Assembly (NCBI RefSeq): GCF_021869535.1
Contig: NW_026262734.1
Span: 91,202,001 to 91,266,000, forward strand
Reading direction: 5' to 3'
DNA length: 64,000 nucleotides
From: Mytilus californianus
Taxonomy: Eukaryota
A model generated the notes under the pieces. It was not told where the DNA came from. It saw only the letters and a program-made list of their open reading frames with translations, and searched no databases. The stretch's first letter is position 1, and each line of letters opens with the position of its first letter. Positions 1-64,000 of the stretch are shown here, piece after piece. The position numbers and the translations under genes were made by a program.

Positions 1-36
1 TACTGGACAGTTTTAAAACATATATGCAGTACACAC

Positions 37-158
37 CTTTTAATACCCATGTCCCTAATGGCTGTAGCTGGTGGTCCAATAAAAATCACCCCTTCCTTAC
101 TACACATTTCTGCAAACTCTGTATTCTCTGACAGGAATCCATATCCAGGGTGAATAGC
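37..158 (-). CDS. MCCC1: Methylcrotonoyl-CoA carboxylase alpha subunit, internal exon (biotin carboxylase domain); gene continues off the left edge
   Basis: cag|GCT...AAAAG|gtgtgt; translates [40 protein letters not shown], the biotin carboxylase motif; [11 protein letters not shown] is MCCC1-type. 122 nt, phase 0 to 2. Confidence 0.93.
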
Positions 159-502
159 CTGTATGAAAAGAAATATGACTCTGTATAAAAACCTCTTAAA
201 CATAGTGGTTTTAGATTTTAAATCTTATATTAAAAAAGAAGGGGTGTACATCAAACCACATTCTAACAAAAATAATGAGATAATCCCTGTTAATTTAAAA
301 ATGTTTGCAAGGTTTGTGATATCCTGCAAATACAACGGAATTGGCTTTACAAAAAAAAATCATTTTGATAGCATTAATTGTATGCACCATCTTCCAAAAT
401 CTGAAAACTTTTTGAAAAACATGCATCATGATATAAGTACTTTAATGATATTTTCTCTTAAATTTGAATTAGAATTATCAAAAAATGTTCTTTATACTCT
501 AC

Positions 503-598
503 CTGTGCACCAGATGATTTGGCCACATTCATTATCTTATCTTGACAAAGATAGCTCTGTGATGCAGCAGGAGGTCCAATGTGATACGCTTCATCTGC
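503..598 (-). CDS. MCCC1: MCCC1 internal exon
   Basis: tag|GCA...CAG|gtagag; 96 nt; ADEAYHIGPPAASQSYLCQDKIMNVAKSSGAQ; phase-compatible with both neighbours. Confidence 0.93.
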
Positions 599-1407
599 CT
601 ACAAATACAATCTTACAAGTTATTCATCTACATATGAAATATAAAAATAAGAAGATGTGGTATAATTGCCTATAAGAAAACTCTCCACCAGAAACCAAAT
701 GACATAGAAGTTAACAACTATAGGTCACTGTATGGCCTTCAACGATGAGCAAAACCTATACCGCATCATCAGCTATAAAAGGCCCCAAAAGGAAATACCA
801 CTTCAGAAATGGCGTTACATAGATTGTTGGTGTTTGCCAGTGGCAAATGTTTCATGCATAAACAATCTATGAAAGTCAAAATGTAGGGAAAAAAATGTCA
901 TGAAATTGCATGAATTTTCCCTTATTTCATGTATTTTGATATACTCATTTACCAGATAATATGCAAAGTAAAAAAGGAAATGTTTATTAAGGTCTCTGAA
1001 TTGAATTCAAGTTATATCTTATATAAAGTTTGATTCACCTTCCACTTGATTCTATGTAAATCATGTTTTAGAAGAAATATTTTTATCTAATCTATTTCAA
1101 TAAATTTTGTATAGGTACATTATTTGACCTGTATACATGTATTCCTAATACACTTTGTGTTGTTATTTCTTGCATTTCTTTTACTAGATCTAATTTCAGT
1201 CCTGAATTTGACAATATATCAGATTTTTTTTTGTCTTAAAAGGACCTGTTAAATCTTTGATGTTGTCATTGCTCGTGTTTCAGCTTTGTACAAAGTCATT
1301 AAATGAACATCCCAGTGTTTATGTAGAGTCACAGTGAAATGCCTACCTTACTAATAAAAAATAACCCCTTTTTAAAATTTTGAAATATACAATATGATAT
1401 TCTTTAC

Positions 1408-1547
1408 CAGTGAGACATGGAGTGAGTTTTTGTCTGCATCACTGTATACAGCGACACTTCTGATACCAAGTTTTCTAGCAGTTTGTATAACCCTACAGGC
1501 AATCTCTCCTCTGTTTGCTATCAATATCTTTTCAATGGGTTTTACAT
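1408..1547 (-). CDS. MCCC1: MCCC1 exon with the N-terminal biotin carboxylase motif
   Basis: ttttgtag|AT...CTG|gtaaag; 140 nt; [46 protein letters not shown] (ANRGEIA motif). Confidence 0.93.
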
Positions 1548-2128
1548 CTACAAAAGTTTAAAGAATATTTTGCAAATATTTATTATTGTTTCAAGATTAA
1601 TTCTGCACTTGAATCATGAATGTCTCTCAATAATTTTCCCATACAACGTATTCTCAGTTACAATAAATTTGCTGATATTGAATGAATACTTGGAAAATAT
1701 CTTGAGTTCTCAATATAATGTGTACATACTTTATAAATATGTTTTGCTAACTAAACATGCTAAACGGGATGGGTTTTGCTCATTGTTGAAGGCCCTATGA
1801 ATACCTTTTGAACATTGTTTAAATCAGCTTCATTTGGACTCTGTTGGATCATGTGGCATTCATACCACATCTCCTCATCTTATTATGAGTCTTAATATTG
1901 TTATGTGTTTGTTGTTTCCTTGGGTTTTACTTCACTCTCTGTGCATTCGTATGATTTGATTTATTTCAGTATGCTTCATTCATTTAGGACATTTAACATG
2001 CTAAATAAAAAAAATTACTCTGAAACAAACTGCTGTCTTAAAAAAATATCATAGGGACATATTTAGTTCCTTACGTTTTTTAATTACATTACAATAAAAC
2101 TATGAACATCTGATGGCAAAAATAATGA

Positions 2129-2819
2129 AAATTCGTAAGGGTTCCGTGGAACCCAGTGTCTCGCCTACTTTTGCTGTTAATCGCAGGCTCAACAAAAATG
2201 AGGAAAAAAATATAAAAAAAATTCCTCTCTATACTATCTTTTGATCGTAAGTAGCTTCTATCCAAGTTTGGTAAAAATCCAGGATAGTTTATGAATCTAA
2301 TAAATGTTTTAAAAACTTAAACTGCAGACTGTATGTAATGTTAACTGGAAGAAAAACAAAGTCCATTTATAAGTAAAATACGGAAAAAATCAAACAAAAT
2401 TTTAACAAAATTTCCTTCTAGATACTAGCTTTTAATCATAAACAAGCTTCTGTCCAAGTTTGGTACAAATCCAGGATAGTTTAAGAAAGTTATTAAAATT
2501 TCAAAAACTTTAACCACAGAGTGAATGTAATGTTTCTTGGCAGAAAAACTAAGTCCATTTATCAGTAAAATACGGAAAAAATGGATTTTTTTTTTTACAA
2601 ATTTTACTTCTGGATACTATCTTATGATCATGCATAAACAAGCTTCTTTCCAAGTTTGGTAGAAATCCAGGATAGTTTAAGAAAGTTATTAAAATTTCAA
2701 AAACTTTAACCACAGAGTGAATATTTGTGGACGCCGCCGACGACAACGACGACGACGCCGACGGAATGTAGGATCGCTATGTCTCGCTTTTTAGACAAAA
2801 GTCGAAGGCTCGACAAAAA
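2129..2819 (-). mobile_element. Helentron-like non-autonomous element in an MCCC1 intron
   Basis: Terminal hairpin GGGTTCCGTGGAACCC, (GAC)n microsatellite near the other end, ~165-bp internal repeats, T-rich flanks. Confidence 0.75.
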
Positions 2820-2941
2820 CAACACTTAATAAATTTCATGTATCTGAACTTCTGAAATGCTCTTCTGGATTTACCTGCATCAGCAAGGTATGACTGTGTT
2901 ATATTGAGTATGGATAAATATTCTTTAAAACAAATACTTAC

Positions 2942-2991
2942 TTGCATTTCCACTAGATAATGACCTTTCTGAATGCAACTTAATTCTTGAC
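2942..2991 (-). CDS. MCCC1: Probable MCCC1 presequence exon (start-codon exon not resolved)
   Basis: Strong acceptor ttttattttatag| and donor |gtaagt; 50 nt, phase 2 to 1, fits the next exon; SRIKLHSERSLSSGNA resembles a mitochondrial presequence. Confidence 0.6.
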
Positions 2992-5037
2992 CTATAAAAT
3001 AAAATAAAATGTCAACTTACTAAAATGCATACCAAACAGTCCTTTAGAATAATATTACTATTATCTAAATTTTCTAATTCATGTTTGAGATAAAAATATC
3101 AACTTGAACTTAAACTTGCAGTGAGGTGAGAATTTTTTTTTTTTTTGGTACCTAGTTGAAGGCCTCATTGTGACTTTGAGATGAAGAAAAGCTGTTCCTT
3201 TTTTTTTTTTTTTTTTTTTTGTGTATTTTTTGCTGTTTTTGCTGTGCATATACTGATTTTGTGTCATGGATGGATACCCCATATCCTTTTTTCTACATAA
3301 CATGACTACTTAGTTTTTATGTATTACTAAATTAAGTCAATAGATTATAAAAACATGTCACCATACCAGCAGGATATACGATTCTGACTGTGAGCTGACC
3401 GATCTTTGCCCTTATTCCTGAATGCTGCTTGAGTAGCAGAAATGCAGCAAATACCAATTTTCAATTCTTGTGTTTGCCTGAACCAAAGTGACATAAATAG
3501 GGAATAGAGAAGCAGTAAATACCAATTTTCAAGTTTTGGGTTTGGGTTTGCCCTGCCAAAAGGCACATAAATGCATGGTAGAAGGGTCAATTTGAGATTA
3601 AAAAATTCAACAACCGGCAGGTGTTGACAAAACCTTTCAAAATTTCCATTATTTGTAGGATTTATCCTTTAACATTATAAAGAAGCATACAATTTCCCAC
3701 AAAATTGTATCTGTTTGAGCATAGTATTTGCAACAAATTTGCACACATCTCATTCTGACATATCTGATTCTGAAAAGTATAATGCATGCAAGTAAAATAA
3801 ACATGCAGAATCCAATTCACAATTCTTAAAAACAAATCACCTCAGGAGCTCATCAAGTACATGTAACACCTGCCTCGTACTATTCTATAGAAAGAGTTTT
3901 TTTTTTGTCATTTGGACTGTTAAGCATTTTTTCATGTCCAGACTGTTATTATAAGATTACAAAACAGTATGGGTATGGGTTTTGCTCATGGTTGAAAGCT
4001 GTTTGATGACATATAGTTGCTTACATCTATATCATTTGATCTCTTGGAATAGTAATATTTCATTGGCAATCATACCAAATCTTATGACACGTGAAAGTCA
4101 AATTATTGTGCCGTGAAAACGGGAAATGATGTCTAGCGGGATACGGGAAATTACAAAAAAAATGAGAATTGCTTACGTACATAGTGTAAGCGGGATACGG
4201 GAATCTGATAAAACAGTAAGCGGGATGCGGGATCAGAACCCCCCAATGAGACCCCCGACAAAGAGTGGAAATCAGGGCGAAACGAACTGGATTCATTTTT
4301 ATAAATATCTAACTTCTCTGAATGCCTCTTTTGAGGTATTTAGTTAAAGAAATCAGGGATTTCAAGTGTCATGTTTTAAACTCTATTCAGGGAAATTTCC
4401 AATAAATCAAGAAGATGTTTCTTACTGTTAAATATAACTGTACACAAGTCAATGATTTATCAAGGTTTTTCTAGGGCATGCTTTTAAATTTTTATTTTTT
4501 AACCTTTGTAACAATAGAAATTTATTGTATGGCAATCTATTTGGTAAACTGCAAGCCATGTTAATTTATGTTTGTCCTATAAACAGAAGTTTAACATTTA
4601 ACACCTCCCCGTCCTTCACATGTCAACAAACATTTATCGATGTTGTAAGCGGATAAAAGTTAAACACACGCTTGTAATCTTTACTCAATGATCGAATATT
4701 ACTTTCATGCAAAACATATTTTGGAAAAAATAGTAATTGATTTTTTTTAACCTATTTACTAATTCCTCGTGACAATTTCAAAGAAATTTACAAAAGGATT
4801 TTATTATGATATAAGGGGCAAATTACAAGCATTTGTTTGATTCAGACTCTGCAACTGAAGCTGACCAAAATGAAAACCACACAGGTACACATCCATGAAT
4901 CAATTATGTTCTGTTCTACAGTAGCTACAGTTTCTTTTCCTTAGAATAATTCTTTTTTAAACACGATGCTATTTTTATATTTTACCAGTTTATCTGTTTA
5001 TTGTCTGTGTTTTTTTTGCATAACCATCATGACCGTC

Positions 5038-5159
5038 TAGTCCAAATAATTATGACGTCTTGGAAGGCTATTTTAAATTTTTGCTTTAACGCCTTCTTGC
5101 GTAAGGCGTCAAAGAAAAAAATATAATAGCCTTTCAAGACGTCATAATTATTTGGACTA
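5038..5159. mobile_element. Foldback MITE with 10-bp TSD (Mutator-like); diverged second copy at 29041-29150
   Basis: TIR TAGTCCAAATAATTATGACGTCTT; CATGACCGTC duplicated at 5028-5037 and 5160-5169. Confidence 0.85.
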
Positions 5160-5189
5160 CATGACCGTCCTAACCTTTTGTCTGAAATA

Positions 5190-5600
5190 CGTCATTTCTG
5201 GAATCATGTCTTTCACCGGAAAAGATCGTCAATTTCGCACGCCTTTATGACGTCATTTACCAGATAGAAGGCGCACCTGTATTCCTGCTCTATAAAAAGT
5301 TTCCAGCACTTTCAAAATTGTCATTCTGTAGGGTAGTATAAAAATAATTTATGTTCCGTAAGTACGTATAATCATGGTAATCTTGATTCCCGTACGAATG
5401 AGGGAGGAGACCATCTTATTAGATTTTAATTTCCAAAATATTTTGTGCAGTATAAAATCAAACTTTTTCATCCGTTTGCTCATCATGTCTTGGAAGTGAC
5501 GATGCCTACATTTTGGTCACGTGGTGATGGAAGTCACATGACAGATTCAACTAAAAACCGTATCCCGGAACTGCCATATTGGCATGTACACCTCATACAA
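5190..5600. promoter_or_regulatory. Candidate promoter region upstream of MCCC1
   Basis: Locally CpG-richer; perfect CRE TGACGTCA 5248-5255, E-box CACGTG 5518-5523, ETS-like CCGGAA 5565-5570. Function is inferred only. Confidence 0.3.
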
Positions 5601-5699
5601 ATTTCTTAATACAATATATCATGTGCCATCGGAAATTTTTTACGACCTGGCAGGACCTATAAATGTTACAGTTTGGGTATATTGATAATATTATCATAG

Positions 5700-6700
5700 T
5701 TATTGTCCTCCGTGCCTCACACCGCTGGATATATGATAAATTATGGCCTCTGTTTTCCGCCCATCGACCCTTTGTCGGTCTAAAACACATCAATACTCAG
5801 ATACAGTTTGACATGCAGCTTTCATACTTGGTAGGAATATTTTTCATATTCTCTTATGCCATGGTCAGTTTTATTTATAATTTTTACAAGAGTTGTTTGG
5901 CCATTATTTTTTAGTATTCTTACAATGACGTCTTGTGAGTACAACTCCTCTGAGAGCGTCTAACAGAAGTTCTCATACTTGGTAGGATTGTTTTCCATCA
6001 TATGTAGTTGGCCATATAATGTTCTACCATTTTGATTTGACTATTTTTGTGGGAGTTAAATGGGATTTTGACCTTCTTTTTTGGGGAGGTATTGTGACAA
6101 TAATACCTTTAATTAACTTGGAAAAGCAATTCCTCTGAGGCTGTTTCACTGAAAGCTTTCATACTTAATAGGATGTTCGCAATCATCATGATCACGTATA
6201 CACATGTAGTTGACCGTATTGTATTATCATTCTGATTCAACCATATTTAACAGGAGTTATGGGACTTTGACTATTTTTTTTAGTGTTGTGACCATTTAAC
6301 AGCTTGTCCATGCAACTCCTCTGATATCGTTTTACGAAAAGCTCTCACACTTGGTAGTATTGTTTGCCATCATGTTAAGTTGACCCTTTTATACTGTCAC
6401 TTTGATCTGACCATTTTTATGGGAGTTATGGGACTTTGGCTATTTTTTGGAGTATTGTAATACTAATAGCATCACCTTATTAAAACAACTTCTCTGAAAC
6501 AATTTGACAGACAACTCTCATTCTTGGTAGGAATGTTTGCAACCATGTTAAGTTGACCACATTGTACCATCAATTTGATTTGACAATGTTTGTGAGAGTT
6601 ATTGGTCTAGATCTTTTACCATATTTTGACTATTATCCCACAAGTTAATTCCTCATTTATACAGTGTGGGGGACATTTCGCTACAGTGTAGCAATCTCGT
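5700..6700 (+). mobile_element. Old Helentron-like element with degenerate ~180-bp internal repeats
   Basis: Recurring ACTCCTCTGA...CATACTTGGTAGG...GGGAGTTATGGGACTTTG blocks; 3' GTGTGGGGGACA followed by hairpin GCTACAGTGTAGC. Confidence 0.55.
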
Positions 6701-8127
6701 CCCTTTTGGGATTCTGAGAGCGGAGCTATTTTCTGATTTGACTGCCCACTCAATATCTTATCATATCCACAAAAAAGTAGTCTGAAAAATTAGTGGGCAG
6801 CCAAACCAGAAAATACATGTAGCTCCAGCCACAGAACTCCAAAAGGGATTAATTGATATGTAGTCAGTGGCCTATTCAGAATGTGAAGAGGACATTTAGT
6901 CTGGGAGAACATGATTAATTTATTAGTTCTACAATGTAATTGGCTTTGAACTAGCTTTCAGTAACTGTGAATACTCTTATATCGGGGCTTTGTGTCTTTT
7001 ATTTTTATGTTGGTTGTTATTTTTATGCTTCATCATGTTCATACCGATCTATTGAGACAAGTCATTTGCAACTGATTGTATTGGTTTGTTCTTTATGTTA
7101 AGCTGTTACACCTCTATCCTAGGTTAGGATGAGGGTTGAGCTCTCACAAGCTTGTTAAACACAGCAGCATTCTTTATATGTCTATTCCAAGTCATGAGCC
7201 TGTAATTCAGTGGTTGTTGCATGTTCATGTCTGTCATATTTGTTTTTTAGAAACATGATAAATTGAACAGTTATAAATTAGTCCATTTGTTTTCTTGTTT
7301 GAATTGACCACATTTATCATGTTGGGGCGCGGCCTTTTAAGGTATCTATACGGTATGGGTTTTTCTCATTTTTGAAGGCAGTATTGTGATCTATAATTGG
7401 CAATTGCTAACATCCACATCACTTGAACTCTGGTTGCTTATAAGTTGTCTCGTTGCCATTGGCGCATCTCCTTATTTTTTATATAATTATTTTAAAGATG
7501 GCATTTCAGATGTACCCATGGGGCCATATTGTCTATTAACTTTTACAATGATCTTCTCTAAATCTACCAAGCTGACTGCAGCCAAACTTAATTCAAAGTT
7601 GAAAGCATGATGCAACTTGCGACCTCAGATAACTTGAACATTGGATGATAGGTCAAATAGTTATGTCGGGTCCTTCAAATTATCGAGGTTCTACTGTATC
7701 ATGTGTATGACATGTCACTATGAAGATATAGAAAGAATCTTAGTTTAACAAATATAACATGTTCACTTCCAGTCACTTTTTTTTATAGTAGGTATTTTTT
7801 TTAATAGTTTATCATCTTTGTGTGGAAGAAGAAATTTGATTTAATTTGATTTTTTATACCGGTCTGCCACTTAAATTGATAAACATTTTTTTTTTTTTTT
7901 TCTTTTCAGAAAGATCATTTTATGATCAGATAGCATATTCTGTCTTGAGGGATGCATTATATTGTTTGTATAAAGGATTTCAAATTAAAGACCTCATGTA
8001 CTGGTATCTCATTACTCTTATTGTTACAACAATGTAGTTCTAGTGAATTGTTATTCCAATAACAATAAGCTGATATTAGAACAGAAAAAATTACGTTACA
8101 GGATATGAAATTAATTTTAAATATTTG

Positions 8128-8494
8128 ATGAAAATGTTTCACGTCAAATTTTTCAGTAATCTGGAAACAAACCAGCTGTTTCTGGTTTTCTTCCTGTTTT
8201 TTCTAAGTGCAATATATCTTTGGAAAAAAACACATAATGGTTTTCCACCTGGGCCATTTCCATGGCCGATCATTGGAAATCCTATCTTATTCCAAGGAAG
8301 ACACCACATCCGATTAACAAATTTGAAGAATAAATATGGTGATATATTTAGTCTTAAAGCTGGTAAAAACAGAATTGTGTTTGTTTGTTCATTGGATGGT
8401 GTGATAAATGGTCTGAACCAATCAGATGACACATTTGATGACCGACCAAACCTACCATCTTTTCATTGGTTGTTCCATGGTTGCAGGCAAAAAG
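8128..8494 (+). CDS. Cytochrome P450 (clan 2, CYP1/CYP17-like), coding exon 1
   Basis: ATG 8128 (or 8134), hydrophobic anchor, PPGPFPWPIIGN proline-rich hinge, KYGDIFSL; donor AAAG|gtaata, phase 1. Confidence 0.92.
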
Positions 8495-8962
8495 GTAATA
8501 GTCAATTATATACATGTATGTAAATTTTATTTCTCAAATTAATTAAGTTTTCTTCTTTCTTGCTTGTTTTTTCTTCCTTTATTTTTATTCATGTTTAAAC
8601 TTTAATACAGAAAAAAATGTGTTTTTTATTTGTTGTCATTATAGTGAGGACTAAGAGAAACCAAACTGAATGACTTGTATACACATATATATATATATAT
8701 ATATATAAACGCACAAATTGTTGAAAAAGTTTGATATTGATTTGTTTCATGATTTCAAAATTAGTAGTCTCAGGCTTAGAACACAACAAATGTTTCATAA
8801 ATTTGTTTATCATTGAAACTAGACTGCAAAGTTTTGTTAATAACGAAAACAATGAATGTTAACTTTTCTAATTGGCATATTCATTTTGTATAATATTACA
8901 TCAACAATTTACAATATATATACAATATAGTATAGAACATTTATATTGTTGTTTCATTTTAG

Positions 8963-9742
8963 GTTTGGGAACTGCAGATTTTGACGAAAAAACATCAATT
9001 AAGAAAAAATTCATCATAGACTGTCTCGGAAGTTATTGTTCCGTAGATACAAACATTGAAGAAAAGATAACTACCGAGGCAGTAAATCTCTTATGTTATT
9101 TTCTTAAACAAGAAGAAGAATTTGACCCAAAAGAATCATTCCAATTTGCTCATTTGCATATTATGATGACATTAGTTTTCCATCAAACACAAGACCAAGC
9201 CATACAGGATGTTTATAAATCACTTAAAACACGATCAGATGCAAAGAAAGTCTTTAGTCCTAATAATTTCTTTCCATTTTTACATTCTTTTTATAAAGAC
9301 GATTTTCAAAATACAGTTGAAAGAACTGAATTTCAGATGGCATTTCAAAGAGACATGCTCAATCATCACAAAGACACTTACAGTCCTCATAGACTCAGAG
9401 ACATAGTAGATCACTTGCTCTTGTTTATAGAAAGTGATGAGGATAGAGGTCTTATTGATTGTGATGACATCGAGTACCTCCTAATGGAGATATTTGAGTC
9501 AGGGTTTTCAGCAGTGCCAGCGATCCTACAGTGGCTCATTGGTTACATGGTGGCTTTTCCAGATAGCCAAAAATTAGTTCAGAAGGAAATAGATGAAGTT
9601 GTCGGCAGAGAGAGATTTCCATCCTTAGTCAATCAGCCATATTTACCTTACACAATGGCCGTTATTTTAGAGGTCCAGAGAATCGTAACTGTATTCCCTT
9701 TCCTGCAGCCTCACAGAACAACAAAGCACTGTGTATTTCAAG
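8963..9742 (+). CDS. Cytochrome P450 coding exon 2 (helices C to K)
   Basis: ttttag|GT...CAAG|gtaatc; 780 nt; contains VQKEIDEVVG, LPYTMAVILEVQR (ExxR). Confidence 0.92.
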
Positions 9743-10297
9743 GTAATCCTTTTCAGGCCACAACAAAATATAGTTCTGTTTCCAGCCTTAATGTTCAAGC
9801 TTAACCTATTTTGTGAATGTTTTTGTTTAAGCATACCGGTAGTTAAAGTCCCGTCATTTTTGGTTATGCATAGTTAAGATCTCTAAAATTTTACTCTTGT
9901 TTATTGTTTTATTGGTCAGAATTTAAATATAATATCAAATTCCATTGTTATTTTCTGGTTAAGCTGTTATATATGTCAGCATAAAATAAGAAATCATGCA
10001 TCATGACAAAAAATAAAACGTCAATTATATTTTGTACAGATCATAAGAAAAGAACATTAAAGAACATTAAAGTTCATCATCAGATTGTTCAGTGCTGTTT
10101 AAAAATTGTAAATAAAAAGTTTTCCTAAGGGAAATTACGTTACATTTTTCAATTCTAGCAAAATTTTCAAATGCATGTATTTAAAAGCATCAATATCATT
10201 GAAATTTTAAATTCAAATCAACCATTTCAATAGCAATATCATATAGTACTGTAGAGTAGAATCAATATTTATCTCTTATTTAACAAATGATTTTCAG

Positions 10298-10397
10298 GTT
10301 TTGATATACCAGAAGATACAATAATGATGTTTAACATTTGGAGTATTCATCATGATAAAAGATACTGGAAAAATCCAATGAGATTTGACCCACACAG
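10298..10397 (+). CDS. Cytochrome P450 coding exon 3
   Basis: ttttcag|GT...AG|gttagt; 100 nt; FDIPEDTIMMFNIWSIHHDKRYWKNPMRFDPHR (PERF-type meander). Confidence 0.9.
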
Positions 10398-11221
10398 GTT
10401 AGTTTGAATATTTAAGAATTGCATGAAATTTAACTTTGTCCGTACTTCTTTATCCAATACTTATTGCGTCAACTTGCAAGTTTCAGCTATTTCTAACAAT
10501 ACATACAATTAGGTGTGGATCCAGGAGAATTAGGAGTTAGAGGACCATATTTTGACAAAAAAATGGCTGTAATTTTATCTATAAATACATTTTTTTCTGG
10601 GTTTTTTTTTGGTGTGCAGTTGTTTAAACTTTGTCATTTCTAATTTCCATTGAGATTATTTGGCCCGCCCCCTCAATCATGCTCTTTTTACTTGGAACCT
10701 TATGTTACTTTGAAAATTCATTTATTAGCTTTTGATTAGGTTAGTATTAGGGAAACCAATAGTGGTAGGTCAATGATAATTGGCATGCAGGTGTAGAAGC
10801 ATTAGTATGTCTCATTTCCATAGCGGATATTTGGTCCTTACCCCTCAGTCATAAGCATGATCTATTGACTTTGAAACTTTTACTTAGTTTACATGTATTA
10901 GTTTGTGATTATTATGATGATGTCAGTTTAATATTACCAGTAATCTTAAGTCAAAGTTATTTGGTATGCAAACGTATTGGTATTTAAAAGGTTCATTTCC
11001 ATGGATATTATTTAACCCCACCTCCTCATTATGGTTCATTGACTTAGAAATTGAATTTGTGTTAAGGTTTGTTTAAAGGGAATGACTTATGAAAAGTCAA
11101 TGGTATTTGGTAAGCAGTTGTATAAACATTGGCACATCTCATTTCCATGGAGTTTGTTCAGCCCTGTACCATCAGTCATGGTTCATTGTCTTTGAATATA
11201 TTTTACATGTTAAAGTATTCC

Positions 11222-12508
11222 TTTTTAGCTCACCTGGCCCAACGGGCCAAGTGAGCTTTTCTCATCACTTGGTGTCCGTCGTCCGTAAACTTTTACAAAA
11301 ATCTTCTCCTCTGAAACTACTGGGCCAAATTTGACCAAACTTGGCCACAATCATTATGAGGGTATGTAGTTTAAAAAATGTGTCTGGCCATCCCGCCAAC
11401 CAACCAAGATGGCCACCATGGCTAAAAATAGAACATAGGGTAAAAATGTAGATTTTGGCTTATAACTCTCAAACCAAAGCATTTACATCAAATCTGACAT
11501 GGGGGTAAAATTGTAAATTAGGTCAAGATCTATCTGCCCTGAAATTTTCAGATGAATCGGATAACCCGTTGTTAGGTTGCTGCCCCTGAATAGGTAATTT
11601 TAAGGAAATTTTGTTGTTTTTGGTTATTATCTTGAATATTATTATAGATAGAGATAAACTGTAAACAGCAATAATGTACAGCAAAGTAAGATCTACAAAT
11701 AAGTTAACATGACAAAAATGGTCAGTTGACCCCTTAAGGAGTTATTGCCCTTTATAGTCAATTTGTAACCATTTTTCTAATTTTTGTAATCTTTTACAAA
11801 AATCTTCTCCTCTGAAACTACTAAGACAAATTTAAACCAAACTTGTCCACAATCATCATGAGGGTATGTAATTTAAAAAATGTGTCCGATGACCCTGCCC
11901 CCGAACCAAGATGGCCGACATGGCTAAAAAATAGTACATAGGGTAAAATGCAGTGTTTGGCTCATATCTCTGAAACCAAAGCATTTAGAGCAAATCTGAC
12001 GGGATAAAATTGTTCATTAGGTCAAGGTCTATCTGCCCTGAAACTTTCAGACCAATCAGGCAACACGTTGTTGGGTTGCTGCCCCTGAACTGGTAATTTT
12101 AAGAAAATTTTGCAGCTTTTGGTTATTATCTTGAATATTATTATAGATGGAGATAAACTGTAAACAGCAATAATGTACAGCAAAGTAAGATTTACAAATA
12201 AGTCAAACATGACCAAAATTATCAATTGACCCCTTAAGGAGTTATTGCCCTTTATAGTAAATTTTTTACAATTTTCATAAATTTTGTAAATTTTTGTAAA
12301 TTTTTACAAAATATTTTCCACTGTAACTACTGGGCCAAGTTCATTATAGATAGAGATAATTGTAAGCAGCAAGAATGTTCAGTAAAGTAAGATCTACTAA
12401 CACATCACCATCACCAAAACACAATTTTGTCATGAATCCATCTGTGTCCTTTGTTTAATATACACATAGACCAAGGTGAGCAACACCGGCTCTTTAGAGC
12501 CTCTAGTT
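11222..12508 (+). mobile_element. Helentron-like element in P450 intron 3
   Basis: 5' AGCTCACCTGGCCC..GGGCCAAGTGAGCT hairpin, GTCC repeats, duplicated ~480-bp core, 3' GGTGAGC...GGCTCTTTAGAGCC hairpin. Confidence 0.8.
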
Positions 12509-13620
12509 TAATTGTAACATTTGCATTATCAAAACAAATAGGCAAAACATGTCTCTGTGTGAACAGCTTATTATAGATTAGACATGTACAATTATTATAA
12601 AAATAAGAAGATATGGAATGATTGCCAATGAGACAACTATCCACAAAAATTCAAATGAAGTGGATGTAAGCAATTATAGGCAACCGTACAGCCTTCCAAA
12701 ACATATGTTGCATCATTGCTAGGCCATTTTAACAACATAAGCATTTATTGTAATATAATATACAAGAAAATTACACCACTTCAGATAGTTTCAGGTATGA
12801 TTTGATAATTATGCATAGTACTAGTGGCACCAGCTGATCCAACTAAAACCGCTAATATGGCATATTTAAACTCTAGTACATAGTGGAATTAAACCATATA
12901 TACCCCACTGTTGGACACCATTATCGAAATTATTATTCTGATAAGAATATTCCTCCATGCAGCCTGCAACAATTAGCAAAACCTATACTGCATAGTAAGC
13001 TATAAACGACCATGAATTGACAAATGTAAAACAATAAAACTGAAGCATCCTAATTTATGTACAAAACAATTATAAAAAATAAATACAGCAACAATCACCA
13101 AATTAGTGGGTCCTCACTATGGACAGGTACATGCAGAATGTGGCGGCTTAAACATGTAAGCTGGCACAAAACTCTCCCCTAACATGGGACAGTGTATGTG
13201 CATAATCTCAGACATTGAATCTTTAAAAATATAAATTGGAAATAACTTTTGAAAGTGGTAGGATTGGATAGTGTACACATTTCTGTACAAACATTATTTG
13301 ATACTTCAGAAATAGCTTAGAATAATGCCTGAGATAAATATTTCCACTAATTCTTCCACAATATTCATCTGAACTTCTGCCAAGTTTGCCTTTGGTTTTT
13401 TAATTAACTGCCTATAGCGCCCTTGGTGCTTTGATTTATTTATTGTAGCAAAATGGTTCAAATTAGTACTGGAATGTTATTTTTATAAAAATATGTTGTC
13501 CCACTGTGTGCAATTTTGTTTTACTGGTATGTAATAATGTCTATAACCATATATAGTTGAAGGACTCTTTAAAGAATAATTTTGTTCATCTGTTATTTCT
13601 GCTATATAAAAAAAAAACAT

Positions 13621-13939
13621 TTATTATACCCCCGCTTTTATATACCCCGCTTTAAAAAAGTGGGGGTAAACTGTTTTACCTCTGTCTGTCCGTCCGTCCT
13701 TCCATCCCTCCGTCCGTCCGTCCATCCATCCGTCCGTCCGTCCCATGAATAATTTTTGTCGCATTTTTCTCAGGAACTTCATTACAAGGATTTCTGAACT
13801 TTGGTTTCAGGGTTTATATGAGTCAGCTATACCGTGTGATGCGTTTTCAGATTCATCACTCAACAACTTCCTGTTTACCGTATACTTTTAGCGGGCGAGG
13901 GTATCATTAGTGAGCAGTAGCTCATAGATTCACTTGTTT
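13621..13939 (+). mobile_element. Short Helentron/DINE-1-like element with (GTCC)n
   Basis: 5' ATACCCCCGC..GTGGGGGTA, (CCGT/CCAT)n, 3' GGGGTATCATTAGTGAGCAGTAGCTCA; ends just before the P450 last-exon acceptor. Confidence 0.75.
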
Positions 13940-13955
13940 ACTCAATATTTTTCAG

Positions 13956-14202
13956 ATTCCTTGATGATAAACAGAATCTTGTCATACCAGATCAGTATAT
14001 GCCATTTGGTGCTGGTAAGAGGAGTTGTCCAGGAGAGACTCTTGTTGATGTAGAGATATTTCTGTTCTTTACTTACATTATGCATCAAGTTACAATAACA
14101 GCTGCAGAAAATGGACAGGTGTTTAAACTTGAGTCTGAATTTGATGAAATTGTTCATCCTAAGCCATTTAAAGTATTTGTGCAATCAAGGGTTGTTGACT
14201 GA
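13956..14202 (+). CDS. Cytochrome P450 terminal exon (heme-binding)
   Basis: tttttcag|A; FLDDKQ...PFGAGKRSCPGE (FxxGxRxCxG), TGA at 14200-14202. The four exons total 1494 nt = 497 aa with no frameshift. Confidence 0.93.
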
Positions 14203-15776
14203 AGAAGCTAGAAACACCATTGTTTTATTAATCCGCAAATAGGGTAGATTCTTTGATAAAAAAAAATTGTAGGTTAAGACAATGTGAGAGAGCTGTCAAC
14301 TGTTAGTTTTTATCATTACGTTTGTCGACATCCTATGCCTATGTCTTTAAATTTAAGTTTTGTTTGAATTGTTGTGGATAGTTGTCTCATTGGCATTCAT
14401 ACCACATCTCCTTATTTTTTCAAGGATGACAGGGTTGCTGTGTGAATTCTGTAGAATGTGTCCCCGTGCTTGTGGTGTATGCACTTATATTGTACAGTTA
14501 TGGTGTTTTTGCTTGTGAGAGAGCTGTCTACTGTTGGTTTTTATTACCACATTTGTTTTATTTCTTTAGATTTAAGTTCTGTTTAAACTTTGGTGGATAG
14601 TTGTGTCAAAAGGCAATCATACCACATCTCCTTATTTTCATATGCATAAAAGTAATTGAAAATACACTGTTACTTTAATTTTTGGCATCTTTGCCAGCAC
14701 AGGGGAAACATCAGTCCCCTCCAGACTGGATTGTAACCCTTAGCTAGTGAAGAAGATTTATTTATTGAGGCCTAAAGTAATTGCAAAAAACTTTCTGGTC
14801 ATGCCCCATCACTTATATAGAGTAATCCCTGCCTTCTACTGTATCTTTGTAAACATATAATTTAATTCTATGTTTAAATCCATTGCCTAGAGACCAATGG
14901 TGGTATTGTACAACTTTTCTGCATTACCGGTAAGTTCTGTCTTGGTTTTTAATACAGTTAATGTTGTCAGCCATTAGTTTTCAGTGTGGTGTTTTGTGGA
15001 CTAATGTGTTGTTTCCGATCTCTTTCTTCTTGAAGTCAGTCTTTCTTTATTGGATGATTTTGAAAGTGAGCTTGTTTTTAGTTTTCCGGTCAGTGTTTTT
15101 TTTCGAACACAGGATTGTAATGTTAATGATATGTTCAATACACTTTCTTCAAAACTGGTACACACACATGTATTACATTATGCATATATATATATTTTTC
15201 ATGACCATCATCCTTTCAGTCGATCACCAAATCTTTGAAACAAATTCTATGGGAAAACACTTTGTTGTTTATTTTACTGTTTGTGATATTTTTTTATATT
15301 TATTTTACATGTGAAATGTTTAATTACTGTTATTATAATTGTTGTTTGTTTTTTATACATGTTTTTGTTAATTTTTTTTTTATGTATTTTACATTTTTTT
15401 TACTAGTCAATTTTTTTATTTAATTGATTCTCAACAAGTCTTTACCAAAACTAGCTCATAGATAAATAATGACATGAAGCATCATTAGTGTAACAAATAC
15501 AAATACATAAAGTTTTATTTTCCTAAACAAAGGGCTTATTGTATATAATAACCCCACAAATAATTTTGAATTAACCTTGATGGAGGCATGAATTTTGCAC
15601 CAAAATACTGTAATTTGGAAATTAATGCTTGCATTTATTATTGTGAATCATTATTTACTTGTAAGATCATGAAGATGTCAGATCAAATTAATGTGATTGC
15701 AAAAATTTTGTGAAGGAAAATCAGCAATAATAAAATTATGAATGCAAGTTTTTATTATTGCAAACTTGATGCTGTC

Positions 15777-15985
15777 TACTGTAAATTCAGAAATTATTGC
15801 GTGCATTTATTATTGTGATTTTGTCATTTTAGACTTAAATGCGATTTTAATTTTTGCGATATTGAGAAAAATCCTGTTTAATTCATATAAAAAATTTCAA
15901 AATGCGAGTTTGAATCATTGCGATTATAACCCGTCGCATTTTTCGCAATAATAAAAACATCGCAATAATTTCTGAATTTACAGTA
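15777..15985. mobile_element. Tc1/mariner-type MITE (relatives near 42200-42405 and 52353-52560)
   Basis: TACTGTAAATTCAGAAATTATTGCG ... CGCAATAATTTCTGAATTTACAGTA terminal inverted repeats. Confidence 0.75.
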
Positions 15986-16096
15986 TTTTTTGCATTAATA
16001 AAAACATTGCAATTATGTCAGATTTTACAGTAATCTTTTAAAATTTTGCCATGTTTGCTGGCAAGTAATAGTTAGTGCAATTTTGCTCTGATGGCG

Positions 16097-16383
16097 TTTT
16101 TATGCCCCACCTACGATAGTAGAGGGGTATTATGTTTTTTGGTCTGTGTGTCCGTCCGTCCGTTCGTCTGTCTGTCCCGCTTCAGGTTGAAGTTTTTGGT
16201 CAAGATAGTTTTTGATGAAGTTGAAGTCCAATCAACTTGAAACTTAGTACACATGTTCCCTATGATATGATCTTTCTAATTTTAATGTCTAATTAGAGTT
16301 TTTACCCCAATTTTACGGTCTACTGAACATAGAAAATGATAGTGTGAGTGGGGCATCCATGTACTATGGACACATTCTTGTTT
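16097..16383 (+). mobile_element. Short Helentron-like element; second copy at 18411-18688
   Basis: ATGCCCC...(GTCC)n...GTGGGGCATC..TGTACTATGGACACA; near-identical core in both copies. Confidence 0.75.
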
Positions 16384-16460
16384 AGGACTTGATATGGGAT
16401 TACGGCACCAGTAAATCCTAAAAAAGACTGTCAGATGCCATAGCAATCTGAGAATAGTAA

Positions 16461-16482
16461 GGGAGCTACCATTTGATTTTTA

Positions 16483-16513
<31 letters not shown>

Positions 16514-16752
16514 TAGGATGAAAATTGAAAAAAAGGTAGGACAGGAGTTTTGAGTAAAAAAAAAAGGCAAGATGAGCAACTTGGCAAAAAAAAAAAAAAA
16601 GGGCAGGAGGACAATTTATGTAAAAAAGTCAGGATAAACTTATAAACTATTAAAAAAAAAGAAAAAAGGCAGGGCAGAGATTACAACTAAAAAAACATGC
16701 AGGACAAAATTTTTCATCCTAGCCCTCCCCTAAAAATCAAATGGAAGCTCCC
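16461..16752. mobile_element. MITE with TAA TSD (PIF/Harbinger-like)
   Basis: TIR GGGAGCTACCATTTGATTTTTA / TAAAAATCAAATGGAAGCTCCC; TAA on both sides; long poly-G run inside. Confidence 0.75.
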
Positions 16753-19125
16753 TAAATGTACATTGATATGGTTAACAATATTCTTTATATGTAGCAGTGA
16801 ATTTTTTACCAGAAAGGATTTTACTATCCATTTAACATAAGAGACTTCAATATCTTACAAATGTGTTATTGAGCATCTGATCTTTCATGACAATATATTA
16901 TGAATTTTAAAACTCTTCACTGAAAAAAATTTGTTTCTACAAAATTAATAGAATTAATTTCAATTTTGATTGAACTTCTTCAACCTGTAATATTTGATTT
17001 TTTGTGATCAATGATTTCATAAGGTTTATATGACATATGTTAAAATCACTTAAATGGTATAGGAGAAAATTACAAAAGCAAATACAAAAAATTCTATATG
17101 TGCATGAATCTACATGGGTTGATCTGTCAGTGCAAGCTCATCAGAGCATCTTGTTTTAATTTTTTTTCTAGTCAATATATATATTTTTAGGTGTATTTTA
17201 TAAAATCTTGTTGTCTTTGTAATAAAAATATTAAAAATTCAGTGTTGTTGTTGTATGGTAAACTGATCTTTTATTACTTTCAGCATTCTGATAAGTATCC
17301 CTAGGTCTGCATGTTTTTATCTTTACCTCATACCTTTTTTTATAAAGATTAATCCTGAAATGCACTTTAGACATGTTAGATAGAGCAAACAAATTGGTAT
17401 GATTTACTTTCATCAATTATTTTTACAGGAGTTATGTCTACTAGAAATGTAAATTCTATAGAAAAGTGTACAATTCTTGCCAGATATTTCTAAAAATTTA
17501 TATCAAAGGTTTATATCAGAATTAATTATATGGAAATTTGCATTGTAAGCACTCTCACAACTGCATTTCTTATAGGATTTTTATTAAATTTATATCTTGG
17601 GTTTATACCAGCAAGTGATCTCATGCCAACTTTTCTTGTAAGATATTTAAAGTTTAAAGATTTTTTTTTCTCAAAATTATTGCTGTCAGACAGGTAAAAT
17701 ATGTGCAACAAGGGGGACACTCTGTTCTATAATTGGACTTGTTTTTGTCTGAGGCACGGTCAAAGAAAAGAGGCTTTTTTAGTATTTAGAGATTTTCCTG
17801 TTCTGTGTTTCTGACCTTACACAAAAGTCAATAAAGTCAGAGATTTTGAATTTGCTCAAGAACACTAAGAAACAACAGATAAAAATGAAGAGATACCCAG
17901 ATTCAAACTATCAACCCCAGTGATAAGGGCACAGACATTTGGACAATGGCCATTTAAATCAGAAAAGAATGGGGATTATGTCTGTCTGTTGTTGTAAACT
18001 TTAAAAAAAATCTTTATCTCTGAAACTACTTGGCCAAGTGATACCAAACTTCATCTTAATGTTCCTTAGGGTATCTAGTTAAAAAAAATTATATTCAAGG
18101 AATTGATCCATCAACAAACATGGCCATTGCTGCTAAAATAGAACATAGGGGTAGGATTGACCAGCAGGTCTATCTCCTGCGAAATATTTAGTAAATTCAA
18201 ACTACCAATTTTAGAGTTATTGCCCCTGAAATGTCAATTTTTTTGCAAATTTCACAGTTTTACTTGTTATCTTGAAAACTATAACAGATAGAGAGAAATT
18301 TAAAATAGTAAGAATGGCCAGAACAGTATGATCTACAAAATAGTTTTAAAAAAAACCATGGACGAATTGTCAATTGTACCGTTACAGGAGTTATTGTCCT
18401 TGAAAGACTAATTATGCCCCATTTATGGGAATTATGTTTTTCGGTCTGTGTGTTCGTTCGTTCGTCCGTCCGTCCGTCTGTCCCACTTCAGGTTAAAGTT
18501 TTTGGTCAAGGTAGTTTTTGATGAAGTTGAAGTCCAATCAACTTGAAACTAAGTACACATTGCCCGATGATTTGATCTTTCTAATTTTAATGCCAAATTA
18601 GAGTTTTGACCCCAATTTCATGGTCCACTGAACATAGAAAATGATAGTGCGAGTGGGGCATCTGTGTACTATGGACACATTGTTGTTTTACTATTATTTT
18701 GCAGAAACTATTAACAGACTAAGAGAAATTGAAAGAAGCAAAAGTGTTCAGCAAAATAAGATCTAAAAATAAGTAAACAAGAATGAATCGTTAATTAACC
18801 CCTTATATGAGTTGTTGCTCTTGAAAGACTAATATTACTCATTTTTTGCCGAAAGTACAATAGATAGAGAGAAATGATGAAAGCTAAAGTATTCAGCAAA
18901 ATAAAATCTACAAACAAGTCAATTTAACCATGTTAACCGAAATAATGTCAATTGACTGCTTTTAAGAGTTATTGCCCAGCAAACATGGTTTTCTTTCTTT
19001 TTTTTTAAATGTGGTAAATGGCAAAGATGTTAAGCACAATAAGATCTAAAAATAAATCATCATGGCCGAAATTGTCAACTGACTCCTTTCAGAAATTATT
19101 GCCCTAGAAAGAGGATTTTTTTCCA

Positions 19126-20163
19126 TTTTTATACAACCGCTTGCGGTCATATATTGGTATCACGTCGTCGTCGTCATCATCGTCAGAAGACATTTGGTTG
19201 CCGGACAATATCTTTAGTAAATGTAAATAGAAATTCAGTGAAATTTAAACACAAGGTTTATAACCACAAAAGAAAGGTTGGGATTGATTTTGGGGGTTCT
19301 AGTTCTAACAGTTTAGGAATTAGGGGCAAAAAAGGGGCCCAAATAAGCATTTTTCTAGTTTCCAGACAATTACTTGTGGAACGGTGTATGGATCTCTCTG
19401 AAATTATACCACAAGTTTCCATACCACAAAGGGATGATTAGGATTGGCTTTGGGGGGTTATGGCTCAAACCGTTTAGGAATTAGGGGGAAAAACAAGGGT
19501 TTCCTGGTTAATGGACAATTTGACCTATAACGGTTTACTTTTATAAATTTTGACTTGGATGGACAGGTTGTCTCATTGGCACTCATAGTCCACGTCTTGT
19601 TATATCTAATTAAAAAAAAGTACAATGTAATGTTTGGATTATCTCCCTTACACTGCTTTTAAATTATGTATAAAGAAATGTTGTATTGTCTAGAGGTGAT
19701 TAGCTGTCAATTTATTTTTAGAAGCTACTATTTAAAAATGCTGATTGAGGAATATTAATTGAAAAAAAATTGGGCCGGGGGGAGGGGGGGGGGGGGGGTA
19801 AAAAAGAAATTGTGAGGGGGGAACAATTTTTTCTCATTTCAGATTTCAGAAATTAAAAAGAAAATTTCTTCAAATTTTGTTTTGTTTTGTTTTGTTTTTT
19901 TTGGGGGGGGGGGGGGTCAATTCGCACCAGCATAGTGTATTGCACAAAAGCAAAAAATTGAATATAAATTCAAATCATATAACCAATTCTAAGTTCTTTG
20001 ACAACAGATATTCTGTGTCAGAAACCTATTATGTGTCAAATATTTAATTACAATCCAAGTTCAGACCTGTATCAAGCGCGAATATTGTGTCCATTTTTGC
20101 CCCAACTGTTCAGGGTTGGACCTCTGCGGTCGTATCCAGTTGCGCTCGGCGAAGCAATTTATT
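19126..20163 (+). mobile_element. Shorter, diverged member of the same family as 31313-39632
   Basis: Same 5' ATACAACCGC/(GTC)n head and 3' GACCTCTGCGGTCGTATC...GCGAAGCA tail. Confidence 0.8.
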
Positions 20164-20515
20164 GCAGTTTTGAACAAACTATAAGGGTTGAGCGTTCACT
20201 CTCAGTGGTGACCCGCCACATTCGTTATGTGCCTGTCCCTTGTCCGAAGCCTGTAACTCAGTGGTTTTTGTAGTTATAAAGCCCCAAACAGTATCGGTTC
20301 TTTGGGATCAATTACAGTAATGACTGTACAAACTGATGATAAAGGAACTAGGTATAGACGTATTATTTGAAACCCACAAACCACTTACACCCACTAAAGA
20401 GAAAGTTCTACACAATTACACGGATAGATCTGTTTACGTTTTTTTTTTAAATTAAGATAAACAAAAACTGGATATTCCTTCACTCAACTTATTACTCAAA
20501 TTGCAGAGTTTCCTT

Positions 20516-20586
20516 CATCTTCGCTAGCCAAGGATTATGATCCAGAGAGGAGGGGACTGGATCGTAACCCTTGGCTAACGAAGATG
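20516..20586. mobile_element. 71-bp hairpin MITE with 9-bp TSD
   Basis: CATCTTCGCTAGCCAAGGATTATGATCCAG / CTGGATCGTAACCCTTGGCTAACGAAGATG; AGTTTCCTT at 20507-20515 and 20587-20595; decayed relative at ~14690-14760. Confidence 0.85.
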
Positions 20587-20619
20587 AGTTTCCTTAAAAA
20601 CAATGATATAGTGTTGACA

Positions 20620-21290
20620 TAAAATTAAGGAGATGTGGTATGATTGCCAATGAGACAACTGTCCACCAAAGTTCAAATGAAGTGGATGTAAAAAATAAAG
20701 GGGCAACCGTACAGCCTCTAACAATGAGAAAACCCATATCGTATAGTCGGCTATAAAAGGCCACAACATGAAAAATATGAAACAATTCATTTGAGAAAAA
20801 CTAATGGCCTAATTTATAACAAAACTATTTACGAAAAAACAAAAAATGACAGACATGAACTAAAGACAACCACTGAACTACAGGCTCCTGACTTGGGACA
20901 GGCACATAAAGAATGAGGCAGGGTTAAACATGTTTGAAGGCGCCAACCCTCCCCTAACCTGGGACTATTGTGTAACAGTACAATATAAGGATAAACTATC
21001 AAAATCAGTTTAAAAGGGCTTAACTCAACAGATCAATACAAAGCAGAAAAAACATTAAACAAAAACACAGACCGGACGTGGCAGGGTATTTAATCATCCC
21101 TTACAAAGAAAAAGACACAAAGTAAAGATATGAGCATACTCGCAGTTACTGACAGCTAGTTCAAAGCCAATAACAACTAAAAAAAAATCATGTATCTAAG
21201 ACTAAATTATCAATCAGTACACATTCAACATCCAATGGATTTAGTGTAAAGTCGTCATTAACAATCAGAGAGAAAAAAAATACATTGTGC
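20620..21290 (+). repeat. High-copy dispersed repeat (GATGTGGTATGATTGCCAATGAGACAACT family)
   Basis: Core recurs in both orientations at about 650, 1800, 4050, 7450, 12610, 14390, 14610, 19570, 21570, 22335, 43310, 57450, 60590 and 63160; resembles the very abundant Mytilus intronic repeat (from memory). Confidence 0.8.
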
Positions 21291-22027
21291 AATGCCAAAA
21301 TATAGGTATCGACAGATTGTCGTACCGTGAATGTGCATATGTGTTTAACAATAATATTAAGTATGGTTTAAATTTGCTGATAACAAAATCAATATTTATA
21401 CCAATTAAAACAATATTCAAAGATCTAATTACATTGCTGAATTGGTAACCTTTTAGAATAAGTTTATTTAAAGGATTGATAAGATTACCCGGATCGTATC
21501 TAAATTTCCGTGCTCGGTAAACATCACACAAAGTACAGATCTAGAGTACTCGCAGTCATTAAAATAACTAGATGTGGTATGATTGCCAAGGAGACAACTG
21601 TCCACCAAAGTTCAAATGAAGTGGATGTAAGCAATTATTATAGGCAACCGTACAGCCTTCAACTATGAGAAAATAAACCAACCATATATATAGTCTGCTT
21701 AATGCTCCACAAAACCAGTTATTAATTATGTAAAAAGTAATAGTTTAATCAAACTTAAAAAAAAACCAATTCTGATTCAAATAAAAATTTCTTTGGAAAT
21801 CACATCAAGATGCTTGAGTTATCTCCCCTTAATACGCTTAGTTACGAAAACTGAATTTAGTCAAAAATTATCTACCTTTGTAAAAATATAAGTTATTCTA
21901 AGATAAAATCATATAAATTTATTCATTTGAATGAATATTCTCATTAGTAAATTGCATTCCTATATCGAATTTTGCTGACTTGATTGAATATTGGGACCTA
22001 TTGTGTTCTGCTATATTACAATCCAAG

Positions 22028-22612
22028 ATGGCTAAAGACACCCATTCTGCCTTAATCTTTTAAGTGTTTGTTTCAATAAACAAGAACATGTGTAATAACA
22101 TTCCCAATAGTAAAAAGAAAGTGTTGTGCCTCTTCAAAAACCACATTATAATACTGCTCGGTAGAATTGTAGATAGTTGAATAGTCGATAGGTTTTGAAT
22201 TTGGGTGGTCTGACACCTATATAGCGAAAAGCAGTGAAACCAAAAATTCAGAAAACAATTGATTTTTTTGTCTTAACAGATCATTTGGCTAAAGACACCC
22301 ATACTGCCTTTATCTTTTAAGTAGATATAAGAAGATGTGGTATGAGTGCCAATGAGACAACTCTCCATCCAAGTCAAAATTTATAAAAGTGTTTGTTTCA
22401 ATAAATGAGTACGTGTGTAATAACATTCCCAATAGTAAAAAGAAACTGTCGTGCCTCTTCACAAACCGCATTATAATACAGCTCGGTAGAATTGTAGATA
22501 GTTGAATAGATAGGGATTTTGAATTTGGGTGGTCTGACACCTTTATAGTGAAAAGCAGTGAAACCAAAAATTCAGAAAACAAATGATTTTTTTTTGTCTT
22601 AACAGTTCATTT
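22028..22612. repeat. Local ~260-bp direct duplication; second copy interrupted by a dispersed-repeat fragment
   Basis: GGCTAAAGACACCCA...GTCTTAACAG occurs twice (about 22030-22280 and 22288-22605). Confidence 0.8.
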
Positions 22613-25569
22613 GAGATGCAAGTAGCCACATTTCAACCCTTTTTTGGCAGAAAAGTCACATATTGCAAAATTAGAAACTTAAACCTGAATTTGTGCTATT
22701 TTTAACTTTTTCCACCCTTACAACAATATGCATTTATATAAAAAAATGTCTGAAATTGTTAGGAATGCACAGTTAGTTGTTTCTGTGGTATTAAACATTA
22801 AAACATAGGTTATTTACTACAAAAAAATTTGTTGTCATGATATTTTATGAAATTAATTGATTTTTACCCGTTCTATCATTGCGTCATTCCATGTATTTAA
22901 TTGGCAGATAGCATAGCCTAATGTAAAAACTGCATGAACTCGCCCCAATCCCATAAATTGTCTCAAATGAAAGTTTTCTACCTTTAGATTTTATTGACTT
23001 CTAGTAAATAAAAATTGTTTCATGACCATTACTGCATTATTGATGAATTACTGGTCCATTACTCACTCAGGCGCCTGATAAAAAAAGGGGGGTTAATATT
23101 CCTAGATACTTCAATACCTTTGATTTTTTACTAAACTCATTGTAAAGTTGTAAAAAGTCTTTAAAGCAGTAGGACAAACAAGGAAAAATCAACCAAAATT
23201 GATCTTGATATTGAAAGTTTATGTTCCTGTAGTCAGAAATTAAATTTCAAATATTTTCTATAAATTTAAAGTCAAACTTTACAGTCAGTTTAAATTGAGC
23301 TGTGAATTTTGCAATATAAGTCACATTATGATGAGATATGATTTTATTTAATTCACATTGACCAAGGATTAAGAATAAAGCAAAAAAAAGACTTCTGATA
23401 ATCTTTTATGTCTCTTTAGGTGTCAGACCACCAATTCACCCACTCCAATTTAGAATGTATGTAAAAGTAGCCCTTCCTTGACAAAAATAGTGCTTTTGAT
23501 GTCATTGTTTACTTAAACATGTTAAACTAACAACAAATTTGCAGAAATGAAACTTTTGTTGAAAGAGAAATATATGTAGACCATTTTGAGCCAAAATTTT
23601 CTTGTCCATGAGTTTGCATTAAAAATTGAGGATTAATGCGCTCCATAGTATACTTATTTAAGATTTCCAGAAAACCAGCTAGGGGTTATTTTTAGCAGTA
23701 CTTGTCTTCCGAACGTTAGTATTTTCTTACAAGACTTTAAATTTAGGTTGAAAATTGGCATGTAGAAAAATGATACATGTACAATTCAGGATATACCTGG
23801 TTTCTATGAAGTTAAATATAAGATAAAATTAGCTTGTTGATTGATTGATTGATTGCTAAACGTCCAATGACAAATAGTTCATGCATGTTCAGTCAGGGAT
23901 ATAACTCTATAGGGTTATTACAGAAAAATAACATACATTTGTTATTGTGGATTAAAAAATCAAAGAACTGTGATAACTTATGTATGTTATATGTTTCAAA
24001 GGAGCAATATACATCATTAGTTTAGTTAAAATGTTTAAAAGTTCTATTGATATTACTTTTGTCTATATGTATACTTAACTATTGAAAGATATAACAGTTC
24101 ATAGTTTGCCAATTTTGCATAGTACACCTATATGTTATTACAGTAAAAATATGCCTGTAATAACTAAAGGGTGTTATCACAGCTTCTCTATATCACTTCA
24201 AAGCATTTGCTCAGACATACATCATGCTTAATTACAATGTATTTTAATTTATTGTAAGAAATAATGACCAGAGCATGTAATGAGGTTCTGCGCAAGTTTC
24301 TCAGTAATTCCCAAGTGTCTTATATAATAAGTTAAATTCCTTTAATAACTGAGCCTTGTTATCACAGCTAAGTTTATCCCTTAATAGCCTTGTCTCATTG
24401 ATTTACCATGGTTAATCAAAAATGTATTAATTTAATTAAAAAATTAGTTATCAAGGTTATGCATTTAGTTTCTGCGCAAAGTCTCAAGAGATCCCTAGAG
24501 GCCACTATAAATGAAATAATTTTACAAATAACAAACATATGTTATTACAGATTTAGAAAATTTAAGGAATAAAGAGTAGACAACTCATGAAAGTATCTGT
24601 AATAACACACGCAAGTTATTTTCTGTAATAACCCTATAGAGTTATATCTCTGACTGATGTTCAGGACAAAAACAAATTTACAATAAATACAACAGGTATC
24701 TAGGTCCTGAAATATGGGTCGTCCATGATGAAGGTCTGGAAATTTGGAAATGCCATGCATTGGAAAATGAAGGTTTATTTGATAGGAACAGAAATTTTGC
24801 CATTCTTCAGACCACCTTACGAACCCCTCAAAGAATTGTTGCAAGTGTTCTTAATGTGCATATAGAGCGTGGAATTCTCTCCACACTAGGCATTGGATTT
24901 AATGTCCCAATTCTGACCAGACGTGACTGCGTATTTATACATCCCGCATAGCCAAACAGACGCCCAGCTTTGGCAACGGTTTATTGTAGGTTGGATGAAG
25001 ACCAAGTGGAAAGCTAGTTTAAAGCCAACAACAACCAATTAAAAAAAATCATGTATCTTAGAATAAAATGTCCCTGAGGGTTTTGAGCATGTTGAGGTTC
25101 ATTCAAGTATTTGTTTATAGAAGTGAAATGATCAGGACCACAGTTCTAGTTTTTAGTTTCTATCTATAATGACACACAATTCTATCCAATACTCCATTCA
25201 CTAAGGATGATAGACTAGTGTACAAATGACATTTGATAATTATAAAGAGTTTTGACGACTTCACGTGCATCTACAGATAACGTTGTTTATTATTTTTTTT
25301 AATAGAAAAAAATATTTGTGAAAAAAGTATGTGTAGGCACGTGCCTAAAGTGCCTAACGGCAGCTACGCCCCTGTAATAATAAATAAAAAAATAAATTAG
25401 AAAGCTGTGAAATTTGCAAAATTTGGTTGAATAGATAGGGATTTGGAATTGGTGGTATAACACCTGTAAGTAAATCCGGCATACGATAGCATCTGATTAA
25501 AACTTCCTTGAAATAATATCGATAACAAACTATTGCCGCGATGGAAAATTATATAAAAGTATCTTATTA

Positions 25570-25840
25570 CAGCAGAATGCATTGAGTGTGTAGGTAAAGG
25601 TAGAATCTTTGGTTAGCTTGCTTGTTAGTTGAACCGTGAAGTCATTATTAGATTAGGTATACTACCCTCCTTTCGGAGTAGTCTAGTCCTACAGACAGAC
25701 AGATAGATTGGTTATCTGTCGGACTAGTCTACTCTTAAAGGAGGGTAGTTTACCTAACCTAATAATAACTTCACGGTTCAGCTAACAAGCAAGCTAACCA
25801 AAGATATAACCTTTATCTACATACTCAATGCATTCTGCTG
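25570..25840. mobile_element. 271-bp near-perfect foldback MITE with TA TSD
   Basis: TA-CAGCAGAATGCATTGAG...CTCAATGCATTCTGCTG-TA; arms pair over most of the length. Confidence 0.85.
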
Positions 25841-25904
25841 TAATGTCTTATTAGTTTATTGTTTAGTTTGTTTATTATGTTATGAATAGTTACATTGTAA
25901 TTAG

Positions 25905-25996
25905 TCTGCCCTTCAAAGGGCACATTTATTGGTTATCTGCCCTTCAAAGGGCACATTTATTGGTTATCTGCCCTTCAAAGGGCACATTTATTGGTT
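25905..25996 (+). repeat. 31-bp tandem repeat x3 with internal hairpin
   Basis: TCTGCCCTTCAAAGGGCACATTTATTGGTTA at 25905, 25936, 25967; TGCCC/GGGCA stem in each unit. Confidence 0.85.
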
Positions 25997-26054
25997 AATA
26001 CAACTTACTGTATCTGTATCTGTATATATATATATATATCTGTATCTGTGTTAG

Positions 26055-26470
26055 AGAAGAAAGCCGCGTTCTTGTCCCATTGTAGATCTAAGATAGGTTT
26101 TGACACGTTTCAGGACGCAAAAAGATCTTTCAGCTGTCACAGTTGTTGGTGGCATCGTAAGAAGTATTTAAAGAATACAGTATACATTAGGATACAGTTC
26201 TTTGTCGTCGTTTCCAATGTTTCATATAGTTGATCTTGTTTCTTTGAGGGATAAATATTCCAACAAGCAACCCATTTTTGGATCTCGAGAAGAACTGCTC
26301 TTCCGGTTGGAGATCAGGATCATATAGGCGCAATTTATACGCAACTTCGCGTTTTAAATCTTTAACATTATGTGGAATTATAGTAGCAGGGTGAGAAACC
26401 TTTCCTCTGAATTAACCAATCGATCTCTACGTTCATTCAGAAGATGGTCTTAATTAGAACTGGTCTAAAA
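26055..26470 (-). pseudogene. hAT transposase C-terminal dimerisation-domain remnant
   Basis: Minus strand: KELYPNVYCIL*ILLTMPPTTVTAERSFCVLKRVKTYLRSTMGQER; in-frame stop and upstream frameshifts. Confidence 0.85.
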
Positions 26471-27339
26471 GATGGTAAACTACGAAAAAAAAGTCGGAGT
26501 ATTCTTATTACATGTATTAGTATCAATGAATACATTATGATTTATCGATACTCTCCCCCTCTCTCATGCGCTCTTTCTCCATTATTCTTAAAAAAAGCTT
26601 TTTTGTTTGTGCAAGCGAGTGCGTCATTGCGTCAATAGTAGCTACGCCAATACGTTCGTAAAATCTTATAAACTCAATTCTATGTTATATATATATGGCG
26701 ACACACCTGTTCTATAATTTTTGTGAAATTATTACATGTCGAATTGCTGACTATTATATTTTTGTCTTCGAATTTTCAAATCTTACAGTAATACGGAATT
26801 TCTAAAATAGCGGATAGACTTCGAATTGACTTCACAAATAACATCACCGTTTTAACGTCGTACTATGATCATGTTATTTTAAAGACAATTTATAGAAATC
26901 TATTCAGCAGTGCATGCATGGGTTTTATTTCTTCGTATTGCTTTTGATGGTTGGTTCTTGTGGTCACTTCTTACGAGGTCAGTACAGATTGGTTCCCGCA
27001 AAATTTTGCATCAAACCCCAAGGGCCTGAATCGTTCACCTGGAAGAAATATACGTCATTTTGATATTTTTTTCTTTATTGCAATCAGAAAACAGACTACG
27101 CCGGAATGATTAGAAAATCTCGCAGACCATATATGAATCAGGCGATTTTTAACGCGTTTAAAAATGACATTGAACATGTATAATTGAATGAGAGATGATC
27201 ATTGTGCCAGTGTATTCACAAATGTTTTATAAATTCTGTTGTAAGAGCTCCTTGGAGCTCATTTTATCAACTAATATGTTTATTTTGTGCCGATTATATA
27301 AACAAAATTTAATTACCTTTACACACTAACTATCAGTGT

Positions 27340-27569
27340 ATGAGGGTGTGGATTGGGTTTTACAGAATAGAGAATATTGGACAAAAATTTAAAGAATAGA
27401 GAAAAGTGGACCAAAAAATAAAGAATAGAGAATAATGAGGTGCTAAAATATAAAGAATAGGGAATAATGGGCAAAAATAAATATAAAGAATAGAGAAAAA
27501 TGGCCTAAAAATTAAAGAATATAGAAATGAAGGACCCCCCCCCCCCCCCGCCCCCATCCAGACCCTCAT
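27340..27569. mobile_element. Short TIR element with 4-bp TSD and internal AAAGAATAGAGAA repeats
   Basis: ATGAGGGTGTGGATTGGG / CCCATCCAGACCCTCAT; GTGT at 27336-27339 and 27570-27573. Confidence 0.65.
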
Positions 27570-28352
27570 GTGTTGTTCGTTTATAAATTAATTCTTGATG
27601 GTAATATTGACGTGTTTCCGATATTCTGATATCATTGACAGCTGTTCTATCTATGTCAATCTCGACCTATTTTACATGGGAATGGCACATTTACAATCAT
27701 GAAAAATATATGTACTCTTTTTTATGAAAGAGATCTGATTGAGTTTTGCTTCATGTGCATGGTAATTGCAATTGTGTCCTTTATTTTCATTACGAGACAA
27801 CAACAAAAAAACACTCTGTGTAAATTTATGTAAGCTCGCTGCTGTACATGTTAAAATCACACCTGCTGGTGTAGAGGGAATGACAGTAAAATATGGTGAT
27901 TGCTGATAATTTAGAGTGATAACACTCTGAATTACGTACGACCCTCATACTTACTGTGTGTGTACTATAAAAGGTGGGTGATTGGAATTATTCATTTTAT
28001 TACTACTCAATAGTGAATATATGAAATGATGGATACTTTTTCTTATATTTCGTGTGGTTAAGGATATATACTTATATCTATGCTTATACAAATATTAACT
28101 ATTTTGCAAAGGCATACACCGTCTAGCCGAACTACCAACAGAAAATATTCAACGACCACAAAGAACAACAAAGAACATAGCATAGTCAACACTTTCTCAG
28201 ATTCTAGCCAAGACGGACGCTTTGAAATTCAACTTCCTACTAGACACAGTTTTAAAATTGGAAACTTATAATTTATATATATTTCTGTAATTACAGATAC
28301 TTGGATTTCGTGTGGTTTCTTTGCATGTTTGGCCTTATAAAATTATACTAAT

Positions 28353-28654
28353 TAGGCACTGGCTACGATTACGTTGAAAACGTAACAATAACGAAAAATA
28401 ACAAAAACGACTAATTGCCGGAATGCAAGTTCTGGTTAGGAACCGATTAATTTCGGGCGTAACACCAAGGATTTATATCTTGCTATACAAATCCTTGGTA
28501 ACACTAATATTTTTGTCTACGGTTATATTGCGTTATTGTTACGTTAAAATTTTAAAAACGTTAACAGGCTTTGGGTTTTATTGCTGAATTTCCGATGGTC
28601 TGTAGGTTACTATAATAATTATTACATTTCAACGTAAATCCTAGCCAGTACCTA
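28353..28654. mobile_element. MITE upstream of PGAM5 carrying a nested 32-bp hairpin insertion
   Basis: TIR TAGGCACTGGCTACGATTACGTTGAAA / TTTCAACGTAAATCCTAGCCAGTACCTA. Confidence 0.75.
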
Positions 28655-28816
28655 CTTATTAATGCTGGTTTAAATCTACGCCCAAAGGAGACCTAGTCTA
28701 AAAAGTATGGTGTTCCAAAATATCAAGGAAGATCTTTAACCATGTTTACAGAAAAAAACAGAGGTTTGTTGGTTACACTTCCCTAGTCTAAACAGTCCCT
28801 AAGTTATCACACCAGC

Positions 28817-28989
28817 ATGGTTATGAAGCGATGCCTCTTGTTTTGTAAAAACAATGCAGTTGGATTAAGCGGTTTTGTAATAGCTAGTGGAATTGTGTTG
28901 TATGAAAAATTTAAGATAGATGGAAATGTCTTGGCTTCATGGACAACAAATTTCGAACCCTCAGTGAAATGGGATTATAATTGGGACAG
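28817..28989 (+). CDS. PGAM5: PGAM5 mitochondrial Ser/Thr phosphatase, coding exon 1
   Basis: MVMKRCLLFCKNNAVGLSGFVIASGIVLY...ASWTTNFEPSVKWDYNWDR with the PGAM5 WDxNWD motif; donor AG|gtgaat, phase 2. Confidence 0.9.
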
Positions 28990-29907
28990 GTGAATACTTT
29001 CAGTTTGTCAACGTTTGTACAAGCCATGTAACTTATATGTTAGTTCAAATAATTATGACGTCAAGAAAGGCTATTTTTGATTTTTGCTGTTACGCCTTCC
29101 TTAAAAAACATATCAAAAAGCCATACAAAACGTCATAATTATTTGGACTATTTACATTTGTACTTCTATATGTGATATTGCTCTGTTTTATTGTATTCTT
29201 GACATTCTTTATAGATCTTTATACATTTGTCCCATCAAATACAAATATCTTTATTTATCATATACTTGTATAAAATATTACTTAAATTTTACAGTTCAAT
29301 AACATTTAAAAGTATTAAAAGGCTATGAAAGGATTACTATGTTTATTAACCAGATTCCTAAGAGTTTCCTCTGCGGGCTTATAAACGAACCTTTATTGAC
29401 TGCTTCCGGAATGTTATCACATGCCTTTCCGTTAATGTCCGTGACGTTTATGGCATGCAACTTCGTAAATTTCTGGAAATTTGTTTGTAAACAAATTGAC
29501 AGACGACACGGCTGCGTTTGTCGAGTCTTTGAAAAATAACAACACAGTGCAGAAAACCGCAAGTGATTTAATACTTTTCACAAAATGGTTGAGAACCAAC
29601 AATGAATTATGATTACACATGTTTTGAGAGACATCAAATTTTGAGCCCCAACAACTTCAGGCATATCTATGCACATGTTTTCGGGGGCAACCATCACAGG
29701 AAAGGTGACAATAAACTTTTCAAACTAAGAACATGATAATTGTTGTGATATGTCACAAGATAAATAAAATGCTTGTATTATCAATAAAAACAATTAAAGT
29801 TAAGAAATTTGTATTTGGCTGTCTGGAAATTATTATCTAAAAGTTCAAAGAAAGACAAAAATCTTAATAGTTCTTGTCTGTATTTCTTCTGCTGAATTAT
29901 ATGATAA

Positions 29908-30088
29908 AAAGATCATAACATGTCATTTTTCATATCAGACCCTTTATCGGCCCTCGTTCATGATATCAGCCCTCGAGCCTACGGCTCTTGGGCTGATATC
30001 ATGACCTAGGGCTGATACGGCTCGAGGGCTGATACCATGAACGAGGGCCAATAAAGGGTCTGATATGAAAAATGCCATGTAATAATCT
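29908..30088. mobile_element. Foldback MITE in PGAM5 intron 1
   Basis: CATTTTTCATATCAGACCCTTTATCGGCCCTCGTTCATG pairs with CATGAACGAGGGCCAATAAAGGGTCTGATATGAAAAATG. Confidence 0.8.
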
Positions 30089-30174
30089 ATACTTCCTACC
30101 AAACATGATAAAATTCATAGGGCCTGTAGAGGGCATCTGTATATCATTTAACAATTATTTTGTACATTTGTAAG

Positions 30175-30640
30175 TGTGATGGGATTGCTTCCCTTAGTAT
30201 ATGTAGTAGACACTTAGCCAGCCATACGTGGTTGAGCTAAGGAAGTACTTCTTTAACTCAGTCGGTTAAAGCGCTGCCTTGTAACACAGATGTCCTGGAG
30301 GAGACAAAGTGATTTTGTAATATGAATCATGCTCTCTCAGTCTGGTTACATTTGGCGCCCAACTAAAAAAACCACGGTGGTTAGAGAGGATTTCTAGCCA
30401 GGGTATTTGGTGTTTGAGTCATAATGGTATCATGACTTTTGAAGTGGGGAAGTGTGATGGGATTGCTTCCCTTAGTATATGTAGAAGATAGTAGATGCTT
30501 GGCCAGCCGTAAGCAGGTAAGTGGTTGAGCTAAGGAAGTTACTTCTTTAGCTCAGTTGGTTTTAAAAAGCGCTGCCTAGTAACACAGAGGTCTCGGGTTC
30601 GAGTGTGATTTTGTAATGAAAATCATGCTCTCTGGTTACA
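30175..30640 (+). mobile_element. TRIM (miniature LTR retrotransposon) with tRNA-like LTRs, Helenus/TRIMp3-like
   Basis: LTRs TGTGATGG...GGTTACA at 30175-30350 and 30453-30640; PBS TGGCGCCCAAC 30353-30363; PPT GAAGTGGGGAAG 30441-30452; 4-bp TSD TAAG at 30171-30174 and 30641-30644. Confidence 0.9.
30541..30604 (+). pseudogene. tRNA-Thr-derived segment inside the 3' LTR of the TRIM
   Basis: A box TAGCTCAGTTGG, anticodon arm CTGCCTAGTAACACAG (AGT), B box GGTTCGAGT; no 3' acceptor strand, so not a tRNA gene. A decayed copy is in the 5' LTR. Confidence 0.7.
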
Positions 30641-31312
30641 TAAGTCTAATTTTACTGAATGGTTTTCAGTAATATTGTACATGATGTAACTGGAGTGAAT
30701 GTAAAGAAACAAAGTTATCCTTATACGTGTCTCTTTGTCGAACTCCCATAGGAAATAAAATCTTCCGTGGTTTCTACTACTCATTTAAAGTAGCACAATA
30801 CAAAGATTTTTTCAGCCCCAATCAGACAACTTTCAACTGATGTAATTTCTTTCCTCCAGCTCTAAAATTCATAAATGAGGAACCAAAAGAAAGAAGAAAG
30901 ATTAATCTTTCAAATGGTGAAAATTTTATTATTACATAATTATCTAGGAGCTAATTTCATTTAAAACTACATTTCCATGACAATAATGTATGTGTCACAA
31001 TTGAATAAATAAGGATCTTCCTATTTGAACCTCAATATCATTCACACATGTACCATGGGGATACTTCAGGATTGGCCTTTAATCATAAAACAATTAGGTT
31101 TTGTCCAGTGAGAAAGCATTCAATTTCAGCAATTCTAAATATATAAAGAAAATGCACACCCTATGCATCAAAAACCAGATCTGGCGGGAGAAGTTATATC
31201 ATTATTGACAAGCTGCTGTAAGTCAGTTGCTACTGATATGGTCAAAACTCCGCCCACCTTGATAAACATCACCCATTAATGATCTCAGAAGTTTAATTAC
31301 ACATTGCATTTA

Positions 31313-34300
31313 CTTTTTATAAGACCGCAAAAATTAAAAATTTTTTGGTCGTATATTGGTATGACGTTGGCGTCGTCGTCGTCGTCGTCCGGCGTCGTCC
31401 GAAGACACATTGGTTTTCGCACTCTAACTTTAGTTTAAGTGAATGGATCTCCATGAAATTTCACCATAAGGTTCAATACCACAAAAGGAAGGTTGGGATT
31501 GATTTTGGGGGTTATGGTACCAACAGTTAAGGAATTAGGGGCCAAAAAGGGGCCAAAAATAAGCATTTTTGTAACTTTCAGACAATAACTTGTGTGTAAG
31601 TGTATGGATCTCTCTGACATTGTACCACAAGGTTCCATATCACAAAGGGAAGGCTGTAATTGATTTTGGGGGTAATTGCCTCAAAATTTTAGGAATTAGG
31701 GGCCAAAAAAGGGGCAAAAAACAAGCATTTTTCTAGTTTCATGACAATAACTTGTGTGTAAGTGTTTGGATATTTCTGAAATTGTACTACAAGGTTCCAT
31801 ATCACAAAAGGAAAGCTGGAATTGAGTTTGGGGGTAATTGCCCGAAACGTTTAGGAATTGGGGGCCAAAAAGGGGCCAAAAATAAGCATTTTTCTAGTTT
31901 CCAGACAATAACTTGTGTTCATGTGTATGGATCTCTCTGAAATTGTACTGCAAGGTACCATACCACAAAGGGAAGGCTTGGATTGAGTTTGGGGGTGATG
32001 AATCATAAGGGGGTTCAAAAAATTTGGGGGGGGGATTTTTTTTTTTTTTTTTTCTTTTTTTCCTTTTTTTTTTCTTTTAAAATTTTCCATTTTAAGTTGG
32101 TTATTTCTGATTTATATTTAAAAGCAAATAATAATGATATGGTAGGAGATACACACCAAACAGGATGTGTAAATTATTATATAATAAGTATTGTGCAATA
32201 GCAAGAAATTTTCAATTGCACAGTATTGCACAATAGCAAGAAATCTTCAATTGCACAGTATTGCGCAATAGCAAGAAATCTTCAATTTAACAGTATTGCG
32301 CAATAGCAAGAAATATCCAATAGCACAATATTGCGCAATAGCAAGAAATTGTCAATTGTACAGTATTGCGCAATAGCAAGAAATATTCAATTGCACAGTA
32401 TTGTGCAAAAGAAGATACTTCGTATAAATTGCTTATTTCTTGATCAATTTCAATGGGGTTTTATTCTTGAATTCTTGGGGTTCTTTAATATGCTGAATCT
32501 AACCGTGTATTAAGTTTTTGGATTTTGGGCCCCGTTATTAAATTGGTCCACATTGAGGTCCAAAGGGTCCAAAATTAAACTTTGTTTGATTTCATCAAAA
32601 ATTGAATTATTGGGGTTCTTTGATATGCCGAATCTAACCGTGTATTTAGATTTTTAATTTTGGGTCCTGTTTTTTAAATTTGTCTACATTAAGGTCCAAA
32701 GGGTCCAAAATTAAACTTAGTTTGATTTTAACAAAAATTGAATTCTTAGGGTTCTTTGATATGCTGAATCTAAACATGTGTTTAGATTTTTGATTATGGG
32801 CCCAGTTTTCAAGTTGGTCCAAGTTGGGGTCCAAAATTAAACTTTGTTTGATTTCAACAAAAATTGAATATATGGGGTTCTTTGATATGCTGAATCTAAA
32901 CATGTATTTAGATTTTAGATTTTTGGCCCAGTTTTCAAGTTGGTCCAAATTGGGGTCCAAAATTAAACTTTGTTTGATTTCAACAAAAATTGAATATATG
33001 GGGTTCTTTGATATGCTGAATCTTACCATGTATTTAGATTTTTTATTTGTGGGCCCGCTATCAAATTGGTTCATATTGAGGTCAAAAGGGTCCAAAATTA
33101 AACTTTGTTTGATTTCATCAAAAATTGAATTATTGGGGTTCTTTGATATGCCAAATCTAACTGTGTATTTGGATTTTTAATTTTGGGTCCTGTTTTTTAA
33201 ATTGGTCTACATTAAGGTCCAAAGGGTCCAAAATTAAACTTAGTTTGATTTTAACAAAAATTGAATTTTTGGGGTTCTTTGATATGCTGAATCTAAACAT
33301 GTGTTTAGATTTTTGATTATGGGACCAGTTTTCAAGTTGGTCCAAGTTGGGGTCCAAAATTAAACTTTGTTTGATTTCAACCAAAATTGAATATATGAGG
33401 TTCTTTGATATGCTGAATCTAAACATGTATTTAGATTTTAGATTTTTGGCCCAGTTTTCAAGATGGTCCAAATTGGGGTCCAAAATTAAACTTTGTTTGA
33501 TTTCAACAAAAATTGAATATATGGGTTCTTTGATATGCTAAATCTTACCATGTATTTAGATTTTTTATTTGTGGGCCCGCTATCAAATTGGTTCATATTG
33601 AGGTCAAAAGGGTCCAAAATTAAACTTTGTTTGATTTCATCAAAAATTGAATTATTGGGGTTCTTTGATATGCCAAATCTAACTGTGTTTTTAGATTTTT
33701 AATTTAGGGTCCCGTTTTTTAAATTTGTCTACATTAAGGTCCAAAGGGTCCAAAATTAAACTTAGTTTGATTTTAACAAAAATTGAATTCTTTGGGTACT
33801 TTGATATGCTGAATCTAAACATGTGTTTAGATTTTTGATTATGGGACCAGTTTTCAAGTTTGTCCAAGTTGGGGTCCAAAATTAAACTTTGTTTGATTTC
33901 AACAAAAATTGAATATATGGGGTTCTTTGATATGCTGAATCTAACCATGTATTTTGATTTTGGACATTGGACCATAATAGGTAAATTAAAAAAATTGAAG
34001 TTCTTAGACCACATTCTTTCTGTGTCAGAAACCTATGCTGTGTCAAATATTTAATCACAATCCAAATTCAGAGCTGTATCAAGCTTGAATGTTGTGTCCA
34101 TACTTGCCCCAACTGTTCAGGGTTCGACCTCTGCGGTCGTATCAAGCTGCGCCCAGCGAAGCATTTTATTATACGACCGCAAAAATTAAAAATTTTTTGG
34201 TCGTATATTGGTATGACGTTGGCGTCGTCGTCGTCGTCGTCGTCCGAAGACACATTGGTTTTCGCACTCTAACTTTAGTTTAAGTGAATGGATCTCCATG

Positions 34301-37300
34301 AAATTTCACCATAAGGTTCAATACCACAAAAGGAAGGTTGGGATTGATTTTGGGGGTTATGGTACCAACAGTTAAGGAATTAGGGGCCAAAAAGGGACCA
34401 AAAATAAGCATTTTTGTAACTTTCAGACAATAACTTGTGTGTAAGTGTATGGATCTCTCTGACATTGTACCACAAGGTTCCATATCACAAAGGGAAGGCT
34501 GTAATTGATTTGGGGGGTAATTGCCTCAAAATTTTAGGAATTAGGGGCCAAAAAAGGGGCAAAAAACAAGCATTTTTCTAGTTTCATGACAATAACTTGT
34601 GTTTTAGTGTTTGGATATTTCTGAAATTGTACTACAAGGTTCCATATCACAAAGGGAAAGCTGGAATTGAGTTTGGGGGTAATTGCCCGAAACGTTTAGG
34701 AATTGGGGGCCAAAAAGGGACCAAAAATAAGCATTTTTCTAGTTTCCAGACAATAACTTGTGTTCAAGTCACGGTATGGATCTCTCTGAAATTGTACTGC
34801 AAGGTACCATACCACAAAGGGAAGGCTTGTATTGAGTTTGGGGGTGATGAATCATAAGGGGGTTCAAAACATTTGGGGGGGGGATTTTTTTTTTTTTTTT
34901 TTTTTCTTTTTTTCCTTTTTTTTTTCTTTTAAAATTTTCCATTTTAAGTTGGTTATTTCTGATTTATATTAAAAAAGCAAATAATAATGATATGGTAGGA
35001 GATACACACCAAACAGGATGTGTAAATTATTATATAATAAGTATTGTCCAATAGCAAGAAATTTTCAATTGCACAGTATTGCACAATAGCAAGAAATCTT
35101 CAATTGCACAGTATTGCGCAATAGCAAGAAATCTTCAATTTAACAGTATTGCGCAATAGCAAGAAATATCCAATAGCACAATATTGCGCAATAGCAAGAA
35201 ATTGTCAATTGTACAGTATTGCGCAATAGCAAGAAATATTCAATTGCACAGTATTGTGCAAAAGAAGATACTTCGTATAAATTGCTTATTTCTTGATCAA
35301 TTTCAATGGGGTTTTATTCTTGAATTCTTGGGGTTCTTTAATATGCTGAATCTAACCGTGTATTAAGTTTTTGGATTTTGGGCCCCGTTATTAAATTGGT
35401 CCACATTGAGGTCCAAAGGGTCCAAAATTAAACTTTGTTTGATTTCAACAAAAATTGAATAAATGGGGTTCTTTGATATGCTGAATCTTACCATGTATTT
35501 AGATTTTTTATTTGTGGGCCCGCTATCAAATTGGTTCATATTGAGGTCAAAAGGGTCCAAAATTAAACTTTGTTTGATTTCATCAAAAATTGAATTTTTG
35601 GGGTTCTTTGATATGCCAAATCTAACTGTGTATTTTGATTTTTAATTTTGGGTCCTGTTTTTTAAATTGGTCTACATTAAGGTCCAAAGGGTCCAAAATT
35701 AAACTTAGTTTGATTTTAACAAAAATTGAATTTTTGGGGTTCTTTGATATGCTGAATCTAAACATGTGTTTAGATTTTTGATTATGGGACCAGTTTCAAG
35801 TTGGTCCAAATTGGGGTCCAAAATTAAACTTTGTTTGATTTCAACAAAAATTGAATATATGGGGTTCTTTGATATGCTAAATCTTACCATGTATTTAGAT
35901 TTTTTATTTGTGGGCCCGCTATCAAATTGGTTCATATTGAGGTCAAAAGGGTCCAAAATTAAACTTTGTTTGATTTTAACAAAAATTGAATATATGGGGT
36001 TCTTTGATATGCTGAATCTAAACATGTATTTAGATTTTAGATTTTTGGCCCAGTTTTCAAGATGGTCCAAATTGGGGTCCAAAATTAAACTTTGTTTGAT
36101 TTCAACAAAAATTGAATATATGGGGTTCTTTGATATGCTAAATCTTACCATGTATTTAGATTTTTTATTTGTGGGCCCGCTATCAAATTGGTTCATATTG
36201 AGGTCAAAAGGGTCCAAAATTAAACTTTGTTTGATTTCATCAAAAATTGAATTATTGGGGTTCTTTGATATGCCAAATCTAACTGTGTTTTTAGATTTTT
36301 AATTTAGGGTCCCGTTTTTTAAATTTGTCTACATTAAGGTCCAAAGGGTCCAAAATTAAACTTAGTTTGATTTTAACAAAAATTGAATTCTTCGGGTACT
36401 TTGATATGCTGAATCTAAACATGTGTTTAGATTTTTGATTATGGGACCAGTTTTCAAGTTTGTCCAAGTTGGGGTCCAAAATTAAACTTTGTTTGATTTC
36501 AACAAAAATTGAATATATGGGGTTCTTAATCTTTGATATGCTGAATCTAACCATGTATTTTGATTTTGGACATTGGACCATAATAGGTAAATTAAAAAAA
36601 TTGAAGTTCTTAGACCACATTCTTTCTGTGTCAGAAACCTATGCTGTGTCAAATATTTAATCACAATTCAAATTCAGAGCTGTATCAAGCTTGAATGTTG
36701 TGTCCATACTTGCCCCAACTGTTCAGGGTTCGACCTCTGCGGTCGTATCAAGCTGCGCCCAGCGAAGCATTTTATTATACGACCGCAAAAATTAAAAATT
36801 TTTTGGTCGTATATTGGTATGACGTTGGCATCGTCGTCGTCGTCGTCCGGCGTCGTCCGAAGACACATTGGTTTTCGCACTCTAACTTTAGTTTAAGTGA
36901 ATGGATCTCCATGAAATTTCACCATAAGGTTCAATACCACAAAAGGAAGGTTGGGATTGATTTTGGGGGTTATGGTACCAACAGTTAAGGAATTAGGGGC
37001 CAAAAAGGGGCCAAAAATAAGCATTTTTGTAACTTTCAGACAATAACTTGTGTGTAAGTGTATAGATCTCTCTGACATTGTACCACAAGGTTCCATATCA
37101 CAAAGGGAAGGCTGTAATTGATTTTGGGGGTAATTGCCTCAAAATTTTAGGAATTAGGGGCCAAAAAAGGGGCAAAAAACAAGCATTTTTCTAGTTTCAT
37201 GACAATAACTTGTGTGTAAGTGTTTGGATATTTCTGAAATTGTACTACAAGGTTCCATATCACAAAGGGAAAGCTGGAATTGAGTTTGGGGGTAATTGCC

Positions 37301-39632
37301 CGAAACGTTTAGGAATTGGGGGCCAAAAAGGGGCCAAAAATAAGCATTTTTCTAGTTTCCAGACAATAACTTGTGTTCAAGTGTATGGATCTCTCTGAAA
37401 TTGTACTGCAAGGTACCATACCACAAAGGGAAGGCTTGGATTGAGTTTGGGGGTGATGAATCATAAGGGGGTTCAAAACATTTGGGGGGGGGATTTTTTT
37501 TTTTTTTTTTTTCTTTTTTTCCTTTTTTTTTTCTTTTAAAATTTTCCATTTTAAGTTGGTTATTTCTGATTTATATTTAAAAGCAAATAATAATGATATG
37601 GTAGGAGATACACACCAAACAGGATGTGTAAATTATTATATAATAAGTATTGTGCAATAGCAAGAAATTTTCAATTGCACAGTATTGCACAATAGCAAGA
37701 AATCTTCAATTGCACAGTATTGCGCAATAGCAAGAAATCTTCAATTTAACAGTATTGCGCAATAGCAAGAAATATCCAATAGCACAATATTGCGCAATAG
37801 CAAGAAATTGTCAATTGTACAGTATTGCGCAATAGCAAGAAATATTCAATTGCACAGTATTGTGCAAAAGAAGATACTTCGTATAAATTGCTTATTTCTT
37901 GATCAATTTCAATGGGGTTTTATTCTTGAATTCTTGGGGTTCTTTAATATGCTGAATCTAACCGTGTATTAAGTTTTTGGATTTTGGGCCCCGTTATTAA
38001 ATTGGTCCACATTGAGGTCCAAAGGGTCCAAAATTAAACTTTGTTTGATTTCATCAAAAATTGAATTATTGGGGTTCTTTGATATGCCGAATCTAACCGT
38101 GTATTTAGATTTTTAAATTTGGGTCCTGTTTTTTAAATTTGTCTACATTAAGGTCCAAAGGGTCCAAAATTAAACTTAGTTTGATTTTAACAAAAATTGA
38201 ATTCTTAGGGTTCTTTGATATGCTGAATCTAAACATGTGTTTAGATTTTTGATTATGGGCCCAGTTTTCAAGTTGGTCCAAGTTGGGGTCCAAAATTAAA
38301 CTTTGTTTGATTTCAACAAAAATTGAATATATGGGGTTCTTTGATATGCTGAATCTAAACATGTATTTAGATTTTAGATTTTTGGCCCAGTTTTCAAGTT
38401 GGTCCAAATTGGGGTCCAAAATTAAACTTTGTTTGATTTCAACAAAAATTGAATATATGGGGTTCTTTGATATGCTGAATCTTACCATGTATTTAGATTT
38501 TTTATTTGTGGGCCCGCTATCAAATTGGTTCATATTGAGGTCAAAAGGGTCCAAAATTAAACTTTGTTTGATTTCATCAAAAATTGAATTATTGGGGTTC
38601 TTTGATATGCCAAATCTAACTGTGTATTTGGATTTTTAATTTTGGGTCCTGTTTTTTAAATTGGTCTACATTAAGGTCCAAAGGGTCCAAAATTAAACTT
38701 AGTTTGATTTTAACAAAAATTGAATTTTTGGGGTTCTTTGATATGCTGAATCTAAACATGTGTTTAGATTTTTGATTATGGGACCAGTTTTCAAGTTGGT
38801 CCAAGTTGGGGTCCAAAATTAAACTTTGTTTGATTTCAACCAAAATTGAATATATGGGGTTCTTTGATATGCTGAATCTAAACATGTATTTAGATTTTAG
38901 ATTTTTGGCCCAGTTTTCAAGATGGTCCAAATTGGGGTCCAAAATTAAACTTTGTTTGATTTCAACAAAAATTTGAATATATGGGGTTCTTTGATATGCT
39001 AAATCTTACCATGTCTTTAGATTTTTTATTTGTGGGCCCGCTATCAAATTGGTTCATATTGAGGTCAAAAGGGTCCAAAATTAAACTTTGTTTGATTTCA
39101 TCAAAAATTGAATTATTGGGGTTCTTTGATATGCCAAATCTAACTGTGTTTTTAGATTTTTAATTTAGGGTCCCGTTTTTTAAATTTGTCTACATTAAGG
39201 TCCAAAGGGTCCAAAATTAAACTTAGTTTGATTTTAACAAAAATTGAATTCTTCGGGTACTTTGATATGCTGAATCTAAACATGTGTTTAGATTTTTGAT
39301 TATGGGACCAGTTTTCAAGTTTGTCCAAGTTGGGGTCCAAAATTAAACTTTGTTTGATTTCAACAAAAATTGAATATATGGGGTTCTTTGATATGCTGAA
39401 TCTAACCATGTATTTTGATTTTGGACATTGGACCATAATAGGTAAATTAAAAAAAATTGAAGTTCTTAGACCACATTCTTTCTGTGTCAGAAACCTATGC
39501 TGTGTCAAATATTTAATCACAATCCAAATTCAGAGCTGTATCAAGCTTGAATGTTGTGTCCATACTTGCCCCAACTGTTCAGGGTTCGACCTCTGCGGTC
39601 GTATCAAGCTGCGCCCAGCGAAGCATTTTATT
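31313..39632 (+). mobile_element. Three head-to-tail copies of a 2.6-2.85-kb Helentron/DINE-1-like non-autonomous element
   Basis: Each copy: 5' hairpin ATACGACCGC...GGTCGTATA, (GTC)n, internal tandem repeats, 3' GCGGTCGTAT plus hairpin GCTGCGCCCAGC; GACCGC at 31323, 34175, 36781. Lies in PGAM5 intron 1. Confidence 0.88.
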
Positions 39633-39897
39633 TCAATATGGATTTTTTATTCAATTAGTACATGAAACAATATATTTTGTTTTTAACATAAATTTTCCCA
39701 AAAAGTAAGTTATGCATGTGTACATAAAATCATCAGATGGTCAGTCTAGAGGATTCTTACGGGGGGTTTCTAGATTTATAATTGTATACAATAAAAATAT
39801 GTAGTTTAAAACAAAGTAGAAGTTTCTTTTTTTTGTAGTTTGAAAATGAAATATTTAATTTATGTTTTCTTTTAAAAAGAATTCATATTTACACATT

Positions 39898-40576
39898 CAG
39901 TCAGGGGTACTACTTGTACAAGTAATTTTTATTTACTTGAAGAAGTAATATTAATATACATGTACTTATAATATCAGTAATTTTTTAGGATACTCATACA
40001 AGTGTATTTTATTTACTTGTATAGGTAAAAAAAAATTGGCTGAGTTATGTCCCTTAGACATTCAGATTTTTTTACTTATATAAGTGAAAAAATCATCCTA
40101 TCTTCTTTTCTTGAATTCTTATGACTTCTTTGCTCTAATAGAATTTTAAATTGTCTGTCCTTTGCAGATGTCTTAACTAATCATTTAAGTTTAATTTCAT
40201 GGACAATAAAAATCTCATTTGTCTGTTATCTTCAGAACACTGCTCATTTACAAGCCCCTAAGGAGCAATTTTTGAAAGCCTTTCGCAAATACTTAAGATC
40301 TTTGCCCAATCAGTTTCTTTGTTGAATTAATGAGCTGAAACATTGAACTCTAATCAAAAATTGAGAGCTAACCTGGGAAAAATCATTAAAGGCATGTTTT
40401 TACATCTGGAAACTTGAGAATTTTTGTGGGTTGTAAAAAAAATTAACTTATACAAGTGAATTTTTGAGAAAATTAAGGGGAGGTTATTCAAACATTATAA
40501 TTAACTTATATAAGTATGTTATTTTTTACTTCTTCAAGTAAATAAAGATTACTTGTACAAGAAGTACCCCTGACTG
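39898..40576. mobile_element. Non-autonomous DNA transposon, ~55-bp TIRs, apparent 5-bp TSD
   Basis: CAGTCAGGGGTACTACTTGTACAAGTAAT / ATTACTTGTACAAGAAGTACCCCTGACTG; ACATT at 39893-39897 and 40577-40581. Confidence 0.75.
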
Positions 40577-40818
40577 ACATTCTCCTCAAGAAAATCTGAA
40601 ATGACCATCAGCAACATTAATTGTTGTACAATTATATTTGTTTAATATCTGTACATTTATATTTGATTCCCTCTATAGCTGCAAATTATTGTTTTGTTTT
40701 TTCTCCTGGCAGCTCCAATATAGAGGTTTTGTAATATTAACATGATTAAGAAGTAACAAAAATAGCTGAAAATGAAATTTTGATAAAATTTAGTTGCTTT
40801 TGTTTTGTGTTACCTTAA

Positions 40819-41512
40819 AGGGGCACTAGCTGTCAAATTCATGTTCACCGATTTGACTCAAATTCTCATATTTGTTATATAACAATGTAAAACATTTATC
40901 AAAATTATAAAAAATCTAAAATTAACAATTTACAGGGTATAGGGTCGATAATATGTAGCTTCGTTTTGTGTGTAATTAAGTCTAGACGCCATCTAATTAA
41001 CTGTGGAGTTGACCTCCCGAAAACCACCGATGCCCATATAAGGGATATAAACATAAATAAAGATATAAATAGATAGCGCAACTCGTGCAATTGGATTCTT
41101 CTAGGTCTATTTAATTTCATTTATAGATTAAAAATATATGTTAATCATCATTTTTACCTGTATAAGAATGATTTTTTTGAGGATCGAATCAGTCAATTAA
41201 ATGAATTACCTTTGTTTACTTTCAATGTTGACATTCTTATCCTTTAAATAATCAAACATGCACACAATTCATGCGTTATCCAACTCTATCTAAGGGGTTA
41301 AATTGAAGTTCACATGAATACGGATTCAATGAGGTCGAATTATTCACTTGCAAGTGAATAATTCATCATCAATATTTATTTGCTTATTTTGACAAAATTA
41401 GACAATACTGGCTGCTAAAAGCGAATTATTATTTCACTATTCCACTTTCATTAATGATTGAACAAAAAAAATCATATTTTGTAATTTTTTATATCTCGTA
41501 GCTAGTGCCCCT
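40819..41512. mobile_element. Non-autonomous DNA transposon with TTAA TSD (Kolobok-type termini)
   Basis: TTAA-AGGGGCACTAGCT...AGCTAGTGCCCCT-TTAA; purine-purine 5' end argues for Kolobok rather than piggyBac. Confidence 0.75.
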
Positions 41513-41947
41513 TTAATAAGCTATTTATGATAAATATGACAAGATTTATCCATATTGGTGGTAGACATTCTTACCAGTGTTAAGTTTGTTGTTCTTGTTT
41601 ATTGGAACATTCTAAAAGTCCAGTTGTCTAGTTGGCATCTATCTGGGCTTTCTTGGGGACGTTGGAGATGGCTGTATTTATACAACGGTCAGACCCGACC
41701 GGGATGCCCATGAAGTGCCGGACAGAATGTACAGCATAAGGAATAAGTTATTTGAGCTTGCTAATAGGAAAATGGATAGTACTTTCATTCTCTGGAAGGT
41801 ATTTGTCTTGTTGGCTATCATGCCACATCCTCATTTTATATGGTAAAAGTGGAAATATACTCTGATCTGTATATTAAAGGCATATTGATCGTGATCATCT
41901 GAGGGTTGAATATGCGGCAAATAATCATCTTCAATACTTTTTTTAAG

Positions 41948-42135
41948 GCGAGATCCAAATAGTCTTGTTAAACCTGACAAATCTTCAGAAGGAACAACAG
42001 AAAAAGATTTAAAGGATGTTGAAAATGAGATTAAGAAGAGAACTCCAACAGCTTCAAGACATTTGTTATTTATACGACATGGACAATACAACACAGATGG
42101 CAAAACTGACTTTGATAGATATCTCACTGAACTAG
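41948..42135 (+). CDS. PGAM5: PGAM5 coding exon 2 (catalytic RHG)
   Basis: ttttaag|G...G|gtatga; 188 nt; RDPNSLVKP...RHLLFIRHGQYN histidine-phosphatase motif. Confidence 0.93.
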
Positions 42136-43016
42136 GTATGAACAATAACAGTTTAAGTGTTAACGTTCCTTAAGCATTGTTAAGGGACCAGTTGTAGCCT
42201 GCCTAAATTCAGAAATTACTGCGAGGTTTTATTGATGTGAATGATACGACTGGGTGGGTATCGCAATGATTAGAACTCGCATCCTGATATCTGATATATT
42301 TATCTGTATGCAGATTTTCCTGAAACCACAATGATTAATTTCACGTTTTTGTCCATTCTTCAAAAATTGCATAGTAAATGCATGTAATAATATCTGAATT
42401 TACAGTATTTCCATGCAACTATTTTATTCTAAAGATTGATTGACAACTGTTTTATTCCTTGCCAGCACACATGTAAAAATATGATAATTTTGCATTACAT
42501 AGAAAAATTATGAATCTGTTTTTAGTGAGCCTGATAAAAGAGAGGTGAATTATATCAAAGGGATATTCAAACTCATAAGTTGAAAACAAACTGACAATGC
42601 CATGGCAAAAAAACAAAAAACAACAAAAAAAAAACAGAACAACCGTACAATAAACACAATCATGTTGACAATATAGAAAACTAAAGACTGAGCAACACGA
42701 ACCCCAACAAAAACGGGGGGTGATCTCAGGTTCTCCAGAAGGGTGAAGTATACAATAGAAAACATTTTAGCATGGATCTGTAATAGATAAAAACATTTAC
42801 TAATTTATATGACCTTACAATCATCATTTAACAAAAAAAGATAGTCCCTTTGGCAGGTCAAAACATCAAAGAAATCAGACGTAATTACTCTGCTGTTAAA
42901 TCATGGTAACAAATACATGTTATAAGAATGATAAGTATGAATAGAAAAGTTGATAAATATAGATCTATGAAAAGATATTCATTTATACATGTTATATGAA
43001 CCTTTCATCATTTAAG

Positions 43017-43231
43017 GAAAAAAGCAAGCTGATTTGACAGGTCAAAGGCTAAAAGAAATGGGACACGATTACTCAGTATTGGTCAGTTCAACAATGACAA
43101 GAGCCAAACAAACTGCAGACATTGTTGCTAAAAGTATACCAGATGTACCGAGAGAGGAGACAGACATACTAAGAGAAGGAGCACCGATCCCTCCTGAACC
43201 ACCTATTGGAAACTGGAGACCAGAGAAAAAT
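43017..43231 (+). CDS. PGAM5: PGAM5 coding exon 3
   Basis: tttaag|GA...AAT|gtagga; 215 nt; KKQADLTGQRL...SSTMTRAKQTADIV...LREGAPIPPEPP. Confidence 0.93.
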
Positions 43232-44294
43232 GTAGGAATAGATTTATTCACAGAAAATGTTGTAAACCATATAATTTAGTGAGCAGTTTATTTATATAAA
43301 AGTAAGGTGATGTGGTATGACAATGTATGATTTCCAATGATACAACAATATCCACCAAAGTTCAAATGAAGTAGACGTAAGCAATTATAGGCAACTGTAA
43401 GGCCTTCAACAATGAGAAAAATCCTATAGTAGGCTATAAAAGGCCTCAACATAAAAAACATTAAACAATTCAATTGAGAAAAATAAAAACCTAATTAATA
43501 ACAAAACAATTTACGAAAAACAAATATGACAGACAAGAACCAATGACAACCACTGAACTACAGATTCCCGAAGTGGGACAGGCACATAAAGAATGTGGCA
43601 AGGTAAAACATGTTTGAAGACGGCAACCCTGCCATAATGTACACAATTTTAGCAAAAATAAATCAAAGGACTAATAAAATAGCAAGTTTTAGCATCAAAA
43701 TAATAAGGATTTTTTTTCACAGGGCAACATTTAGATATTACTATGTCTGATGCTTTGATAATAGTTTGATTATGCATAACACTTAACTGCAGGATTGTTA
43801 ACATGAATACCTTTGTAAATTATTACAGTGAAAATATAAATGAATAATAACATAAATAGCTACATGAATAACCAAATATTTGTCAGTGAAAAACTGCAAG
43901 AATACATGAGAAGGTACAATGAATATCTACATGAATAAGTACATGTATAACCGTATAGATGACCACATACAGTGTATAAATACACAAAATTCTTACAGTA
44001 AACCAACTTACATTTTTGGGACCAATTTATTTTTTGCGACTTTTACAAGTAAAAAAATAATGCAAATATGAGTATTTTGGAATATGTCAAACTCAGATCA
44101 TCTTTTTCAAGAATACAAAATACAATGTACATGATGTAGAAAATCATCAATAAAAATCACCTTAAAACTAACTGAAAAGCGTTAATATAAAAAAGAATTA
44201 ATTTTTTTTTAGTATTTGTACTTGCCATACCACATATATATTTATATTCATATCTCCATTAGCATGATTAGTGACTATATGGATATTTACATGA

Positions 44295-44872
44295 TTTTTA
44301 GTCCCTTACCGACTAAGTCGAAGGGGACTTTAGGTTTGCACTCCGTCCGTCTGTCTGTCTGTCCATCCGTCAGTCCGGCAAATCAGTTTTCCACACTTTT
44401 TTTCTTCATGCTTGGAAGATACTGATTTGATATTTGGTGTATTGTTTTATGATGACAAGTTACAGATCAAGTTCGAATTTTGTTCCGGTCTGATGATTTT
44501 GTGCAGAGTTATGGTCCTTTGACTTAGAAAATTCCCTAAAAAATCAGTTTTCCACACTTTTTTTGTCATTCTTGAAGATATTGATTTAATAATTGGTATA
44601 TAGTTTTATCATGACAAGTTACAGTTCAAGTTTGAATTTTGTTCCGATCTGATGATTTTGTGCAGAGTTATGGTCCTTGGACTTAGAAAATTCACTCAAA
44701 TAATCGTTTTCCGCACTTTTTTTCGTTATGCTTGAAGATATTGATTTGATATTTGTTATATAGTTTACGCCATGGCGAGTTATAGATCAAGTTAGAATTT
44801 TGTTCCAATACAATAATTTTTTAACCGGTAGGGGACTATGTATTGCCATGCAATACTCACAGAATGCTTGTT
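44295..44872 (+). mobile_element. Helentron-like element in PGAM5 intron 3
   Basis: AGTCCCTTACCG..GGGGACT head, (GTCY)n, three internal repeats, 3' CCGGTAGGGGACT plus hairpin GTATTGCCATGCAATAC. Confidence 0.75.
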
Positions 44873-45007
44873 GTATACTGTTTGTCTTTTGATCTTTTTT
44901 CGCTTTTTGTCATGGCTTTGTCAGTTTTGTTTTTTTTACTTATGAGTTTGAATGTCCCTTTGGTATTTTTCGCCTCTCTTTGACATGAATATCTAATTAC
45001 ATTTCAG

Positions 45008-45141
45008 CAGTTTTATCAGGATGGAGCTAGAATTGAGGCAGCATTTAGACGATATGTACATAGAGCAGATCCAGAACAAAAAACAGACAGCTTTGAAGTT
45101 GTTGTATGTCATGCCAATGTTATAAGATATTTTGTTTGTAG
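45008..45141 (+). CDS. PGAM5: PGAM5 coding exon 4
   Basis: atttcag|CAG...AG|gtaagt; 134 nt; [21 protein letters not shown]...[14 protein letters not shown]. Confidence 0.94.
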
Positions 45142-47676
45142 GTAAGTGTCATTTGAATATATTAGTTTCACCATGGCCTTCATTAATCATGAAGGTTGAG
45201 AAATACTACAGTACATTTTAACAATAATGCAAATTCAGATATTTCAGTGACATAATCAGTTTTGTCTGGCTTGCGAGGAAAGTCACAGAAGACGAGACAT
45301 AGGTGTTGCTTTTTCGGTGTCATCATCAGCATCACCAATTGTTAAGTTTTCTGCTTAAGACAGTTTGATAGGAACTACATGTGAGAGATCAATGATATTT
45401 TCTATAAAGTTGCATTACTATCAGTACATATTAGTTTGAGGACTATTTCAAGGTCCTGCCACCTAGGTCATGGTCCATTGACTTTGGGTTAATTAGCAAT
45501 TTTCACAATGTTAAGATTTCTGCTTAAGTTGTTTAATAGGAACTTCTTGTGATAGATCAATGATATTTTCTATAAAGAGTACATATCAGTTCGACAACTA
45601 TTTCCAGACCCTGCCCCCGTAGGTCATGGTCCAGTGCCTTTCAGTTAATTACCAATTTTTAATGTTAAGTTTTCTGCTAAAGTTAGTTTGATAGGAACTT
45701 TCACTGAATCTCAGTTTGTTGACTATTTCGAGACCCTGCACCCTAGTTCATGGTCCAGCAACTTTGAATTAATTGGCAATGTTGCTGTCCATCAAATTGT
45801 CTTTTTCTGAATTTTCTGCTGACAGGGAAGACTCTGTGTCAACAGTCTATTGTAAAAAAATGTGATGGAATTTTTATCACACTAATTAGAACTTTCATTT
45901 TAAATTCTAATAACTATTTTGAAAGAAGCATTCCTAAAATGACATTGCTTCTGTCTTGTATATTTGTATATTTTACAGTAATACAATACTTAGTTCCTAG
46001 GATCCAAATTATTATCACCCACTTAATCTAGCTTGCAGTGCCCTATAGAAATCACACAGTCTGTCTGCCCGTTTGTCAACACTTTTATGTTGTATGATAA
46101 ACCAGGATGCCTCAACCAATTTCAATATTTTTTTTGCACAGTGTTTATACCTATATAAAGGTCTCTTTTAATTTATGTGACAATTTGCAAAAATTGCAGT
46201 GTAACTTTTTTTTTGGTTCCAAAATCCAAAATATTGAAAGATCTTTTTTGCTAGGATTTCAATGATTTTTTTGTGTTAGCATTTCAAACAAAATTGAGAT
46301 AAAGGTATTAAATATTTTATTTTTATGAAATTGGAACAAAACATTTATGTTAAAATCACAGTTTAAATTATAATTTTTGGAAATTGTTGCCAAAATGCAT
46401 AAAAATATTCAAGTGGTCTGAATTTAATGAAACTTAATATTTATGTTGACATTTCCTGGAGTAAAAATTTATGAAAATAGATACCCCATGAACATTTTCT
46501 GCTATGTTTGCATCAGTATTAATTCGTTGTATCAAAATAAGAAGATGTGGTATAAATGCATATTCTAGGAAAAGGGATGAGAGGTTACAAAATATTGTGA
46601 AAAGTTGAAAACATGAGTAGAAAACATTGATAAAGAACGATGTGACACATATATGCAGCTGAGGATGTCTTTCATCATGAGAATAGAAAAGGAACAAAAA
46701 CACTACATTAAATGTAATATTTGAATATGAGAATAGAAAAGGAACAAAAACATTGCATTGAATGTTATACATTTTATATATGAACAAGAGAATAGAAAAG
46801 AGAGACATTATATTGAAATTTAATGAAGTATTTGCATACCAGAAGCAGGAAGGAAGCATTTACATTATTGTGGTAGCTCAGAAAGTGGACATTCGTATCT
46901 ACCAGTACACTGTTTGTCAAATATTCACTATTCCAGGATATTCTGATTTTCTTTTATCATGAACTGCTTGTAAGTTGGAGTAGTATTTTAAATCATTTGT
47001 AAATATTGAGGAAGGAATATTTTCAAATATTTCAGAACGAAATGTAAGAAGTGGGAAAAAAAACCTGAAAGGTATCAGATTTTGTATGTGTATATGACAC
47101 ATGCATCTGTACAAGATCTAGATGTTCAGATACATTCTATGCCAAAGTTAAATGTGTAAACCATGTACATAAAAATCATGATCCGCCTAATCAGAGCGGT
47201 GAAAATGGCCACAGAGACAGAAGAATATTTAGTAAACTAATCTCCAGTTAGAGTTTAGTTTTATGATTTGTCAGCAGTTAACCTGGAAATTTATGCTGTA
47301 GTGAATTTGGATTTTTTCTCAATGTTTTCAAATTATTTTTTTTATTTGCTTATGAACCAGGTCACAGCTTTACCACCATTATAATATCAACTTGAATATG
47401 AAATGATGCTGGAGGAAAGATGAAATTGCTTTGATTGTTTCAGTTGTGTTTGTGAGCCATACAATTCCCTCCAGGTCTTGCGGCCATAAAAATTTTGTGT
47501 ATGATTATCGTACTTATACTCAAAATTTAACCAACCAAAATACTGGATCTGATGTTTTGAGCACAAATTGTATTCTTCGACTACTGAATAAAGTTTTATG
47601 ATAGAGAGCCAAGAAACATGGCTATGATTGAGCCTCAATCATGGAAGTATAATTTTCTATTTGTTTGTTATTACAG

Positions 47677-48423
47677 AGCCTTACAACTCCCTCCAGAAGC
47701 TTGGCTACGACTGAGCCTCAATCATGGCAGTAAAACTTTCTATTTGCTTGTTATTACAGAGCCTTACAACTCCCTCCAGAAGCTTGGCTACATCTGAGCC
47801 TCAATCATGGCAGTAAAACTTTCTATTTGCTTGTTATTACAGAGCCTTACAACTCCCTCCAGAAGCTTGGCTACGACTGAGCCTCAATCATGGCAGTAAC
47901 ACTTTCTATTTGTTTGTTATTACAGAGCCTTACAACTCCCTCCAGAAGCTTGGCTACGACTGAGCCTCAATCATGGCAGTAAAACTTTCTATTTGCTTGT
48001 TATTACAGAGCCTTACAACTCCCTCCAGAAGCTTGGCTACGACTGAGCATCAATCATGGCAGTATAACTTTCTATTTGCTTGTTATTACAGAGCCTTACA
48101 ACTCCCTCCAGAATCTTGGCTACGACTGAGCCTCAATCATGGCAGTAAAACTTTCTATTTGCTTGTTATTACAGAGCCTTACAACTCCCTCCAGAAGCTT
48201 GGCTACGACTGAGCCTCAATCATGGCAGTATAACTTTCTATTTGTTTGTTATTACAGAGCCTTACAACTCCCTCCAGAAGCTTGGCTACGACTGAGCCTC
48301 AATCATGGCAGTAAAACTTTCTATTTGTTTGTTATTACAGAGCCTTACAACTCCCTCCAGAAGCTTGGCTACGATTGAGCCTCAATCATGGCAGTATAAC
48401 TTGGATTACTGTTAGACCAACTG
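47677..48423 (+). repeat. 83-bp tandem array: 3' splice site plus first ~55 nt of the PGAM5 last exon
   Basis: Unit starts (after TTATTACAG) at 47677, 47760, 47843, 47926, 48009, 48092, 48175, 48258, 48341; a degenerate partial unit lies at ~47608-47676. Confidence 0.95.
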
Positions 48424-48491
48424 GCCGTGTTGGACTTCGGACTTTAGGAGAAAGTGGATTTATGCCTGCTGATGTCACATCTGTTTTATGA
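48341..48491 (+). CDS. PGAM5: PGAM5 terminal exon, copy A (last unit of the 83-bp array)
   Basis: ttattacag|A GCC...; [52 protein letters not shown] 48489-48491; phase 2 matches exon 4. Confidence 0.88.
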
Positions 48492-50719
48492 TGATAATAA
48501 AAAGACTAGCAAAAAGTTAATTAGGAAGATATCAGTGTATAGTACTTTGTGAAAAATAAATCTCAATTTGTCTGATCAAAATAATTCATATTTCTTCCTA
48601 TATTGATTATTGGGAAATACACCTTTTTGTAGTAAATCCAAATAAAACGACTTAGATAACACAATTAACTTTGATAGTTACTGCAAGCAACCAATCCTAT
48701 TTCTTTGTTTATCTTGTTTATAGCCAATTGTGATTATGTAATATAACAGAACAATAAACACTTGTCATACAACTCGGGGGTTTAGCTAGCTATAAAACAA
48801 GGTTAAACCCACCATTTTCTTTGGAAAATGTATGTACCAAGTCAGAAATATGATGGATCAAGTACAGCTATTATATGTATTTTAGGCAACTATCTGATAT
48901 ATAATTTTGTACACCAAGAATAAATCTGGAATAGCATGTTATATACCTAGGTATATCAATCGCAGCACAAAATAAATTTGTCAGTATTTGAGATTTTTAA
49001 CATTGATGTTTTTCAAACTCCAAAATCAATTATGTGTAGCATATTATACCTACAAAATAATTTTTCTTTGAAATCAAAGCACAAAAAAATGGTAATTTTT
49101 TCATTTTCATAACAAAATTTAGCTGTTACTGCAAATTTGAAAACCGGAATAAGTTTTGAAAAGCATGTAATACATAAAAATCAATTTTTGTTGAAATCGA
49201 AGCATACCAGAAATTTTGTTACAAAAACTTAATTTTTACATTTACCTCAACTTTCTTACCGATTTTATGGAAATCAATTTTTGACAGTACAAACACATTT
49301 GGAATAGCCTTTTAAACCTGTAGTTAAATTTTCATTGAAATTGTTGCACAAAAATATGTTTATAGAAACTTATATTATTTTTACAAAACTAAGATCAATG
49401 AGGATAAATGCAATTATTTCCAATTTCAAAAAAAATAAAAAGAAATATACTTAATATAGATATAAAAAAAATTATATTGAAATCTATTCATTATACAACA
49501 TAAACCTGCTGAGATCTGAACAGACAGTCGGAATGATTACTATAGGGCACAGAGAACCTTATAATTTGGATCCTAAGAACCCCTTTACCAATGCAAGCAG
49601 ATCCTGCTCCACATGTTACACCCATCATATTGCTCATGTAAATTATTGAGTTATAACTGTATAACCGATTATAATCTATTATCTGAATAATGCACTGCAT
49701 CTACCTTATACTGCACAGGTCACATGTACTTTAGCTAGGCCAATAGTTTCAGCTTTGCAATCAAAGATCTTGAGGGTTATAACCTGGCTTAAAAAAAATC
49801 CACACTTTTCTAATTTCAGTGCTTGCAGGGTGAAACTAAATTCAGAAAATAAAAATTTTCCTATGATTACTATAAAAAAATTGATGAAAAACTGAAATGT
49901 TCTGATACCTAAATGTTACCTCATACACATAAAAATACAGAAAAACCTCATAAAAAACATGAAACCTGTAATTATTCATGTCCATTTATAACAAATTAAT
50001 CAAGGAAACGATTAAAAATTGATAATTTAACAATTCAAAAGTTCATAATTTCAATTCAAAATTGAAAACACTATTTTGGATAGAACTGTTGCAAGGCATA
50101 TCACAAGATTTTCCTGTGGGTTTTGGTTCATTAAATGTCTCTTTTTTCTTTGCATTATCCTGTTTTTTGGTAGATTTACACGATTATCCTTTTCTGTCAA
50201 TGTTTTAATGAACTCAAGATTTATCTGCATTGTAGACAGATTCAAAATATTGATCATATCTTATCTTTGAGCATAGAATCAGCACAGGGCTCCTTTTTAC
50301 CATAGAATATAGAATACCACAGAACGACCAAAATATTGTCTAAAAATTATACAACAAAATGCAAAACTATGTACAGAGTAATTCATTTCTAAAATGAACA
50401 CTTCCTCTGTAGAATTCCCTTTCTTAGAATATTAAGATAAATATATGTATGTGTATGAGTACGTTGTTGATCGCAATACTGGCTTTAATACAACAGTGGA
50501 GATAGTGCCATCGATTTATTGAAGATGTGCAAGATCAGTTGTAAGCTTTCAACACTTGGTGCGCAAACTACAGTGTCTTCTCGATGGTTCCAATCAATCT
50601 CTGTTTACAAAAAGAAAGAGTCGGAATATTTTTATGTGTTTTGCTTGTTGGAATGTGAAAACACCTTGTGTTGTTCTTTACTTATTTTATCCACAACATT
50701 ATTTGAATGGTAATTTTTT

Positions 50720-52035
50720 AACTTCGTGACAGTAATTGTTTTCTTGGACTAGCTTTCTTGATATATTCGTCTGGTTCTAGAACATGTCTACTTGGTGAAA
50801 CATAATTAGTCTTTAGTATGATCGTCTTTTCTGGAATTCTTGGAGTTCCAGTTTTGAGAAACATCCTTCTTTTCTCAATTTATAGTCTACTGTAATGAAG
50901 TGTGTCGCCTGCCGCTACACCCCTTTTCAGCTTGTTGATGTTTTTAGTTAGTATAGGTCCCATACTATAGCTCCATACTCCATCATAGATATGAATAGCA
51001 AACTATATGCCTGTCATTGCCTTCCTGTGGGCAGTATCTCAAATTTCTTCCGTTGGATATATAAGTCGTCCATTTTAGATTTTTGAAATGTTTTAGGCCT
51101 AATTAGCATGGGTTATGTTGGACTAGTTGTAAGTGTCCGTTTAAACTATACAACTACTGGGTTTAGTTTTGTATGCTTATAATGTAGCATTGAACCTCAT
51201 TCCCCAGTTGTTTGTCCTTACTTCTACTAGTAGATGTTTAAGATCTTCGTGAAGAATGTCATGGTATTTTATTATCTTGGTGGTTCTATCAAATAGGCAG
51301 GCAGCCATCGGCTAATAATAATAAGTAGTTCTATAGTTTAAACGGACACATACTGACAATCTGACTGGATCCGGGATATTGTTTATATAACACAGAAGGA
51401 GTAACGGTTCTAAACCTTAGTCTGCTTTGATGAACGCCCGAGTCAATTGTTACGTCTTCATGTTCTTCTTCCTCTACTAACACTTTCATTTTTACTGTTT
51501 GTCAAGAACATTTTTAGCTAGTTGTTAAATTATCCTCTTAATTCTATATTCGTCAATTTTTATAGTAGTTTCTAATGGGGCACGGTGTCAAAAGCTTTGG
51601 AAAAATCTAAGATGGCAATGTCAGTTTGGAGTCTGGTTGTATATGCTTTCATAAGATCGTTTTAAGTGACTTGTGACTGGGTTTCGCATGTGTAGCCATA
51701 TATGAGTCGACGATTTAATGATTTTAAAAAATCCTGCTTTTCTAGATCTCTGCAATGCCTGCATAATTTGAAAAGATTATTATCAGTTCGGGTGTTATTT
51801 AACTTGCACTTTCAATGAGTATTCAGTTTGGGATTTCATCCGATCTAGAAACTTTTAATTGGTTCACGTCTATGAGCAGTTTTAGAGCCCCTTTTCTGTT
51901 ATAGGTAGGTTCGGTAATGGGTACTGGATGCGTCTTGTTGTTTCTGGAACTGTTGTGGACTTGTCTGTGGTGAAGACACAAGTAGGTAAAGTGTCTTTCC
52001 AGGATATTTGATTCCATTGTTTTCCCATGAAAAAA
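50720..52035 (-). pseudogene. Degenerate non-LTR (LINE, CR1/L2-like) reverse transcriptase remnant
   Basis: Minus-strand broken frames: QTDIAILDFSKAFDTVPH, DSGVHQ (GVPQG region), WGMRFNA, MEYGAIVWD; many stops and frameshifts. Confidence 0.8.
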
Positions 52036-52097
52036 AACTGCCTTGTGAGAGCAGCCTTATTGACAAAAAAATAAGTTCCTTTTGTTTGTTATTACAG

Positions 52098-52254
52098 AGC
52101 ATTACAACTTCCACCAGAAACTTGGCTACGGTTCCATCTTAATCATGGAAGTATAACATGGATTACTATTGGACCAACTGGACAAGTTGGACTTAGAACA
52201 CTAGGAGAAACAGGATTTATGCCTGCTAATGTCACATTCTATTCACAGTTGTAG
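52098..52254 (+). CDS. PGAM5: PGAM5 terminal exon, diverged copy B (candidate alternative last exon)
   Basis: ttattacag|A GCA...; [51 protein letters not shown]; intact frame, same phase; usage not shown by sequence. Confidence 0.65.
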
Positions 52255-54415
52255 TACTTTCCTGCTTTTATGTTTATTGATATCATTTCTATATTTGTAT
52301 TAATATTAAATTTATAACATATTGTTTTGATTCAAACCATCATCAATATGAATATTGTAAACGAACTTATTTTCGCGGAAACTGTATTTCGCGTTTAGCC
52401 CTTTCTTTCCGGCTTTTCGGCATCAATTTATTTTTGCGTTGTTTTTTATTATCATGATGTAATTATATATGGAAAGGTCTAATGTTACGTATTCGTGACA
52501 ATTTATATTCGCAAAGGTCGCGAAAATAAATCGCTCGCAACAATTAGTTGGTTTATAGTATATCCTCGGCAAGGGCAATAGGGAATCGTATGTACATGAC
52601 ATTTGTAGAACTTCATAACGCATTAATTCGTATACATGCGCACTGCACGTAAACATGATACTACTTAACATAAAGATGAAATCAAATAAAGGAGAGATAG
52701 AACCGCACAACGTAAATATAAACCGACATAATGTAACAACAAAACAACATAACTCAAGAGTTTAACTATACAGAGCATAAAAACAGAAGTACATAACTTT
52801 AAGACAAGTTAAAACACATAACGTAAATGTAAAATAAGAAATTCTAAAAAAATAACGACGTAATAAGGAAGACGGCCCTGGCGTTCTATAATTAGCACTG
52901 ATTAATTGATTGAATTATAGTTTTGCTGATTAATATCCAGTGGCAAATTGAACATTAGTATTGACGATAACATGTTATGGAGATATGAACACATGCAAAC
53001 TCGCCATTGCACTAATTTGTACCATAGATTTTACTTGTACTAGACCGACACGCTACTTTTGATTGTTGGAGGCTAACTCACAAGCTAGCATAACGAAGAA
53101 AAACAAAGCCATACTGAGGTACACCATTCGACTCTACACCGACCAGTCTTTGCTATTACTCATGAACTCCATTGTCAATTTTAACGACACAACGAGATAA
53201 CCAATGCACTTTAAGTGAAAGGAGATAATGAGTACACGTAGATAAAGAAGCAACCCAAACAAAAGTAGAACACATATATTTAGAGGTCAACATGCAGTTA
53301 TTTCACATGAATTACGTTGAATTGTTTAAATTATCTTTTCATGTTTTTTTTTGTTTTTGGATTGGTTATATTTCTTCTCACAAAGTATCAATACCCTTTT
53401 AAAGAATTCCCAGATTAAAGTAAAAAATATAACTTTCTATGAAAATAAAGGTCTACATAATTCATATAACTGTCTGTGTTTTTTTCACCTTAGATGTCTC
53501 TGTTCGCTTTGTATTAAGTAAAGATACGCAAATGGAGGTGCTTGCTTTCAACAGATATTGATTTCGGCATTGATATAAAAAAAAAATTATATAACATGAA
53601 ATGTACAACGACGTAGTAATTCAACTTCATAAGAAGCCTCCCCTGGTTGGCTTCCATTTCAAATGATTTTATTTATGTAATTGCAAAATATGAAGCTATA
53701 GTTGAATTACAGATCCCTGATTGTTTTAATGTAAAAATCTAACAATGAAAAAACAGAAAAATACATATTTAATTTAAAACATGTCTGAATTGATTTTTCT
53801 AATCACACAATGTGTAAGCTGTTCATCAACAGGATGTTCATGCTTAAGTACAAGGTATAAAATATTGATGCAAATTTATCATGGAAGTATGATAAGGATA
53901 TCAGTTGATTGGCAATACACGAATTTCAAGGAGTAGATAAGAGCATTGCTAAATACAACGCTGAAATTCAAACGGAACAGTTGATATTATAAAGGAAATT
54001 TAAGTTCAGATTTTAGATATATGAGAATGCGTACTAAATGATGATTAAAATTTCATGAGATGTCTCATCTTTTTCTGATATAGTTAAGTTAAACACGGAA
54101 TTTCAAACCAACTATTAAAATAAATAGTAATTTTAATAGTGTAATGAGTAGAACAAATTATAGTTATTCGGCAGAATATATCAATATTGCACGATCCAAA
54201 TCATTTGTAGTTGGCGATGTTTTATGCTATTGCATGTCACATGATCTACTGTATGTGGTTCAAAAATAAGGACATACAGAAAACGTAGTGTACTGACATA
54301 TAATTATTTTGAAGAGGACATCGGAAAGTATTATTGTAGATAATTTCCGTTCATTAGTTACTACAATTTTTAAAATAGATTATAAAATTTACCAGCCGGA
54401 AGAAAGCGAACAAGG

Positions 54416-54871
54416 ATGTTTGAAAAAGTAATAATAAATGTCGGTGGACAAACGTTTGTAACTAAAAGGAGCACTCTTCAACGATACCCGGACACAAAGT
54501 TGGCGAACATCTCTGAAACCTGCGAACATTTTGATAAAACTACCGAAGTGTACTACTTTGATAGAAATCCAGTGATATTCCAGTCGGTACTAGACTATTA
54601 TCGAACAGGAAAACTGCATTTTCTGTCTAACATCTGCGTAGAGCAAATCCGTGATGAGCTTGAATTTTGGGAAATATCAACCACTGATCTCGGCCCATGT
54701 TGTTGGAAATATTTCTATACCGTTGATAGTGACTTGAAGACCTGCGATGTTATCGACAAATATTTTTTCCAAAACAATTGTTTTCGTTACAGTTCGAAAA
54801 GCTCTCTTACAAATGTCAAAAGCAGAATATTGAATGTACTGGAAAATCCAAGGTCATCGAATCTTGCATTA
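54416..54871 (+). CDS. Voltage-gated K+ channel, Shaw/Kv3-like, copy 1 exon 1 (T1/BTB domain)
   Basis: KVIINVGG...YYFDRNP..F..VLDYYRTGKLH; Hx5C...CC zinc motif of non-Shaker T1 domains; donor TTA|gtaagt, phase 0. Confidence 0.92.
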
Positions 54872-56218
54872 GTAAGTTTTTACTGTAGTATATAAATAAA
54901 GTTTGAGACATTTTTGGATTAATTTAACAAAACAAAAACAAACATCAGAAACTGGAAGCTTTAGTCGATCTATCATAATTTAATGTATAGAATTATTTTC
55001 ATATATGTTTTGTTTGGCTGCCTAAATAGATTCATTTTATTTTCTCTGTTCAAGGATGCAGAGCTTATACTTGTCAATAAAATCGAAGAGGGTTGGTATA
55101 GGTCAGATCAAAAGTCCGTTTTCGACTACATGAATTTCTAAAAAAGTTGATCCCCACTGTTGACAATGCCCTATGGATAAAACACGTTTACCGAAGGTTC
55201 TAGATGGGGTGTTACCATTTTCTTCTGTTTTTTTTTTCTGTCCCTGAAAGGTTAATTTAGAAAGTTGCTTTCGTAATGTTTGGAATACTATGAAAATAAC
55301 AAAACATGTGGAGGTCGCTGTTTGGATAATAAAAACATCTTCATACCACCAAGACAACAAAAAAAGATCTCATTAATAAACTTTCAGTTGTACTTCATGT
55401 TTATATTTGTGTATTTCTTAGAAAAATCATAATGTTAACGAAAACAAATTGTGTATAAAAATATATTTATAATCAATAGGAATCTTTGAAATAGACGAAA
55501 CGAACCCATAACGATATATACTTACGGAAAAATGATATGTCTTTAGTATCACGTAAAATTTCTATATTCTGTATTTTTGTTATTTCCTGTGATCAGTTTT
55601 TAACTTCCAATTCTTCAATGTTCTTCGATTATTCTTTGTATTTTGTACAGTCGTCATTCATTTTTGTCATTATTCTCTTGTAATTTAGTTGTTGGATACT
55701 CGTTTGTTCTGTATGGCTGCTGGTGGACTGTATGTTCCCGAGGGTATTTCTAACCCAGTAGCCAGTACTTTGGTACTGGCATGAATATGCGGATATTGTT
55801 TGATTGAAATTTGCAGTTATAAATTTGAAAATCATTTTGAATTAAATATATCTTCCTCATGCAAAACTCTGATTCCTTGATCGGATTTGACTATGCTTGA
55901 GATTCCTTTTTGGTTTGATCAGCTCTTCCACGTTTGTTTTCGATTGAATATTCAAAATATTTTGGTCCCGAGGATATCTGTAGGGAGGTAGATATTTGTC
56001 ACAAACTGTCCTTTATCTCTGCATTATCTCGTCATGCAGGAAATAGTTAACAGGCCCCAAACATAAGCGAAAATTGTTCTTCTGATAAATGATTAACCAA
56101 CGCTGCAACAATATTTGTTCCTAATAGTAGATAACTGTAGATAACATAAAATAAATATTCAAGCTTTTCAGTTACATGTATTTATCATTAGAATTACATG
56201 TATTATTACATTTTTTAG

Positions 56219-57025
56219 GTATGGCAGATATTTTACTTGAGTGTTGTATGCCTAGCGATACTTGTATCAGTAATACAATCATTTGAGTTAACTGGACGGA
56301 ATACGAAGGAAAATAAAAACGTGACATCAGAGGAAAGCATGAAAGAACGTCTAACTGATCACGATAACTGGATTGGCGTTGTAACTCATGTATGCAACGT
56401 GATTTTCACATTAGAAACAACGCTACGTTTAGCAACTTGTCCGTGTAAATTAGAATTTTTTCGAAGTTTTTTAAATATTGTTGATATCATGTCTGTATTT
56501 GGATATTTTGCGCACATTATAGTTAGTGCCTTTCCAGACTCGAACGAATCAGTCTTCATTTTCTCGTATGCTTTGGTAATTTTGCGCGGTTTCAGATTTT
56601 TCCGTCTTGAGCGTTTTATAGAAGGTTTACGCATAATGCTTCTGTCGATAAAGCAAAGTAAGAAGATGCTGTCCTTGCTTATTTTGGTTTTGCTTATTTC
56701 AGCCATTATTTTTGGGATAACTATACACATTGTAGAAATGAATGGTCCTTTCACGGATCCAATCAGCAGTTTTTATTGGGCTCTCATCACCATGACAACA
56801 ATAGGTTACGGAGATATTTACCCCAAAACAAAATATGGACAGATTTTAGCATCAGTGTGCGCAACCTTTGGCTTGTTCCTGTTGAGCATGCCCATTGCGG
56901 TTGTTGCCAACACTTTCACTGATTTATACAAAAGATATTGTGAACATCAATGTCATCTACTTCACCAAAATAAACGCATCTGGTGTAAAAATGACCCAAA
57001 AGAGTTGATTCCGATCAAATACTGA
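56219..57025 (+). CDS. Kv channel copy 1 exon 2 (S1-S6, pore)
   Basis: ttttttag|GTA; six hydrophobic segments, S4 LRGFRFFRLER, filter TMTTIGYGD; TGA 57023-57025; 420 aa total. Confidence 0.93.
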   Translation, partial: VWQIFYLSVVCLAILVSVIQSFELTGRNTKENKNVTSEESMKERLTDHDNWIGVVTHVCNVIFTLETTLRLATCPCKLEFFRSFLNIVDIMSVFGYFAHIIVSAFPDSNESVFIFSYALVILRGFRFFRLERFIEGLRIMLLSIKQSKKMLSLLILVLLISAIIFGITIHIVEMNGPFTDPISSFYWALITMTTIGYGDIYPKTKYGQILASVCATFGLFLLSMPIAVVANTFTDLYKRYCEHQCHLLHQNKRIWCKNDPKELIPIKY

Positions 57026-57589
57026 TTCAGAATGCGGAATTTTATATTACATTACTGCATTGTTTCATCTACTTCACCAAAATAAACGAACCTGGTGTAA
57101 AAATGGCACTTCGGAATTGATTCCGATCAAATACTGATGCAGAAGTTTGACCTTTAGAACAAACTACGTGTGTCTGTTATTTTAGAGTTTGCATTTCGGT
57201 TACATAAAACATTTAAATTAGTAAAATATCTAACCGTGTTTTTTATCTATTTTATCTAATAAAAATTTAGCAAGCAAATCGTTAGTCTGTCTTAACTAGA
57301 TTTAAAGATTTCATGGAGAGTTTACTGCAACTTCATTACCGTGATTATTCCAAAAGGATCTATTTTGGAAAGGAAATAAATTCTGACAACGAAATGCTGG
57401 CATAGTATAAAATGTTTTGTTCGGCAATAGGAAAGATTTGTATGATAAAGATATGTAGTAGGATTTCCAAGGACACAACTATCCATCAGAGTTCAAATAG
57501 CGTGGATTTAAGCTACTATAGTTACCATGCGGCCTTCGACAATGACCAAATCCAATAACGTAGAGTCACATACGTTTCTTTACCAAGAA

Positions 57590-58075
57590 CGTAATATTGC
57601 TTGGTCTGCCGATTAATGGTCGAGAAAATCGCTTTCCAAACTTTAAACATCAATTTTATCAGCAATCAAAGCCGTGCTTCAAATTTCATTCTGAAACAAC
57701 TTCTCTGTAGGTTGTGAAAATCATATGTGGATACTAAAAAATCCAAAGAACTGTTAGAGCATATGATTTGTTTTCTAAAATCAGTTGACGTTTCTACCCT
57801 TTACACAAGGCTAAGTATCCACCATTTCAAACTTAAAATTTGTGAACTTTATTCATTAAAACGAATGGCTAACGCAGGTTTAAGGGTGTGATAAAATATA
57901 TTTTATAAAAAAAACAAAAACAAACTTTGATTTGAACAAATTTTTGTCTGAAAATGACACCATCAATATGTTTGATTTCTTGATTAACCCCATATATTAC
58001 GTTTGGAGGACGTGTTTTTCTACAATCAATCGGCGTTTCCATGGAAACAAAAGGTGCTCTACCCTTCCAGAGCCC
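57590..58075 (+). pseudogene. Degenerate Penelope-like reverse transcriptase fragment
   Basis: Broken frames read HMWILKNxKELLE, VDVSTLYT (cf. FDFSTLYT), FGGRVFLQSIGVSMETKGALP (cf. GIPMGTNCAP). Confidence 0.7.
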
Positions 58076-58504
58076 CTGGGTCAACCCAAGTTTTTGGTGT
58101 AGTTAGTACGACTTAGTCCTTAGTTTTCTATGTTTTGTTTACTTAACCGTTGATTTTCCTTTTGACTTATTCATTTTTTTTTGCCTTGGCGTTGCCGGTT
58201 TATCTCAGACTGATGTGTTTGGATATCCCTTTGTATCTTCTGCCTCTCTTTTATAAATGCTCCGACATAACAAAATCTGAAACAATTCAAACGAAAAAAG
58301 TGCCTAGTTTATGACAAATCAGTAAACAAAAAAAAAAACAAGTATAACAGGCAGCAACCCACGATAACCACTGAATTACAGACTCATCACTTAGGACAGG
58401 TACATATAGAATGTGGCTTTATTTGTGACTGTAACAGGAGTATATAGATTTTCTTTCCGAACAGCACAAAAGTTATATAAACACTTTATGAATTGCGATT
58501 GTTC

Positions 58505-59320
58505 GAAATCCAGAAAAGCGCTTCGGACGCATGAAATCTATAACGGTTTGTTTTCATTTTTTACAGCACTTTGTCGATACCTCTGCTGGTGGACTATCAG
58601 TCGCCGAAGGTATCATCAGCTCAGTAGTGAATACTCGGTACTGACATGATTTATAACAAATTTTTCTAAAATTTTCCGTAAATAAATTTTGAAATTGTTA
58701 GTAATTAAGGTTTCAACTCCCTCAGGATAAGTTGACCAGAAATGGATTTGGCTATTTTTTAGGTCCTTTTTGGTTATATAGCTCTTCAACTGTTTAGGTT
58801 CTTATACATCCTTGGCTATCAAATATTTGGCTTTTGAGCATTCCTGATGAAGGGAAATCCAGAAAAGCGCTTCGGACGCATGAAATTTATAACGTGTTGT
58901 TTTCATTTTTTTAAGCACTGGGTCGATACCTCTGCTGGTGGACTATCAGTCCCCGAGGGTATCATCAGCTCAGTAGTCGGTACTTCGGTCCTGACATGAT
59001 TTATAACAAAACTTTCTAATGAAGGTAAATCCAGAAAAGCGCTTCGGACGCAGGAAATTTATAACGTGTTGTTTTCATTTTTTTTAAGCGCTTTTTTTAT
59101 TTATTTAATATTATCAGGAACGCTCAAACGTTTTAACATTTTAAAGCCAAGGATATGTAAATTCATAGAATCAGTAAGAGCTATTTGACGAAATAGGATC
59201 CCAAAAAGAAAAGCAAAATTCGTCTAAAGTAAACTTTAACATAATACCAAAAGGACATTTTGATAAATTAAGAACTTACTAAGAAACTAAGGTTCCAACT
59301 CCCTCAGGCAAGCTAAAAAA
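58505..59320 (+). mobile_element. Penelope-like terminal (pLTR) or retrozyme-like repeats, tandem plus inverted
   Basis: AAATCCAGAAAAGCGCTTCGGACGC three times (predicted cleavage C at 58524, 58873, 59045; spacings 349 and 172); inverted partial copy from ~59113; diverged relative at ~55700-56000. Confidence 0.7.
58838..58879 (+). ncRNA. Minimal type-I hammerhead ribozyme with palindromic stem III
   Basis: GCATTC-CTGATGA-AGGGAAATCCA-GAA-AAGCGCTT-C-GGACGC: core CUGAUGA/GAAA, UUC triplet, stem I GCATTC:GGACGC with one mismatch. Confidence 0.65.
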
Positions 59321-62300
59321 AAAGAAGATAAATACTGAGCCGCACGAACTCCACCATTAACTGGGATTGACTTTATTTCGATCGTCATTTGTATCAATAA
59401 GGTTTTTATTCTGTAAAAGTAAGACTTTTCTTAAAATTATCAATAAATCATGTTAAAGTTTGAAAAATTATGAACACGTTCAGATTCTCTGAACTCCAAA
59501 ATTTGTGCTCAAAATTCATGGGTACTATCGAAATAAAGTCAAGTAAGCTTATTAAAAGAATGGTTAATAAGGATACTAGTCTAGTGTCCTAAATAGGAAG
59601 ATTAAAATTACTATTTATGACGAACCACCCTTTTAACAGTAATAAGCACTCAAAACTGATATTTGAACTTGTTTTGAAATACTTAATATTATCGCCAGAA
59701 TTTTAAATGAAATTTGATATAATAAAAATTGCAAGTCGTCAATTTGCTTATCCTTGCATGGTGAAATAGTTCTTTATAGAGTTTTAAAACAATACATCTT
59801 CATGGTGTTTTTTCATTCTGATTTTGTTTTGTGTTGAACACATTGTTAAGGTATAATGTATGATTAACCTGATGATTTGGATTAGCAATAATGCATTTTG
59901 CAGTGAGACAGGATTGAACAAATCAATATTTGACTACAATTGAATCTATTCGCTAACAAAGATAAATTCTTTTACATCTCGATATATATGAAACAGGATA
60001 TTTGGTTGATAGTTGTTGTTTTAATTTAAATATCCAGTATTTTTCAGTTGTTTATTTGGATTTCTAATATTTTCGGTATTTTAATTATTTGGTTTCGTAG
60101 ACCACTGTGTTAAATCAAATTTATAATTTATATTATATGTGCATATTTTAAAATTCTGTAAAATTCTTTTACAAAGAAAAGTCAATAATATAATGGAAAA
60201 GATGCAGACTAAATTTAAATGTTGCTTGGAAGATCCTGTATGCGTAATGTAGAAACAAGAAAAGTTGATCATCAATTCAAAATAATCGTATTGTTTGAAT
60301 TGTTTTTCATATGTAAATTGCTTATATCTTTAAGTTTGTTATAAATCAATATTATGAAAACATGCAGAATAAACATAGTAGAGCATACGTGCTAGGATCA
60401 GTAATTTATAAAATTGCATTGGACGATCTTCGAAATATAGAATTTTTTTACGTCATATATATTAAAAGGAAATTTCTATTGAGATTATATTAAATGAGAA
60501 TAATTATATGATAGTCTTTTTCATGACATTATTGGAGAAGCAAATGAAATATAATACGATCTCAATAAAATTGAGGATGGAAATGGGAAATGTGTCAAAG
60601 AGACAACAACCCGACCAAAGAGCAGAAAACAGCCCCAGGCCACCAATGGGTCTTCAACACAGCGAGAAAATCCCGCACCCGGAGGCAGGCATGTATACAT
60701 TTTAGCGATTGTCCCACGAACTCCAAGGCATACCAAACGACATACTTGTGAATTAATATTGATACTCTACAACATCTTAAATTGTCTTACATTTATTCTT
60801 TATACATTTCATACTTAAGAATTGACCATTGTAAGAATATTTGCTGGTTAAATTCAAATTAGTAACATTCTCATAATTGGGATTTTTAACAGATGTGTAA
60901 TATGTTTTATGCAAAAATGACCCATGTGCTTGTCTCAAGATTCAGCTAATCATTTTCGCTGGGATAAAGCTGTCTATTCATTTTTTGTTTGAACTGCATG
61001 GAAACAATTAATGTTCAATAGTATCAAAAAGTATATAAGAAATAAAACAAATCTTAATTTTTAACCAATAGACGTATTATATTTTCGGCAAAACATTGAG
61101 AATAAGGAATTGCTGAGAAGCATTGTTTCATGAGAAATAAAAGAATAATAAGGAAAAGTGAAAAATATTAGAAGCGAACATCCTTGAATTTAGTGCAATT
61201 ATAGCAAAGTTATTGACTGTGGATTTCTATATTGTTAAACTTGTCCAAGGTGACAAATTTACGGTATCGATATCATCGTTAATTTCGAAAATCCCTCCTG
61301 AAAAGTTCACATAGACAGAGTGCCGTAAGCCTATCAATGCTAGATGATTATATTAACATGGTTAATACAGTTAAACTACTTATAAAAGGATTGTTATAAG
61401 TACTAAAATAAATGAAAGCAAACAATTGATTTATTCATTGATCTTCTCTATCACTTCCATTGATTACTTGCTACACGAATAAGTGACCAGAAACACAGGC
61501 CTGACTATAGGCAGTGGTAAGTGAGGATCACGTGTTGAATCATCGGATTTTAAGTTTAATCTTTCAACATCTATTCAACTTCAACTTTGATTGATTACAT
61601 GGGATTACAACACGCCGCTTCAGCACAAAAAGACTATATCGCGGCGTATCAACTTTGAAGGTTGAAGGTTAGACCTCGATATAAAGTTTGTAAGTATATA
61701 CAAATTCTCGGAACAAAAACTAGAAAAATATGGACTTGCAAAATCTACCTTTACGTTAAGCATTTGAAATCCCACTACAATAATAAATAAATATTCCTTT
61801 ATTTAAAACACGATTAAATCGATGTTTGTGATCACATAATGTGTAAACTAATTACTAACAGGATATTCAAGACAAAGAAAAAAGTATAAAATATTGATTA
61901 AAATTGTTAGAAGGAATATGTTTAGGACATTAGTTGATTGAAATACATGGTTGTCTGGTAGTAATTTAATGCATTGCTATAAACAACATTTCACTACAAG
62001 CTGAATAATTGATACTAAAATGGAAATTTTAATTTTGATGTAGAGATATCAGAAGTCATATCATATTGTAATTGCGTTTAAATTCGAATTTTTATTGAAT
62101 GTCACTATAAATATGTTACAATAACACAGAATTTGATACGAAATATTAAAATTTATTGGTAATTTTGATACTGAAATGAGTAGAAAATATAATTCATCAG
62201 AATAGATGATCATTTGAGAGACTCGGATATTTTTATTTGGCGACATTTGTGTGTCTAACTGTTCTGATGCTGCATGTGGTTATATAATCAGCGCTTACAG

Positions 62301-62432
62301 GAAACTTTATGAACGGACTATTTTTATTTTCAAATTGAGGACATCTAAAAATATTAGCGTCAATAATTTCCGTTCATTATTTACACTCTTATATATATGT
62401 ACAATTTATAAACCGGAGAAAAGGTACCGAGG

Positions 62433-62888
62433 ATGTTTGAAAAAGTAATAATAAATGTAGGTGGACAAACGTTTGTAACTAAAACGAGCACTCTTCAACG
62501 ATACCCGGACACAAAATTAGCGAACATCTCTGAAACCTGCGAACATTTTGATAAAACTACTGAAGTGTACTACTTTGATAGGAATCCATTGATATTCCAG
62601 TCCGTACTAGACTATTATCGAACAGGAAAACTTCATTTCCTTTCCAACATCTGCGTAGAGCAAATTCGTGATGAGCTTCAGTTTTGGGAAATATCAACCA
62701 CTGATCTCGGCCCATGTTGTTGGAAATATTTCTATACCGTTGATAGTGACTTGAGGACATGCAGGGTTATCGACACATACTTTTTCCAGAGACAGTGTTT
62801 TCATTACAGTTCGAAAAGCTCTCTTACAAATGTCAAAAGCAGAATTTTGAATGTACTGGAAAATCCAAGGTCATCAAAATTTGCATTA
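62433..62888 (+). CDS. Kv channel tandem copy 2, exon 1 (exon 2 expected beyond the window)
   Basis: Same 456-nt length and donor as copy 1; 141 of 152 residues identical; upstream and intron sequence also homologous; offset 8017 bp. Confidence 0.9.
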
Positions 62889-64000
62889 GTAAGTTTTTAC
62901 TGTAGCAGAATAATAAAGTTAAATTCTGGGATGAATTAAAAAAAAAAAAAAACAACCAGAAACTGGAAGCTTTGGTCGATGTTGTAATTTAATGTATATA
63001 AAATACTACTATTTGTAGTTTTCAAGTATTTTGTTGGGCTACCCATATAAAGTTATTTTTCTCTCTCCAAGGACGCAAAACTTATCGGTCGATAACATCA
63101 ACAAAGATTGTCTACAAGTCAGATCAAAAGTCCGACATTATCTACATATAAAGATAAAAGGAAGTGGTATGATTGCCAATGAGACAACTCTCCACCAGAG
63201 ACCATTTAAATAACAAAGAAGTTTTCAAGTATAGGTCACCTTCCGGCTTTCAACCATGAGCACCACCCATATCGCATAATCAGCTATACAAGACACGTTT
63301 ACTGTGGATCTGAATATTGTGTTACTAATATCTTGTCCGTTATTTTTTTTTACATAAAAGTTAATTTACAAAAGGGGCTTTGAAATTCAGTGTTCTTAAT
63401 TTTGAATTACTATGAAAACAAAACAAAAAGTGTACAGGTCGCTGTATAAGTAATGTAAAAACTCCCATATCACCATGATAGCAAAACAAAGATCTCATAG
63501 TTAAAGAGTATGAGTTGAACTTCGTATTCATATTTGAATATTTGAAAAAAATATCATGCTGTTTACCAAAAAAAATCTTGGATAAAAACTTATGAAACAG
63601 CTAAGGGAAAAACAATCTGAACTAATATTGACTGAACGAAATATAAACGTGTGAAACTGAATTATATATTATGAAGTTGTATTAAAATGGCAAGATAACT
63701 TGACTTGTGTATCGAGTATAAACTTCCTTATTGTGTATATTTGTTATTTCCTGTAAGAACTTTTTAACTTCCTATTCCTAATTTTTTTCTAAATGTTTTA
63801 AACAAGTGTTAAAACATGTAGTTTTGTTTACTTAAAACTGTATTATGGTAAAGTGATCTCAATTTCAGTACAAAATAGGTTTGAAAAACATGTTGCCAGG
63901 CTCCAACCAAAAATAAATCATCAATATTTGTTTATTTTGTTACTTGTAAGTTGAGCTTTTAAATATAAGAAGTCTGAAAAGTATGATTACTTATCAATTT

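What the first reader, a model, noticed from the sequence alone, without database searches (positions are those of the whole stretch)
30171..30644. 466-bp TRIM whose LTRs carry a tRNA-Thr-derived Pol III module
Seen: TG...CA LTRs of 176 and 188 bp, a PBS, a PPT abutting the 3' LTR, a 4-bp TSD and only ~100 bp of internal sequence. Each LTR has a CTTCCCTTAG/CTAAGGAAG stem followed by a tRNA-like A box, a Thr anticodon loop (TGT in the 5' LTR, AGT in the 3' LTR) and, in the 3' LTR only, an intact B box. Established: TGGCGCCCAAC is the tRNA-Lys(CUU) primer site; plant Cassandra carries 5S RNA in its LTRs, and tRNA-bearing TRIMs with 4-bp TSDs in animals have been described as Helenus/TRIMp3 (from memory). 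Inference: a Pol III-driven LTR parasite primed by Lys tRNA but promoted by a Thr tRNA relic. Whether this family is already catalogued cannot be told here.
Basis: partly seen in the sequence, partly recalled or inferred. Interest (0 to 1): 0.72.

Follow-up and report, generated by a model that had tools for sequence, protein, structure and literature searches.

The report
Decayed mussel Helenus TRIM copy
This is a real but old, broken copy of Helenus-1, a miniature LTR retrotransposon of mussels whose repeats carry a tRNA-like RNA polymerase III promoter module. The class and this very family were published in 2024, so the finding is correct but ordinary.

Summary
A 466-bp element lies at 30175-30640, with TG...CA LTRs of 176 and 188 bp and a 102-bp interior. 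The interior starts with an 11-nt tRNA-Lys(CTT) primer site and ends in a polypurine tract, and the element is flanked by a TAAG duplication.

It belongs to a genome-wide family with roughly 700 candidate places. Of 30 two-LTR copies analysed, 23 have perfect 4-bp duplications, and two copies have identical LTRs.

LTR and interior match by eye the published Helenus-1_MyCo/MyGa sequences (Kojima 2024, PMC10886601). That paper already describes bivalve Helenus with a tRNA-like LTR module, Lys primer site and 4-bp duplications, so the family is catalogued. Two earlier follow-ups of this scan reached the same verdict on other copies in this genome.

The window copy is dead:
- LTR divergence is K2P 0.10 with 8 indels, and more than half its CpGs are lost.
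- The B box is deleted in the 5' LTR.
- The T-arm is truncated and an extra T4 run sits in the 3' LTR.

The 'AGT' anticodon is a private mutation. The Thr assignment is weak, and the module is not a functional tRNA.

One extra: a 26-nt palindrome at the module's 5' edge is conserved across mytilid Helenus families.

The parts
30171..30174 (.). 5' target-site duplication TAAG
   Evidence: Identical to 30641-30644. 23 of 30 family copies have perfect 4-bp TSDs.
30175..30350 (+). 5' LTR, 176 nt, TGTGATGGG...GGTTACA
   Evidence: 89.9% identical (gaps excluded) to a young family LTR from L004.
30234..30259 (+). 26-nt palindrome GAGCTAAGGAAGT|ACTTCTTTAACTC, spanning the upstream sequence and the 5' edge of the tRNA-like module.
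   Evidence: Inverted repeat I3. 12 of 13 pairs are kept in this LTR and 93.7% of cells pair across 71 family LTRs. It is the hairpin chosen by the MFE fold of a young LTR.
30247..30309 (+). Decayed tRNA-like module of the 5' LTR. A box TAACTCAGTCGG at 30254-30265 (G10>A). Anticodon-like loop CTTGTAA at 30278-30284. The B box is removed by a 13-nt deletion.
   Evidence: Pairwise alignment to a young copy. No Rfam tRNA hit at E<=10. ARAGORN finds nothing.
30313..30316 (+). T4 run downstream of the module (candidate Pol III terminator)
   Evidence: Its position is conserved in the family. The 13 young copies each have one T4 per LTR, about 31 nt before the LTR end.
30351..30452 (+). Internal domain, 102 nt, non-coding
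   Evidence: 90% identical to the interior of L004. Same length as published Helenus-1_MyCo-I. No ORF.
30353..30363 (+). Primer-binding site TGGCGCCCAAC
   Evidence: Complementary to the last 11 nt (with CCA) of this genome's own tRNA-Lys(CTT), which ends ...ACGTTGGGCG and sits in a 43-copy array. Listed in the tRNA-Lys-CTT group in Kojima Fig. S2C.
30441..30452 (+). Polypurine tract GAAGTGGGGAAG abutting the 3' LTR
   Evidence: The family state is GAGGTGGGGGAAG.
30453..30640 (+). 3' LTR, 188 nt
   Evidence: K2P distance to the 5' LTR is 0.097, with 8 indel events.
30541..30604 (+). Decayed tRNA-like module of the 3' LTR. A box TAGCTCAGTTGG at 30548-30559. An insertion creates TTTT at 30560-30563 in the D loop. 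Loop CTAGTAA at 30576-30582 (private T>A). B box GGTTCGAGT at 30596-30604, followed by a 14-nt deletion of the T-stem 3' half and the acceptor 3' strand.
   Evidence: Alignment to a young copy. CTAGTAA is in 1 of 71 family LTRs.
30609..30612 (+). T4 run downstream of the module in the 3' LTR
30641..30644 (.). 3' target-site duplication TAAG

Best explanation
Window 30175-30640 is an old, inactivated insertion of Helenus-1. This is a non-autonomous terminal-repeat retrotransposon in miniature of mytilid mussels, catalogued as Helenus-1_MyCo / Helenus-1_MyGa by Kojima (2024).

Shown:
- Two LTRs, a PBS complementary to the host tRNA-Lys(CTT) 3' end, a PPT and a 4-bp TSD, with no coding capacity.
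- Each LTR contains a full-length but degenerate tRNA-like segment. In intact family members its A and B boxes have canonical tRNA-gene spacing (+8 and +52), and a single T4 run follows it.

Inferred working of the family:
- TFIIIC/TFIIIB use the internal A and B boxes, so Pol III starts near the 5' edge of the module in the 5' LTR.
- Some polymerases read through that LTR's minimal T4 and stop at the T4 of the 3' LTR.
- This gives an RNA with the tRNA-like segment as terminal repeat (R).
- A Gypsy-type partner's reverse transcriptase and integrase, primed by tRNA-Lys(CTT), copy and insert it with 4-bp TSDs.

This particular copy can no longer do so:
- The 5' LTR has lost the B box and carries an A-box mutation.
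- The 3' LTR module is truncated and carries a premature T4.
- The element shows CpG decay.
For: - Anatomy.
- Family size: at least 44 full-length matches scored out of 682-745 candidates.
- Family structure: 30 two-LTR copies, 23 with perfect 4-bp TSDs. LTR K2P ranges from 0 (L081, L085) to 0.20, and the window copy is at 0.097.
- Published match: Helenus-1_MyCo (LTR 182, interior 102, total 466 bp, TSD 4) and Helenus-1_MyGa. Their deposited sequences share the termini, palindrome, A/B boxes, T4, PBS and PPT.
- tRNA likeness: the Rfam tRNA model aligns end to end (positions 1-71) to a young LTR at 18.1 bits, with a perfect T arm.
- Motif frequency in family LTRs: A-box core in 50 of 71, B-box core in 50 of 71, CTTGTAA in 59 of 71.
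- Primer: the host tRNA-Lys(CTT) 3' end is the PBS complement.
- Decay of the window copy: one search shows the deletions, and CpG count is 9 against 21-25 in young copies.
Against: - No transcript evidence.
- The tRNA match is below Rfam's gathering score (18.1 against 29 bits). ARAGORN calls a tRNA in only 6 of 59 LTRs.
- The T4 lies between R and U5, so read-through must be assumed. The total T4 count per element is not below shuffle expectation.
- No autonomous partner was identified.
- The match to the published sequences was read by eye, not computed.
Confidence: 0.92

Rival explanations
1. The family is an ordinary Pol II-transcribed TRIM. The tRNA-like segment is only a passenger, a tRNA-SINE that once inserted into an LTR, and has no promoter role.
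For: Kojima proposes origin by SINE2 insertion into a TRIM LTR and admits Pol III use is unvalidated. The module sits in mid-LTR with about 67 nt upstream that could hold a Pol II promoter. The T4 directly after the module would stop Pol III before the PBS unless it is read through.
Against: A and B boxes, their spacing and the T arm are the best-kept parts of the LTR in this genome. They are shared by divergent mytilid families whose other LTR parts differ. The acceptor and anticodon stems are allowed to decay. That pattern is expected for promoter selection, not for a neutral passenger.
Confidence: 0.2
2. The LTR modules are working tRNA-Thr genes that the element spreads, so the element expands the tRNA repertoire.
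For: The anticodon-like loop CTTGTAA reads Thr(UGU). Kojima notes that tRNAscan-SE predicts tRNA-Thr for seven bivalve Helenus families.
Against: Even in young copies the anticodon stem and most of the acceptor stem do not pair. The Rfam tRNA score is 18 bits, below the 29-bit threshold. ARAGORN rejects 53 of 59 LTRs. The genome has its own large tandem arrays of canonical tRNA-Thr(TGT/CGT).
Confidence: 0.02
3. It is not an LTR element but a local tandem duplication or a dimer of a tRNA-derived SINE.
For: Two direct repeats about 280 bp apart carry tRNA-like sequence. Three-repeat tandem forms exist elsewhere (L009, L012, L018, L030).
Against: TG...CA termini, a PBS exactly after the first repeat, a PPT exactly before the second, and 4-bp TSDs at dozens of independent loci. 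The tRNA-like part lies in the middle of the repeat, not at its 5' end, and there is no A-rich or LINE-like tail.
Confidence: 0.01

Closest known systems
Helenus-1_MyCo and Helenus-1_MyGa (Mytilus coruscus / M. galloprovincialis; Kojima 2024, Biology 13:119, PMC10886601, Data S1/Table S1)
   Same: - Size plan: LTR about 182, interior 102, total 466 bp, TSD 4 bp.
- Same termini (TGTGAC...CCGGTTACA).
- Same palindrome, A box, CTTGTAA loop, B box and T4.
- Same Lys-CTT PBS followed by TAAAAAA, and same PPT GAGGTGGGGGAAG.
   Different: The window copy is a degraded individual insertion: CpG>TpG/CpA changes, a 13-nt and a 14-nt deletion in the modules, and several small insertions. It is about 90% identical to young genomic copies in aligned columns. 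The species of this genome was not determined.
Cassandra (plant TRIM with 5S rRNA in the LTRs; Kalendar et al. 2008, as summarised in PMC10886601)
   Same: A TRIM whose LTRs carry a small-RNA gene relic with an internal Pol III promoter and terminator. Tandem LTR-interior-LTR arrays occur.
   Different: Cassandra uses a 5S (type 1) promoter rather than a tRNA (type 2) promoter. It occurs in plants, has 5-bp TSDs, and its Pol III transcription has experimental support, unlike Helenus.
Ajax (nemertean TRIM with a 5S-derived promoter; Kojima 2024)
   Same: An animal TRIMp3 concept.
   Different: Ajax has a 5S-derived segment, a Leu primer and 5-bp TSDs.
biv-TRIM (Satovic et al. 2019, PMC6934838)
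   Same: A TRIM of bivalves that includes Mytilus, with tandem and solo forms.
   Different: biv-TRIM has no canonical PBS, and no tRNA-like LTR module was reported for it. It is an unrelated family.
tRNA-derived SINEs (SINE2)
   Same: A tRNA-like head with A and B boxes as a presumed Pol III promoter, and a possible source of the LTR module.
   Different: SINEs have the tRNA head at their 5' end, a LINE-related or A-rich tail and no LTR, PBS or PPT. They are mobilised by LINE machinery.

Membership tests
Helenus (TRIMp3, Kojima 2024) | Short (<~1.3 kb) non-autonomous element with two LTRs and no coding capacity | tested here: met
   466 bp, LTRs of 176 and 188 nt, interior 102 nt, no ORF of 40 aa or more.
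Helenus (TRIMp3, Kojima 2024) | tRNA-like sequence with box A (TRGCY..YGG) and box B (GGTTC) inside the LTR | tested here: met
   Family level: the Rfam tRNA model aligns over positions 1-71 at 18.1 bits to a young LTR, and A-box and B-box cores are each in 50 of 71 LTRs. Window copy: the A box is intact only in the 3' LTR, and the B-box core is present only in the 3' LTR.
Helenus (TRIMp3, Kojima 2024) | PBS next to the 5' LTR, complementary to a tRNA | tested here: met
   TGGCGCCCAAC starts 2 nt after the LTR. It is the complement of the 3' end plus CCA of this genome's tRNA-Lys(CTT).
Helenus (TRIMp3, Kojima 2024) | PPT next to the 3' LTR | tested here: met
   GAAGTGGGGAAG ends at 30452 and the LTR starts at 30453.
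Helenus (TRIMp3, Kojima 2024) | 4-bp TSD in animal Helenus | tested here: met
   TAAG/TAAG here. 23 of 30 genomic two-LTR copies have perfect 4-bp TSDs.
Helenus-1_MyCo/MyGa family | Sequence similarity to the deposited LTR and internal consensus | tested here: inconclusive
   Read by eye from Data S1: the same motifs in the same order over the whole length. Not computed, because published letters could not be passed to the tools. Indirect support: the window copy is about 90% identical to genomic copies, whose interiors differ from Helenus-1_MyCo-I at only a few positions.
TRIMp3 (functional definition) | Transcription of the element by RNA polymerase III from the LTR module | not testable with these tools
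Also unvalidated in the literature.
Functional tRNA-Thr gene | Cloverleaf with paired acceptor and anticodon stems, scoring above the Rfam/ARAGORN thresholds | tested here: not met
   18.1 bits, below 29. 53 of 59 LTRs are rejected by ARAGORN. The window copy has no hit at all.

The most novel reading that the evidence does not exclude
In mytilid Helenus families a 26-nt palindrome is centred exactly where the tRNA-like module begins: 13 nt of upstream sequence pair with the module's first 13 nt, including the start of the A box. Its arms tolerate G-U pairs. Its central tetranucleotide stays self-complementary although it differs between families (GTAC, GATC, TCGA, ATAT). The most novel reading not excluded is that this is a selected RNA element of the Pol III transcript. 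It could be a dimerisation or packaging hairpin, or a strand-transfer aid at the U3/R border, that lets a Pol III RNA be accepted by a Gypsy partner's machinery. It would replace the lost acceptor stem of the tRNA ancestor.
Probability: 0.12. Interest if true: 0.45.

Novelty: already known. Interest (0 to 1): 0.12.

Why it matters
As an instance it matters little. It is one more decayed copy of a catalogued repeat, useful mainly for repeat masking and for not mis-calling tRNA pseudogenes in mussel genomes.

The family is of some general interest. TRIMp3 elements combine a Pol III promoter with the LTR-retrotransposon life cycle. This genome holds copies with identical LTRs and intact A box, B box and T4 (L081, L085), which would be good substrates for the still-missing experimental proof of Pol III transcription.

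The conserved palindrome at the module's 5' edge is not discussed in the 2024 description. It could bear on how such RNAs are recognised.

Tried and rejected
1. Rfam scan of the window copy and ARAGORN found no tRNA hit, so this copy is too decayed. Only a narrow scan of a young copy gave the sub-threshold full-length tRNA alignment. A 14-kb scan at E<=1 missed it.

2. Isotype test against this genome's own tRNAs gave Thr(TGT) 68%, Thr(CGT) 67%, Lys(TTT) 64-67% and the others 63% or less. Only 7 tRNA types were available. This is too weak to prove a Thr origin.

4. Autonomous partner: the pattern TACA-N1-3-TGGCGCCCAACG gave 58 sites against 0 in the control. None could be inspected, and I did not try to fetch them another way.

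5. T4 avoidance: young copies have exactly one T4 per LTR and almost none elsewhere. The total equals shuffle expectation (27 observed, 26.7 expected), and the copies are not independent, so there is no statistical support.

6. This is uninformative. The preference for the palindrome rests on the MFE fold and on cross-family reading.

7. biv-TRIM was considered and rejected as a different family.

8. All tests used natural copies.

9. The first tRNA-Lys pattern had a wrong spacer and found nothing. It was corrected.

Full report
**Observation**

- TAAG (30171-30174) precedes a 176-nt repeat (30175-30350) that begins TGTGATGGG and ends GGTTACA.
- A 102-nt interior follows (30351-30452). It begins TT-TGGCGCCCAAC and ends in the purine run GAAGTGGGGAAG.
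- A 188-nt second repeat follows (30453-30640), then TAAG again (30641-30644).
- The two repeats align over their whole length, with 87% mean column identity. K2P distance is 0.097 with 8 indel events.
- There is no ORF of 40 aa or more inside the element.
- The PBS motif occurs once in the 64-kb window, and no other copy or solo LTR is present there.

**Is it a family?**

A search of the window's own genome (1.65 Gb, 175 contigs) returned 44 scored full-length matches out of 682 candidates. A second search with a younger copy gave 43 scored matches out of 745 candidates.

I annotated the fetched copies individually.
- Of 30 two-LTR copies, 23 have perfect 4-bp target-site duplications of different sequence.
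- LTRs are 177-186 nt and interiors 99-114 nt.
- The PBS is (T)TTGGCGCCCAAC and the PPT is GAGGTGGGGGAAG.
- Four loci are three-LTR tandem forms.
- LTR-LTR K2P distance ranges from 0 (L081, L085: identical LTRs) to 0.20. The family has therefore been active over a long time, and probably recently.
- The window copy, at 0.097, is among the older ones.

**The tRNA-like module**

In young copies the segment starting about 68 nt into the LTR aligns end to end with the Rfam tRNA model (positions 1-71). It has a perfect T arm (CCGGG-TTCGAGT-CCCGG), an A box at +8 and a B box at +52.
- The score is only 18.1 bits, against a gathering threshold of 29, because the anticodon stem and most of the acceptor stem do not pair.
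- ARAGORN accepts 6 of 59 LTRs, mostly with aberrant anticodon loops.
- Across 71 family LTRs the A-box core is intact in 50, the B-box core in 50, and the loop CTTGTAA in 59.

It is therefore a tRNA-derived promoter-like relic, not a tRNA gene.

I also compared it with this genome's own tRNAs, recovered from tandem arrays. It is closest to tRNA-Thr(TGT) at 68-69%, but tRNA-Lys(TTT) is nearly as close at 64-67%. 'Thr' therefore rests mostly on the UGU triplet.

**State of the window copy**

I aligned it to a young natural copy.
- The 5' LTR has G10>A in the A box and a 13-nt deletion that removes the B box.
- The 3' LTR keeps the A box and GGTTCGAGT. It has lost the next 14 nt (T-stem 3' half and acceptor 3' strand).
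- The 3' LTR has also gained a 4-nt insertion that creates TTTT in the D loop, and it carries two further insertions upstream.
- Its 'AGT' is a private T>A change: CTAGTAA is in 1 of 71 family LTRs.
- CpG count is 9, against 21-25 in young copies. Most lost CpGs are now TG or CA.
- The Rfam scan finds no tRNA in it even at E<=10.

This copy is a fossil.

**Primer**

The genome has a 43-copy array of tRNA-Lys(CTT) genes ending ...CCCCACGTTGGGCG. With CCA added, the last 11 nt are the exact complement of the PBS.

**Comparison with the literature**

[quoted passage not shown] Animal Helenus make 4-bp TSDs. The paper proposes the collective name TRIMp3 and lists Mytilus galloprovincialis, M. coruscus and other Mytilidae as hosts.
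- Table S1 gives Helenus-1_MyCo as LTR 182, interior 102, total 466 bp, TSD 4.
- The deposited Helenus-1_MyCo and Helenus-1_MyGa sequences show, in the same order, the termini, the CTTCCCTTAG segment, the palindrome, A box, CTTGTAA loop, B box, T4, Lys PBS followed by TAAAAAA, and the PPT seen here.
- Fig. S2C lists Helenus-1_MyCo-I under tRNA-Lys-CTT.

The younger genomic copies differ from the published interior at only a few positions.

The family is therefore already catalogued. From this match I infer that the genome is that of a mytilid mussel. Two earlier follow-ups of this scan reached the same conclusion for other copies in this genome. biv-TRIM of Satovic et al. 2019 is a different family without a canonical PBS.

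**Mechanism**

What is shown is the structure. What is inferred is the following.
- Pol III initiates near the module's 5' edge, using the internal A and B boxes.
- The tRNA-like segment up to the single T4 acts as R.
- Polymerases that read through the 5' LTR's minimal T4 terminate at the 3' LTR's T4.
- A Gypsy-type partner supplies reverse transcriptase and integrase. Kojima finds PBS similarity of animal Helenus only with Gypsy elements.

In 13 young copies there is exactly one T4 per LTR at a fixed place, and one stray T4 in all. This fits the inference. However, the total is what shuffles give (27 against 26.7) and the copies are related by descent, so it is not evidence.

Kojima also states that Pol III use is not validated.

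**The stem**

CTAAGGAAG is equally complementary to the adjacent CTTCTTTAG. Together these form a 26-nt palindrome, GAGCTAAGGAAGT|ACTTCTTTAGCTC, whose centre coincides with the module's first base.
- The MFE and centroid folds of a young LTR choose this hairpin, together with the T arm and pairing of the LTR termini (z = -3.0).
- Within the family there are no double changes for either stem.
- Between families the palindrome is kept with compensatory changes. The Helenus-2-type copies of this genome read GAGTTAGGGAAGA|TCTTCTTTGGCTC: 13 of 13 pairs, five of them G-U, in dozens of copies.
- The published Helenus-3_MyGa and Helenus-1_MoPh have TC|GA and AT|AT centres, with 13 of 13 and 12 of 13 pairs (by eye).
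- The upstream CTTCCCTTAG arm is not recognisable in Helenus-2_MyGa or Helenus-1_MoPh.
- A small subfamily with an unpaired centre (GC|AC) also exists.

The 2024 paper does not mention a palindrome, hairpin or Helenus terminator. I record this as a side observation with an uncertain function.

**Verdict**

The object is a decayed member of a published family, so novelty is 'already known' and interest is low.

Noticed in passing
window 30234-30259 and 30527-30553; L013, L081, L085 LTR positions 55-80: A 26-nt palindrome is centred on the first base of the tRNA-like module. It is conserved with compensatory centre changes in Helenus-2-type copies of this genome (GA|TC) and in published Helenus-3_MyGa (TC|GA) and Helenus-1_MoPh (AT|AT). 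Its G-U pairs suggest a sense-strand RNA structure. It is not mentioned in Kojima 2024.
   Followed up: partly
window 29910-30088: A MITE-like foldback repeat lies about 85 bp upstream of the TRIM, with 70-nt arms that are 93% complementary. This copy has a 36-nt internal tandem duplication. There are at least 1170 candidate copies in the genome, typically about 157 bp. It gives spurious sub-threshold miRNA-precursor hits in Rfam.
   Followed up: partly
G000:C132:2.77-2.85 Mb; C110:65.55-65.69 Mb; C110:103.75-103.81 Mb; C88:102.86 Mb: The genome has very large head-to-tail arrays of tRNA genes. Thr(CGT)+Gly(CCC) units repeat every 705 or 2488 bp. About 120 Thr(TGT) copies repeat every 916 bp, with Cys(GCA) also found in the fetched array loci. 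43 Lys(CTT) copies repeat every 1135 bp.
   Followed up: no
L009, L012, L018/L019, L030: Three-LTR tandem Helenus forms (LTR-interior-LTR-interior-LTR). In two of them (L012, L018) the whole array is flanked by a perfect 4-bp TSD, as expected from unequal LTR recombination after a single insertion.
   Followed up: no
L081 (G000:C154:32701276-32701731) and L085 (G000:C121:4484826-4485281): These Helenus-1 copies have identical LTRs and intact A box, B box, loop and palindrome, which suggests recent activity of the family in this genome.
   Followed up: partly
genome-wide, 58 sites: LTR-like ends TACA followed by 1-3 nt and an extended tRNA-Lys(CTT) PBS (TGGCGCCCAACG). The commonest form is TACA-AA-TGGCGCCCAACG. 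These are candidate Lys-primed LTR elements, possibly including the autonomous partner. They were not inspected.
   Followed up: no
L017:475-539: A sub-threshold SECIS_1 match (28.1 bits against a gathering score of 35) lies in the flank of a Helenus copy. It is probably chance.
   Followed up: no
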